A stretch of DNA of 64,000 nucleotides, from NCBI GenBank assembly GCA_000934665.2, contig JYFJ02000451.1:62001-126000 (forward strand), read 5' to 3'. The translations under genes were made by a program, and so were the position numbers. The DNA is from Catajapyx aquilonaris (taxonomy: Eukaryota). The notes below the pieces were generated by a model, which did no database searches, had not been told where the DNA came from, and saw only the letters and a program-made list of their open reading frames with translations. Below, one piece after another: positions 1-64,000 of this stretch (positions are counted from its first letter, which is position 1; each line of letters starts with the position of its first letter).

Positions 1-520
1 ACACTTCCAACACTGTGCTGATTATTTATTGCCAGTATCTTCCACTAGCCCTGTTATTTTCTTAGACTAATTTTTCCCCTGTTAGTATGCATGATGATTT
101 ACAGAATTTTCAAGAGTAATTGGTCATTGGCAATAACTTGATGCTCTTATCATGACAGGCTTTCAAATTCTTGGTTGGAAAAATATAGGTGCGTGACCTA
201 CATAAAAAATTCATAGTTGCTTAATTTTTTAAAGTAGAACATTTAATGATATGTGCTTGCTTTTGCTTTATTTGCATGCACAGGTTTTGTAGATACAATG
301 AATACAGGCTATGCTTTAGCGTATATTTTAACCCCCCATTATTTCATAAAAAGTATTACCATTAATTAAGTCTGCAGTGAGAAAATAGCATAGGTTTTAT
401 TTTTCCAGTCTAGGTTAACGGGGAGATTTACATATATATTTTTAGTTCTTGTTTCATTTTCTTTCATTCCCTCTACTGGTGATATCATTTTTCATTTGGT
501 GTTCCTTGTAGCATGTGCCT

Positions 521-595
521 AAAAGTAATGGCGTCAAAAGTAATGGCATCGATAATAACGGCCTCGAATATAATGCCGACAAAAGTAATGTCGTC
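521..595. repeat. Degenerate 15-bp tandem repeat x5 (AAAAGTAATGGCGTC-like)
   Basis: Units at 521 aaaagtaatggcgtc, 536 aaaagtaatggcatc, 551 gataataacggcctc, 566 gaatataatgccgac and 581 aaaagtaatgtcgtc. Confidence 0.8.
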
Positions 596-1512
596 TGACT
601 GAGAGTCCATGCCGCTTACGTCTGGTAAGCAAGTTGGCGTACAAAAAAAAAAGCATGACACGTATTTATTTTCAATTTCTCACTTTTATTTTCATTCATT
701 CATTTTATGCATTGACTTCTACTGCTCTCTGCTGGTTCTTGGAAGAAAAAAATTGATCGACAAACAACTTCCTACTGAAATGGAGTTTGGGGCTTGCATT
801 GCTGCTGTAGAGATATTTCCATTTCACTAACTGTTGAATTTATTTTTAAGTAGATCGTTGTGGGTATGCAATTAACAGGAGTCAGTGGTTTATTATTGGT
901 GCATTTATTGGTGCATATTTTGTATGTGCTGCTGAAGTAATTCATATTGGTGCATGTTGGTGTACATGTGTGGCAAATAGATAAACAGTTTTTTTTTTTT
1001 TTTAAAGATGTCACATGGTAACTTGGGATTTAGAAAATGTGACATTTGTTGAAGGGAATTGAATGTGGAAAGCAAGAGTAGTTTTTACCTATCCTCTCAG
1101 TCCTACCTTGTTCAGTCTATTCCTTTTTCAGCGGCAATTGGCATTTATTAGATCACATGTTTTAAATGGTAAACTTGAAGAGCCACAAACAGTTCACGAC
1201 CTCTACTATATTCGGTAATGGTTACTTTTTAGTGCTGCTCATAAGGGAAATGTTTTAAATTGATACCTAGCGCTATAGGAGTTGCATAAAATTTGGGTGT
1301 CATATGGAATTGCGTCGCCTTTGTCATGCAATATAAAAATTAGAAGCTGAAAATTTTTAAATTCAGTTATGAATGGAAATAAATTGTTCAGCTCCTGAGC
1401 TTTACTGGGTGACTAGGATGGGAATTACATATATGCTACTTTCATTCGTGGTAAGCGACTCACAAAATTTATTGGACTGACAAAACTCCCACATCCCAAT
1501 ATCCATCCTTAG

Positions 1513-1650
1513 AATGTGAGCTCGAAAGTGACACAATCCTTCCAAGCCCAGGACTCGTCTATCCATACCCCCCTGGAGAAACCGTCACAGAAACAGGTCA
1601 GCTTCAAGAATGCACCTCCCAGGAGATCTTCTTCCAGTTGGAATGTTTGA
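1513..1650 (+). CDS. Probable 3' coding exon of an unidentified gene entering from the left (cassette 1513-1596 or alternative terminal exon to TGA 1648-1650)
   Basis: Acceptor ccttag|AAT at 1512/1513 starts a GC-richer open frame NVSSKVTQSFQAQDSSIHTPLEKPSQKQVSFKNAPPRRSSSSWNV*. An internal donor CAG|gtcagc at 1596 gives an 84-nt phase-0 exon. No family recognised. Confidence 0.4.
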   Translation, partial: NVSSKVTQSFQAQDSSIHTPLEKPSQKQVSFKNAPPRRSSSSWNV

Positions 1651-2663
1651 CAGCAAGAACCTGAAAAGTATACATAAAAAACATAAAATATATACAAACA
1701 CACAACGAGTTTGTCAGTATTTACTCATCTCTCGTGTGAACAAGAAGAGAGAATGATGGCATTGTGGTTTAATTGTTCTTGGGGTATAAACCATTTAATT
1801 AATTTTTTTTATAGTGGAGGAGGTGACTGCACAAAATATGCATGTGTGTAGGTTGTGGAGGTGGATCTGACTTTTAACTGTTGACATTAATCACTTGTAT
1901 GAAGTTGGGGTGTCGCAAGTGTGGCGTTATTGTCAGTTTTAAAATGTGGCAAATTTGACCAAAGGTTCTTGACATTGACGGAAAAAAATGTATGCACCAC
2001 TCGAGGTGGATGATCTAACCGGGATTGTTTGTTAATTGTCGTTATCAATGATGCTGGTTAGGTCTGGTTGCACTGCCTCCAGAAAACATTTTCTGGCGGA
2101 GAAAGAGCAGTAAGAGTTTGCTATTCTTTGTTATCAACAATGAATAGCCATCTCGTCACACAATGCAACCAGAGCTCAGTGGTGCAAAGTGGCCTCGATT
2201 AGAGCCTCAATTTGTTTTGGAAAGCAATTCAGCTTGTGAGACAACAGCAGTTGTTGTGAGGAAAAGGGCGATGTGAATAATTGTACAGTTTCCATGAGCT
2301 TTTAGAAAATATTATTGTGGTTACTCCATAATGGCATTGTACAATTTATTACCTCCGAGGCCCGATAAGGTGCAGTCAAGGATTAACTGCATTAGCTGTG
2401 ATGCTTACTATTTTGTCAAGTTTCATAATCAGGTTGAATTAATAACTGAAATCTATTTCGTGCATCTTAGATCATACCAATTATTATGCAATATTGCGTC
2501 ATTTTCAACACTTCATCAGTTGAACATAGTTTGCATTCATTTAGATCCTTTTCTCAAAAATGTTGCCACATTGTTAAATTGCAATAATGTGCCACGTGAC
2601 ACCCTGACCTTTGCCTGCCATAATGCTCTGCCTTGACACTGATTCATGCCCTTAAAAAAGCAG

Positions 2664-2897
2664 GGTCGCGACAGCCCCTCCCCTGCCACGACCCCTTACC
2701 TCTGCCGGCAACGGACAGGGGTGTCGGGGGCAGGCCAGCTGGGTGGCAGTGGGGGGTTGATGACCGGTTCAACTGGCAACTGTGCCAAAGCATGCGAGAA
2801 GGATGAGAATGACCTGTCGCAGATGGAGCGAGGACACCTGCTGGCCAATGGCGGGTATGCTGTTGTTCCTGCCGTATCCAGCGAGTCGTCCGTTTGA
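2664..2897 (+). CDS. Terminal coding exon of an unidentified upstream gene, ending ...SSESSV* (frame reopens to 3071)
   Basis: Acceptor aagcag|GGT at 2663/2664, within a GC-rich island in AT-rich DNA. Reads GRDSPSPATTPYLCRQRTG...AVSSESSV then TGA 2895-2897, followed by an in-frame open extension to TAA 3069-3071. Confidence 0.55.
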   Translation, partial: GRDSPSPATTPYLCRQRTGVSGAGQLGGSGGLMTGSTGNCAKACEKDENDLSQMERGHLLANGGYAVVPAVSSESSV

Positions 2898-5161
2898 CCC
2901 TGGGCTGGACAATCAGATTGCAGCAGCAGGGCTGGGGCCGTGACCACATTTGTGGATGCGCCTGTTTTAGAAATGCCCACCTTCATGGACGCGCCTGTCT
3001 TGGCCCCACCTGCAATCCCGCCCCCTCCGCCAACCCCATCCAAAACTGCCAGAGCCAAGAGGAGTGAATAAGTGTTGGTGTTTGCCAGACAATTTCATTC
3101 TTTTTTTCTTTTTTTTTTACACCCGTCCTGATTTACAACTGCAAGGGGGGCTATTGATTGATTGATTGATCAGTAGTTTGAAAACTAGCCAAGTTGGGTA
3201 AAAATAATTATTTAAAAGCAATAATCAGTAGTTACACAATATTGTAATTTATGATGAAAGTCTAATTTTTGTAATATTGAGAAGAAGAAAAAAAGGTTAG
3301 AGTTTTAATCTTTAGTTACATATTTAATTTTATTCTTGTTGTCTTTTGTTATAATTTTTTTATAACTTATTGTGACAATTTTGAAGAAAAATAACAAGGA
3401 AGATTTCCAGAATGTGTATATAGCATTCCCAAGTGTTCACATCAACAAAATACCCGCTAACAATCACATTGGACAGTCATTGCTGGGAAATGATAACGGT
3501 CCATAAGTTCTGTCCAGTGTTAGGCCTTAATGAGAATGTACACATCACATACAACAAACCTTGTTTCTTTCACTTGAGTGCTTGACAAGTGATTGTAAAT
3601 GCACAGTATTACCAGAAAAAAAAAATGACTCGTCAGATGAACAGAACAAACAAACTGTGCCATTTTTTTCCCCCCTAAACTTTCTGAGTGTGAAATGTCG
3701 GATGTTAATTTTTCCCAGGAGCCGCTGTACTTTTACGTCCATTTTTTAAAAAAGTATGTAAAGCATGCGCCATTGTTTGCATTGTTGGTATGTGACGTGG
3801 ATGCACAGCTGCATAGAATCTCTTAATTCTACACTTCTTCTAGTCAGGATCTGATATCAGCACACCAAGGTCCTTCGTTTTTTTAAATAAGAGACATGAT
3901 TTTAGTGATTGTACATTATTACGCACACGAGTACATGTTTGTGTGCTTTGTAATCGAGTGGATTACAAAGATGCGACACCTTTGCCTCAGGCAATTGTTG
4001 TGTTTGAACCCTTTGGTGACAAGTTGTTTCCAGTGCAGTAATATAGTTGGTTATGTAATTTATATACACAAAGTAAATAAACACATAGGGACACATTACC
4101 GATGGTAGGTAGAACAATGTACTTACTGCCCACAGCAGGAAAAAAAAAACAAACAATAAAATCATTTCTATACCAAAATATTTTTATTCATGCAGCACAA
4201 GCTGGGGTCTACACAAATGCTTAATTTTTTGTCACAACCAAATTGGCTCACAGATTGTGCGTAATTGTATGGAGAGAATGTTATGAAAATTTGACATGTT
4301 GGCACAAGGACTTACGACCACTTTGTACATAGTCTGTTTAATTCAAGGCACTAGCAGTGCTCTTATCAGTATTTCATGGTGCATGCATTGCCTCCAAAAA
4401 TACGTACAAGGAAGAATGACATGTTTCCATGGAATAGCAGGTTGTATCATACAGTATCTTCAGCAATGTTTCACTTACACTTACATGAAGCTTTACAAAA
4501 TGGATGGCCATAAGGTACAAAAATAACAAAGCTTCGACACACACTAAAATTCTCATTCCCAGTCACATTCCTACTTCCCCTCCAAAGGATTGTCCCATAC
4601 CCTGCAAGAATAATAATGAAACTTGTCTTTACTGGAGTATCCCCAATGCTAAAACAATTTTTTCTGTACTGAACATATCCCTTGTATGCAACATAAAGAC
4701 TGACTTTCCATGGTATCTAGGGCCTCTCGGAGACAGGTTTCACTGTATTGTCATATGTATAGGGAGCAAAGAGCTCAGCAGGATATCATTAACTGAAACT
4801 GCACCAGGGGTGTGTACAGCTAGTACTTCAGGTAATGTCTGCATATCCTGATCAAGAAGTGATGGTTACTCATTTTGGGTCATTTTGAACTTATGCTAGG
4901 GCCATTCACGATTGGATCTTAGTTCTGATAACAATTAAATGTAATTCAACGATTACCATACTGACAAAGAGAAACACTAGCAGAACATGATCCAATCTTG
5001 AAATTTTTGTGGTGGGTGACATGGTATTAAAATAATTATCTCAGCCCAACATGCAATTTCAATAGTTAATTGCTAATTTTGTACTTAAAAACCTTCCTCA
5101 TGATTGCTATCTCAAGACTAGCTGCAGCATGTCACCGGTTAATGAATATTATGCCATAATT

Positions 5162-8100
5162 TTATGCTGACTCTTGTGACTGCTTGTAGTCATAAACACT
5201 CCCTCTTTGCAATGTCACGTGAGCAGCAGGTTGTGAAGATTTACTTCCAGTTAGTGTTGGATCTCCATAGCCACCTCCACCGGGTGTGAAAAGCTGGAAG
5301 CAGTCTCCAGTGTCGACAGGAACAGACGCTTTACCCCCAAGGTTGATCAGTCGCCCGTCAATCTTTTTCAGCAGGTTAAGTCCTCGCTTCCCAGGTGATC
5401 CCCCAGACATGCCATAAGGACTCAGTGCACGCCTTTCTGTTAACACTGACAGTGTTAAAGGCTTTGTGAAGGTTAACTCCCGAATGAGGCCATCACCACC
5501 TCGGAACTGACCTTCACCACCAGAACCACGGTTGATGCAAAACTTGCTGACAACAATAGGATAGCGCCGTTCCATAATTTCCGGATCTGTAATCCGTGTG
5601 TTGGTCATGTGGGTATGTGTCCCAGAACGTCCGCTCCAATGAGGGCCTGCTCCAGAGCCACCTGCTACAGTTTCATAGTAGCCCATGCTTGCATCACCAA
5701 AGGTGACGTTGTTCATGCATCCACATGATGCGGCACATGCCTCGAACGCATGTAGCAGTACGTCCACCACCCTTTGTGACGTCAGTACATTGCCACCAAC
5801 AACGGCAGCCGATTCTGATGGTGACAGTATCGAGTTGGGTGGAATCACTAGTGACACAGGTGTCAAACAGCCCTGGTTCAGTGGAATATCTTCCCCAACT
5901 AGGCATCGAAGTACGTAAATTACAGCTGATACTGTGATTGCCCTAGGTGCATTGCAATTTCCCAACACTTCAGGGCCAGTACCAGTGAAGTCAATTATAG
6001 CGTCGCCAGTGGCTGTATCAATAGAAATTGCAACGGCAATGCATGTTCCATCGTCCATGTAGTCCTGAGCTTTTAAGATGCTTCGACCTGTTCGAGAGAG
6101 GGCCTCTCGACCAATATGACGCAAGACATCGCGCACAGCAATTTCTGCATTTTGCTGTATGTATGACATGTATGCATGTACTACGTTTAATCCATATTGC
6201 TCAATCAGCTCAGTGACAAGCCCTATCCCCTTCTGATTGGCTGCCACTTGAGCCCGCAAATCAGACACGTTGTCATTGACATTCCGGGCACCAGCACAAC
6301 CAGGTACCAATTTAGGAGACATCAGAGCCTCAATCAAAGCTTCTTCTCGAAACACGCCATTCTGCACCAGTAAAAACGACTTGAAACATGCTCCCTCTTC
6401 AGACAGTGACTTGGAGTGTGGGGGCATTGATCCAGGAGTGATTCCACCTATGTCACTGTGGTGGCCGCGGTTGGCCACATAGAATATTGGCGACTTGCTA
6501 TTCACAAACACAGGTGTTATTACAGTCAAGTCTGGCAGATGTGAGCCTCCAGCCACAGGGTGGTTGCACAAGATGACGTTTCCAGGCAGCAGATGGTCAC
6601 TGTAGTGATTCATCTGATACTGCACCGTCTCTTGCATGGCACCTAGATGAACGGGGATGTGAGGTGCATTTGAAATGAGGCCGCCATCTGGGCCAAACAA
6701 GGCGCAACTGAAGTCAAGACGTTCCTTAATGTTCGTTGACATGGATGTACGTTGCAGGACACGGCCCATTTGTTCCGCAATGCTCATAAAGCGATGAGAA
6801 AATATGCTTAGCTGTATGGGATCCAACTTTGTCCCAACTGAATCACAAGGGGCATCACCAATTGAAATTTTGATGTCACCTTTGGAGGTGATGTTTGCTG
6901 TGCAGTTGGGCTCAACCAAAATAGTGCTGAGGTCATCTATAATGATGGATGGCCCACTTATTTCATGCCCATGCTTGAGGTTTGTCAGCAAGTGTACTGC
7001 CGTGTCAAGATAGCCATTCTCAAAGTACACGTGTACTGTCTTCTCCGGATGTGGCGTACCGTCACTTGATGGCACGTCTGGAACTTGTGAGACCATTGTG
7101 CGACCTGTACCCCGCACACGAACATCATCAACCATGATGTCTCGACCAGAAATGGTGAAACCAAACTCAGACTGGTAACGCCTCAAAAATGAAGCCAAGA
7201 AGTCACCGTGATGGCTTGTGTTTACATGCGCACTCTTTTCATCTGCAGTGACCATAATGGCACAATCAGTTCCTTGATACCTCATGTGGAGGAATGCTTC
7301 TGTTGAAATGCAATCTGGTGAAAAGCCATGCTTCAGTAGTGCTTTGGTACATTTTAATCTCATAGAATCCAGGCGCTGGTCCAGTTCTTGGAAATTGCTT
7401 GGCGTGTATGCAACTGCACATGGTTCTTGTGCCTCCTCAACCACGTCAGCACATGCCATTCCATATGCGGATAAGATACCAGCATATTTGTGAATAAAAA
7501 CAGTGCGGATACCAAGAGCTCGGGCAATTGCACAAGCGTGTTGGCCGCCAGCTCCACCAAAGCATGCCAGTACATGCTTTGACGTATCATACCCTCTCCC
7601 CTGCGTGAGTGCTCTTATAGGCCTGCACATGGCCTCATTTGCTACACGTATGAACCCCATAGCAACTTCTTCAACAGGCATATCTGGCTTGAGCTTCTGG
7701 AAAGCCTTTTGTGACGCATCCTTATCTAAAGGCATGTCATCATTTTTGCCGAAAACATGTGGGAAATATTCTGGCAAAACTCGTCCCAAACATACATTTG
7801 CGTCAGTTACTGCTAAAGGACCGCCCCTCCTATAACATGCAGGGCCTGGACGAGCTCCAGCTGATTCTGGGCCGACTGCAAACATACCGGAACGAATTGT
7901 CAAAATTGAGCCACCGCCTGCAGCCACCGTGTTTATATCTAGTTGCGGTGTTTGTATAGTAACACCAGCTGTTGTGGTCTCAAAAACATGCTCATATGAT
8001 CCAGCAAACCGACTAACATCAGTTGAAGTTCCCCCCATGTCAAATCCAATAACCGGGGAGGCTGTCTCATTAGTCACGGCATATCCAACAACCCCTCCAG

Positions 8101-9649
8101 CGGGTCCTGACAGGATGGATCGAGACCCACGGAAAGAGCTCATTGGTGTAAGACCACCATCACTCTGCATAAAAAGGACATTGACACCCTTCAGTCTGTC
8201 TTGAAATCCAGCTGCAAACCCTGACAAGTATTTCTTTATGAGTGGCGTTAAGTAAGCATCAGTGGCAGTCGTGTAACCCCTGGGGACTATCTTGACCATT
8301 GGCATGACTTCCGATGATATTGAAACATGCCCAAAGCCAATTTCAGAAGCGATACGTCCCACCTTTTGCTCATGGTCTGATACAGCATAGGAGTGCATTA
8401 ATGCAACTGCCAGGCTGTTGATACCCTTTTCCTTAAGGCGAATAAGATCAGATCGTAATTTCCGCTCATTCAGTGGTGCAAGAACTACCAGGTCTTCTCC
8501 TGTGCTGCCTTTGACTTTAGCCATACCTGGAAAAAACAGGATATTAGCTGTGATTGTTTCATGTTGCATGCAAAATATTATGCATCACTTATTGTAACGA
8601 ATTAGAGAACAAGAAATAACATGAACGTGATAGTAGTCTAGCTCTCATAACATTAATATAACTGATTCAAAGAGTAAAGGCCCATTCACACAGGCCGTCG
8701 ACGGTTTTGGTTTTTGGTCTCGTCGACGCCGCGGACCAATCAGAACAGGCCCTCACGTAATCAACACGTCATGGTTACCGTGACGGCCCGCTCTGATTGG
8801 TCCAAAACCAAAACCAAAACCGTCGACGGCCTGTGTGAATGGGCCTTAATAGTTAAAGCCTTATTCCCAAAACGTATTTTGAATTCACCCTGGGAAAGTC
8901 AATTTACTGGCATTTGTTGAACTCAGTACACTTTACATGATTGGGTTTAACATAAACAGAAGCAACAGCTACAATATCACATGTTTTCTGATTCATCTCA
9001 TATGTGAGAACATACATCTAATGTTACATTGCATTTAACACATGTGTTCAGAACGTTGCCCTGAAGGACCATCATTTTTGGTATCATCTAACTACAGCAG
9101 CAATAAATTGGTCTATTTCCTTATAATTAGGTCATGTAATATTATGGTATCACCTTTGGTTTTGGCATCTCCTCCAGTATGATCAACTACTGCACTTAAG
9201 CTGGCAGCAGTTGCCATTGCTACCCTTTCCTCAACCTCAATGACATCTTCATATAACACAGATGCTTTCTTGACCTCCAGGTCAAATATGTCTGGCCGTG
9301 ACTGATTCCCAATTTCAAGCAGGTCTGGAAACCCAGAGGTGACAGCCAGAGCCATCTTCTCCCCCTTCCTCTCCAGCAGGGCATTGGTGGCCACAGTAGT
9401 TCCCATGCGGATCCACTCAATCTCCCCTGTGGGTATGGGTTGTCCTCTTGCATACGCTTCTCTTTCACCTTCATGGAATTCTTGCAGGATGCGTCGTATC
9501 CCCTCTGTTGGGGCATCTGGATACAATCCAGATGGATCCTCCGACAGCAGTTTCATGACACGAATCTTACCACCTGGGCAGCAAGCGTACACGTCTGTGA
9601 AGGTCCCTCCTCGGTCAATTGCAAACTGGAACTTCCCCGGGGCTGACAT
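5162..9649 (-). CDS. OPLAH: 5-oxoprolinase (ATP-hydrolysing), ~1286 aa, 2 coding exons (9649-9154, 8526-5162)
   Basis: Hydantoinase/oxoprolinase motifs [57 protein letters not shown] and [10 protein letters not shown] phase-1 GT-AG intron at 9153-8527 joins the two ORFs in frame (496+3365=3861 nt). Confidence 0.97.
8678..8846. mobile_element. PIF/Harbinger (Tourist-like) MITE, 169 bp, in the OPLAH intron
   Basis: TIRs AGGCCCATTCACACAGGCCGTCGACGGTTTTGGTTTT / AAAACCAAAACCGTCGACGGCCTGTGTGAATGGGCCT, flanked on both sides by TAA (8675-8677, 8847-8849). An inner inverted pair GGACCAATCAGA/TCTGATTGGTCC is also present. Confidence 0.85.
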
Positions 9650-11401
9650 GTTTCGCCGTACTAAACTGCAACGGAATGCGAATTACTTAAGATGTTCTGC
9701 CATAATAATAAAAAATCAACAAGTGATAAAATGTTGCAACTACATTCGTTCACCTATTTGTACAAATGATTAATTTTCTGGCACTCTTTTCATGCAGATG
9801 GCCACAAAATGCTGTAGTTGCAACACAAATTTATTTCTGGCTTATTGTATTTAGAACCTTGAGTACTTCCTTGTTATTGTATGATCAACTTTATTAGAAC
9901 CAGTGCAGGGGTGAGTTCTTTGTCCTTCAACTAAACTAAATGTGGCTTTGAAATTAATTTTTCTACGTATTTGCACTTGTAAGAATGTACTTTACACCTA
10001 TAAGAGCAGGGTCTTTAAGTAATTAAGAGACAGGAATGATCTGAATGCCCTTATCAGATTCGCGACCGATAATGTCATTACATAATAATGGTTGTGACAT
10101 CTTCATTCATAATCGATCATAATTTTTACTAATGTGACCGTACTTGCAAAGTTTGGAACATGCATAAATTAAAATTGCAATTTCAATCATATGCCAACAA
10201 TAATTCCAACATGTGACGGTTTGTATTCAACCTACTAGATCAGCCCTTGCTTCCGATAATACCAGTCCTCCCCCTAGCTGTAACTGTCCTCATAAAACTT
10301 ACTTGCAAGCAGCCGACACGTACGACTTCCGTGTTCGAAGGACGACATTCATCCGTTGCGCAAGCAGCAGACCCGGTCCACTCGTTCCTTCCGTCCGAAA
10401 AACCCCAGCGGTCCGTTCCTCCCTGTCCAATGTCTGTTCCGGTTCGGTCCCCTGTTCCACTTCCGACAGATGGCGTCCTCGTTCGTGTCATGATCTGGCA
10501 ACGTGGCTCTGGGGTGGGGGAGGGGGGGTGGAAATAACTGTAATAGCTTATTGGAATAAAAAGCAGCTAACGGGGGCCAACGTTTTTCCTGGTAAGCTAG
10601 TAGCAGCTATGCTAGTTGAATAATACGCTGGTGTTCTGTTTGTGGGGGTTGGCGACGGGTGGTTGTTCCTCTGGTTCGGGGGCATCGAATATTTCTCAGT
10701 TCCTTCCTCCCTCCGCGGGCCACCAACTGGGGCTTCCGGGACACTGGCTGGAGCGACCCCCCCCCAGCATCCACAGAAGGACCCCGCCGAAATACCCAGT
10801 GTCAGGGGTTCCTGAAGAGAGTGGAGGGGTGACGGTCGGGCCGGGGATCTGCCGGATTGGTGCCCAGCCAGGAGGGAAGGTCGCCGTGTGTATATTTTGA
10901 GCGCGCGGGGGGGGAAATTGACGGGTCGAACTAGGGCTTCAGTTCTGTCCGTTGTAGCTGGCAGAAGGGGAACCCAACAGGGAACAACAATAATTATACA
11001 GGTTGGCTCATTTTCGTGTTTCTCGCCAGTTGATTTAGTTGGCCACGAAATGCTGACTTCAACAGACAATAATGACATTTAATAAATAATAAACACAATA
11101 AACAGTACAAGAATAAGCTATAAGCAGAATAAACATAAGAATAATATAATAATATTTCACCATTTCATTTTGTACCCTGTTCTCAGGCGTGGGGCCTTTT
11201 TGGGGTGAAACAACCCCAGGTTTTACAATTAAGAACATAAGTACATTCGCTTATAGACATTGAGAAAAAAAAAATACAAAAATAAATGGAATATACTTCA
11301 TTTAGATAGGTTCACAAAAAACGAAAGGTAATTCCTCAGGCAAGATAAGCATGGATAAGCGTAATGTAATAATAATCATCTTTTCATGTGCAGCGTGGAT
11401 A

Positions 11402-14400
11402 ATGGCAGAGGCGGAGTGCAGTGGGACGGATCTGAACATGCCGGATGAGTCGACTGATAATTCCGGTTTGAACCCGGTGACAGGGGAGCAGATTGAGTGT
11501 GAGGGTCCCCAGGAGGCGCCGAAGGAGAATGAGTCTGATTCCACTTCTACTACTCCGCCGAAGGAGACTCCCTCCTTGGAGTGCGAGGAAGCTATGCCCG
11601 GACCAACAGAGAAGTCCATAGATGTTAGTCCGACATCAGAGACGCAGCTCTCAGCCTCTCCATCCGGTCTGGCAGTCTCGATTGGGGCACCGCCTGGGAC
11701 TGTGCCGGGATGGGACAGCGTCAGGTGCATATTTTGCGAGCAAGATATCTACTCGTCCAACCCGAGGCTTATGCTCTGCCTTCACACCGCTTGCTCGGCA
11801 TGCTTTTTTGCAAAGACCAGTGACCAGGAGGCAAAGGCTGACCTTGAGGTCTTGGGTGAGTAGCTGTTGCTTTAACATAATGTGTTGCATGTTGTAAGAG
11901 CATTGATCACGTGACCAACTGAGACTTCTAACATCATTTCAAGCCAGGAACTTGTACTTCTCAGACGTAACTTTGGGCTTTGACCCTTTGGGAATATTTT
12001 AAAAACTTGGTTGAGACTTTTGCAATGTGGATAAAGAATTTCTATAAAACGATGTATACATCAAAGTCATTGACATCATTATCAGGAGTGATATTTATTT
12101 GTGGCAGCATTTATAATGACAGCTTAGAGCTTGGTGTACAGAGTACAGTACCAGTAAAAAGTATTTGACTTTTGATCTGCATTTCAATGCAACTTCTTGC
12201 ACCAACTGTAATAAATAATAATGAGTTTCTCCTGGTATGAAAGCAGTGAACGTGTGACTAGGCAAAGTGGTTCTTTCTATTTCTTGTTCATAGGAGATGC
12301 GATGAATGCAAAAACAGAACCCACAGACACGTATGCGCATATGCAGTTTTAAGTACAACTCAGTTCATTGCTTTTTTTTCAATTTGTTTTTTGAGAGTTG
12401 AAACTTTTGCTACGAGAAAGAATGTGCAAGTTTAGTGCTGGGGAAGGGTTCATCAAATAAAACATCCTGTTGGTAGGCTCTCCAGGCAACTTGTTGAATT
12501 GAGCATTGATGATGTGTGTGTGTGGGTGACTCTATTTTCCAGTTGATGATAACATGGTGTAATATCACATTACACTTGGTACACTACTGACAGGTGCAAA
12601 CAATTTTGCACCCTAAAGATTGATTAGATGGCTCGAGGAATAAATTTAAATCGAATGGCCACCCATTACCTTGGACTAATGTGAGTTCCAGTGTATGTGG
12701 TGTTAAGTGTTGCCATGGGAACATTGATGAAATGGCAATTTGTTAGTATCGTACGGCAGTTTGCCATGTTCTTTGAATTAATGATGTGCATAACGCATGA
12801 ATGTGGGGTGCTTGTGGGATAGCTACGCAGAAGGTACAAATGGTGAAGCTGTTACATAGTTAGAAGATTACACACGGTTTCAAAGAGGAACACTAATGAG
12901 AAATAATAGACGAATAAAATTATGAACAAAAACGAGAGAAAGCATAGAGCAGCTATTTTTTGTTATTCAGCAAAGATTTTTGTGAAAAAAATGCATAACG
13001 ATATTAACTGAAAAATTCCAGGTGGGATTTCAAAATAATGAGCTTAGATAGTACATACATGCTTGTAGTTGATTAATTTATTTAAGTCCAATAAATGAGG
13101 TTTTGAGAGGTCTTTTGATAGCTAGTCAGTTGAATGCAGATATAACAGACTTCAAGGGACTGTGGAAATCAGTCTGTTATAACCAAGGTCTGTTATAGCC
13201 GAGGATGTAATTATATCAGGATTCAACTGTATTAATTTCCTGACTCGGAATGGCCATTCGGCTGCAACCTGTTAGTTTCCCAGAGTGTTCTGTTACTAAC
13301 CAGTGTCCTTGGCTTTGTACTTATATTTCAGACAGAGAAAGAGTTTTGACAGGTGTCAGTTGTCCTTGCAGACTAGAAAATTCAAATGACACTTAAAAAT
13401 TTCATGTGGCATGACCCATTTGTTTCTAAATACGAATACACTGTTTTCTTTACAGAACGCAACCTGATATGCCCCAAGTGCAAAGTGTGCACAGCATTTG
13501 ACTGCATCATTGAGAACCAGTTTCTCCAGGAAGTACTGGCCGAGCAGGGTGGTCCTCCAGATGACTCGGGTAGTGGTGGTGCTGGAGGCACAAGCCAAAA
13601 TAGCTGCAGCTGTGAGGACAATGCACCTGTGACCAGCTGGTGTGTTGAATGTGCTGACTATCTGTGTGATGGATGTGTCCAGGCCCACCAAAGGGTCAAG
13701 GTCACCAAAGACCATATCATCAAATCCAAGGAAGAGGCCAGGGCGGACCCTACTCAAATGACCGGAGGGACGCCTTTGAATCTCTACTGCTCTGTTCACA
13801 AGCAGGTAAGTGTCACATACGCTGCCAGGCAGCACCTTGATGGAAGTTTTAAAAGCAATAGAAATACCAGTTTTGAAACCTAACTAACCTGTCAAGAAGC
13901 AAATTTACTTTTTCATATGATGTAATTGGGAATAAACTCAATCAAAAACTTCACGTAAGTGCCACGTTTCTGCAATCCTCTTTGTAGTTCATGTGGATTA
14001 TTATTTCCAATGCAATCCCTGTATTTTTATGGTATAGAAAATACTTTTCTGCAACTGTAGTGAAAAGGGAACCATCCTTTCACATGCCAAGGAAAACTGT
14101 ATCGAGTAGTAAGCTAGTGGTTTCACTTTAGTGTCTCAGATAATGTGCTCGTGACACTTTGATTATACATTTTAGGTGTATTGGTATTTTTAGCTTGTAG
14201 ATTGATTCAGCCTCGAGTTGTAGAAGTTTGGCGGAGAGTAATTTTCCAACCAGAGGAGGGTGTCAAGATAGAGAACCCTGGTCAAAGTTTCATTACTAAT
14301 TATAACTGCTGCCTTTAGAGCTCAATCTGAGATTTAGGGAAGTTATTTATCATTTGTTATAGTTTCCATTTCCTTGACAAGAAGTTCAAGTGGCATTGAC

Positions 14401-17400
14401 AAAGCAAGGATCAATGTTTAAAGAAAGAAAAATCAATTTTGTCAATAGTATTAAACTGAAATATTCATAGGTGAAGCACTGCTTTTGAAGCACTGTCAAC
14501 TAGGGGAAATGCAACCTGAAATTTTCTGATCAATTTCCAGAAGCAGTAACAGAAATAGGGGCGCATCTTCATTGATTTGAAATCAAGGGGGTAACCCCAC
14601 TCCCCAAAAGAGTGTACACCAGTTCCTGGAACCTGTACACCTGTTCCATGAAGTGGTTACCCCCCCTCATTTGAAATGCCATTCAAAGAGGCATACCCAT
14701 CATGGAACTGAAAAGGCATCATATTAAGAATGTCACCAAAGGTGTAATGTTACTCGAGTAGAACTTTATACGTGGTAAAAATTGCCCAGAAGGAGAGTGA
14801 AGGTGGGCCTGTAGGCATATTTTAAGTTTTTGACCACCTTGCCCCAACCCCCAAAACTATAATAGTTATTTCAGGAGTGAAGCTGATTAGTTCTCAGTAG
14901 ACTTGATTGGCCTTCTCGTCATCCCTCATTAGGAAAAACTGAGCCTCTTCTGTGAGACTTGCGACAAGCTCACCTGCCGAGACTGCCAGCTGACTGACCA
15001 CCGTGAGCACAGATACAAATTCATCAATGAGATTGCTCTTGACCTGAAGACAACAATGAAGAAACTACTGGGAGATGTTAAGTAAGTCTTGCTATCGATG
15101 CATTGTTCAGTTGCACATTTGCTCTATCTCCATTGTCATGCATATCACTTGGTTCAAGTTTTTTCTGCAGTTGAAATGTTGTATACTTTTAAATAGTGAT
15201 GGACTAGAGATGTGCATAATACTCCTAAATAATGATAGTTGCATTGTAATGAGCTGGAATGCACTTAATTAACTCTGCTCCTGAACACCAGGTTTAAGCG
15301 TGACTTGCTGGAGGGGGCCCAGGCGGTGATCCATAAAAGGCAAGCCACAATTGGGGACAGGAAGAAAGATGCTGTGCAGGATATCACTGATATGGTTCTG
15401 AGGTAAGTCTTGTTTCATAAAGGTGATGGTGGAACTAGCCGTGAAGGGCCCTGCGTCAGAATGCTATGAGTGACTCCTTTTTGAATATCAGGCATGTCTC
15501 ATACCTTTGTCGGATTTAGTGCATATTACATTTTAACCTACCTTTCATTAAGCCGAACCACCTGAGTTACCTAGTTCTGCCCCTGATGCCAATCATCCCA
15601 AGGTATTTATCAACTGCATCTCCTTTTGCAGCTTGACAAATGCAATCCGAAGTCGTGGAAAGCAGCTGATGCAGCACCTTAATGAGGTGTGCGACTTGAA
15701 GCAGCAAAAACTCCTGGAGAAGAAGAATGCAATAGCTGACCTTAGTCAGCAGGCCCAGCATTCTATTGACTTCATTGAAAATGCCCTTGAGCGGGGAAGT
15801 GACATGGCTCTGCTCTTTTGTAAGAAGATCCTTGTTAACAACCTGCAGCGGATTAAGCAGACTCAGATGCACGTACCAAACCCAGACATCCCAGTCAGGA
15901 TACAGCTTATGAGGGAATCCCTTCCGAAAGTTATTTATGGTGAGCCAATCACAATGGAGATTCTTTCCCTGTGACAGTTTGTTCTTAGGAAGGAATTGCA
16001 TGCATGCAACAATGTTCCCATTGTTCTGTTATTTTTTATTTCATTCCAGTCTTGAACAATGTCTGCCATGTAGAAGTTGATGGTCGTGCCTACCCTCCAA
16101 GGAACGCTACGAATACACAGCCACCTCGACAGCAGCTTCAAGCCAATCAGCAGCAACCGCAGCAGCAACAACAACAACAACAGCAGCAGCAACAGCAACA
16201 ACAACAACAGCAACAGCAGCAACAGCAACAACAGCATGCTGCTGGAGTAGCAGCAGCAGCAATGCAGCAGTATGCCATCTCGCAACGTCCACCTCCCCCT
16301 TCTTATTCCCAATTGCAGCAGAAGCCGCAACAACAGCAGCAACAGCAACAACAACAACAGGTACATCAACAGCAACTGCAACAGCCACCCAGCCTACTTC
16401 GCATAGGTGGGATGCATCAGTTGCATGCCCTGAACCAATTGCGTGCAACTGCAGCTGCACAACAACAGCAACAGCAACAGCAACAGGTTTATGCTCCGAA
16501 CCAAGTTTCAAGTTCCACACACCCAACGCATGTGGGAATGTTTCCTCCACAGATTAGAGGGGGTGCAGGACCAATTTCACCCAATGTCGTTAATGTCGCC
16601 CGAACTATTATGCCCAAGGTTTGTAAGCACTAATTATCTCTCGTTTGTTCCTGGATCATTTCTGCTTTTGCATGCCCATCCACTGCTGGACTGCAATAAA
16701 GCTACTTCTAGCTTCAAGTAAAGTGTATGAATTAATGGCACTCTTGATCAGAACTTTTTTTTAAATATTTCATTGTTATTTATAGGCCATGGGATATAAC
16801 AGTTTCATTTGTTAGTCTTTTGTAGTAGAGGATTTGAATAAGGAGGATGAAATGTGTAGGTTAGTTGATGCATTGATTTAAATTGGTGGAAATTTTAATA
16901 AAATAAAATTGCAGGTTACCCCTTAGTTTCATGCCAGCAGCTGCAGCACACAATGAGTCATAAGTTAATGCATTATGTATGTGCAAATGGATTACTGCTC
17001 AGTTGCATTCTTCAGTTCCTATGGCACATTGTTCTCTCATGAAGTGTGCGTAAGACTGCAACCAAGGTGTATAGAGCTGTTAGGTGGCAGCGGTTCCCCG
17101 TTTTTGAGCTACTGCGCAGATCGGCAGCTTGTGTGGAGCAAGAATAGTTAGAGCCATCCGGAGTAGCCCCTTTGAGAGAGTTGACGCGCTCTGAGGAAAC
17201 ACAGCATCTCTGTTTCCTCAGCAGCGCCAAAAGAGCACTCACTCCGTGCAGGCAACCACTGCCACCTATTCACTATACACCTTTACTGCAACTCTTGTTT
17301 TAAATCTTGGATTTGCTTCCAACAGTGCGGAAATTTTATGCACTGAAAATGTCATGCTACACACTTTGTCCATGTCCTTTCTTGTAATATGCTTTTTGCA

Positions 17401-19827
17401 TGTTCCATCTAAGCATTTTTTACAATTGCTGACTCCTAACCCTTGATAGCAACCTCAAACTTAACGACGGGTATTCCATTGTAAGTGGTCGGAGAGATAG
17501 TGGAATGGAGCAACAGCTGCCAAGAATGCTTGGATGCAGTCATGTTATTTGCTCAACCATTATAATTGGAAGGGCTTTGTGAGAAGACAGATTTTCTGAT
17601 GCCTTTGAAGTAGCGGAGCATAATACAATAAAAATTGGTTAACACATATCACCAGAACTATTGAAGTCAATAATTAACAGGCAAAGGATATAGCATTATT
17701 GCAACCTAACCGAGCCATACCCATTTCTTTTTCATCCAAACACGGCTCATTTGCCATTCGTTATAACTCGGCAGCCTGAATCCTGAAAATAATGATTGTG
17801 GTAGAGGTTGCATCAAGTAAACACCATGTCCCCACCATACCGTGATTAGACACGTGTCTGTAATGTAACATCTTTGGTTTCTGCGTATGCTTTTCAATTA
17901 ATTTGTGTTGAGTATGAGAAACCCATAGAGTAGCCTACAAAATATTTTGGCAGAATGGAGTGACTTCAGGATAGACAAATTTCACTGTGGTGATTTATTG
18001 GATGTGCAAGGGTATGGTTAAGTAGATCTGCCAAATATTTGACTGACAATTCAACCTTTTCCTGCAGGTGAGCCTTCCTAATGCCACCACTGCAGCCCTC
18101 CGCACTGCACAGGAATACCAGATGCGCGCCCTAGCTGGTCGTCAGGGTCAGATGTTTGGCACCGTTCGCATTCACCAAGGCGGTGCAGTGGGGCCCAGTC
18201 CCGCCAGACCGGTCACCACTGGCTCTGCTCCTTCCACCATTGTCCGCAGTCCCAATGTGCAAGTAGTTCCAGCAGCCCAGGTTCCATCAAATCCACCGCC
18301 ACATTCTTGGCACATACCCCAGACTACAAATGCACAGAGCAATGCCTTTGGGCTTGGAACCAGTGTTGTGTCAGCACCTGTTGACAATAGCTTTAAGATC
18401 ACCATCAAGGCAAATCACACATCACCATCGCAGTCGCCTGGTGCATCATCGACTTCGTCAAGTGGGGTTGGAGCTGCAGCAGTTACTGGACAAGAAGCTG
18501 CAAAGGCACAGGTGGTGACATCGTCACAGCCGAGGGCCACTCCAAGTCCAGGCAGCAGTGGCGGTGGACAGGGTAGTAACAGTGGCGGTGGGGGTGGAGA
18601 CGAGGACGATGAAACGAAGCTGGATAAATTTTGCCAGGAAAGTGTGAATGACTTGATGGCCACCATTGCCAGGCTCAATGACATAGGAGTCACAGCTGTG
18701 AGGACTTCAACCGAGACATCGGGGGTTGGTAGTGGAACTACAAATGGTGTGGGAGAAGGTGCAGATAGCTCCACTGAGGAGCAGTCCAGTGTGACCATTG
18801 CGCCTCAGAGTAAGTGCTCTCCGTGTTGCTTGATATCTTAAAACTCTGAAAAGGTGTCCGATATTCTGAACTTCTGTGCTCAACATTGCCTACATGGCTC
18901 TAAATTTATTTGTAGGCCACTCTCCGCCAGAAGTAAGTTCAGCCCCACGCCCTGACTCTGAGGTAGACTCGGATGGCTCATCCCTGCAGAAAGATGATCC
19001 TAATGAAGACTGGTGTGCAGTGTGCATGGATGGTGGTGACCTGATTTGCTGTGACAAGTGCCCGAAGGTGTTTCATGCCAACTGCCACATACCGCTTTTG
19101 AAAGAAGTGCCACAAGACACCTGGCAGTGCATGCTGTGCACACCAATGGAGGATGTCGTCAACACGCCTGTCCCCTTGGGGTCAAAGAGGCCCAGGTCCA
19201 TGGACCAAAGGGAGAGGAGAGTTTCGCAGAGGTTGCTTCTTGAGCTGTACTGCCAATATGAGTACAGTCTACCATTCAGGAACATTGTTCCCTCAGATGT
19301 AAGTATCTTACGCTGATGGATTACTTAGAATGTAAGCAAATTGTGGGTTGGAAGGCCGTACTACATGTGGTTTTGCTTCCAGCTGTGCAAAGAGTACCAT
19401 GCGGTGATAAAGCGTCCCATGGCACTGGAACTGATCAAAGCCAAGCTTGATCCCAGGGACTCCCACCAATATGCAACCCTGAAGGACTTCCTCTCGGATG
19501 TGAGGCTGATGTTTGAGAATGCATATGTATTCAATGAGGTGAGGACTGATTTGTTTGTTGCCCATGTCTTTTATGATATTGTCTGTCATCAGTTGATTAG
19601 CGGCTTTCTGGAAATGTGGGAGTAAGTTTATATGTAAATCTTGTTTACCTTTGCAGAAGGGAAGCTCGGTTTACCAAGATGCAAAAGTGCTTGAAGAGTT
19701 CTTTGACCAGTTCGTGGAAAATTGGCTCCCTGAGCACAAGTGCAAGTACGATTCAGCTGATGATGATGGAGACTCATCTGATGGTGGTCATAGTAGTGCT
19801 GGGAAGCGCTCGAGGAAGACTTTATAA
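11402..19827 (+). CDS. bon: TIF1-family TRIM protein (TRIM24/28/33-like; Drosophila bonus ortholog): RING, two B-boxes, coiled coil, polyQ, PHD, bromodomain; ~1130 aa
   Basis: Exons 11402-11855, 13456-13805, 14933-15081, 15292-15402, 15632-15939, 16050-16618, 18068-18809, 18916-19298, 19383-19538, 19657-19827; all GT-AG, total 3393 nt. RING CIFC..CLHTACSAC..CPKC; B-boxes WCVECADYLCDGCVQAHQRVKVTKDH and LFCETCDKLTCRDCQLTDHREH; PHD NEDWCAVCMDGGDLICCDKCPKVFH; bromodomain YHAVIKRPMAL...DVRLMFENAYVFN. Confidence 0.95.
13127..13229. mobile_element. Small Tc1/mariner (pogo/Tigger-like) MITE remnant in bonus intron 1
   Basis: 19-bp TIR CAGTTGAATGCAGATATAA versus reverse complement CAGTTGAATCCTGATATAA (2 mismatches). 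TA is present on the right flank but not intact on the left. Confidence 0.6.
14584..14667. mobile_element. Short dispersed TIR element, copy 1 (related to 33786-33930 in opposite orientation)
   Basis: Ends CAAGGGGGTAAC...GTTACCCCC. Internal blocks AGTGTACACCAGTTCCTGGAACC and TGTACACCTGTTCCATGAAGTGGTTACCCCC match the reverse complement of 33786-33930. Confidence 0.65.
16148..16485 (+). repeat. Coding CAG/CAA polyglutamine tracts in bonus exon 6
   Basis: Three mixed CAG/CAA runs translate as polyQ in the 16004-16633 ORF. Confidence 0.95.
17013..17291 (-). ncRNA. Candidate structured non-coding RNA, antisense within bonus intron 6
   Basis: Nested helices 17056-17074/17273-17291, 17081-17100/17249-17268, 17159-17164/17241-17246, 17166-17174/17228-17236 and 17186-17201/17211-17227, plus side hairpin 17107-17129. 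Eight A.C mismatches on + are G.U pairs on -. GC-richer than the surrounding intron; no TSD seen. Confidence 0.65.
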
Positions 19828-20204
19828 AGGGAACTGAACATCATTCCACAAAACTTGCGACAAAAGGGACTAATTTCGGCATATATCATCTCATTTCAGT
19901 CTGTTTTTTTAGCACCGACTTTTGGGAACTTTTTTTATGTTGTTACCACAAGAAATCTTTGCTATATTTGAAGTCTACAACGGGACAAGAGATTTTTAAT
20001 TTGTTAGGCAGTGTGAGGTGTTAACGCTATATTAGGTATAATTATTTGGACTGAATTTTTTTGAGTGACACCTGATACTGGGAAACTATATCATACTGCC
20101 ATTTGTACAGATAGTGATGAATGATAATGATAGTCTGTTAGATTGTCTGAATTATTATTTGTTTTCTCTATTTGCATTGCATTATGTCAGCAACATGAAA
20201 TGCA

Positions 20205-21520
<1,316 letters not shown>

Positions 21521-22568
21521 CTCTGCTGGAGCCAAGCCAACCGGCTAAATGGCCAGCAAGATTATTATTGTTGTTGTTGGCTATTAATATGTTATTTGGA
21601 AGGATAGTGTTCTACACGGTTCTACACCGTTCTACATACATTCCACATATAAAAATATTTTCTAGAGTTCCTAATTATACCAGCAATTATGATGATAAGA
21701 CTATGCGCTAATTACCTTTTTGGAAGTATTCCTTCAAAGCTCCCCTCAAGAAATACGAATTTTACAGCCTGAAACTTGGCAAAAAAATATGTGCAAAAAC
21801 TTCCAGTAAAATGATGACGATAGCAAACGATCGCATCGTCAACAACTACGTTACTACCCCGCAGCAGCTATTTAGCTAATATTACCTCGAATGGGTGCGT
21901 CTTTTCGTCCAAAGTTCCGTAACGTACGAGTAAAATATTATGTGATTTACCCAGAATTATTTTGGCAATTTAATGACCGTGCTAAGTACAATTGCGCATC
22001 ATTTCACGGGATATAAAACCGGAATCGGGTGCATGGCTAAGCTAATATCTGGCATATTAGTTACGTAATCGCGGATGTGGCCGGTATTAACTTATCGCTT
22101 TTTAATTATGATTACGCGTAATTTTAAACTCGTGTTACACGCACGGTGTGATTGTAATTACGGGTGTTAATTGTGAAACGGTGTTACGTTTACAAGTCCT
22201 GTTCCGCCCCCCCTTGGAAGGAACAAGCAGGCAATTTCAGTGTGGTTGTGAGAAGGGGACGGATCAGTCGGCAAGTGGTTGTCGAGCAGGGCGCTTGTGA
22301 CGATGCTCGCATCCGGGTTGGAATAGAGTGGCCCTCCTCCTCCTCTTCCTCTCTGTTCTCTGCCGCATCCACCAACCCTTCCAACACCGGGGAGAAGAAC
22401 AGATCACGATGAGGTTCGAAGGAACCAGGAAGTGCGCCTAAAGGAACGTGTAGTGTTCGGGGATTGTAAAGTGTCGCCATTTCCCTCCAACCGCCGCGCC
22501 GCCGATTTGTTTTGAAAAAAAGAAGAGTAAAGTGTTAGTGATTTGTGCGAAGCAAGAGTGAGATGAAG

Positions 22569-25500
22569 ATGGGTTTGCTGCCTCTGGAGTACACAGACTG
22601 CCTGACGGACAGCCCGTACTTTCGGGAGAATTTGCACGCCCATGAGAAGGAGCTGGAAAAGACCAGCCAGCACATCAAGGGGCTCATCAAGGATGTTAAG
22701 GATCTGCTCAGCGCTGCCAGGAGTAAGTATTTCGACAAAGATGGGGGTTTAATCTAATCCTAAAGATTGCAGAGGTAACAAGTAAATATGTTAAGTATGG
22801 TTGGATGATAAAACTCAGAACAACTGTTAGATTACATGTGAATTTTATGGATTAACTACTGGTTCTGGGTTTATCGTCGTCAACTGGCCCTGATATCACC
22901 CATCAGAGGCCAGCAGGAATGTGCTGACCAATCAGAAATAAGGGAACGGTATCAGAAACTTACTACTTTAACCAATCAGATGGTTAAACTTAAAGTAGTA
23001 AGTTTCTGATACTTCTGATTGGCTAAAGGAGTAGTTTCTGATACTTCTGATTGGCTAAAGGAGTCGTTTCTGATACTTCTGATTGGCTAAAGTAGTAAGT
23101 TTTTGATGTCTTATATCAGTATTAGAAACTTAGTCAACCAATCAAAAATAAGGTGTCAGAAACTTACTCCTTTAACCAATCAGAATCATCCGAAACTTAA
23201 CCAATCAAAACTAAGGTGTTGGAATCTTACTCCTCAACGAATCAGAAGTATCAGAAACTTCATTACCCAATCAGAAGTTATCAGCAGCTTCTTGCTTTAA
23301 TAACTAATCAGGAGATTGAAGTAATCAGAAATTAGTAACTGCCCAACCAGGAAGAAGGTTGCAGTTATAGCATAAACAAACCGGCACTCTAGGAATAGAC
23401 GGCCCGCATAGGGCACTAGAAAGTATGGTAGGTAATAAATGGTGGGGATTTCCGTCTGTAACATGCAGGAAATGCTTGTGGTTGGTACTGTTGGTGGTTG
23501 TACCTTAAACAAAATGGGGACGAAGTGGTTGCTTGCTAAGGAAGTGCCGGAAATTGACTAATGAACTTGACAGGCATGGTTCGCTCGGGTTTTATGCAGA
23601 CAAAAACATGGGAGAGACATTTATAGGTTAGTGAGCTAGTTATACCGGCCCTAATTTCTCCCCTGGACTTGAAGACATGCAGGGAATTCGGATGGGAGCT
23701 GCCTGGAATACCTTCCCTGTCAACAGACTGATTCCCAAACACAGCAATGCGTAAAAACTGGAGCAAACGCTGTAGCCTGCAATGGAAATGTATTTTGGAA
23801 GTTTGCCGGCTACGGTGGTAACTATGATTGGTTACAACTGGCTTGTAATTTGTAAACTTCCACTGCACTGTGCATTGGCCGCTACATGACTTCTTGAAAT
23901 CTTTCTACACTGATTAGTTGAAATCATAAGATACCAAACTTCCTGCACAATCTTGAAATAGAACCCATACAACCTGCACTTTGCCACATGGCTGGCTGTG
24001 ACACTGGACGTCATTTGATCTCCAACTGCACCGTGTGTGTGTTTTTATACGTGGCCCTGAGACTGTCCCTTTGGAGCACCGCCGAGTTACATCCTCCTAT
24101 TGAGCTTGATGGGCTCTGTGAAGACTTTATTTTCGGTGCCCCCATGTCGAGGTCACAGCTGCAACAACTTTGGCGACCACATCCAGTCAAGGAAGAAAGC
24201 TTTTGTCCTGAAAGTCACCACCTTATCTGATTCCTGTGGTTACAGTTACACACCCCAAAATGGGGGGGAAGAGCCTAGACAACAAGGGCTGCGCAGAGGA
24301 AACCAAGTCAACAAATCGTTTTCACCAGGACCAACTGATAGGTAGTCTTTATCTTAATTGACCCCGTAGACAGGAGATAGCTGCTCCCTATACAAGTTTC
24401 ACAATGAATTTGCAACGAAGCCTTGCTGCTTCAGCTGGAAACATTTCAACAATGCAACACCATGAAACAATAAATGCTGTAGTCACATACTGCTTCAGAT
24501 TTGTTGCAAATTCACCGTTTGGAGATGTACTGGACACATGCGTCCTGCAGCTCCATACCAGTCAACATCCCTGGCAGTAGTACAAAAAAGAGCGCAGGTA
24601 ATTACCAGCCCTTATGAGCCGTGTTTGCCAGCTGATGAAGTTAGCGCAGCTCATTAGTGCTGAGCAGTTGAGAGAGCTCCTATACACTTCCCAAGCCGAT
24701 AAAAGGCATGGGATGGAGAGGAAATTGAGCTGCGCCACATCTTCGCACCTGGCCGTCTGTTTTCTAAAGGCAAGGTGTGCAACATGGAGGGTGTGGTCTG
24801 TGCTGTACACTGCTGGTTTGCATCGAGTCCACACTTCCATTAATTTTGATGGCGTGGGTTTATATATAAAAAACGGATGAGAGGAGAAACGGGGCCACTG
24901 ACATTAACTGTTGGGAAAAGGAGCCAAAATTGTTTTTTCAGCTCTCTCTTCTCAGTAAATATTTGGCTTCAGAGGAAGCCCACTTTTCCGAACTTGCTTT
25001 GTTTATAGTTTTGACTGCGGTTGGGCTTCTAGCTGTTTTGGTTACACACATATTTGAAGGCCTGCTATTAAAGCGGCCTTGAGCTTGGATTCCCATAAGC
25101 TGGGAAGATACCTGGCAGTTAACAGGCACTTAACATGCGAGCTTTTCCCACTAGTGGTGGGCATAAAGGTCATGGAGAGTCTAGGGCTCTTGGCAGTTCA
25201 TCAGGGGCACACGACCAATTTCAGATCGCATTGTGGTTGTAATAGCGAGTCACGCTACAGGAAGAAAAACAGACGCAATTGCACACTTGTCGTGACATGA
25301 TGTAACGAGCATATTAAACATGAAATATGAACCACCCTGCAAGTGAGAGGATGACTTCATGCCGCTGCATTCCTGTGACTCAGGGTCCTGTCACTTTATC
25401 GAGAAAGACCATTGGCCTTGCCCCACCTCTGCTCATATTAAAACCGCCCTTAGGATTTGCTATTGTTCTGTTTTGTACTACGTCAGGTCTCTTACGTATA

Positions 25501-28500
25501 CAGATCACAATTTGCAACGGACACGTGCTGTCGATCGGCCCATTGGTGGATCCCCCCTGAACGACCTGAAGACACAACGACGCCCGTGTGAACCCCAAGG
25601 CTTCCTATATAATGAAGGTCATTTGAAGACTGATCCAGCAACCGAAAGGGGGGCTATGTGAGAAAGGATTAGGAGCCGGAATTCTTCACCCCCTTCACCT
25701 TTTTTTTTCAACTCACTTTTTACTCACTATAAAGAGCTGTCCCCGGGGTCCCGCATTCCATTATGGCTCAGTATGTACTTTTGTGAAGGCTACAGCATTC
25801 ACGATGTTTTGTGGGCAATCCCCTTCCTCTCACAGACTTTTCTCGATTCAGATGCAAAGTTTTCTCACTTCAACTGGTTCGAAGGCTGTTGCTAAGAGAA
25901 GACCCCCACAGGAATTTCTCATCTTCCTAACCAATTTCCGGAACCCATTTGCAATAAGAGGATTCGAGAGATGAATCATAATTTAAGCTTAAGGAGGGGG
26001 GACCTCCACCGACATATTCAAAAAGTTTACAGATTTAGCTAATTTGTTTAATAGTTGGAGAAATTTTCAACAGGACATTCATTTTCTTCTAACAGGAAAA
26101 ATGGTTAAACATTTTTAACAGGAAATATCTGGGTTCAGGTCACGTTTCTTGGGAGGTTTTTAAAGTGTTGTTTTCCTTTTTCACTATCAATGTCTGGAGG
26201 GGATGACTAACATGCGGGTGATGACTAAGGCGCGTTTATTTGGGATGATCGCAGTAAACGACCGTTTGGAGACTGCTCATTCCCCCCCGGAGGACATCAG
26301 CTGGAAACGATCGAGAGAGTGGGGTGTGCCCCCGCGATCAAATATTGTCCCGAGTTGGTGGTTTTATGGAGGCTTGAAACCAGTATGAGTCGTTTTTGGT
26401 TGGAGGGAGAAAAACCACATGATATGAGGTGGAATGTGCGCTGGCAGCTTGCTTGTAAAGTTCTCTTCCTTCCTTGGGCAGGACCGAGTTCCAGGCATTC
26501 CTTCCTCTGATAGCTGCTTGACCTGCTCGGTTTTTGAAGGGAGGAAAAAGAAGCGCCTGAAGGCCCACCATGTCAGATTATAACCATTTGTCTCCCTGAA
26601 ATTATCGCATTTTTGGAGAGACGATTGTGTTGATTTTTTAAAGAAATGGTGTGGCTTTTCTGAGAATGGGCGTGCGTTTCTATGAATTTTATAGTTGAGC
26701 TACTGTAGCTTGGGTGTAATGTAAGGTGGGGAAAAAAAAGACAGGATGACATGTCTCTGTGATTTCAAGCTGACACCTCCTGAAGATTGATGCGCTGCCC
26801 CATTACCAGGGTTTGCCCACGGGGTGACCCGGAAGCTCATCCATTTGTCTCCTGGACTTGATGGCAATGTTAATATTGGCTAGGTTGCATTAGAAAATGC
26901 CAAAGGTTCCAACATGGTGTTTCTTATTAATCAGTCTGGCTTCATTCAGACAGCAAAATGTGGGTTGAACTGTTCCATGGTCTATACTGCACGGTCATAA
27001 ACATGATTGACCCAGTCCCGGTACAGATGTCCCCTTGCATGATGTGCGAAAGGGACATTTGGTTAATTCCAAGGCCCTTTTTGAGCAGGTGCATGCGACT
27101 GACTTCCTCCGTTCAAATAGTGTGACCATTTTAGTTTCTTTTTTGTAATGCCAACCTGGGCGTGGTTCACCTGTTTAATACCCCACAGGAAATGCCGTTC
27201 CCTAATTATTTTGTGCTCCATGGTTTTGGCACCACGGTCACCCAGAATAAGCTACGTCTGGACCGCTACTAGGGCTGCTGCATTCAGATTGTTTTTAAGT
27301 GGTGATATCCTGGATGTCATGGCGGCACATTTATTTGTGATTCCATAATCCATTTTAATTGAGAGGACAAGTGTGGGTGTGGACTGCGACGCTTCTGAGG
27401 AGGCTTTGTATGTAATTATGTGTGGACATATGTGGAGCAAGTTTTTGGGGGGTGGGCCATGGTTGGCATGTGACATGGAGGATATCGTGATCACGTGCGG
27501 AAGGGCAGAGTCTAATTTGACTTGACGTTATGTCACGACATAATCTGACTGGGTAGCTGGGATAAAAATTATGACGTGAATATTTATGCGAATTTTGCGA
27601 AATGTATGGATTACAGTTTTGTGAGTTGCACATCCAACCCACCCCTAGGGAGACATCGGCGAGATTACAGTTTTGCAGTTGTGTGGGGGACAGAATTGAT
27701 CTGTTACAGTTTGAGTAGGTCGTCTTACTAAGAATAGAGGCGGATTGATTCAGGTCGGATCGATGCAAGTCATCCGACGGAACTGTAAATTTCAGGTATT
27801 ATCTTCACGCTCTCTGAACCATTTTGAGTAGGTTTTTCACTTCTCCGCTTGGGGTAGCACCCAATTTTTGTGGGTGAAAATTTTCCTGCAATACCTGAAG
27901 TAATTTGAGTGAATATGTCGCACCATAATATTTTGTCACCTTTTTAGCCTATGACTGCATTGATTGGTCAGTTACAAACAACCATATACTGCAAAGCCGT
28001 GAAAACAATTCCAAGTGACAGTAGAAAACAACACAAAAATAATTTAAAGAGCAGCACATGCCGTCACACATAAGCGGACAAGAAAAACAGGAAGCTGTCG
28101 GATACTTCTTTTGAAAAAAACAACTCCTGGATGGTCTTGTTTGTGTGGATGTCCTATGACATTAGTACGACCCGGCTGAGTGTGGGCGTTTGAAACAGGC
28201 CATAATAAAAAGCGATAAGGACCCTTCTTTGGTAATAACGCACGGATTATGTGGTTCAACGGTGGTCGCGGAGTTCTGATACCGTTATACATGTTATCTG
28301 ATAGAGTAGGCTTCAAGGTTGTTTTTTATTGCGAGTGTCCTAATTTTTGCTGTGATGTTTACTTCCAGATCTGTCCAGGGCTCAGAGGAGTTTGTCGCAA
28401 AACCTGCAGAACTTTCGCTTCGAATGCATCGGAAGTACTCAGACAGACGACGAGATCGTGATAGCCGGTTCGCTGAAGGAGTTTGGACGTCTCATAGCAG

Positions 28501-31500
28501 CCATCGAAGACGAACGAGATCGTATGGTGAGAGTCTTGTCTCACAACTTTCACGTTTTACCACATGACTTCCTAATTATTTTTTTTGAAACGAAAAAAAA
28601 GTGGACTCATTTGGTATGTCCTGGGTGATGTCAGTTGTGTCGAAAGTGAGAATGAACCTTCTGGAAGGTCAGGGCGCGGGTCGTCGCCTCCTGTCATTTC
28701 TGCGACACGGATCTAGTCCAGGGAGATATGCAATTAGAAGTGACGTTTGGGACGAACCGGATGTTTGTGCAAAACAAAGTGTCAACCGTGTCCTTCTCTG
28801 CACGAACGGTGATGGGCAAAATTTTCGCAATAAATCTGCGAAGTTGCTATGTTGTAAGTGCGGAAGTGTTATCTTACGACGGAAGTTGACACTCTGCAAG
28901 TTATCGCTCGAAAAATTCCTTAGATTTATTATCCAGCAGGGGGTTGGACCCAGACCCCACAAAAAAAAATTCCTCTGGATCAATATGACGACTCCTCAAC
29001 TTTCTTAAAAGAAAAAGGAGGAATTACCCTCGTTGGTTTCGCCTCTTTTTTGGGGGGGAACCACTGTGAATTTATCTCCCCTGGAAGTCAATAAAAATTC
29101 TTTGATCTTGGCGGAAATGGGCAGAGAGCTGGGGTTTCCATGGCAGCATCCAAGAAGGAGGGGTTATACCTGAAGCAAATGTTGGTGGGCTTGCAGGTGA
29201 TTAAATAATGAGAACAGTGTTGAGTTATTCAGGGTTGTGCGGAGTACACTAAAGCGTGTCCCTTTCTGCCCAGATGAATATTCACCGGGCCGGATGATTA
29301 GGTCCGGAACACGTAGCCTCTAGGGAGAGAGGAACAATTTACGTGGACGTGATGGCTGTTCATGAAAAGGGGTGAATGTTGCCACATTTGCAGTACAGAG
29401 TGTACCGAAAGTACACGTGTCTGTTTGCCCTACTTGTGATTATAGTGTGTGTATACGCAAGGTTGTGATGGGCATGCATTGCATCGTACGCCTTTTTTTT
29501 GTGTGTAACGGATCCTGTCAAACTGGTTACTATGGGGCTTGAAAAACTGTGTCATGGGATGACGATGCTGGGATGCTGAAGCCGGATTCTTATTTCGTTT
29601 GTGTACCCAGAGGATTTACCGCGGGGGGGGGGGGGGGGGGGGNGTTTTCCTGGTCCGAGGACAGAGGAAACAGAAGCCTGAGTAATGTCTTTCCATCAGG
29701 GACTATTAACCCTGAGCGTTTTTTGGCAAGCATCCCAGCTGGCGTCGGTGCCAAAATTGCGCCGATACCGTGAGAGAAAATGATTCAATTCGGTCGTACC
29801 CTGAGCCCTCCAGGAAAATATATTGCTTCTTCACATCGCGGCTGTATTGTATATAGTGAAAGGTGAGATTCGGCTCACGTACAGGGGGAGAAACTGGACA
29901 GACTTGTTTCCCTATCGTCTAGAATAATTATTGTGCCACTCAAAAGTTTTTTTGTTGTTGTTGTTGTTGGTATGTGCGTTACGTTGCGACTTAAAAGGTG
30001 GGTCTTCCTTACAGCTGGAACGTGCTCATGACCAATTCATAGTCCCACTGGAGAGCTTCCGGAAAGAGCACATTGGAGGAGTCAAGGTGAGATTTTTTTT
30101 TTTGAGCTAATTTTAAAGCGGGTATGTACCTGGTCCACAAACGATTGGACTAATTGTATATGCACATATTTGCGGTGGACCTCGTTTGAAGCGGCTATTA
30201 GCGACCAAATTGCAGCTACTTGCGCACGCATAGCCTTTTTAAATAATTTTTGTTGAAAAAAGAGGGCCAAAGTACACATGGCGAATTTGCTTTGGTCATG
30301 CCCATGGCTTTGGCTCGGTTGGACTGCTCCATGTCCTTTTATAAAAGCACCGTTACAAGTTTGTCTCCGGGGGCGACCTCAAACTGCTGTTAAATGAAAT
30401 TTGAATTCTTCTTGCCTCAATTCCACTTCCTACTTTCCATAGGAACAGAGTGTACGTGGTTTAATTTAGGAGGCTGCGGCTGCGACGGTGTAAAGCAACG
30501 CGCATTGTTTCGCAACCTGATACGTTATCCGAAGTTGATAGCAGACATAAATAATTTGTCCGCCCGAAGTAGGCGTACACAGCGCTGATTGTGATGCTGC
30601 TAATTTTAACATTTATGTATTGCGAATTTTTTTTTGCAGCAACTTACGTAAATCCGCGGCATGGTCGTGCACCGTACCTTCTTATTTAAAATTCACGGTC
30701 CCTCGAGTGTAAAGCACGTATGTGCCAGAAGGGCGTGTCATCGTTGGAAGTATGCGCGATTTGTGTTGATATGAAAAGGGCTCGTCGAAGGTCATGGGCA
30801 CGACCAGGAACCGGTACCAGTTTTAGCGAATTGATTTTTTTTTTTTTTTTTTTGGCAAACAGCCCTGGATTTTCGGCGGACTTCCTTCGAGGAAGTTTTT
30901 CCTTCTTCCCGTCTACAACGCTTGAGTTGTCGCCAAAGAGGTCCCCGCCCTGTAAAGACCGCTAGGTTGGTTCATCCTCAGAACGAAAGGGCCCACCCGG
31001 ATTCACACCCTGGCATGGGGCAATTGCAAAGTGGACAAATTTCGGTGGACTAATTTCAAATGCTATTGACCGGAACCTTTTTTCCGCCCTTTAGGACGTT
31101 CACCTTTAACCTGCGGAGATATTTTAGAAACTCGTAGAATGCATAATACAGAGTGAATTTACATTATGAAAAAGGGTGGGCTATTTTTAGGAGGAATACG
31201 ATGGGAGAGATAGCGTAAATAGCATTGCTACATGAACATTATTTGTGACATTGTGACATTATTTTTTTTGTTGCAGGAAGGGAAGAAGAAGTTTGAGAAG
31301 CAGACGACCAAGTTTTGTCAGAGTCAGGAGCGATATTTGAATCTGTCGACTAAAAAGCAGGATACGGTTCTGCAAGAGGTGAGTTCGCTATGATTTTTCT
31401 GAGTGTGACATGGACAGGTGTTGGGCACCCGGAAGGATGTGCCAGTTGTGTGCCGCGTGTCAAGGTGAAGCGGACAATAGGCTCGTTTGGTTCAGAGCAA

Positions 31501-34500
31501 ACGGGCTATTACAGTGCGAAGTTATGCCAGGTTGACGTAACACCTTGGTACGTCATGCAAATTTTTCTGCCTGTCCATGCCCAATGTTGTTAATAATTCA
31601 CAATTAATGAATAAGATATTGTGCGTGACTGCGCACATTTTCGCAATTTGCTGCATTTTGCAGTTATTTCTGGATGGTTCACATAGGGATAAGAGTAATG
31701 GAATTTGCTCGTTGCGATGACTTTTGTGGAGATAAAATGTGGGTACACACAAGAGTGTTTATAATGTGTGCTTTTTTTGGTTTGTTTGAAGGCGGATGCC
31801 ACGTTGGAAATGGAACAACGTCATTTTTGCCAGGCCAGTTTGGAGTACATTTTTTTGCTGCAGGAGGTGCAGGAGAGGAAAAAGTTTGAGTTTGTGGAGA
31901 CGGTGAGTTCACCTGCTTTTTTTGTACAGTAACTTTCAAAGCATGAATGAGCGATGTTACATAAGTTTCATGTTGTAGTATGTTGATGAGTAGGTTTCAA
32001 GCGGAGGTAATATTTAGGAGGTTCTTTTGGCCTGTATAATGAGACATAAATTGTGTCTTGGAAGGCAGTTAACAGTTCGGTGGTAAAAAACATTGAGAAA
32101 CTTTCCCACCTGCCCTCAGTCGATGTAACACCTGCTTTTATTGATACAAACATGCAGTTTATGACTCAAGAAAGAGGGACGCCTTGAGCTGAACAAAAGT
32201 TTTGCGATACCCCAGTTAAAAACGTATATTGCTATCGTGGAGTTCGACTTCGTGTGGAGATAGCATTAAATTGGTTCATATTCCCTTGGGGCACCCTGCA
32301 GGATGAGGAGGGAGGAGGGGAGAAGGACTGGTTTTCTTCTTTTTTTTTGCCCCTTATCTTGTCTCATTGGTCATGATAGCACTAAAGTAGTGTATGAATT
32401 TTGCAGATTTTTAAAATTAACTCTCATTTTCCAAACTGAGAAGGAAAATGCATGATATGAAAAGTGGATTATCATAACAAGTGCATTTATGGTAGTATAA
32501 TGAACTTATAAAGCATTTCGACTGAGGAAATGCTGCAGGTTGTATGTGACTAATAATAATTATTCAAAAATACGTGTCGTGGCAGTACCACACTACGTCC
32601 TTGGCCGTTGGACTAGTATAGAATATACTATACAATATTAATGCAACAGTAGACTTTCTTCAGGGAAATTATGTTAATGCTCACTGTAGCCAAAAAGTGA
32701 ATGTGTAAATAGACACTTGCAAACACATGATTTTGTGGGGCATCAAGTTCATCCTGCGTGACCTCAAATCTAGCCCTGCCCACTGCAGCAATGCTACATG
32801 TACATGTCTCCATTAGTGTCAATCTTAATGAAGCGCATTCTCTTGCTGACCCCTTGCAGCTCCTGGGTTTTATGTACGGTTGGCTCACTTTCTACCACCA
32901 AGGGCATGAAGTGGCGAAGGACTTCAAGCCTTACATGACAGAGCTGCAGATCAAGATCCAGAAGGTATGACCGCACGGGAGGAAATTGCAAGGGGCATGG
33001 ACATTTATGCATGAGCAACAGAATAATTTAGTCAACCCTCTGACATGTACGCTGCTGGCAGTGTGTGTTTTCTCTTCACAAAAATGGCGAGTGGGAGACC
33101 AGCTTTTTTTCAGTGCAAATACTTGTAATTTTGTCCTGTCAAAGCGGAATTCAGGCTTAAGTTATTGCTTACAATTTTGAATGACCTTCTTACTGACTTT
33201 TGTGAGTGGTTTTGCTCATGAGACTTATGTAGTGGATGAATATTTCTTCCTATGTTTTTGTTTCATGCATGCCTTTTCAGACTAGAGAGAATTTCAACTC
33301 TACCAGGGACCAAGCGGAGTGTTTAAAGAATAAGATGCTGGAGGTCCGGAAAACGGTAATGCCACTTTTAATACCTGCTTCTTTTTTTATTTTCTGTTAC
33401 TCTGTTAGATTTTAGAGCCTTGTTGGTGGGAAGTTTCCAAGCAAGCTTATATACTGTAGTTTTATAAATGTTTGAGATTTTCAGACCACCAAACATTTCT
33501 TTTGCACTTGGACATAATCAGAGATAAGTATTCATAAATGCAGAAAATTCCAGTCAAGTAAAGATGGTCACTCAGGGACTTAAATTTGCTACATTGCATG
33601 TGGATGGTCAGTGGTGTGACCAACATTGTCCACACATTAACATGTGTAACAATATGTTTGGCAGTCCACTAGTCAGTTAGCAGTGAATGACAATAGAACT
33701 TGCTATTGTCCTGGTCGGTAACTAGCCTGTCGATGCTAATATACTGCCACACCCACAGAATTGTTGGTTCACGTAAGCATATGACCAAGGGGGTAACAAC
33801 TTCGTGGAACCGGTGTACAGGGTCCCTGTAGAACCTGCCTGGAATTGCCTTGGAACCTGCCTGGAACTGGGTGGAACCACCTGGTTCCAGGAACTGGTGT
33901 ACACTTTTTTGAGGAGTTGTGAACCCCTTGCATAAGACTTAAATCTCCCCACCAGCTGTTTAGAATATATCACTACCAATAAGTTAGATTGAAATTTATA
34001 CTTATGATATCGACTGTTATTCTAGAAACCTCTGGATCCTGGAACTCTCAACAAAATGTACACAAGACAAGGGTACCTGTTCCTGATGGAAAAGAGTTAG
34101 TATTTCAGTCGGAGAAGAATTGCTTACTGCTGCTTAGACTTCTCTACTGAACTGATTTGTACTATTGCAGAGGCATTTGGCACAACGTGGACCAAACATT
34201 ACTGCCAGTACCAGAAGGAAAACAGGAACTTCTCCATGATTCCCTACAACCAGGTCACGGGCAAATTTGTAAGTACTTGTTAATGTGCATACATATTTAG
34301 CATGGAATGAATATTTCATGTGGGTTTTGTATTTGCAGAGCACTGTTGAAGTCATGAGGCTCAAGTCATGTGTAAAGCGCATCCCAGATTCTATAGAGAA
34401 GCGGTTCTGCTTCGATGTGACTGCAGATGACAGGTGAGATGGAAACTCTTGTGTTCTGTGAGCAGTTTTTAATTCTTTGGCGTGGGTTAATTTCAGGCCG

Positions 34501-37500
34501 GGAATCGTGTACACCCTTCAGGCAATTTCAGAGGAAGATAGAAAGCTGTGGATGGATGCCATGGATGGCAGGGAACCAACTGTAAGAAGTTGTCAGCCTG
34601 TCATTGCCTGATGTCCACTTAGAAACTTTTCTTAAAGCAACCGTTCCATTTCAGAACTTTCTTCAGGTCGCCAACAAGACTTCCAAACCCGAGGAGACCT
34701 GTCTGGATGAGATGGGCTTCAAGTTCGTGAGCATCTGCATTGGTGAACTAGAGAAAAGGGGCTTGGAAGATCAGGGGTTGTATAGACTAGTCGGAGTTGG
34801 GTCAAAGGTGAACAAGCTCCTTCAGATGGGTCTGGACCGCAGAAAGATAGAAAAACTTAACCTGGAGGACCCCTGCGAGTGGGAGAGCAAGACCATCACC
34901 AGCGCCCTCAAGACCTACTTCAGGAACTTGCCCGAGCCACTGATGACCTTCAGGTCCCACAATGCCTTCATTGCAGCTGCCAGTTAGTGTTTCTTACCTT
35001 TTTTTAAATTAGCAATTCAATTGTCCTTTACTCTTACAGGTTGTAAATTACATGGGTATAGTCATTTGCTAGGAGTTAAGGTCACAGAAGTCCAGGGGGA
35101 AGGTGGAGTTTTAGGAATACAAATCATGGGGAAAAACGAGAGATGGTGAAGGTGTCAGATAGTGATGTAGGACACTTCATCTCTGTGTATCGACGACAGC
35201 TAGATCATGCATTAAGTTTTCGTTCACTGCTGTACGTTATGCTTGAGCAAGATAGGTCCTGCTTTTGTCATTGAAGGGCTTCTCAAATTTGTGATATCAA
35301 GACTGTTGTTTACGTATGTATGTCATGAAGAGTTGAAATGCCATGATATGACTTTGTGTAGCATATCACTGACTAGATAAGAACTGTCAATCGTCGCAGT
35401 GGCAGAGTTCATGGGAGTGCACTTACTAATTTACAAGTGCGGAGGGAATGAAACCTTCCCAGTTTATTGATTCAGCCTGAAAAGATTTCAGTAGGTGCCC
35501 TAAAAATAATATTGATTTAGTACTTGCATATGACTGCACTTGCATGTGAATCAGCACATGGCAGTGACAGTGATTGATTTCACTAAAATGAATTTTACAT
35601 TGTGTCACTTAATGTCCCAACAACATATGTCAGTACCATTTCTGGTACATTACTAACAAGGGAATGACCGCTGGTCACCTCCGATTTGGTTGAAACTTGT
35701 TTGAGGGGTCACTCATGTGCGATAGACGTTGTGGTGGAAGTCCTACATGACACTGTCCAGCCATTTCCAAGATCTGAGTGACAGAAACACATGAATTTTG
35801 TCCGCGCGTGTAGGGGCCTTACCAGGCCTTGCACTTGTCCCTTTGGGCAAAATTTGTAATAACAATTTTTTTAAAATCATACTCACTGAAGGCTGCCATA
35901 AATGAGAATATTTTCTGAAACATCTTTTGTTGTGTAGTAAGTCATAGTATCCTTCTTTGTCCACAGAACAAGAAGCACCAATGTACAGGATTAATGATGT
36001 CCACACTCTGACTCACCGACTCCCACAACCCAATCAGAAGATGCTGGAAATCCTGACCTTCCACCTGAAGAATGTGGCTGCTAAAGCAGACAAGAACCGC
36101 ATGACTGTAAGCAACCTAGGGGTCTGCTTTGGTCCCACATTGCTTCGGCCTGAAGAGGAGACCATGGCAGCTATTATGGACATCAAGTTCTGCAATGTGG
36201 TGGTGGAAATCCTAGTGGAGAACTGTGACACCATATTCCGCACCCAACCCCTACCAGCTTCCGAAATGGCTGCCCAGAGCATGCCCAGAGTTGATGTCAG
36301 GCCACCAAAGCCACCCAAGTCACCATCACCTCCATCGTCAGGATCGTCACCTGCTTCACCTGCATCTCATGGGAGCTACCAGCAGTACGTGCATCACCAC
36401 AGCCACCAGCAGAGGTCAGGAGTAAACAATAATGGGCAGCACCAGAGTCACACCTCTCCAGTCAGACAGGGACAGTCGGGAGGAGGTCAAGGACCAGCAT
36501 CTCCTCCAGTGGTGAATTCTATGGGGCAGCAGAAAGTCAGCCCACTTCACGTGAGTTCCATAAGTACTTAATAATTTTAGGGGTACATTTGATGTGGTTT
36601 GAAATCGTTCTGATGTCAGTCAGCAATATAGTTTATTTGTTGAATTTCTTGAATTAAATGCTGTTCTATGAGGGCCGTACTAAAATGATTTACAATTTAT
36701 TTTTTTGCCACAAATACAGTGCCTGTACAGGTCGGCACATAGTCACATATTATGGATACAATCATCCTGGAGCCGAATACACGGGAGTCATGGGTGTGAA
36801 ACCTATCTGTGCCCTCCAGGAACAATTTTTTGGAGGTTCGGCGCACCCCCTCCCAGACAACTGCTTATACAGTCAACAATGTCCTCGAAATTGCATCAGC
36901 GAAGGAGTTTTTTTCCTGGATCTGAACAGGTGAAAGTCACTTGAGGCCAAGCCGGGTGAGTGCAGCGGGTGTGGAAGCACCCAAACCCAGATACATGGGA
37001 AAAAACCTTCGCCAATGCCATTTCAAGGACACTGTTGACAGTTGTTTACGTTGCTGATTGTGCACAGTCGTCCAGGAGTGGGGGCGTCGCACCTCCAAAA
37101 AGTGGTTCCTGGAGGGCCTGGAGAGATTGACACACCTGTGGAGGTAGTGCATTCGGCTCCAGGAGGATTCTATCTATAATGTGTGACTATCTGCTGACAT
37201 GTACAGGTACTGTATTTGTGGCAAAAAAAATAATTGTAAATCATTTTAGTATGACCCTCGTACATCTTCAACGTTGCTTTTTTGAGCAGACTTACAGTGA
37301 ATGTTAAACACTTCATTAGTTAGAAAAATAGAGAGAACTAATGAATGTTGCAGAAGTATGGTAGCATCTCAACCGACATTTGATTTAGGTCAACCGAAGA
37401 TTTTTGCTTCAATCTGGTGATAGTTTATCGATGTTGTAAACTGGGTTATGTTGACCTTGCATTGAATTAGGGCCACACTTGGCCGTGCATGTGCAGGATG

Positions 37501-39727
37501 TTCGTGAATTAAGTGCATTCATTCAAGAGTTTCCTAAGAGCATCACATCATATCCACGGATGAGCTCTGGAGTAACATTTGCTTAATATTTTTACACTTG
37601 ACATGAAATACTTCTGGGTGAATAGATTACTTCAAGAGTTGGCCTTGTAGTATCATGTCATCAGTGCGCAGTTAAACTTTAGCAGGAGCTAACAAATTAA
37701 GATCTTTTGGGGAGGCGAAGTGGTGCTGCGGTAACGTATGCGCCCGCGGATGTTAAGGTCCCGGGTTCGATCCCAACCCGGGGTTCCCCCCTTCATCTCG
37801 CGCAGAGTGAGACCGTGTCTGGCTTCGTTTCGGGTGGCGATCCTTCCACATATGCCACCCGGGGGAGTTCACAAAACGGCACATCAACGACATTGCACAC
37901 GCACTTTGCACATCCCCTCCTACCTACCCTTGGAACACACTAAATACTATCTTAGTATACCGGTTCCACCCAAATGGTGGTATTCCACCCCCCTAAAGGA
38001 AATGTAACTCCCAATGGGGTAATGCAAAAAAAAAAAAGATCTTTTATGAGTTCCTGGCTAAATGAATTGGGTCACGTACATTAGTTTGGCATCCTACTGA
38101 GAGGGAATTATTTATTTATTTGTAATCACACTTGTCTACATATACCAGAACATTCCAGAAATATTCCTTGGCACAAGTGCATTGTCCATTGTTAGTTTTA
38201 TTGCTTATGTTGTTGAAAGACAGTGTGACATCAGTGACCAAGTTCTGCTGCAGCTACTATAAAGGCTTGTACACATGCTTGAAACCCTCTTCTCTTGCAG
38301 GCTGTGATTACATCGTACAATGATGGCCCTCGCCCAGTGGTGGTGACCTCCGGACTGATGCACCAGTCTGCCCCCCGCAGCATGTACAGCAGCAGTATGA
38401 CTGCTCTTAACCGAGACAACACAATGTCAATCTACAACAATGGAGGGTTGGACCCTTCCCCTCAGCCTCCAGTCAGGATTAGTTCAGACGGTGGAGGGGT
38501 GGGGGGAGGAGGGGGTGCCTACCATGTTTCCAACCAGCCTAATTCTAACTCAAAGAATCTGAGTGTGTCTGAGACAAGACTGTGGCCTGGAGAAGGAAAA
38601 GGCAGGGCAGGGCAGCAAATGCAGCCTGTGTCTTTTTATAATAGACTTGGTAAGTTTATGTGATGGTTTATTACCTATTTTTTAAAGATCAAACATATAA
38701 TTGGACATGTTCAAGGCTCAGTGCCATGGCTGAAATTCTAGTTATTACAATAATTTGCACTGACATTGATAAGTTTTTGTTATAAGTCTGGAAATTGCAT
38801 GCAGAAATGTCCGAATGATTTTTCAGCTGCTGGCGTCTCTGGTCAGTAAGCTATTTTTAATTGAATACTGGCACTTTCTCATGATATTGACAATGATTAC
38901 CCTTAAATTAGCAGACATGCTGATTTTTCAATATCTGTGCTTATCTCTTACAATCAATTTTCAGCCACTGGTGATAGACCTGATCGACTGACACAGATCA
39001 ACACGGACAGCAGTGACTCGAGTTGGGGATCGAAAGAAGTCACCAATCATGTGGGTTACTCTCCTCCAACCAAAGCTTCTTCTCAGCCGCAAGACAGCAA
39101 CGGAAAAGGTTGGTGAATTGCATAATTTTTCGTAAGGCGAACTCATTTGACCTGCGCGATTCACTTTCAGGTGCCAAGTTGGGTGTGGTCCATCCTTTTG
39201 GGTTCAAGGCAGGACAAGAACAGTAAGTGCAATACTTATTCTGCTTATGGGTTACTCACACATCCCACTTCATGGGCTTAACCACATACCCAGCACTGTA
39301 GAGTGTGTAAATTGTTGCGATTGTCTGTCGCAGGAGCATTACGCCCCAGTCCAGTTCGACCAGTAGTGGGCGGTCCAGTCCCTCCATTAACTTAACAAGG
39401 TAGTTAGTCACTAACAAACTGCATGCTTGTGTGTGATCATTTGAAATGCATGGCATTACGCTCATTCTGCTGTGCGATTATTTCAGGCGAGTTCGAACTC
39501 TGTACGCCTGCGTGGGTGAACACAGTGGAGAGTTGTCTTTTGAGCCAAACCAAATCATTACAAATGGTGAGTGAAAATGTAATTAATTTTTGCAATTTAG
39601 AATGGCCTTAATGGTGTGGATCTGTTGTTTTGCAGTGAGACCTTCGGTGGAGCCTGGGTGGCTGGAGGGGACCCTCAATGGGAAAGCAGGACTGGTCCCT
39701 GAGAACTACGTGGAATATTTACCATAG
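22569..39727 (+). CDS. Graf: Graf/oligophrenin-family RhoGAP (ARHGAP26/10-like): BAR, PH, RhoGAP, SH3; ~939 aa
   Basis: Starts [20 protein letters not shown] (an in-frame ATG also lies at 22563). Exons 22569-22722, 28369-28526, 30015-30086, 31277-31378, 31792-31902, 32860-32964, 33281-33355, 34026-34095, 34171-34268, 34339-34433, 34497-34581, 34655-34982, 35967-36550, 38301-38649, 38965-39108, 39171-39222, 39334-39399, 39487-39566, 39636-39727 (2820 nt). Arginine finger [19 protein letters not shown]3 RTLYAC...[22 protein letters not shown]. The low-complexity C-terminal exons are less certain. Confidence 0.93.
22926..23335. repeat. Mixed-orientation minisatellite of a ~32-bp CCAATCAGAA-containing unit in Graf intron 1
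   Basis: Three tandem copies of GTTTCTGATACTTCTGATTGGCTAAAGGAGTA at 23002, 23034 and 23066. Degenerate inverted copies (TATCAGAAACTTACTACTTTAACCAATCAGA) at about 22950-22980 and 23120-23280. Confidence 0.8.
33786..33930. mobile_element. Short dispersed TIR element, copy 2 (with internal GGAACCTGCCT repeats)
   Basis: Ends CAAGGGGGTAAC...GAACCCCTTG; shares two blocks with 14584-14667 on the opposite strand. Confidence 0.65.
36669..37260. mobile_element. Mariner-type non-autonomous foldback element, 592 bp, ~250-bp inverted arms, TA TSD
   Basis: TA|TGAGGGCCGTACTAAAATGATTTACAAT... and ...ATTGTAAATCATTTTAGTATGACCCTCG|TA. The arms stay alignable through GCCCTCCAGGAAC..TTTTGGAGG and GTCAACA.TGTCCT.GAAA..GC.....GCGAAGG to about 36917/36997. 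Confidence 0.85.
37709..38035 (+). mobile_element. tRNA-derived SINE with poly(A) tail and 10-bp TSD
   Basis: A-box-like TGGTGCTGCGGT (37721-37732), B-box GGTTCGATCCC (37764-37774), A-tail from about 38026, and direct repeat AAGATCTTTT at 37699-37708 and 38036-38045. Confidence 0.85.
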
Positions 39728-41281
39728 CCAGGGAAGCAACGCTGCCAAAAAACTTTGTCATGATTTATTTTGAAAAGCCGAGTTCCTGAACTTTTTGCAC
39801 TTCTAGTGAGCATTCCTTTGTAAACATCTTGACTTCTGTACCCGTTCTTCAATGATTTTACCACAGTATTTTTGTACTGGTTTAGGTTTTTCAGTATTCC
39901 CCCCCACCCCTCCCCCCGAAAGATTGTTACTACAACTTAATTATGTACATTTAGGGACCAATTTTGTTTCTGCTCCTCAAGCAGTGCCATATTTCCAAAT
40001 GATAACCACCTGACCAGATGTTACAAGGAGATAAACACAGGTTCATAAATGTAACACATGATGTTACAGATATGTCTCAGGGCTGCTTTCTTTCTGAACA
40101 GGTTGAGATATACCACAATGCACAGATGATGTGCATTAGAGAAAAAAAAAAGGGCCAGTACATTCCTTCTTTATTAAGTTTTTATTTTGTTTGGTGTTCT
40201 GCTTTTTTTTTTTACCCTCTCTGCTCTTGTCGAATGATTTGTCCAGAATCTCCAGCATCTGTTTCCGAAATCTTCTGGTTGCACTTCTGGTTTCTTATTA
40301 AATGCCAAAGACAGGAGGATATGCAGAGTTTTATCAGACTTTGGTGCAGTGTTACCATTATTCTTGTTTGGATAAGTTGGGAGTTTAATGATGGTACCTG
40401 ACTTTTAAGAAAAAAGTTTTTCAGCTCCCACTTTGAGTATTGTTACCATTGTTAAAAGGCAAATTGTTTGAAGTGTTTTGTTTTTGGTGACTGTAACATA
40501 TTATTATGTAGGAAGGTATATTTATGAGCAGAATACTTTTACACATTGTACATGTATACAGATGTAATCACAAGTGAACATAGTCATTGTGTACCATCAA
40601 ACTGTTTTTGTATGTGATCTGACAGGGAAAAAATAATAATCCTTTCCGTTTGTGGAAGGAGACGCAGCAAGTCAAATATGTGTATTACATTAATATACAT
40701 GGTTGGCTCTGTGAAATGTTTCATGTTATATGGTAATCATTAAAGTAAATGGATTGTGCATTATTTGTTTTTATTTTCCTACAACAAAAACCTTCACTCT
40801 CTTCTGGTGGTCTTTTGCTAGCCAACAGGACATGGAAATATTGAATTCATGGGGTGTTTTTTTTAGTGCATTTTCAAGTTCATATAAAAGGAACCATGTT
40901 TCGTAAATGTGGTAAGGTCAGGTCCGTTGCGAAGAGGACAAAATGTTCACTTCTTTACACAAGCTGATGCCGCTACCCAGTGTGGTCCTGACGACAAAGA
41001 TTGCATGCCATTTACGCCCTGTTCGAAGCAGCCATGGGTAAAAATAGTCAACTCATTCTGCGGTTCGATTATAACCAGATGCCATAGGTGCAATGCACTG
41101 TAGCATCAACACAGGTTTATTTCAAGCGGCGCCAGACCAAGTGCGCAATAATTACGTAAATACGACGCCCTTTCCAACCGTATATACAGAACGAGATACG
41201 GTATAGCAGAGAGAGGGCGCTGATTGCCCACTTTCCCTCCTCCGCCGCCAGATGACTCCGCCTCCAACCCGATTGTTAAAC

Positions 41282-41291
41282 AGTGACGTCA
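41282..41291. promoter_or_regulatory. Palindromic CRE/ATF site (GTGACGTCAC) in the GC-rich putative promoter of the BTB-HMG gene
   Basis: Perfect TGACGTCA consensus inside a CpG-rich stretch (about 41120-41760) upstream of the ATG at 42149. Function is inferred only. Confidence 0.4.
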
Positions 41292-41760
41292 CAACAAGCG
41301 CCTCCCTCCCCTTCCCTCCCTCCCTTCCCCCTCCCCTACCTCTCAATCCACTGCGACACCACATCTTTACACACTTGGGATTGACCAAAAAAAAAGAAAA
41401 GAAGGAAAGGAACAGAAGGAGAAAAAAAAGGAACGAGGGATCGAAGAAGATTTGGCCGTGGTCCGGACTTGGCATCGTCGGTGTGCAACTGGCTGTGGGG
41501 CTGGACAGGGCTGGAGGGTATTGTTGGGAGGTTGGGGGCATTGTTGCGGAGGGAAGGACACTGCAGGAGGGGAGAGGATTGTTTCGGGGGCGTCAAAATG
41601 GCCGCGGCGGTGAAGTGAGGAGGACTTGTGGGGCGCACACACACTCGGGCGGACGATTGGCACGTGAGTATGACTGGTGGAGAGAGCATTGTTGCGGTAC
41701 TACACAGGAGACAAGCACTGTCTGGGAATATTGCAGGGTGCGTGTGCACTTGTGTGTAGT

Positions 41761-41883
41761 CCGAGGGGTTAGTCGCTTGTGAAGTCCTGTGCACACCGAG
41801 ACTGAAGTCCTGTTGAAGACCAGGTGACGTTCATGGAGTCCTTGAAGTCCACTGTACACTGTATCAAGTGACTAACCCCTCGG
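41761..41883. repeat. 19-bp inverted repeat enclosing four GAAGTCC-like motifs in the 5' region of the BTB-HMG gene
   Basis: CCGAGGGGTTAGTCGCTTG (41761-41779) pairs with CAAGTGACTAACCCCTCGG (41865-41883); the single mismatch is G.U on the + strand. Confidence 0.75.
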
Positions 41884-42148
41884 TGTAGCTGCACCAACTG
41901 AACAGATCAAAAATACACAATGCACGGTGTACGCGGCCTGTTTTGTGCATGCGATGTCGCCACGTACATGCGGTTTATTATTATTATAAGTTATAGTTTA
42001 TTATTATGATGGTTCATTAGCAATACTTTCGTTTACAGGACATGTGAAGAGTTGGACGACGGCGCAAGTTTCATTGGGTATTAAGGACGGCATTTCAAGT
42101 TAGAACTTCTAGTCAACAGCAGTAACCGGTAGGCTACCAGTCGCAGCG

Positions 42149-45100
42149 ATGTCGGCGGGACAGGAGTTTAACCTTAGGTGGAACAACCACACCAACAACA
42201 TGCTGCAGGTACATATGGGTGTGGCGTGTGGGTAATCTAACAATGCTCTTTGTTGTTTTTCTTGGGAATGGAAATAAGAGTATGAGTCATCAACCTTACT
42301 CAGTAAGATTTGTTGTTACCATTTCCTGCAATTTGAGGCGATAACCCTTGTCAAGAAATTTGGTACCGAGGTCTGAGTGCTTCATTGTTTGTAGTGATGG
42401 CTAAAGCTAGAGTCAGAACGTAATCACTATCAAGTGAACCTAATCTTATTGCACATGTCAGGCATGAGTAATTACAGTGGTGTCTTATTCTGTACATGAG
42501 ACTAGTTGCAATCACTGCTAAATGAATGGTTTATGGACTGATTATTTGTGTAAGTGACCAATGTGTAATCTCAATGGCAAGGTAATGTTATTCCTTTGCT
42601 AAATAATTTATTGAAGGATACAGTGACATAAGAACTAGACAATAGAAATTAAATTTATGGTACGTTGCACCACTTAATTGCCAGGTACAGTAGTGTTTGC
42701 ATGCAGTTGAGTTGTAGCACCACGAAAGGGCGCGTCTCAGAATCTTCAAAATTTATTGCAGGTGTTCATGGAGCAGCTGAGCTCTGAATCCCTAGTGGAC
42801 GTGACCTTGTCTTGTCAGGGCCGCTTCATCAAGGCTCACAAGATGGTGCTGAGTGCCTGCAGCCCGTATTTCCAGGAGGTGTTCAACCAGCACTCGGTCC
42901 AGCACCCAGTCATCATCATGAATGGGTTCAGATTCGAGGATGCAAAGGCCATTGTGGAGTTCATGTACAAGGGAGAGGTCAAAGTGAGTGAGGCAAACCT
43001 CCAGACCCTTCTGGCTGCAGCGGAGAGCCTGCAGGTCAAAGGGTTATGCACTGTGAGGAACTCGGGAGGAGGTCCCGGTGGTGAGGAAGGTGGAGGAGCC
43101 ATGGGAGCCATTGGTACCCCTACTGTCAACAAGATAGCAGGGAAGCAGTTTGGGACCTCCACGAACCTGCTCCAAACACCAGACAGTGGCAATGGGAGTC
43201 AGAGCAGTGGAGTCAGCAGTGCAGGAAATACTACTGGAGCCGTTGCTAAAAAGCGGAGGAGAAGAAATGCACACGAGGTGGGTTAATTTATCATAACAGA
43301 TTGGCTTCCAGGCTGTTGGATTTACACAGCACATGTCAGATTTTGGCTTTAATTCTTATGCTCATAAATCTTATGCTGCATCAATAGAGCCAGGTTTGAA
43401 CCATTCTTATCATGTCGGAATAGGAGAAATGGAACAGCCTTCAACAAGCGAACAATGGCAGAATGATAACGAGTAAGCTACTCCTGGGCTTTGACCTTGG
43501 AGCTTGGAACCGTGTATCACAGGACACTATTATGGCAGAGTTTCGAAACATTATTGTTGCGAGCAGAGGGGATCTGCAAAACCAAAAGACTGCTGAATAG
43601 GGCTGATGTGAATCTTTTCATTTTCCTTTTCAACAATGGGTTATGTATGCCCTATGCAATTTGGTATTATTTGATTAATAAATAATTTTTTGCTAATTGT
43701 AAGAGGAAAACGCAGCCACTATGTAGGATATTATTGAATGAATTTTGTTTCAGAGTGACATGAAATAACCCGTACCACCTCTCAATCATTTTGAATGAAT
43801 TTTCCACCAAAATTTCACAAAAGTTTCGGTTAAGTCTAAATACTATATAAACATAAATTATTCAAGCAAGTGTCCTGCAATACAGGCATTGACCTCGTGG
43901 TATTCACTTCGCTTATCACAGAGAATATTGTTTTTCTCGTTATCACATAGATTCAGCTGTGGATTTACTAATATTTTATTGTGCTCCTAGGACCCAGATA
44001 GTTTAATGACTTGCATTTTTACCAATTTTACGTTATGAAAATAACTTGCTGAGACACTTAAACACTCGAGATCTCTAAAAACATGCACTGAAATGTCTTT
44101 TCCTACGAAGGAATTGGATGCAAGTGCATTGATTTGAAGTGGACGTGAACCTGTGGTTGGCATGTTGTTAGCCTCAGAGGCATTGGCAGCTGCAAAGTGC
44201 AGGTGTTTAAGGTTACTGTTGTACCACTGCCACCTGGATGTGAGCCAAGCTGTCAAACTAGACATTGTTTGCTGCTTCTAACAGTGAAGCATTAAAAGAC
44301 ATTGTGAAGGCAAGGCACTAGGGATATTTTTAGTAGCAGCTCTATTGTTCAAGCGGCCATTGTAACCTAACCATGACCATCATGCATGCAAGCAGTATTG
44401 TGAGTGGACATGGTCGAATCTATTTTGAACTAATAAATAATGTGATTGTTATTGCGCATTGTCACGTATGAAGCAGGTTTTTGGCAGAATCTGGTGGATA
44501 ATTATGTTGTAAATATATTGTGGTTAAGATCATTAACATGGGGTTCAAAGATTTTTGAGGTTTTTCCTCATGCGTACGTATGCATTATCTTTCAGGGAAC
44601 TACCATGGCGGCAATCCCAGTGAAACGCATGGCCATTCCCTCAGGACTTGTTGCAAGGGCTGCTCCTGACCCTGCCCAAAATGACCAAGTGGAAGACAGC
44701 AATGATGATTTGCCACCAATGGTAAGTGTATTTTATGAAATTAGTTATTTTGGTGTCTGTTCCCATGATGTTATTTATTTATTGATTTTGAGTACCCTGG
44801 GGGATTCCCCATGATCTTGCGATACACAGTCTTAGTGTATACTGGGAAATTTGGCCTTACCCTGGTGACAATCATATCCTTCAGCTGGTATTTTTTTTAA
44901 ATTTCCCACATTCATTTACAGTTTTGTATGTGACGTGCCTGATGTCAAGTCACCTCATGTTTCAGATAAAAATAGAACCACCAGAGATCCGAGACATTGA
45001 CGAGGAGGACTCTGAGTCTGGAGGATGGGACTCCCCCCGACTGGTCATCGACACTGACAGTGCCATGGATGGAGGGGATAAGTGGCAGCAGAAGGATGGG

Positions 45101-46881
45101 CAGGATGGGCCAGACAAAGGTTGGTTTATTGCTTGCCAGAAGACCAACTGTCTTCGCTTGTGTGGGTGGTTGACTACTTATGCAAGCGAAGGACCACTGC
45201 ATGTGATAATACCTCCTCCCAAGTTGAATTAGTCACACCACACACATCTTGAGGCTTGTGGCTTCAAAGTAGCTCATTGCAACCAAAGTTTATTTGAGCA
45301 TTTGCATGAATTTAGGGAAAGTTTCCTATATTAAAGTGTAAAAGTCAAACTCATTTTTTTTTCTGCCTGTTTTTAAAGTTGTGAAAATCAGGTTTGAATA
45401 TTGCCAAGGATCTCTTCCAAGATTCATTTTGTGGTGTACTGCAATAGGTCCTTGGGCAGATCCTTTTTTATTTTAGTAACAACATTGAAGTAACAATAGA
45501 CTTTTTAAATCTCGACATTTGCATTCCCATTCTTAGTTTAGCATGAGTAGAAGACAATCGTATTAGAGAGCCTGTTTCTATGAACAGTACTTGGTTGCAT
45601 CATATGCCAATCCAATGCTATTGCTGGATCATCTCATGACAGATTGTCCAAATGTGATTACGAATTTCACTCCTCAGATATAAATTTGATGATAATTGTC
45701 CAGGTGACTAAAGCCCAGTCATATTTTGCATCAGAGTTGGGTTATATGTGCCCTCAGCAATGGAAATGTAAGAAGTTGCATGGCTGTCCAACACATATCC
45801 AGTTTGAATATCTGGACAATAATTCATCTGATGACTGCCGAAAAATTGATTTTCAATGGTGCGGCTCATGCAAGTGGGGGATTTGGTTTTGTATTGGGTT
45901 CATGATAAGCTATGCACATGACAATTTAAGGCTGAGCGAAATATACGTAATGACGAATTTTGAGTGTATAAGCCTTGTACATTTTAATGATATTGTCAAT
46001 TTTAATTAAAAGCAAACGTTTGTATTCTCATGTGTATTGCACATATTATGTGAATCCAGTGAAACACTTGGCCTGAACCTTTGCCTTTGTGGAAGGTTTT
46101 TCGGAGACTGAAGCCAACCATCTGTATACTCGTTTTGCACCTTTAATCCGGTCTGAGCTCTGTGTTGACGGTTTTGGTATATTTCAAAACAAAGTGTTTG
46201 GTGCCTAGAATTGACATTGTCTAAGATATATCATGGAGTAATTTAAGAATTTTTGTGATGTATCATTGTAACTAATTTTTTATCTTTCCAGGAGGAACAT
46301 CCAAAAATCCTGGCAGTGGCCCTGGCCCCTCCCACAACCTACACACCACCTCCCAGGCCAACCCCAAAGCAACATCACACATACTCACCTCCTCTGTAGT
46401 CTCCTACCCAATACCAGCCCCAGCGGTCTTGAAGGAGAAGATTCCTAGACCCCCAAATGCCTTTATGATTTTCGCCAATGAGTGGCGGAAGAAACTGGCA
46501 GTGGAGAACCCCTCAGAGAGCAACAAGGAAATAAGCATCCGGCTGGGGATAATGTGGAAGAATTTGGGGCTGGAAACCAAGGAAGGGTATTATGCGGCTG
46601 CTAAGCAGGCCAACGAGGAGCACAAACGGAAATACCCCGACTACTTCTACAGCCCCAAAGAGGCCAGGCTTAGGAAGAAGCTGAAGCAGCAGGCCATGAA
46701 CAGGGGTGGACAGGGTGGATTGGGAGGAGGGGGTGGAGGCGGCGGAGGAGCAGGAGGAGGAAGACAAGGGACACAGTCAGGGAATTACGATGTGGTGCAG
46801 CTTGTCAAGGTGTACATGAAGGACGATGAGGAGGATGGGGCGAGCGTTTCCAGGACTGGTGAAGGAGACGGTATGCTGTGA
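42149..46881 (+). CDS. Tramtrack-group BTB/POZ protein with a C-terminal sequence-specific-type HMG box, ~481 aa
   Basis: Exons 42149-42208, 42762-43277, 44596-44721, 44966-45119, 46292-46881 (1446 nt). BTB QEFNLRWNNHTNNM...LVDVTLSCQGRFIKAHKMVLSACSPYF...AAESLQVKGL; HMG KIPRPPNAFMIFANEWRKKLA...NKEISIRLGIMWK...HKRKYPDYFYSPK. Confidence 0.85.
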
Positions 46882-49800
46882 GGCAGGGGTAGGAAATGGG
46901 GAGTTGTATCTTTTACATGAAGGCTGACTGGTGGGGTGGGTATATAGGGAGTTATGTTCCCATTTTAAATTCTGAATTTACCAGGAAATGAAATTTATTT
47001 CAATGTAGGTAGTTATAGATTTTTTGTGTAGCTACCTTTTTTTGACACACCTGATTTAAACAGGTAATGCATGGCATTCTTTTAAAAATGAGATCGAAAG
47101 CAGCTATTGAAATGCAAATTGAAAACTACCGGTGAAGAATTATGAAACCCACACATGTAACATAATAGAAGCCACGTGTTTTTTTCTTTCTCTTTACCAT
47201 TACTAACATGATCATGTTATGTCAGAAACAGCAGAAAAGTTGACATAATGCAAAGTACTAGCGATATATTCTACTACACGACAAGCATTATTGCAGACAC
47301 TCTTCCATAGTAAAAGCATGTGAAAGGGTCCGGAGTAATACTGCGCTGATAGTGCATGCTAACAGTAAAGTAAGTTTTATACTAGAGGATTTACAGTTGG
47401 TTGATTTGTTTGCTTGATTGGGAAGGAACCAAAGCAATAGTTATCTGGCTATGTATGCACGCATCAGCCACGCATTCACCGTTGGTTGGGGGGAGCCAAA
47501 GCACTAAAACAGTAGTGGCACAGGGGAGGGTGAGCATTTTAGCTACAGGCTCTCATGGGCCAGGGTTACCTTTGTTGCTCTCTCAATAGTCCCTTAGCAA
47601 AATGTCTGGACTGGTGTGGACTAGGGACGTGTTTCTTGAACATGGCTGCATGACTTCAAGCTGAATTACTAACTTTTATGTTACTTATGTGGGCAGATTT
47701 GAACCTTTTTAAATTTTTGAATTTTATAGGCTGCTAATCGGCTGTCTAGCTGACATTCTTTCCTTAACCGACAAGCAGGATTTGTGAGTGAAGAAAAGGA
47801 CTGATGAGTTTGGCAGTGATGCTTACCTAGTTGTGATTCTAGCAGCAGAAAATGACCTTCCGTAGTACCAGAATCTGTCAATCGTATTTTAAATAATGGG
47901 AACATAATTTGTTTTGATAGAGTAGGAAAATTCATTACCTTTGGGAGGGGTGACGAGGGGGAATTTGAAGTCTTAAAGAGTTACTTGTGAACGTAGCAGT
48001 CTCCATTTGCGAAAGATTCCATTTAGTGGAAATGTCTTGACTGAAAATTAGGCTGCTGAGATGATTTCTTATGCAATGGCAGCATGGCGACTCACTTGAA
48101 TTGAATCGCTTTTGCTGAACAGCCTCAAGGTAGATGCAGGACATTTTTTTTTAAAAGATCAAGCAAGATATTTGTGCAATTTGTTGTGTTGTAAGATCAC
48201 TTCCCCCTCACCCGCATTTCCAAATGCACACTGTCAGTTCACAAGTCACGTGTACATACACACAAATACATTCAAGCAAGAAACGCGAAGCACCAGCCCC
48301 TCCAGAGTGTACATTTTACAAATCCTGCCAGAGACTTAATCTGACTATTGCGAGTGAAAGAAGAAAGTGCACCGCCTTTTCACGTTTTGGAAATGCAAAA
48401 ATGAGTAGTCAATGAACAAATCTACAAGCATGACTCTTTATACTGATATTTCTGTCACATGAGTTTACAATTGTGTGGGCAAAAATGCAAGGTGTTGATG
48501 TATGTTAATAGGAGGCGCGTGTGTGAAACACAAGTCATTGTATGTACAAGTTGCATAGTCTATTTTGGTCATCACACTAGTAGTCAATGAACAAAAATGG
48601 AAATGAAAAGTACCCCCCCATCGATGTGTTGAGTGATGAACAAGGTGTGAGTTTTGAAGCTTGTTGACCGCACATTAGGGAGTAAACTTTGTACAATTTA
48701 CTCCTCCCCCTCTGAGAGTCACATGAAAAGTCGTTGTTGCCATCATTTCTCCAACCTTTTTTAAAAATTTCTTGAGAAAAGAATATATATAGGCTTAGGC
48801 TTAGGGTTACGTGTGGGTTTGTTTGTGGAAAAAAAAAAGAGAAGTTTTTTGTAACATTTCCACCTGGTCTTGTAAAAACAAATGGTGCGTTTATATTTGT
48901 TTACGTTAACACTTTATTCAATATATTATTATTACTTTTTTTGAAATGTGTTGTGCAAGAGTGATTAGATTCTTTGTGTTGTAAGTTACTAATCTTCCTG
49001 TTTTTTATTTCAATGCCATGCGGGTGACTACATACTTTGAGACTGTTTGGATGGGATCAGTTTGGGAGAACAAACCAACCTTCACATTTTTTTTGTCACA
49101 AAATGAAAACACTTCTTTAATCGAAGCAAAATGTTGGTGAAGTCTCTCCTGCTGGTTGCGCCTCTGTTACAAGTGCAAGCAGCGGACTTGTGCCTTATGT
49201 GATAAAACTTCATTGTGAATATTTGTGCGTAACTCTTTTCGGAAGCGGTTCAAAAAAATTGAGGCAAAAGTGAAGGTTGGTGACATATGTTGCTCACCAT
49301 TTTTTTCTGCTGCAGTAGAGGTGGACTTAATCCATGACATTGAGGGTTCTGTATTTGTACATAGCTGCATTTTTCTGGTGCCATTAATTTCGACTGATTT
49401 GCTGAAGGGCCTGGACATCAAACTGGGAAACATTTTAGGCAATGTTTTGCACGTGGAATGAATGAAATATGCAACTTCACATTTTGGTTCACAGGCCTTG
49501 TGTACATTTAGTTCTCCGTTTCATGCGACCCTGCAAGTCATGCTTAGTTCCGGAAAATCTTGTAGTGCAGAAAAAATTGCGAAGAGTAGCATTCTTTTAT
49601 TATTTTATTTTTTTGGAAGAGGAGACTCAGTAGGTGTTTTTTTTATAGATGAAGCCATAACTCTGATGATATTGATGGGCAGGGATATTTGTCACATTAT
49701 GTTCTGACGTGTTCTTCCATATGCTAGTCTGTTCTCCACTTATTTACTTCCATGAACACACACAAAAAAGAGAAGCAATTTTTTAAATGCAGTGCTTTAA

Positions 49801-51410
49801 AAAAATTAATTATTCAAATTATTGGGACTTGGCTGGGGACAGAGCAATTTCAGCAAGAGTGGGTGAAAAGCCTGTGCCTACATTTTATATTGATTTTAAA
49901 TGCGTTCGTGCCTCAGACTGTGGTCCCCCCAAGCCTCCATCTTCATAACATTTTTTCCTCCCCATTTTAACTCCATTCCGTTTCTCCCCTGCACATTATA
50001 GGGAGTGTTTACATTGATCCCTCCGCAGCCATGACTTAAGGAGTAACCCACTCTGGACTCAGTCGTACATTTTTATATCCACATTGTGTGGTGTTATGTA
50101 ATTACGTTATTCAACATCTCTTGTGCATAAACAAAAAAAAAGAGTGATATATGCTTCATTGGAATATGTTGTCAATAAAATTTTAAAAGTTCTGTAATTA
50201 CTTTGGTGTGAAAGTCAGCATTTTTTGGCCTTGCTTTTTAAAACTAATTATATGGCATGCACATGTATGGAAGCAAGAGTGACATGACATTTGCAATCGA
50301 GTCATGAAGGTAAGGAGATTACTTATGACATTGAAAATGCCTTTTAAAAATGAAGGTTGTGGGAATTGGACTGCAACTAAGTATTGTACCAGTTAGGAGC
50401 ACATGGATCTTCATACGACCTTGATCCAAATTCTGGGAATTCAAACGATAGAGGAAATGGTTCAATTTTGTCTTCATCCTATTATTGTTGATCAAACTGA
50501 AAACGGGGAATTTTGTATGCCCTTTTTCATTGAGGCCTTGTGAAGACAAGTTTTTTTCTTTCTTTCCCATGTTTTTTTGTGAAGTGAACGGTATGCAGTA
50601 TGGAATGATGCGTGGCCACATTTTTTTTCTATCCCTCGGGGTAAAGTGCGTCACAAAGCTGAAGAATACAAAATCAAACTGGTTGAATCCATGCCCATAT
50701 GCGGATTGCCTGCATGGCGACAGGTTCGTTGACGAGTTGTCTGGTGGCCCCGAAAGTGATGCACTTCAGCTCTCATTAACAAGCTTGCGTACAAGTATTT
50801 TCTTCGTGACCTTGCAGAGTTTAACATGTTCCTAACATGCAACATTTTTTGTCTCCTTTCCACAGGTAATTTTTCTATGTGATTTAATTCAAAGCTGGGT
50901 CTGGAAATAAAAGGCTGACCTTAGTGAGCCAGTTATAGTTCTTCCAATGGGGGTTTACCAAAAAAATTAGTGATTGTTTGCATACTAGTGGAAGGAGATA
51001 AGTGGTTGGGGAAATCCAGCATGCAAAAAAGGCACACATGGATGACGTATCCTGCAAGGCTTCTTCTTTTCTTTTTCTTTTTTTTTTGTGGCCACGTGAT
51101 ATAATAGACCTGGAGAGTGGGCTGTTAACAGAAGATCTTCACCCAGCCTCCTAACCAAGTCATGATAAGGTGAGTGGAATTTACATGTTCATGTGGTCGT
51201 TTTGCTTAGGAATTATTCTCACATATTCGGCATAAACCCGTTTTAGATGCTGTTATTGATTTGTAAGTGTGTTGATGTGGTAATAAGTATGCGGTGGTCA
51301 TGCTGGACAAGTGCATTGACCTGCCCTTGACCAAACCAGTTCCTAGTTGCAGTAACACTTGGAATATGTTCTAAGTGCAAGTATTGCATTGGCTTTTATT
51401 CTGACACAGA

Positions 51411-54400
51411 ATGTGGGCTTGGCTGGCTTCGTCGCTGCTTGTGATTGCCTTCACGGACTGTCAGTCTGATAAGATCTACTTTGAAGACAATCCGTTTCTG
51501 GCTCAGCGGATCTCACTGAAGCTCACGACTCCTCCTCCTGATGATGACACAACTGAACCTGTGACATTCAGACTGGGATTGATTGGACCTGCAGTGGGCT
51601 TGCCTGCTGTTCCAGGCCTACCAGAGCATGTGAGCGAGGAGTTTGTGCACACCACTGAAGCGCCTCATAAACCACCTCATCCTCCTCCGCCGCCACCACC
51701 ACCTCCTGAGCCGACGTTCAAGCCACAATCAATCTACCAAAGCACTTATCCTCCACCAACTTATCCACCTAAAGAAGATTCGAATGAGGAATGCAAGTGC
51801 ACAAGTGACTGCAATCCAAAGAATGTAGATGGCACAGGATTAATCAACATTCGCATTGTTGTTGAGGTACGTTCACCACAGAACTGTTACATTTCACCAG
51901 AATTACTCGTATTAGGTATAATGGATTGACAATACTTCTTGATACACTAATATCACTGATAAAAGCTCATTACTATTGTGGGCAAAACGATGAAATGGGA
52001 ATGGGTCAGAAGTTCCAACAAGTTCACTGTCAAACGAGTGGTGCCTTTACTCCCAACACTATTGTACATGTATCATCAGTTCAAAAAGAACTGTCCCAGT
52101 CATCCTGACGCGTGGGCTGGCCGCTCGACACACACAATGTAAGTTACATGGTGTGTGTCGAGCAGGCAGCACACACATCAGGATGACTGGGACAATTCTT
52201 TTTGAACTGATGATACAACAGAGCATGTTCACATTACGAAGTCCACTACTGTATTCTCATGCTGGAGTAGAGCTACTTTAGGTCAGGTTGGAATTCTAAT
52301 GAACTCATTTGAGCTTCTGAACCAGGCCATCTTCATCTTTTTGTCTGCTACAGTGCCTGCTGCCAGTTGAAGGTAATTTTGGGCAATAATGTGCCAGCAA
52401 ATATTGCAATAGATAGGTGAATTGTTATCCATGAGGATTAATCCGCTAGATGAATTGTTACTTTTGTTAGCCATGAGGACCATTAAACCGCTGGGTGAAT
52501 GATTAGCCATGAGGAGGATTAATTCGCTAGGTGAATAATTATTCTCCACTAGTAGCGGATCCATGTGTGTGAAAAGGGTATGAAACACTCAATTAGAACC
52601 AAGCTGCACATTGAGGGAACCAGTTGCTTTGTAAGTTTGTGGGATAACTTGAACAGCAACATGCTAGCGTCACTGCTGAAATAGCAGGTACAGTCAATGA
52701 ATTTCATGTTTCATGTGTGTATTATTCTTTCAGCATCCACCTGGCGTGGTATGTGGTCATAAAGAAGTGTACTGCTGCTTTGAAAGTGAGCCATCAACCT
52801 ATAAACCATTTGTCAAGCCAAGTAAAGATGACGGCTGTGGAAGGTACAATCTAATCCCAGTAGGAAATGTTCCTGTCAACTATGGCCAGGTAAAGAGTTA
52901 ATTTAATACATGAGTACAGAGTACTTTTTATACACTACCATAACTGGATGATAACTCAAGTCCTGTCAATCATCCTGTGCAGGGGACTCCTGGCTAATCT
53001 GCTCTTCCCTGTGCGCTACTACTGACCATACAGCATTGGACAGATCACAAAAGTCAAAGCTAAAAAACTGTTAGGGGGAGTCTGAATATCATTGACGTGA
53101 TTGACAGGCCTAGATAAATTGTGTAGCTACTGTAGAGCAAGTAATTTTATACGTGACTTAAATTTCATACGCAAATCAATAATTTTATGTATGTAGCTAT
53201 ATAGCAATTACGAAGTATCAAGATTAAGTTAGTTTTTGCCTACATTAGGCAACAGTATGCATTAACATTAATGGAACTCATTTACTTGTAGGCTCAGTTT
53301 GGCGAATTCCCATGGATGGCCATTCTGCTTAATCAGAACAGCACTTATGTTGGTCTGGGTGTCTTGATTGACCCTCTCCACGTCTTGACAGTTGCCCACA
53401 AAGTTGCAAGCAAGCTACCGACTACTGTCAGACTCGGTGATTGGAAAGTAGCGGATTATGTGGAACCGTATCAATATGTGGAAGTGGGTATTAAGTGGGT
53501 CCGGATCCATCCAGAGTTCAACTCAGGAAACCTCCACAATGACGTCGCCATTATTAGGCTGGAATATCCAGTTGAATTAGCTCAGTACCCGCACATCAAC
53601 ACTGCCTGCCTCCCGCAACATGGTGTCCACCTGGAGGACAAGCGACGATGCCTTGTTTCAGGTTGGGGACAAGACAACTTTGGGCCCAAAGGGGAGTACC
53701 AGCAAGTGCTGAAGAGGGTGGACTTGCCTCTTGTTGGTGGAGACGAATGCGAGCAGAGATTGAGGAGAACCAGGTTGGGAGAGTATTTCAAGCTAGATCA
53801 GTTCAGCTTCTTGTGTGCTGGAGGAGAGCAGGGTAAAGATGCCTGCACTGTGAGTATACATGTTTTCACCTAAAATGCGGAATACGTTGGTTCCTTGGCT
53901 GTAAAATATAATTTTGCAACACATTTTATTACATTGAGAGTATATCACGTCTAGTCGAGCAAAAAGAAATGGCATGGTAGCCAATAAGTTACTTCCTGAA
54001 AGCTTACTGCTTTTTGATGTGGACATGGCAGCCACAGGACCGTTAAAATTTTTCAGTTAATTGCTTGAGTCAGTACAGTACATGTTTTTACAATTTTACT
54101 CTCCTTTGACAGTAAATTATTATGATTAGGGAAGAGAGACCATGACGCAAGCAAATGTCTCTCTAGCGTCCCTGAACCTATTGTAGTTCAGTAACATTCA
54201 CGCAATTTGCAAAGTGAACGTGCTTCTCAATTATTATTGTTTGATTTATTTAGGGAGATGGTGGTGCTCCTCTGGTGTGCATGGAGAAGGGTCGGCAAAC
54301 AGTGATGGGACTTGTGGCCTGGGGGATTGGATGTGCTGACCAGGGACACCCAGGGGTTTATCTTCATGTCTCGAACTTCATCCCATGGATACAAGATCAG

Positions 54401-54412
54401 ATTCATTCATGA
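51411..54412 (+). CDS. Secreted clip-domain serine protease homolog (masquerade/PPAF-II-like, non-catalytic), ~442 aa
   Basis: Signal-peptide-like MWAWLASSLLVIAFTDC, Pro-rich linker, clip cysteines CKC...C...C...CC, AQFGEFPWMA, TVAH, DVAII, and GKDACTGDGG with catalytic Ser replaced by Gly. Exons 51411-51866, 52734-52889, 53292-53849, 54254-54412 (1329 nt). Confidence 0.92.
52069..52217. mobile_element. Hairpin MITE (~145 bp) in clip-SPH intron 1
   Basis: TGTATCATCAGTTCAAAAAGAACTGTCCCAGTCATCCTGA pairs with TCAGGATGACTGGGACAATTCTTTTTGAACTGATGATACA; inner pair GCTCGACACACAC/GTGTGTGTCGAGC. TA at 52071-72 and 52214-15 may be the TSD. Confidence 0.8.
52412..52541. repeat. Degenerate ~35-bp tandem repeat x3
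   Basis: Recurring CCATGAGGA..ATTAA..CGCTRGRTGAAT units at about 52429, 52471 and 52507. Confidence 0.7.
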
Positions 54413-54660
54413 GAGAAATGCTCATGCCGATTTCCATTAAAATATTTTTCAAAGCTCGCATGTACCTGCTCATGTATGAATACAGCTTCCAACATGAATA
54501 TCTTTATAATGATCTTTATTGTCCAGTTGTTTTATTTGATGCAGTGGAATGCACCTAGAAATATTGAAAATGTTCTCAAATGTTTGGAATATTTTGTGGT
54601 CACTGATATGAGGCATAATAATGACGGTAAGAGAAGAAACGTGGACTCTTCCAGAGAGTA

Positions 54661-54802
54661 CTATCGGGTTCAAATACTTTTGGCCACTTTATCCTGGTCT
54701 TCAAGGAACCCGTCACACACACTCACCTCCTTAACGTGGGGTCTGTGCAAAGGGTTGCTTCAAGACCATGATAAAGTGGCCAAAAGTATTTGAACCCGAT
54801 AG
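54661..54802. mobile_element. Tc1/mariner-type MITE, 142 bp, TA TSD
   Basis: Perfect 33-bp TIR CTATCGGGTTCAAATACTTTTGGCCACTTTATC / GATAAAGTGGCCAAAAGTATTTGAACCCGATAG, with TA at 54659-60 and 54803-04. Confidence 0.88.
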
Positions 54803-57800
54803 TACATTCTGTTTATTAGTATAAATAAGAACGAAAACTCAAAAAAAATCAATTTTAATTTTATGACTCAAAACCTGTTTTCATAAAAGGCGCTTTTAAA
54901 TAGTTGACAGAAATGACGGGGAGAAGCAGCACTGGGTCTTTGAGTAGCGTGCTTTACCACTAGATGCCTTCCTCTCCTCATATACCACCCAACTTGCAAT
55001 TATTATTCGCCTTTCAGCCATTATTGCGAATTGTCTACAATGTAAAACACTACTGGTAAAAGTTATCTAATTCTATCTCAAAATATTACATCCTGTGAGA
55101 CATATCTATTTCCAAAAGAAATCGCTGACTTTCATATGCCTCAATTAAACCTGGCTAGCTATACTGCCATGATTGATACATGACATAACCAAATTCATGC
55201 ACGTACTGACATTACAAAAGTGCGACAGTTTTTTTGCAGTAATTATTGAGACCTTTATTATACCTGTCCGCTTTATTTGCAAAATGTCTGATGGTCTCCG
55301 GACCCCTGATGTTTAGCAATTTATGGCATGTTCTCTCTCACCCCTTCGCGAATTTCTTTGTGGCCATTTAGACCTCGTTACAGGCTATACCTGTAGTAAA
55401 TGGCATAAATCTTCGGTAAGTTACAGTAGCTCCAACCGATAATGGTAATAATGCGGATTTTTACAGCATCGATAAAGCACCATCGTTATCGTTTGATTTG
55501 CGACATTCCTGTTTAGAAATTGAAAGTATATTGAACTAATTGAGCCCGCACCTGATACAAACCGTCTGGTTAGAATGTTGACAGCATTTTCAATTAAACT
55601 TTTAAGTACCGGTACCGGTACCCCCGCAATTTTTTTCCGAACAGTCCACGTGCGGACTTACGTCCTTTCAGCTCGTAAAATAAAATCGCTATGACTGTGA
55701 AAATGCAAATCCGATTTCTAATCGGGTCTAAACCCGTTTCTCGTCTAATTAACAGATACTAAAGAGCAGTGAACTCTCCCTGGAGCTGGCTATAAGTATA
55801 TGATATAATTTTGATGACATACACAGTAGGATTAGTATTAATCCCTCGGGTTTCACTTGAGCAGGAAGTAAGAGTCGTCATTAATGTCCTGGATTGTTAA
55901 ATGAAAGGGTTTTGCAAGGAAGACTGTTTTGTGGTGTCAGATTCTGATCAATCGTGCTCTGGTTTTAAACAATAAAAAAAATATAGGAATCTGGAAGGAA
56001 ATCTATTAGATCAAGTGACAAGTGCAATGACACCAATTGTTATTGGACATATTAATTTTTATGGCTGAATATTGTTTACTCATCATCTGCAACTGAATAC
56101 ACACCATATAAAATAATGTGCAATGAACACATTCACTTAGAGCCAACGCAAAAGTATAACCGGACATTTCCCTATTGTGCGTTTAACCAATTTGCCCTCT
56201 CAATGAAATGAGTAAATCCGGACAGATAATGGAGCTTACTTACTCCTTATGTGGGAGACAAAATTGATGATGAAGAAACGAGGCTGCTTGGCAAGTCAGG
56301 AAGACCAAATCTGAGAATCTAAACAAAAGTTTTAAACCCTATTTTAGCAGACTAGGCCAGCTTTCCTGGTGATAGTTGACTAGAAAGCTACCTTTTAATA
56401 GTCTGTTATGGGATCAGAGTATGGCATTTCAATTAATGCTGCAACACATTAGGGGGGGGGGGGGACTCCAAACAAATTCCAGTTATCAGTTCATTTGCAT
56501 AGTATCAGTTTTATGAGCAAACTGGCTGGGTCGGATTAGAAACTGACTCGAATTTCCTGTTCCTATGTGTGAGTTACTTTTGCACTCCATTTTGGCTGCT
56601 TACTCAATAATTGGTAGTAATATAACTATAGCCTTTCTGACGTGTAACAAGTTCTAGCCTTTCTGACATGTAGCACGTTCTAGAATTCATATATTAGTTT
56701 GAGCATTCAGATATTATTTAATACGTATATTATGGCAATTGGCTGAAAATGTAAAAATAGTTTAGATTGGATTATGGGATTATTTTATATTGAGAATTTC
56801 GCTAATAATGGGATTTGGCCATCACTTCCAGTAATTATGCTTAACTCGATTGGTATTTTATTGTGTGCATTTCAGTTCCTGGTGATTATTATTTATACAA
56901 ACTTAACCACGAGTTGAAATAATCGCACGAGATTAATTTCTATTCCATCTCTTGATTCATAGGTGTTTGTGATGAGAAAGTTATTGCTTGTTTACACAAT
57001 GTCTTGGATCCGAAACGTGAAGCTGAACTGCTCATAAACAGATATTGAGACCAGTTTTTTTTGTTGAATATCTGCAAATCGGGTAAAAACTAGTGCCGGT
57101 CCTGCTCTACGTGCAGCAGTTCCATCCGCTTCTGCAATAATTATTCCATTCTGCTGAAAGAAACGAAATTGACACTAAAGCTTAGGCACACAGTGTAAAT
57201 CTCCAGACAAAACCTGTCTCAATAGCAAATGACCTTGGACAAAACAAGTTCATCCTGCTGCTGCGATGGAACTTTTTTCACTCTTTTCTCTCTCCTTTTT
57301 CTCTGTTGAGACTACTCGCTTGCCGCCTCTCATAGGCCCGGATAATTGATAGACATATAACTATTGTCCTCTCTGAAGTTATGCACCAGCCGCTGCAAGG
57401 TAATTATTTAATTGGCTTATCACAGTAAGTGCATAGGCCTCATTAATCTGCCCGGAATTGCATATCGCATTGCATTTGTAATACTGCAATGGAAAAGCAA
57501 TTGTCAAATTGTTGTCATTGCATTTAAACAATTTAACAATTATGTGATTGCAATGTGAACTTTATTGGTTTACTATGTACTATGACAATGTAATATCTGC
57601 TCTATTGTATACAATAGGCAGCACTTTTAAATTTTCAGCATGGATCCAACTTTATTCGAGGAAACAATTTGAAGAAAAGCAACAATGAGGTCCAGTATCT
57701 GTACATATCCGACCTCATTATTTGAGTCAACCGCAGCAGTCCCGTTTTATTTCTTTTGCTGATGTTCCAGTTCTTCCTGTCTCAGCAGCATCCCTCGCCT

Positions 57801-60800
57801 GCTTTGGAAATTTTGTGTAAGCTGCAGTACCAGGGCTTTTTAAAAAAAGTACTGGAGTTACATGTTGCCAGAGTAAAAGTCCGGAAGGTGGAGTATAATA
57901 CGTGGGAGATGCATAAAATGCGATAGGCAGCCGTCTACTAGCTGCTGGGTAGATGAAAGTTTCAATCGTAAAAGTAGCAACTGGAGTACTTCCTGAAATG
58001 ACAGTCGAAGGTCCCCGTCGGGTCACCTCAGCCTCTATAAGTATGGGGGGAAAGGACACTAACTCCTGTTTACGTAAATTTGGTTCTCTGTGCTAAGACG
58101 TGTGAGATTCTGTGTGTCTTATTTGGTTACCGGCATCCAGCAGATATCTTCAAGTGTTGTGTTTGTTTACTGCTGTAGGTATAAGGTGAGTTGTGGTCAT
58201 CATTTTTGTCCACTGTAATGGCATGTATGGTTTGCTATACGTACTTCTATTCAAATTATAGTGATGCTTAATGTCAATGTTAATGTCATGTGGTGGCTAA
58301 TATTTTTGCAATTATGTGTACTGCATAAAATATTATTAGAGAGGCTAAGCATTAATAGTGCTCATAAACAAAAAAAATATGCCAATATCGTGTATAAGTT
58401 GATGAAAGAACTGAATAATTTTTTGACACAATTTTTGTTACAAATACCAATTGACATATTGTAGGCTGTAGTATGCGGTGGCGTGTGGGCGTATAGGATA
58501 ATAGCATTATTATCGTAGGTATTATTTGGTACATCTCAGTATAACGGTTTAGTTCAAAATATTCTGTATGTTACAGATTAGGATATTACGTTGGACCGCT
58601 CACATTCCTGCTAATGGAAGACAGTTATCTTTCTTGGTGCACGACGGTCAGTATTTGTGTCACGTCTCATTGTCCCTTCCGCTACGATATATATTTTTTT
58701 TGCACCGGCTATAAAATTTGTAATGACCCCATGGTGACAACTGCGCTGAAAAGCGACAGTTTCTTGAAGAACCTGTATCCGGACAGGTGTTGAGTGCTAT
58801 TTTCTCCATACTTATCTGATGATTGTGATCATTCATTAAGATGTCTGTGATAATCTTTCTCTAACATTTGACAATATAAAAAGTTCAATAATTATATCAT
58901 CAAAATATCATTGCTTCTTGATGAATTCCGCATCTCTCTGAGACCACCAGGTTCACAGCATCCAGGTGGGCTTGATTCTTCAGTTTTACTTCTGTCAACG
59001 AAAAGTCAACACCTGCTACTGTGCTTGTGCAGCGTCCTCTGTCACCTGTCGCGAATTACGCCACCATAAAGTTTTTACGTCTCTTCTTATCTGGTGCAGG
59101 TCTTGTTCAGTTCCTTAATGGAAGAATACATCTGTCATCAATTGCGTGACTTATTTGTCCGTATTTGATATAATGGCCCGTAATTTATGAAAGTGGACTA
59201 TTTATAAGAATTCCTGACACACATAGTTTATTAATAATTAATACAGAAACAAGATCTGGCGAACACCTGTATAGGTAGATACCAAGGTAGATACTGAATA
59301 AATGGTCTGAAATAACAATTTTCAACTAATTAACACTTAATAAGTACATGTTTCAAATAAGAGAATAACATCACATTTAATAATCATCGTTATCATGAAA
59401 ATGTGCCTTCGTGATACCTTGATATTAAAGTGCGATTGTGCTCTAATTTTGTCAGCATGGCTTGATACACTGGTACGACAAAAGTACGTAACTCGATACA
59501 ATATTTACGTACGCATGTCAATTCAACTTGCCAACCCACGTTTCGTGAATGTGCTCCCAGACATTTACCCCCAACATTAATGTCACAATTTTGCAAGCCC
59601 TCGCCCATAACTATTGAATGCCACGTGCGTTGTGTTATCTTACTTGTGTACATTACCCTCTTAATCGATATGAAATTGCCATTGTTATACCCTAGGCCTT
59701 GTGCGTCTGTTTGAACAGTACAGGGTTGGGCCTCGACGGTGCAGTTCAATAAAGTGAAGTATAAATGAGAATGGTATTGTGCTAGCACTTGTGCCTGATT
59801 GGATATGGTGTACTTATGGGTATGAAAAATCCTCACTGAATAATCTGACAAGAGTATTGCCCAACAACTTATTGCCACCATGTAAAAATGCAGTCAGAAA
59901 TTTTGCCAAATATTGACACCAAAGACGCCAAATAATTTAGAGACTTCCGACATTAAAATATCTCTATCAATTACCTTCCTGCGTCCCTGATCCATCTGTA
60001 CGATTCATATGCAAATAATCTGCATTGCTAATATGAATCAAGTTTTTGCACATCGCTGCTGCTGCTGCTGACAAGAGACTGTTACGGGACTCCTAATGGC
60101 AGTTTTATAGAGGAAGGACACTAGCTTCATTAGCGACGCAGTAAATAGACTCTCGCTCAGATAATTAACTTCATTTATTTTATTAGCCATAAAATGTAAA
60201 AACAGCATATGCTACCAAGAGGCATTTGCACGGCTCACTGCCATCCTCAAAGTGTCACTAATTGAACCCTCGGACCTCCCTTGGACAACTGACCTACAAG
60301 CCAGTACAGCTCAGATTGCTCTTCACTAAGGTCAATCAGCTTCTTCGGAAGTTTCCCACGATTAGGAACAAACAGAGTTGTCCCGAGAATAAGTGGAAGG
60401 CGTTGCGAATGAGGTAGCAGCCTCGTTTAGCCGTCACTTTGGTTTTATTGCTGAAAAAGCAATCAGCTTTTGTCAACTTGTCGTCATCAGTTTATACCCC
60501 TGGTCATCGCAGGGCTGTAGGACAAACCCTCCGGGTTATATACAGTATACCCATGGATTGGACCGAAGGCCGGCGAAACATAAGCCCCCTCCATTTTACA
60601 AGGCCTATAAAGTCATATACCATCCGTCTGTTGGTGCAGCATGGGAAAAGACCGACTCCAGGATTTGACCCGAGCCTTTTCGTTTAGTTCCGCCCGTCCC
60701 ATTGTCTCGCTTGTTGTCACCACTTCCCGGGGTGAAAATACCCCATGACGACAGGGTTCGCCCCATGCTTCTGCCCATTGCTCAACGGGACATCTTCTTT

Positions 60801-62791
60801 TTCCAGAACCGGCACTGCTGGACAGAGAAGGTACCACACCACCACTTGTACAAAATTAATTTCAAATTATATTTAACATATTTAACCGCATATATTAACT
60901 CTGAAGACAATGAGTAATGTTGTAGTTGCACTCCAAAATATGGTATAATTTACTGTGGTTGTATACAGTAGAAGGTTACGATTGAAAGAACTGCTAATGA
61001 GAATGGCATGGGTTGTCATTTACAGAAAGGGAATGGGATTGCTTTATGATGCAATTGAAGGGCTGTGAGCGAGAAAGGTAATTCTGAAATAGAATGGATT
61101 TGTGTCCGTATATACCTATATACGCAGATCATCGTGTCAATAAGTTATGTAAAGAGAACTGTCAGTGGCGCCCTTTCAAAATATAAAAATTGAAACACGA
61201 AATGCCTTTTTATCCCTGGAAAATCAGCCTCGACAGTGGATAAGTGAATGGCTTAACTTGAGCTAATGCTAATCCTGCATGTAAGGTCATACATGGTCCA
61301 AAACTGACCGAGCAGCAGGATTTGTGTAGAGATTATCAGATTAGTATTATCAGTCCCTTTAGCCGAAGTTTAGAGTTTAGAAGAATCAATCAAGTATACG
61401 ACCAAGATTTATCAAATTTAAAGTTAAGATTACTTCGACAATAATTTCATGGTAAATATAGACTTATAAAGTTTTGAGTGAGGTGTTGTTAATCATTATT
61501 GCAGGTGCCAGACTATTTCATACGTTTATTGCATACTAAAGTGGTGTCAATCTGTGACATAATGAATGAAAATGACGATAATGAGAAATGAAGGGGGAAT
61601 GGCCCTTGCAGTGCAATAGAATGCCATTTAAGGTGGAATTGGAATGGGTCATGTTATATACACCCCCTTTATTCAACCTAGAAACTCAACTTTAAAAAAA
61701 TTGGAAAAGAATAAATTACAATGCTGGCTCAGTTAGTGTTGCACAGTGACATTGTACAAAATAAGTAATATTGCATTTTGTGTCAGTTGTTGATGGCCAC
61801 ATTGGTGTTTTGCGATCCTCCATTTACAACACTGATAGCCATCAGGTGTCTGGCCTTGATCGCTTTGTTTACTTCAGAACGTTCTGTACAATAGTTAAAC
61901 TAAAATTAGTGCGCTGCCTCTAATTAATACAAAAACCATCATTAAATTATATAGCTGTAGCAAAAACTGGCTCCCCTCCCATGGTTCCCCCGTTACCATC
62001 AAACAGAAGCAGGATTCTAGTCCAGTTCCTGCTGCTCTAATTATCCAACAGGAATGCCCCTGATGATTTCTCAAGACTCTTAATCCCCCTCTCTAATTTT
62101 ATCCATGTTTTGTTTCCCCTAATTGAAATTACCCCCCACACCTTTTCCACCCCGAAAAACCTTGATCCACTGCTTCAGGTCACATTTTTCTGTCGGCATG
62201 TCCTTCTGGTTTTACCCCAACTGAGACATGGGGGCAAACAAGCGACCTCATGACTTTCCGCTTTAAAAAGAGTCCTAAGAGAGAGCGTGACTTTGAGTCT
62301 AAAGGCAACCCATGGCCAATCTGGAAAGGTTTGGGGGTCCCCCCCCCCCTCCGAATTGCAAGTGCCCTACACTAAAATGGTCCCTTTTTGAACCCTCCAG
62401 GCATTGCTTTGAGGCAGCCGACATGTCAACCTGTTACTTTTCGAGGCACCAACCGATATATTGTCAAACATGGTGCCTGAGGATGGATTCTTTTTCTCAA
62501 GGGCTTTTCCTTCCCGTTAGGCTGGCCCCGAGCCCCGCTTTTCACTCCCCTATTTATTACTAGGGCTCTCTCCCCTTGCTGTTTTATAGTGCTATCTGAG
62601 GATATTTTCCGGTTGCCAAGGGTGAGAAACTGAGGGACGGTTTTTGAAACGTCTCAATGCAATAAAAATAAAAGTCAAGTTGTCGCATAAGTGCGGATCG
62701 GATTATCTGGCTTGTCAACGTAATTGGGTATGGGTGTAATTTAGTGACCATTTGTTACATATTAGTCATACCTATATATGTGAGCAAAAGT

Positions 62792-62892
62792 TCGTCGATG
62801 TTCGTCACAAATGTATGTCGTCGATGTTCGTCACAAATGTATGTCGTCGATGTTCGTCACAAATGTATGTCGTCGATGTTCGTCACAAATGT
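62792..62892. repeat. 26-bp perfect minisatellite, ~4 copies (GTCGTCGATGTTCGTCACAAATGTAT)
   Basis: Directly visible head-to-tail units with no spacers. Confidence 0.92.
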
Positions 62893-63166
62893 GAATCCGG
62901 ACACTTACCCAAAAGAAATTAAGAATTTAACATTGCGTGTAAGTGCGTATGGAGTAATGAGATGGGGACATTTTGACCCCTGTCATAAAACTGATTTTTG
63001 AGAAGATTTCGTGGAACATGGTCAGTTATTGCAAAATGCACGAGTTATTAATATTAGAACATCAGGCTCTCCAGGGCAATATGTCATAAATAAAAATTAA
63101 TCGCTTTACTAGAAATAACGAGAAATAAGTTATTAGTTAAAATATAATACAAGTAGAATATTATGT

Positions 63167-63194
63167 AGCAGCAGCAGCAGCAGCAGCAGCAGCA
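63167..63194. repeat. (AGC)n microsatellite, ~9 units, non-coding
   Basis: agcagcagc... run in AT-rich DNA outside any listed ORF. Confidence 0.9.
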
Positions 63195-64000
63195 ACGGAT
63201 ATTTTAACGAATCAAGCACGTGGTGTTATGGACTTTTTATACTGTATATTCTTTTTCAGATAAGTGTGAAGTGGTGTAAAATTTTACTGGTGAAATACAA
63301 ATCATTTACTGTACGTCTGTAATGTGCTTCCCTGTTTACGATGGGAAATCCTAATTTACCACCACTTAATTGCTGAAGAGAAGGACTTCATAAACGGACC
63401 CTTCTCCAGCAGTCCAGACTATTGCTGGCCATTATGGCGGCTTTTTGATGAAGGGTGTCACGAAAGGTTGCACACCAAAGTTTTTAATGTCCGGCAGCAT
63501 AATATACGGTAGCCCATGCTTAAATCACCCGGAGAAATACGGTGCAATCCTCAGCGGGGCCATTTTATTGCTATAGTAAAGGACAATCACCGTAGCAAAC
63601 CAAAATTTATTGGTATCGGCAGTTTGGGATCGATCCATCTAATCGGTCGTTTGAGTTGTTGTTTTTTTGTATAGTTAAACTGTAACATTGCTAATTACTG
63701 AACGTGAGTGGTTGGATGGCAGCACCTTCCACTCCACAGGTCCCAAGCCATCTACTTTCACTCTCACCGATGTCACTTTCACTCGTAAATTTTAATAGAC
63801 TTGCACACATAGGGGTCAATTATTTTATTAGAATGTAGTTGACTTCGGCACTTCTGCGGAAACTTTCAACGCTGCCTGTTTCGACTTTTTTTTTTAAACT
63901 ACACACTTTCAATTGAACGTATGAGCAAACCCACCTGTCGATAATGGCAGTCCACAGCATATTAGCAATTAGAAGGATGTACCCCTGTGGTACAAATTAA

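Follow-up and report, generated by a model that had tools for sequence, protein, structure and literature searches.

Stop codon readthrough is abundant in Pancrustacea, with 353 candidates in Anopheles and 333 in Drosophila (PMC5100048), and one of the genes in which it has been measured is the fly zinc transporter gene ZnT63C (FBgn0035432), for which ribosome profiling gave rates of 0.7% in embryos and 2.7% in S2 cells (Table 1 of PMC3840789). In that paper the fly gene also has a PhyloCSF score of +181 and is counted among the nine transcripts with regulated readthrough, out of 182 that were testable (PMC3840789). The fly ZnT1 protein is described as serving basolateral zinc export, and its amount as falling post-transcriptionally at high zinc (PMC4015762). 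Mammalian ZnT1 (SLC30A1) ends in a class I PDZ motif, ESSL, whose PDZ partners are treated as speculation in PMC3975337. No mention of a ZnT1 PDZ motif was found in PMC12130317, and no switch in which readthrough masks a PDZ ligand appeared in the titles and first lines of abstracts of the literature pairing stop codon readthrough with PDZ.

Here we compare with these systems the end of the ZnT1 gene of Catajapyx aquilonaris, which lies in a window of 64,000 nucleotides (contig JYFJ02000451.1, positions 62,001 to 126,000). Positions are those of the window unless the contig is named.

The ZnT1 gene and its stop codon

The gene whose last exon lies in the window was identified, from its sequence, as the orthologue of ZnT1/SLC30A1 (fly ZnT63C), a zinc exporter. 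Exons 1-6 are located upstream of the window on the forward strand (about 57557-61851 of contig JYFJ02000451.1), where they are defined by RNA joints, and they matched the Pfam families PF01545 (Cation_efflux) and PF16916 (ZT_dimer) above the cut-off. Exon 5 was 84-93% identical to nearly all of its best 120 matches, and the proteins among these 120 that carried a name from their source were ZnT1/SLC30A1 of arthropods. The first-pass annotation had left the gene to be named from its upstream sequence, and it is these domains together with the exon 5 matches that name it. Exon 7, the last coding exon (2664..2894, forward strand, with the stop codon extending to 2897), is supported by RNA joints and by homologues, and it has the motifs GR-x-x-PSP-x-x-TPYLCRQR and EMERG-x-LL in common with the last exons of insect ZnT1. 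When the exons were joined at the RNA-supported joints, the main protein had 464 residues and the C-terminus ESSV. A DNA search of its own 285-Mb genome gave a single copy, and no tested insect group stood out as near to C. aquilonaris ZnT1 in the homologue comparison.

The first stop is a TGA followed by a C (2895..2898, forward strand) and is the candidate readthrough site; it is read alike in the genome and in an RNA contig, and it agrees with the ends of the orthologues. The exon end SSESSV-TGA-C, with the same frame open for 57 codons down to a TAA at 3069-3071, had been described exactly at first pass. Because the insect orthologous proteins terminate at the same point, we take the TGA at 2895 to be the ancestral ZnT1 stop and not a recent nonsense change. 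A terminal V, I or L was found in 49 of the 66 homologues with a homologous last exon.

The pattern of a class I PDZ ligand is [ST]-x-[VIL] at a free C-terminus, and -ESSV fits it, as had been proposed for this end; the same pattern was present at the C-terminus of only 15 of the 66 homologues with a homologous last exon. Ends of the form ESCV or ESRV were seen in ZnT1 of cockroach, termite, locust, ground beetle, caddisfly, lacewing and flea, and the first ORF of D. melanogaster ZnT63C ends in SDLV, which is not class I. A ZnT1 model of Ischnura elegans (P0051) continues beyond the point where a similar protein (P0042) ends in KESRV.

The description of UGA-C as a leaky context is in line with PMC5100048, where its enrichment at readthrough stops is stated. 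The 8-mer with the strongest enrichment near the readthrough stops of fly and mosquito in that paper, CAGCAGCA (PMC5100048), was found at 2921..2928 of the forward strand, 24 nt past the stop; of 3786 windows, each 171 nt long, 41 also contained it, as did 8 of 256 GC-matched ones, and its AGs are possible acceptors of an intron that is considered below. Folding of the sequence just 3' of the stop gave no stable stem-loop (z +1.06 and +0.38 against shuffles), and readthrough stimulated by structure was thus unsupported.

Composition and coding signal of the second reading frame

The candidate readthrough extension (2898..3068, forward strand) is a second ORF of 57 codons, delimited by frame, G+C and codon model, that is rich in proline and has a basic end. 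It is followed by the second stop, TAA (3069..3071), and by an AT-rich 3' untranslated region (3072..4160) with AATAAA at 4076 and 4155. The turn to AT-rich sequence after the TAA, remarked on in the first-pass annotation, was borne out, and both G+C and coding score fell at the second stop, not at the first. Exon 7 and the extension had a G+C of 0.63 and 0.60, and the following 171 nt one of 0.32. The best single change point was located at 3067 (support 3038-3092), and a change at 2898 was worse by 24 log-likelihood units. All eight gene ends of the same genome that were used for comparison, which were picked by eye, are unverified and include none with a TGA stop, lost G+C at their own stop, and their second ORFs had 1-14 codons.

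The length of the open frame is by itself unremarkable, with a frame of 57 open codons expected in 18% of composition shuffles (P 0.18) and frame +2 likewise open for 55 codons. The codon composition was more informative. A 3-periodic codon model was trained on 16 kb of this genome, made up of 29 hand-picked ORFs. It gave the extension +15.9 bits in frame 0, while the other sense frames had -11.2 and -12.0 bits and the 171 nt after the second stop had -49. The frame-0 score exceeded those of 77% of 77 held-out coding windows. Among 2000 stop-free shuffles 0.25% scored as high, and so did about 5% of 221 GC-matched background windows, which were open and overlapped one another; a frame bias as large as the 27 bits seen here occurred in 0.35% of shuffles. 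The signal was carried by 2925-3068, and over the 9 codons of 2898-2924, too short a stretch to decide, the score was near zero.

Within the extension there are two copies of an 8-codon unit (2946-2969 and 2979-3002, forward strand) with a period of 33 nt. The duplication, and the five synonymous third-position differences out of six which the first-pass annotation had taken to suggest selection on the protein, were confirmed (P 0.007 for that phase). The selection signal itself depended on where the repeat was bounded: widened by two codons upstream, to 10 codons, it had five synonymous and three non-synonymous differences, with P 0.056.

Relatives of the tail were searched for in several ways. 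HMMER over 1.84 billion representatives gave two matches, both to unrelated repeat proteins, a word search for the tail considered 1300 candidates and scored none of them at E up to 1, and Pfam gave no match. Known ZnT1 last exons were missed by these searches as well, so their negative outcome carries little weight. No DNA of a close relative was found among 80 metagenome loci, and no annotated extension outside drosophilids was found among the cluster members listed, at most 15 per cluster, with 18 orthologues looked up. A clearly homologous last exon was present in only two of the 80 metagenome loci, one ant-like with TGA-A (L059) and one water-flea-like with TAG-T (L010), and both turn AT-rich right past the stop. 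TGA-C was found in one of the 38 metagenome rows with a readable stop, L037, whose untranslated region is GC-rich throughout; in this distant ZnT1 relative (L037:658-759) SLGSV is followed by TGA-C, by 32 codons with TDLRE twice, and by another TGA-C.

These results bear on whether the stretch is translated at all. It could be untranslated today, either as a GC-rich proximal part of the 3' untranslated region or as what is left of a former readthrough region or longer tail that no longer functions; the unremarkable open frame with its frame +2 counterpart of about the same length, the weak signal of the widened repeat, the absence of a tail homologue among our search results and the two arthropod-like orthologues that have no such tail would all be in keeping with this. 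We nevertheless think it unlikely, given the 27-bit frame bias, the G+C change point placed at the in-frame TAA, and an ancestral stop at which the fly orthologue is measurably read through.

The main caveat of the coding score is that the antisense frame that shares its third positions with the sense frame scores alike. For model orders 2-4, in the order listed, the antisense shadow frame had 15.9, 12.4 and 12.5 bits and the sense frame 14.6, 15.9 and 5.6 bits. A shadow-frame score so unusually near to the sense score, or above it, could mean that it is the minus strand that codes here, with an antisense gene having an exon in that frame, which is stop-free over 2696-3094, and an acceptor-like site on the minus strand near 3046, noticed by eye, falls inside the change-point interval. 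An antisense exon appears highly improbable to us, however, because no minus-strand joint was found here among the listed joints of the one RNA run, there was no Pfam match, and the repeat favours the sense over the antisense frame, with two synonymous and two non-synonymous codons when read in the shadow frame against five and one in sense. The shadow score may itself arise from the proline runs, which are read in antisense as glycine runs that the model favours.

RNA evidence and alternative ends of the transcript

The single run listed for this stretch is not on record as RNA but proved to be spliced RNA, because 8 of its 10 listed joints are GT-AG introns of ZnT1. The extension is present in this mRNA, TGA included: a contig of 1263 nt spanned 2857-4119 with 0 differences and 0 gaps against the genome and bridged the TGA with 38 letters on the short side. 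The end of this main contig at 4119 fits the AATAAA signals at 4076 and 4155. A further RNA contig, over 4351-4464, differed from the genome at eight places and by a gap of 1 nt, and probably represents a second allele of untranslated sequence.

UGA is the codon through which several other routes to a longer product operate, and the extension contains two in-frame ATGs, so that the stop could be recoded or bypassed by selenocysteine insertion, by A-to-I editing to UGG or by reinitiation at the ATG at 2973, or could be an assembly error. We give such routes a very small chance. The RNA contig reads TGA and no other letter, and its identity with the genome rules out an assembly error at this codon; the first copy of the repeat lies upstream of the first ATG; and in 2600-5200 no Rfam SECIS family was matched at E up to 10, the two weak Rfam matches there being neither of them SECIS. 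The Rfam matches thus gave the selenoprotein reading no support.

Splicing offers another way around the stop. The first-pass annotation had pointed to an in-frame GT-AG intron of 69 nt (2855..2923, forward strand), and its GT at 2855, its AG at 2922-2923 and its high G+C of 0.55 are indeed there; the 2854/2924 junction that it implies was not found among the listed joints. More generally, minor or tissue-specific splicing from the donor at 2855 to an acceptor at 2923, 2926, 2929 or 3052 could remove the stop. The GTATGC at this donor is the most consensus-like among the in-frame candidates of exon 7, the coding score begins to rise only past 2924, and the main contig starts at 2857, 2 nt beyond the donor; moreover, contigs drop rare variants, and the evidence on splicing comes from one run, of which 24 contig pieces stood outside the listing. 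However, none of the 10 listed joints of that run fell inside exon 7 or fitted such an intron, and the contig was unbroken at every candidate acceptor, 2924 and 3053 included. By our reasoning, with words of 31 letters a real junction at 2854 should leave contig breaks close to 2825 and 2924 and not at the observed 2857. The G+C of the proposed intron also stands against the 0.32-0.39 of the eight RNA-supported ZnT1 introns. We therefore hold the 69-nt intron to be disfavoured, possible as a minor isoform, and removal of the stop by splicing in general to be quite unlikely.

A different alternative end is supported by RNA. A cassette exon between exons 6 and 7 (512..624, forward strand), with RNA joints on both sides, carries its own TGA-C stop at 596-598, which lies 26 nt before the next junction and yields a form of 415 residues ending in KSNVV. 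The depth of its joints was about 6.5, against 11.5 for skipping, it scored poorly in the codon model, and the sequences of many insect proteins begin to differ at that very exon border. The gene thus has three possible C-termini, and the claim made at first pass that there are two does not hold, although its central interpretation, readthrough, is supported by the ZnT1 identity, the ancestral stop, the unspliced contig and the reading-through of the fly orthologue.

In the last intron, 1513-1650 (forward strand) could be a further terminal exon, with an AG and 45 in-frame codons ending in Val-TGA-C, an end that resembles the other two ZnT1 ends. It contains a KQVSF stretch, which we take to be PP1-docking-like. 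An RNA contig covered 1318-1663 unspliced, and no joint for this candidate was present among those listed.

Tail to tail with ZnT1 there is an open frame of 1140 codons on the reverse strand (5162-9682), presumably, by its sequence, a 5-oxoprolinase-like gene. At 4076-4188, poly(A)-like signals of the one strand stand close to those of the other. The ORFs farther on, in 11306-53873, we take to encode a TRIM/PHD-bromodomain protein, a RhoGAP, a BTB plus HMG-box protein and a serine-protease homologue.

Probable readthrough of ZnT1 and its comparison with known systems

The best reading of the extension is, in our judgement, readthrough of UGA-C of the insect type, to which we assign a probability of about 0.65. 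The ZnT1 mRNA would be unspliced across the stop, and most ribosomes would terminate at the UGA at 2895, giving the 464-residue ESSV form. A minority, probably a few percent, would decode UGA-C with a near-cognate tRNA and continue for 57 codons to the UAA at 3069. The product would be a minor form of 522 residues, with 58 residues added, that would keep the membrane and dimer domains and carry a disordered proline-rich tail, leaving ESSV internal and without its role as a C-terminal PDZ ligand. It is a fair guess, by analogy, that this form would lose PDZ anchoring, since PDZ domains recognise C-termini that are free and the mammalian protein has the class I motif ESSL at its end. Binding to a scaffold or placement in the membrane could then be affected, and the tail peptide itself may be under selection.

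A broader and rather doubtful idea is that regulation by readthrough of ZnT1 is old and has been retained since the early hexapods, and that selection has acted on the burying of the transporter's hydrophobic C-terminal ligand and not on the sequence of the tail. Unrelated tails would then stand behind the same stop in flies and in the C. aquilonaris lineage; readthrough and the cassette exon would together set the amount of exporter that is anchored to the basolateral or synaptic membrane, perhaps as a response to zinc; and a translational arm would be added to the post-transcriptional zinc control of fly ZnT1.

The mechanism is in any case already known, because readthrough of ZnT1 is established in the fly, and what is new is a probable case in a second and distant lineage. 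ZnT1 readthrough seems patchy, because the ant-like and water-flea-like orthologues have no such tail and ZnT63C has no row in the table of PMC5100048, either as a candidate or as the orthologue of a mosquito candidate; it may have been gained repeatedly, or it may be an old trait with losses. The candidates in that paper were obtained from whole-genome alignments scored by PhyloCSF (PMC5100048), whereas the C. aquilonaris case comes from one genome and one RNA run.

Six drosophilid gene models (P0198, P0199, P0282, P0288, P0291 and P0301) carry a conserved ZnT63C tail with the motifs given for the fly extension in the supplement of PMC4999894. They join the tail to the first ORF at differing points and probably bridge a stop by predicted introns.

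The fly and C. aquilonaris systems are alike in the orthologous gene, in the same last exon, in an in-frame second ORF past the ancestral stop and in a disordered, low-complexity tail. They differ in that the fly tail has 95 residues, is Thr/Gln-rich and ends in GDEVAL, a listed class 2 PDZ motif (PMC4999894 and its supplement), whereas the candidate tail of C. aquilonaris has 57 codons and is proline-rich, and in that readthrough has been measured in the fly and is deduced here. The two tails showed no similarity to each other (shuffle P 0.25-0.64). What the locus adds to the comparison is a tail that looks coding, follows the same ZnT1 stop and is unrelated in sequence to that of the fly. 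Two lineages with unrelated tails could mean that readthrough has arisen more than once at a favoured gene, or that it is old and its tail has been replaced completely. Compared with mammalian ZnT1, the ESSV of C. aquilonaris matches the ESSL motif at the extreme end of the orthologous transporter, and the case offers a clean test of whether readthrough serves to silence a PDZ ligand at the C-terminus and of whether its rate depends on zinc.
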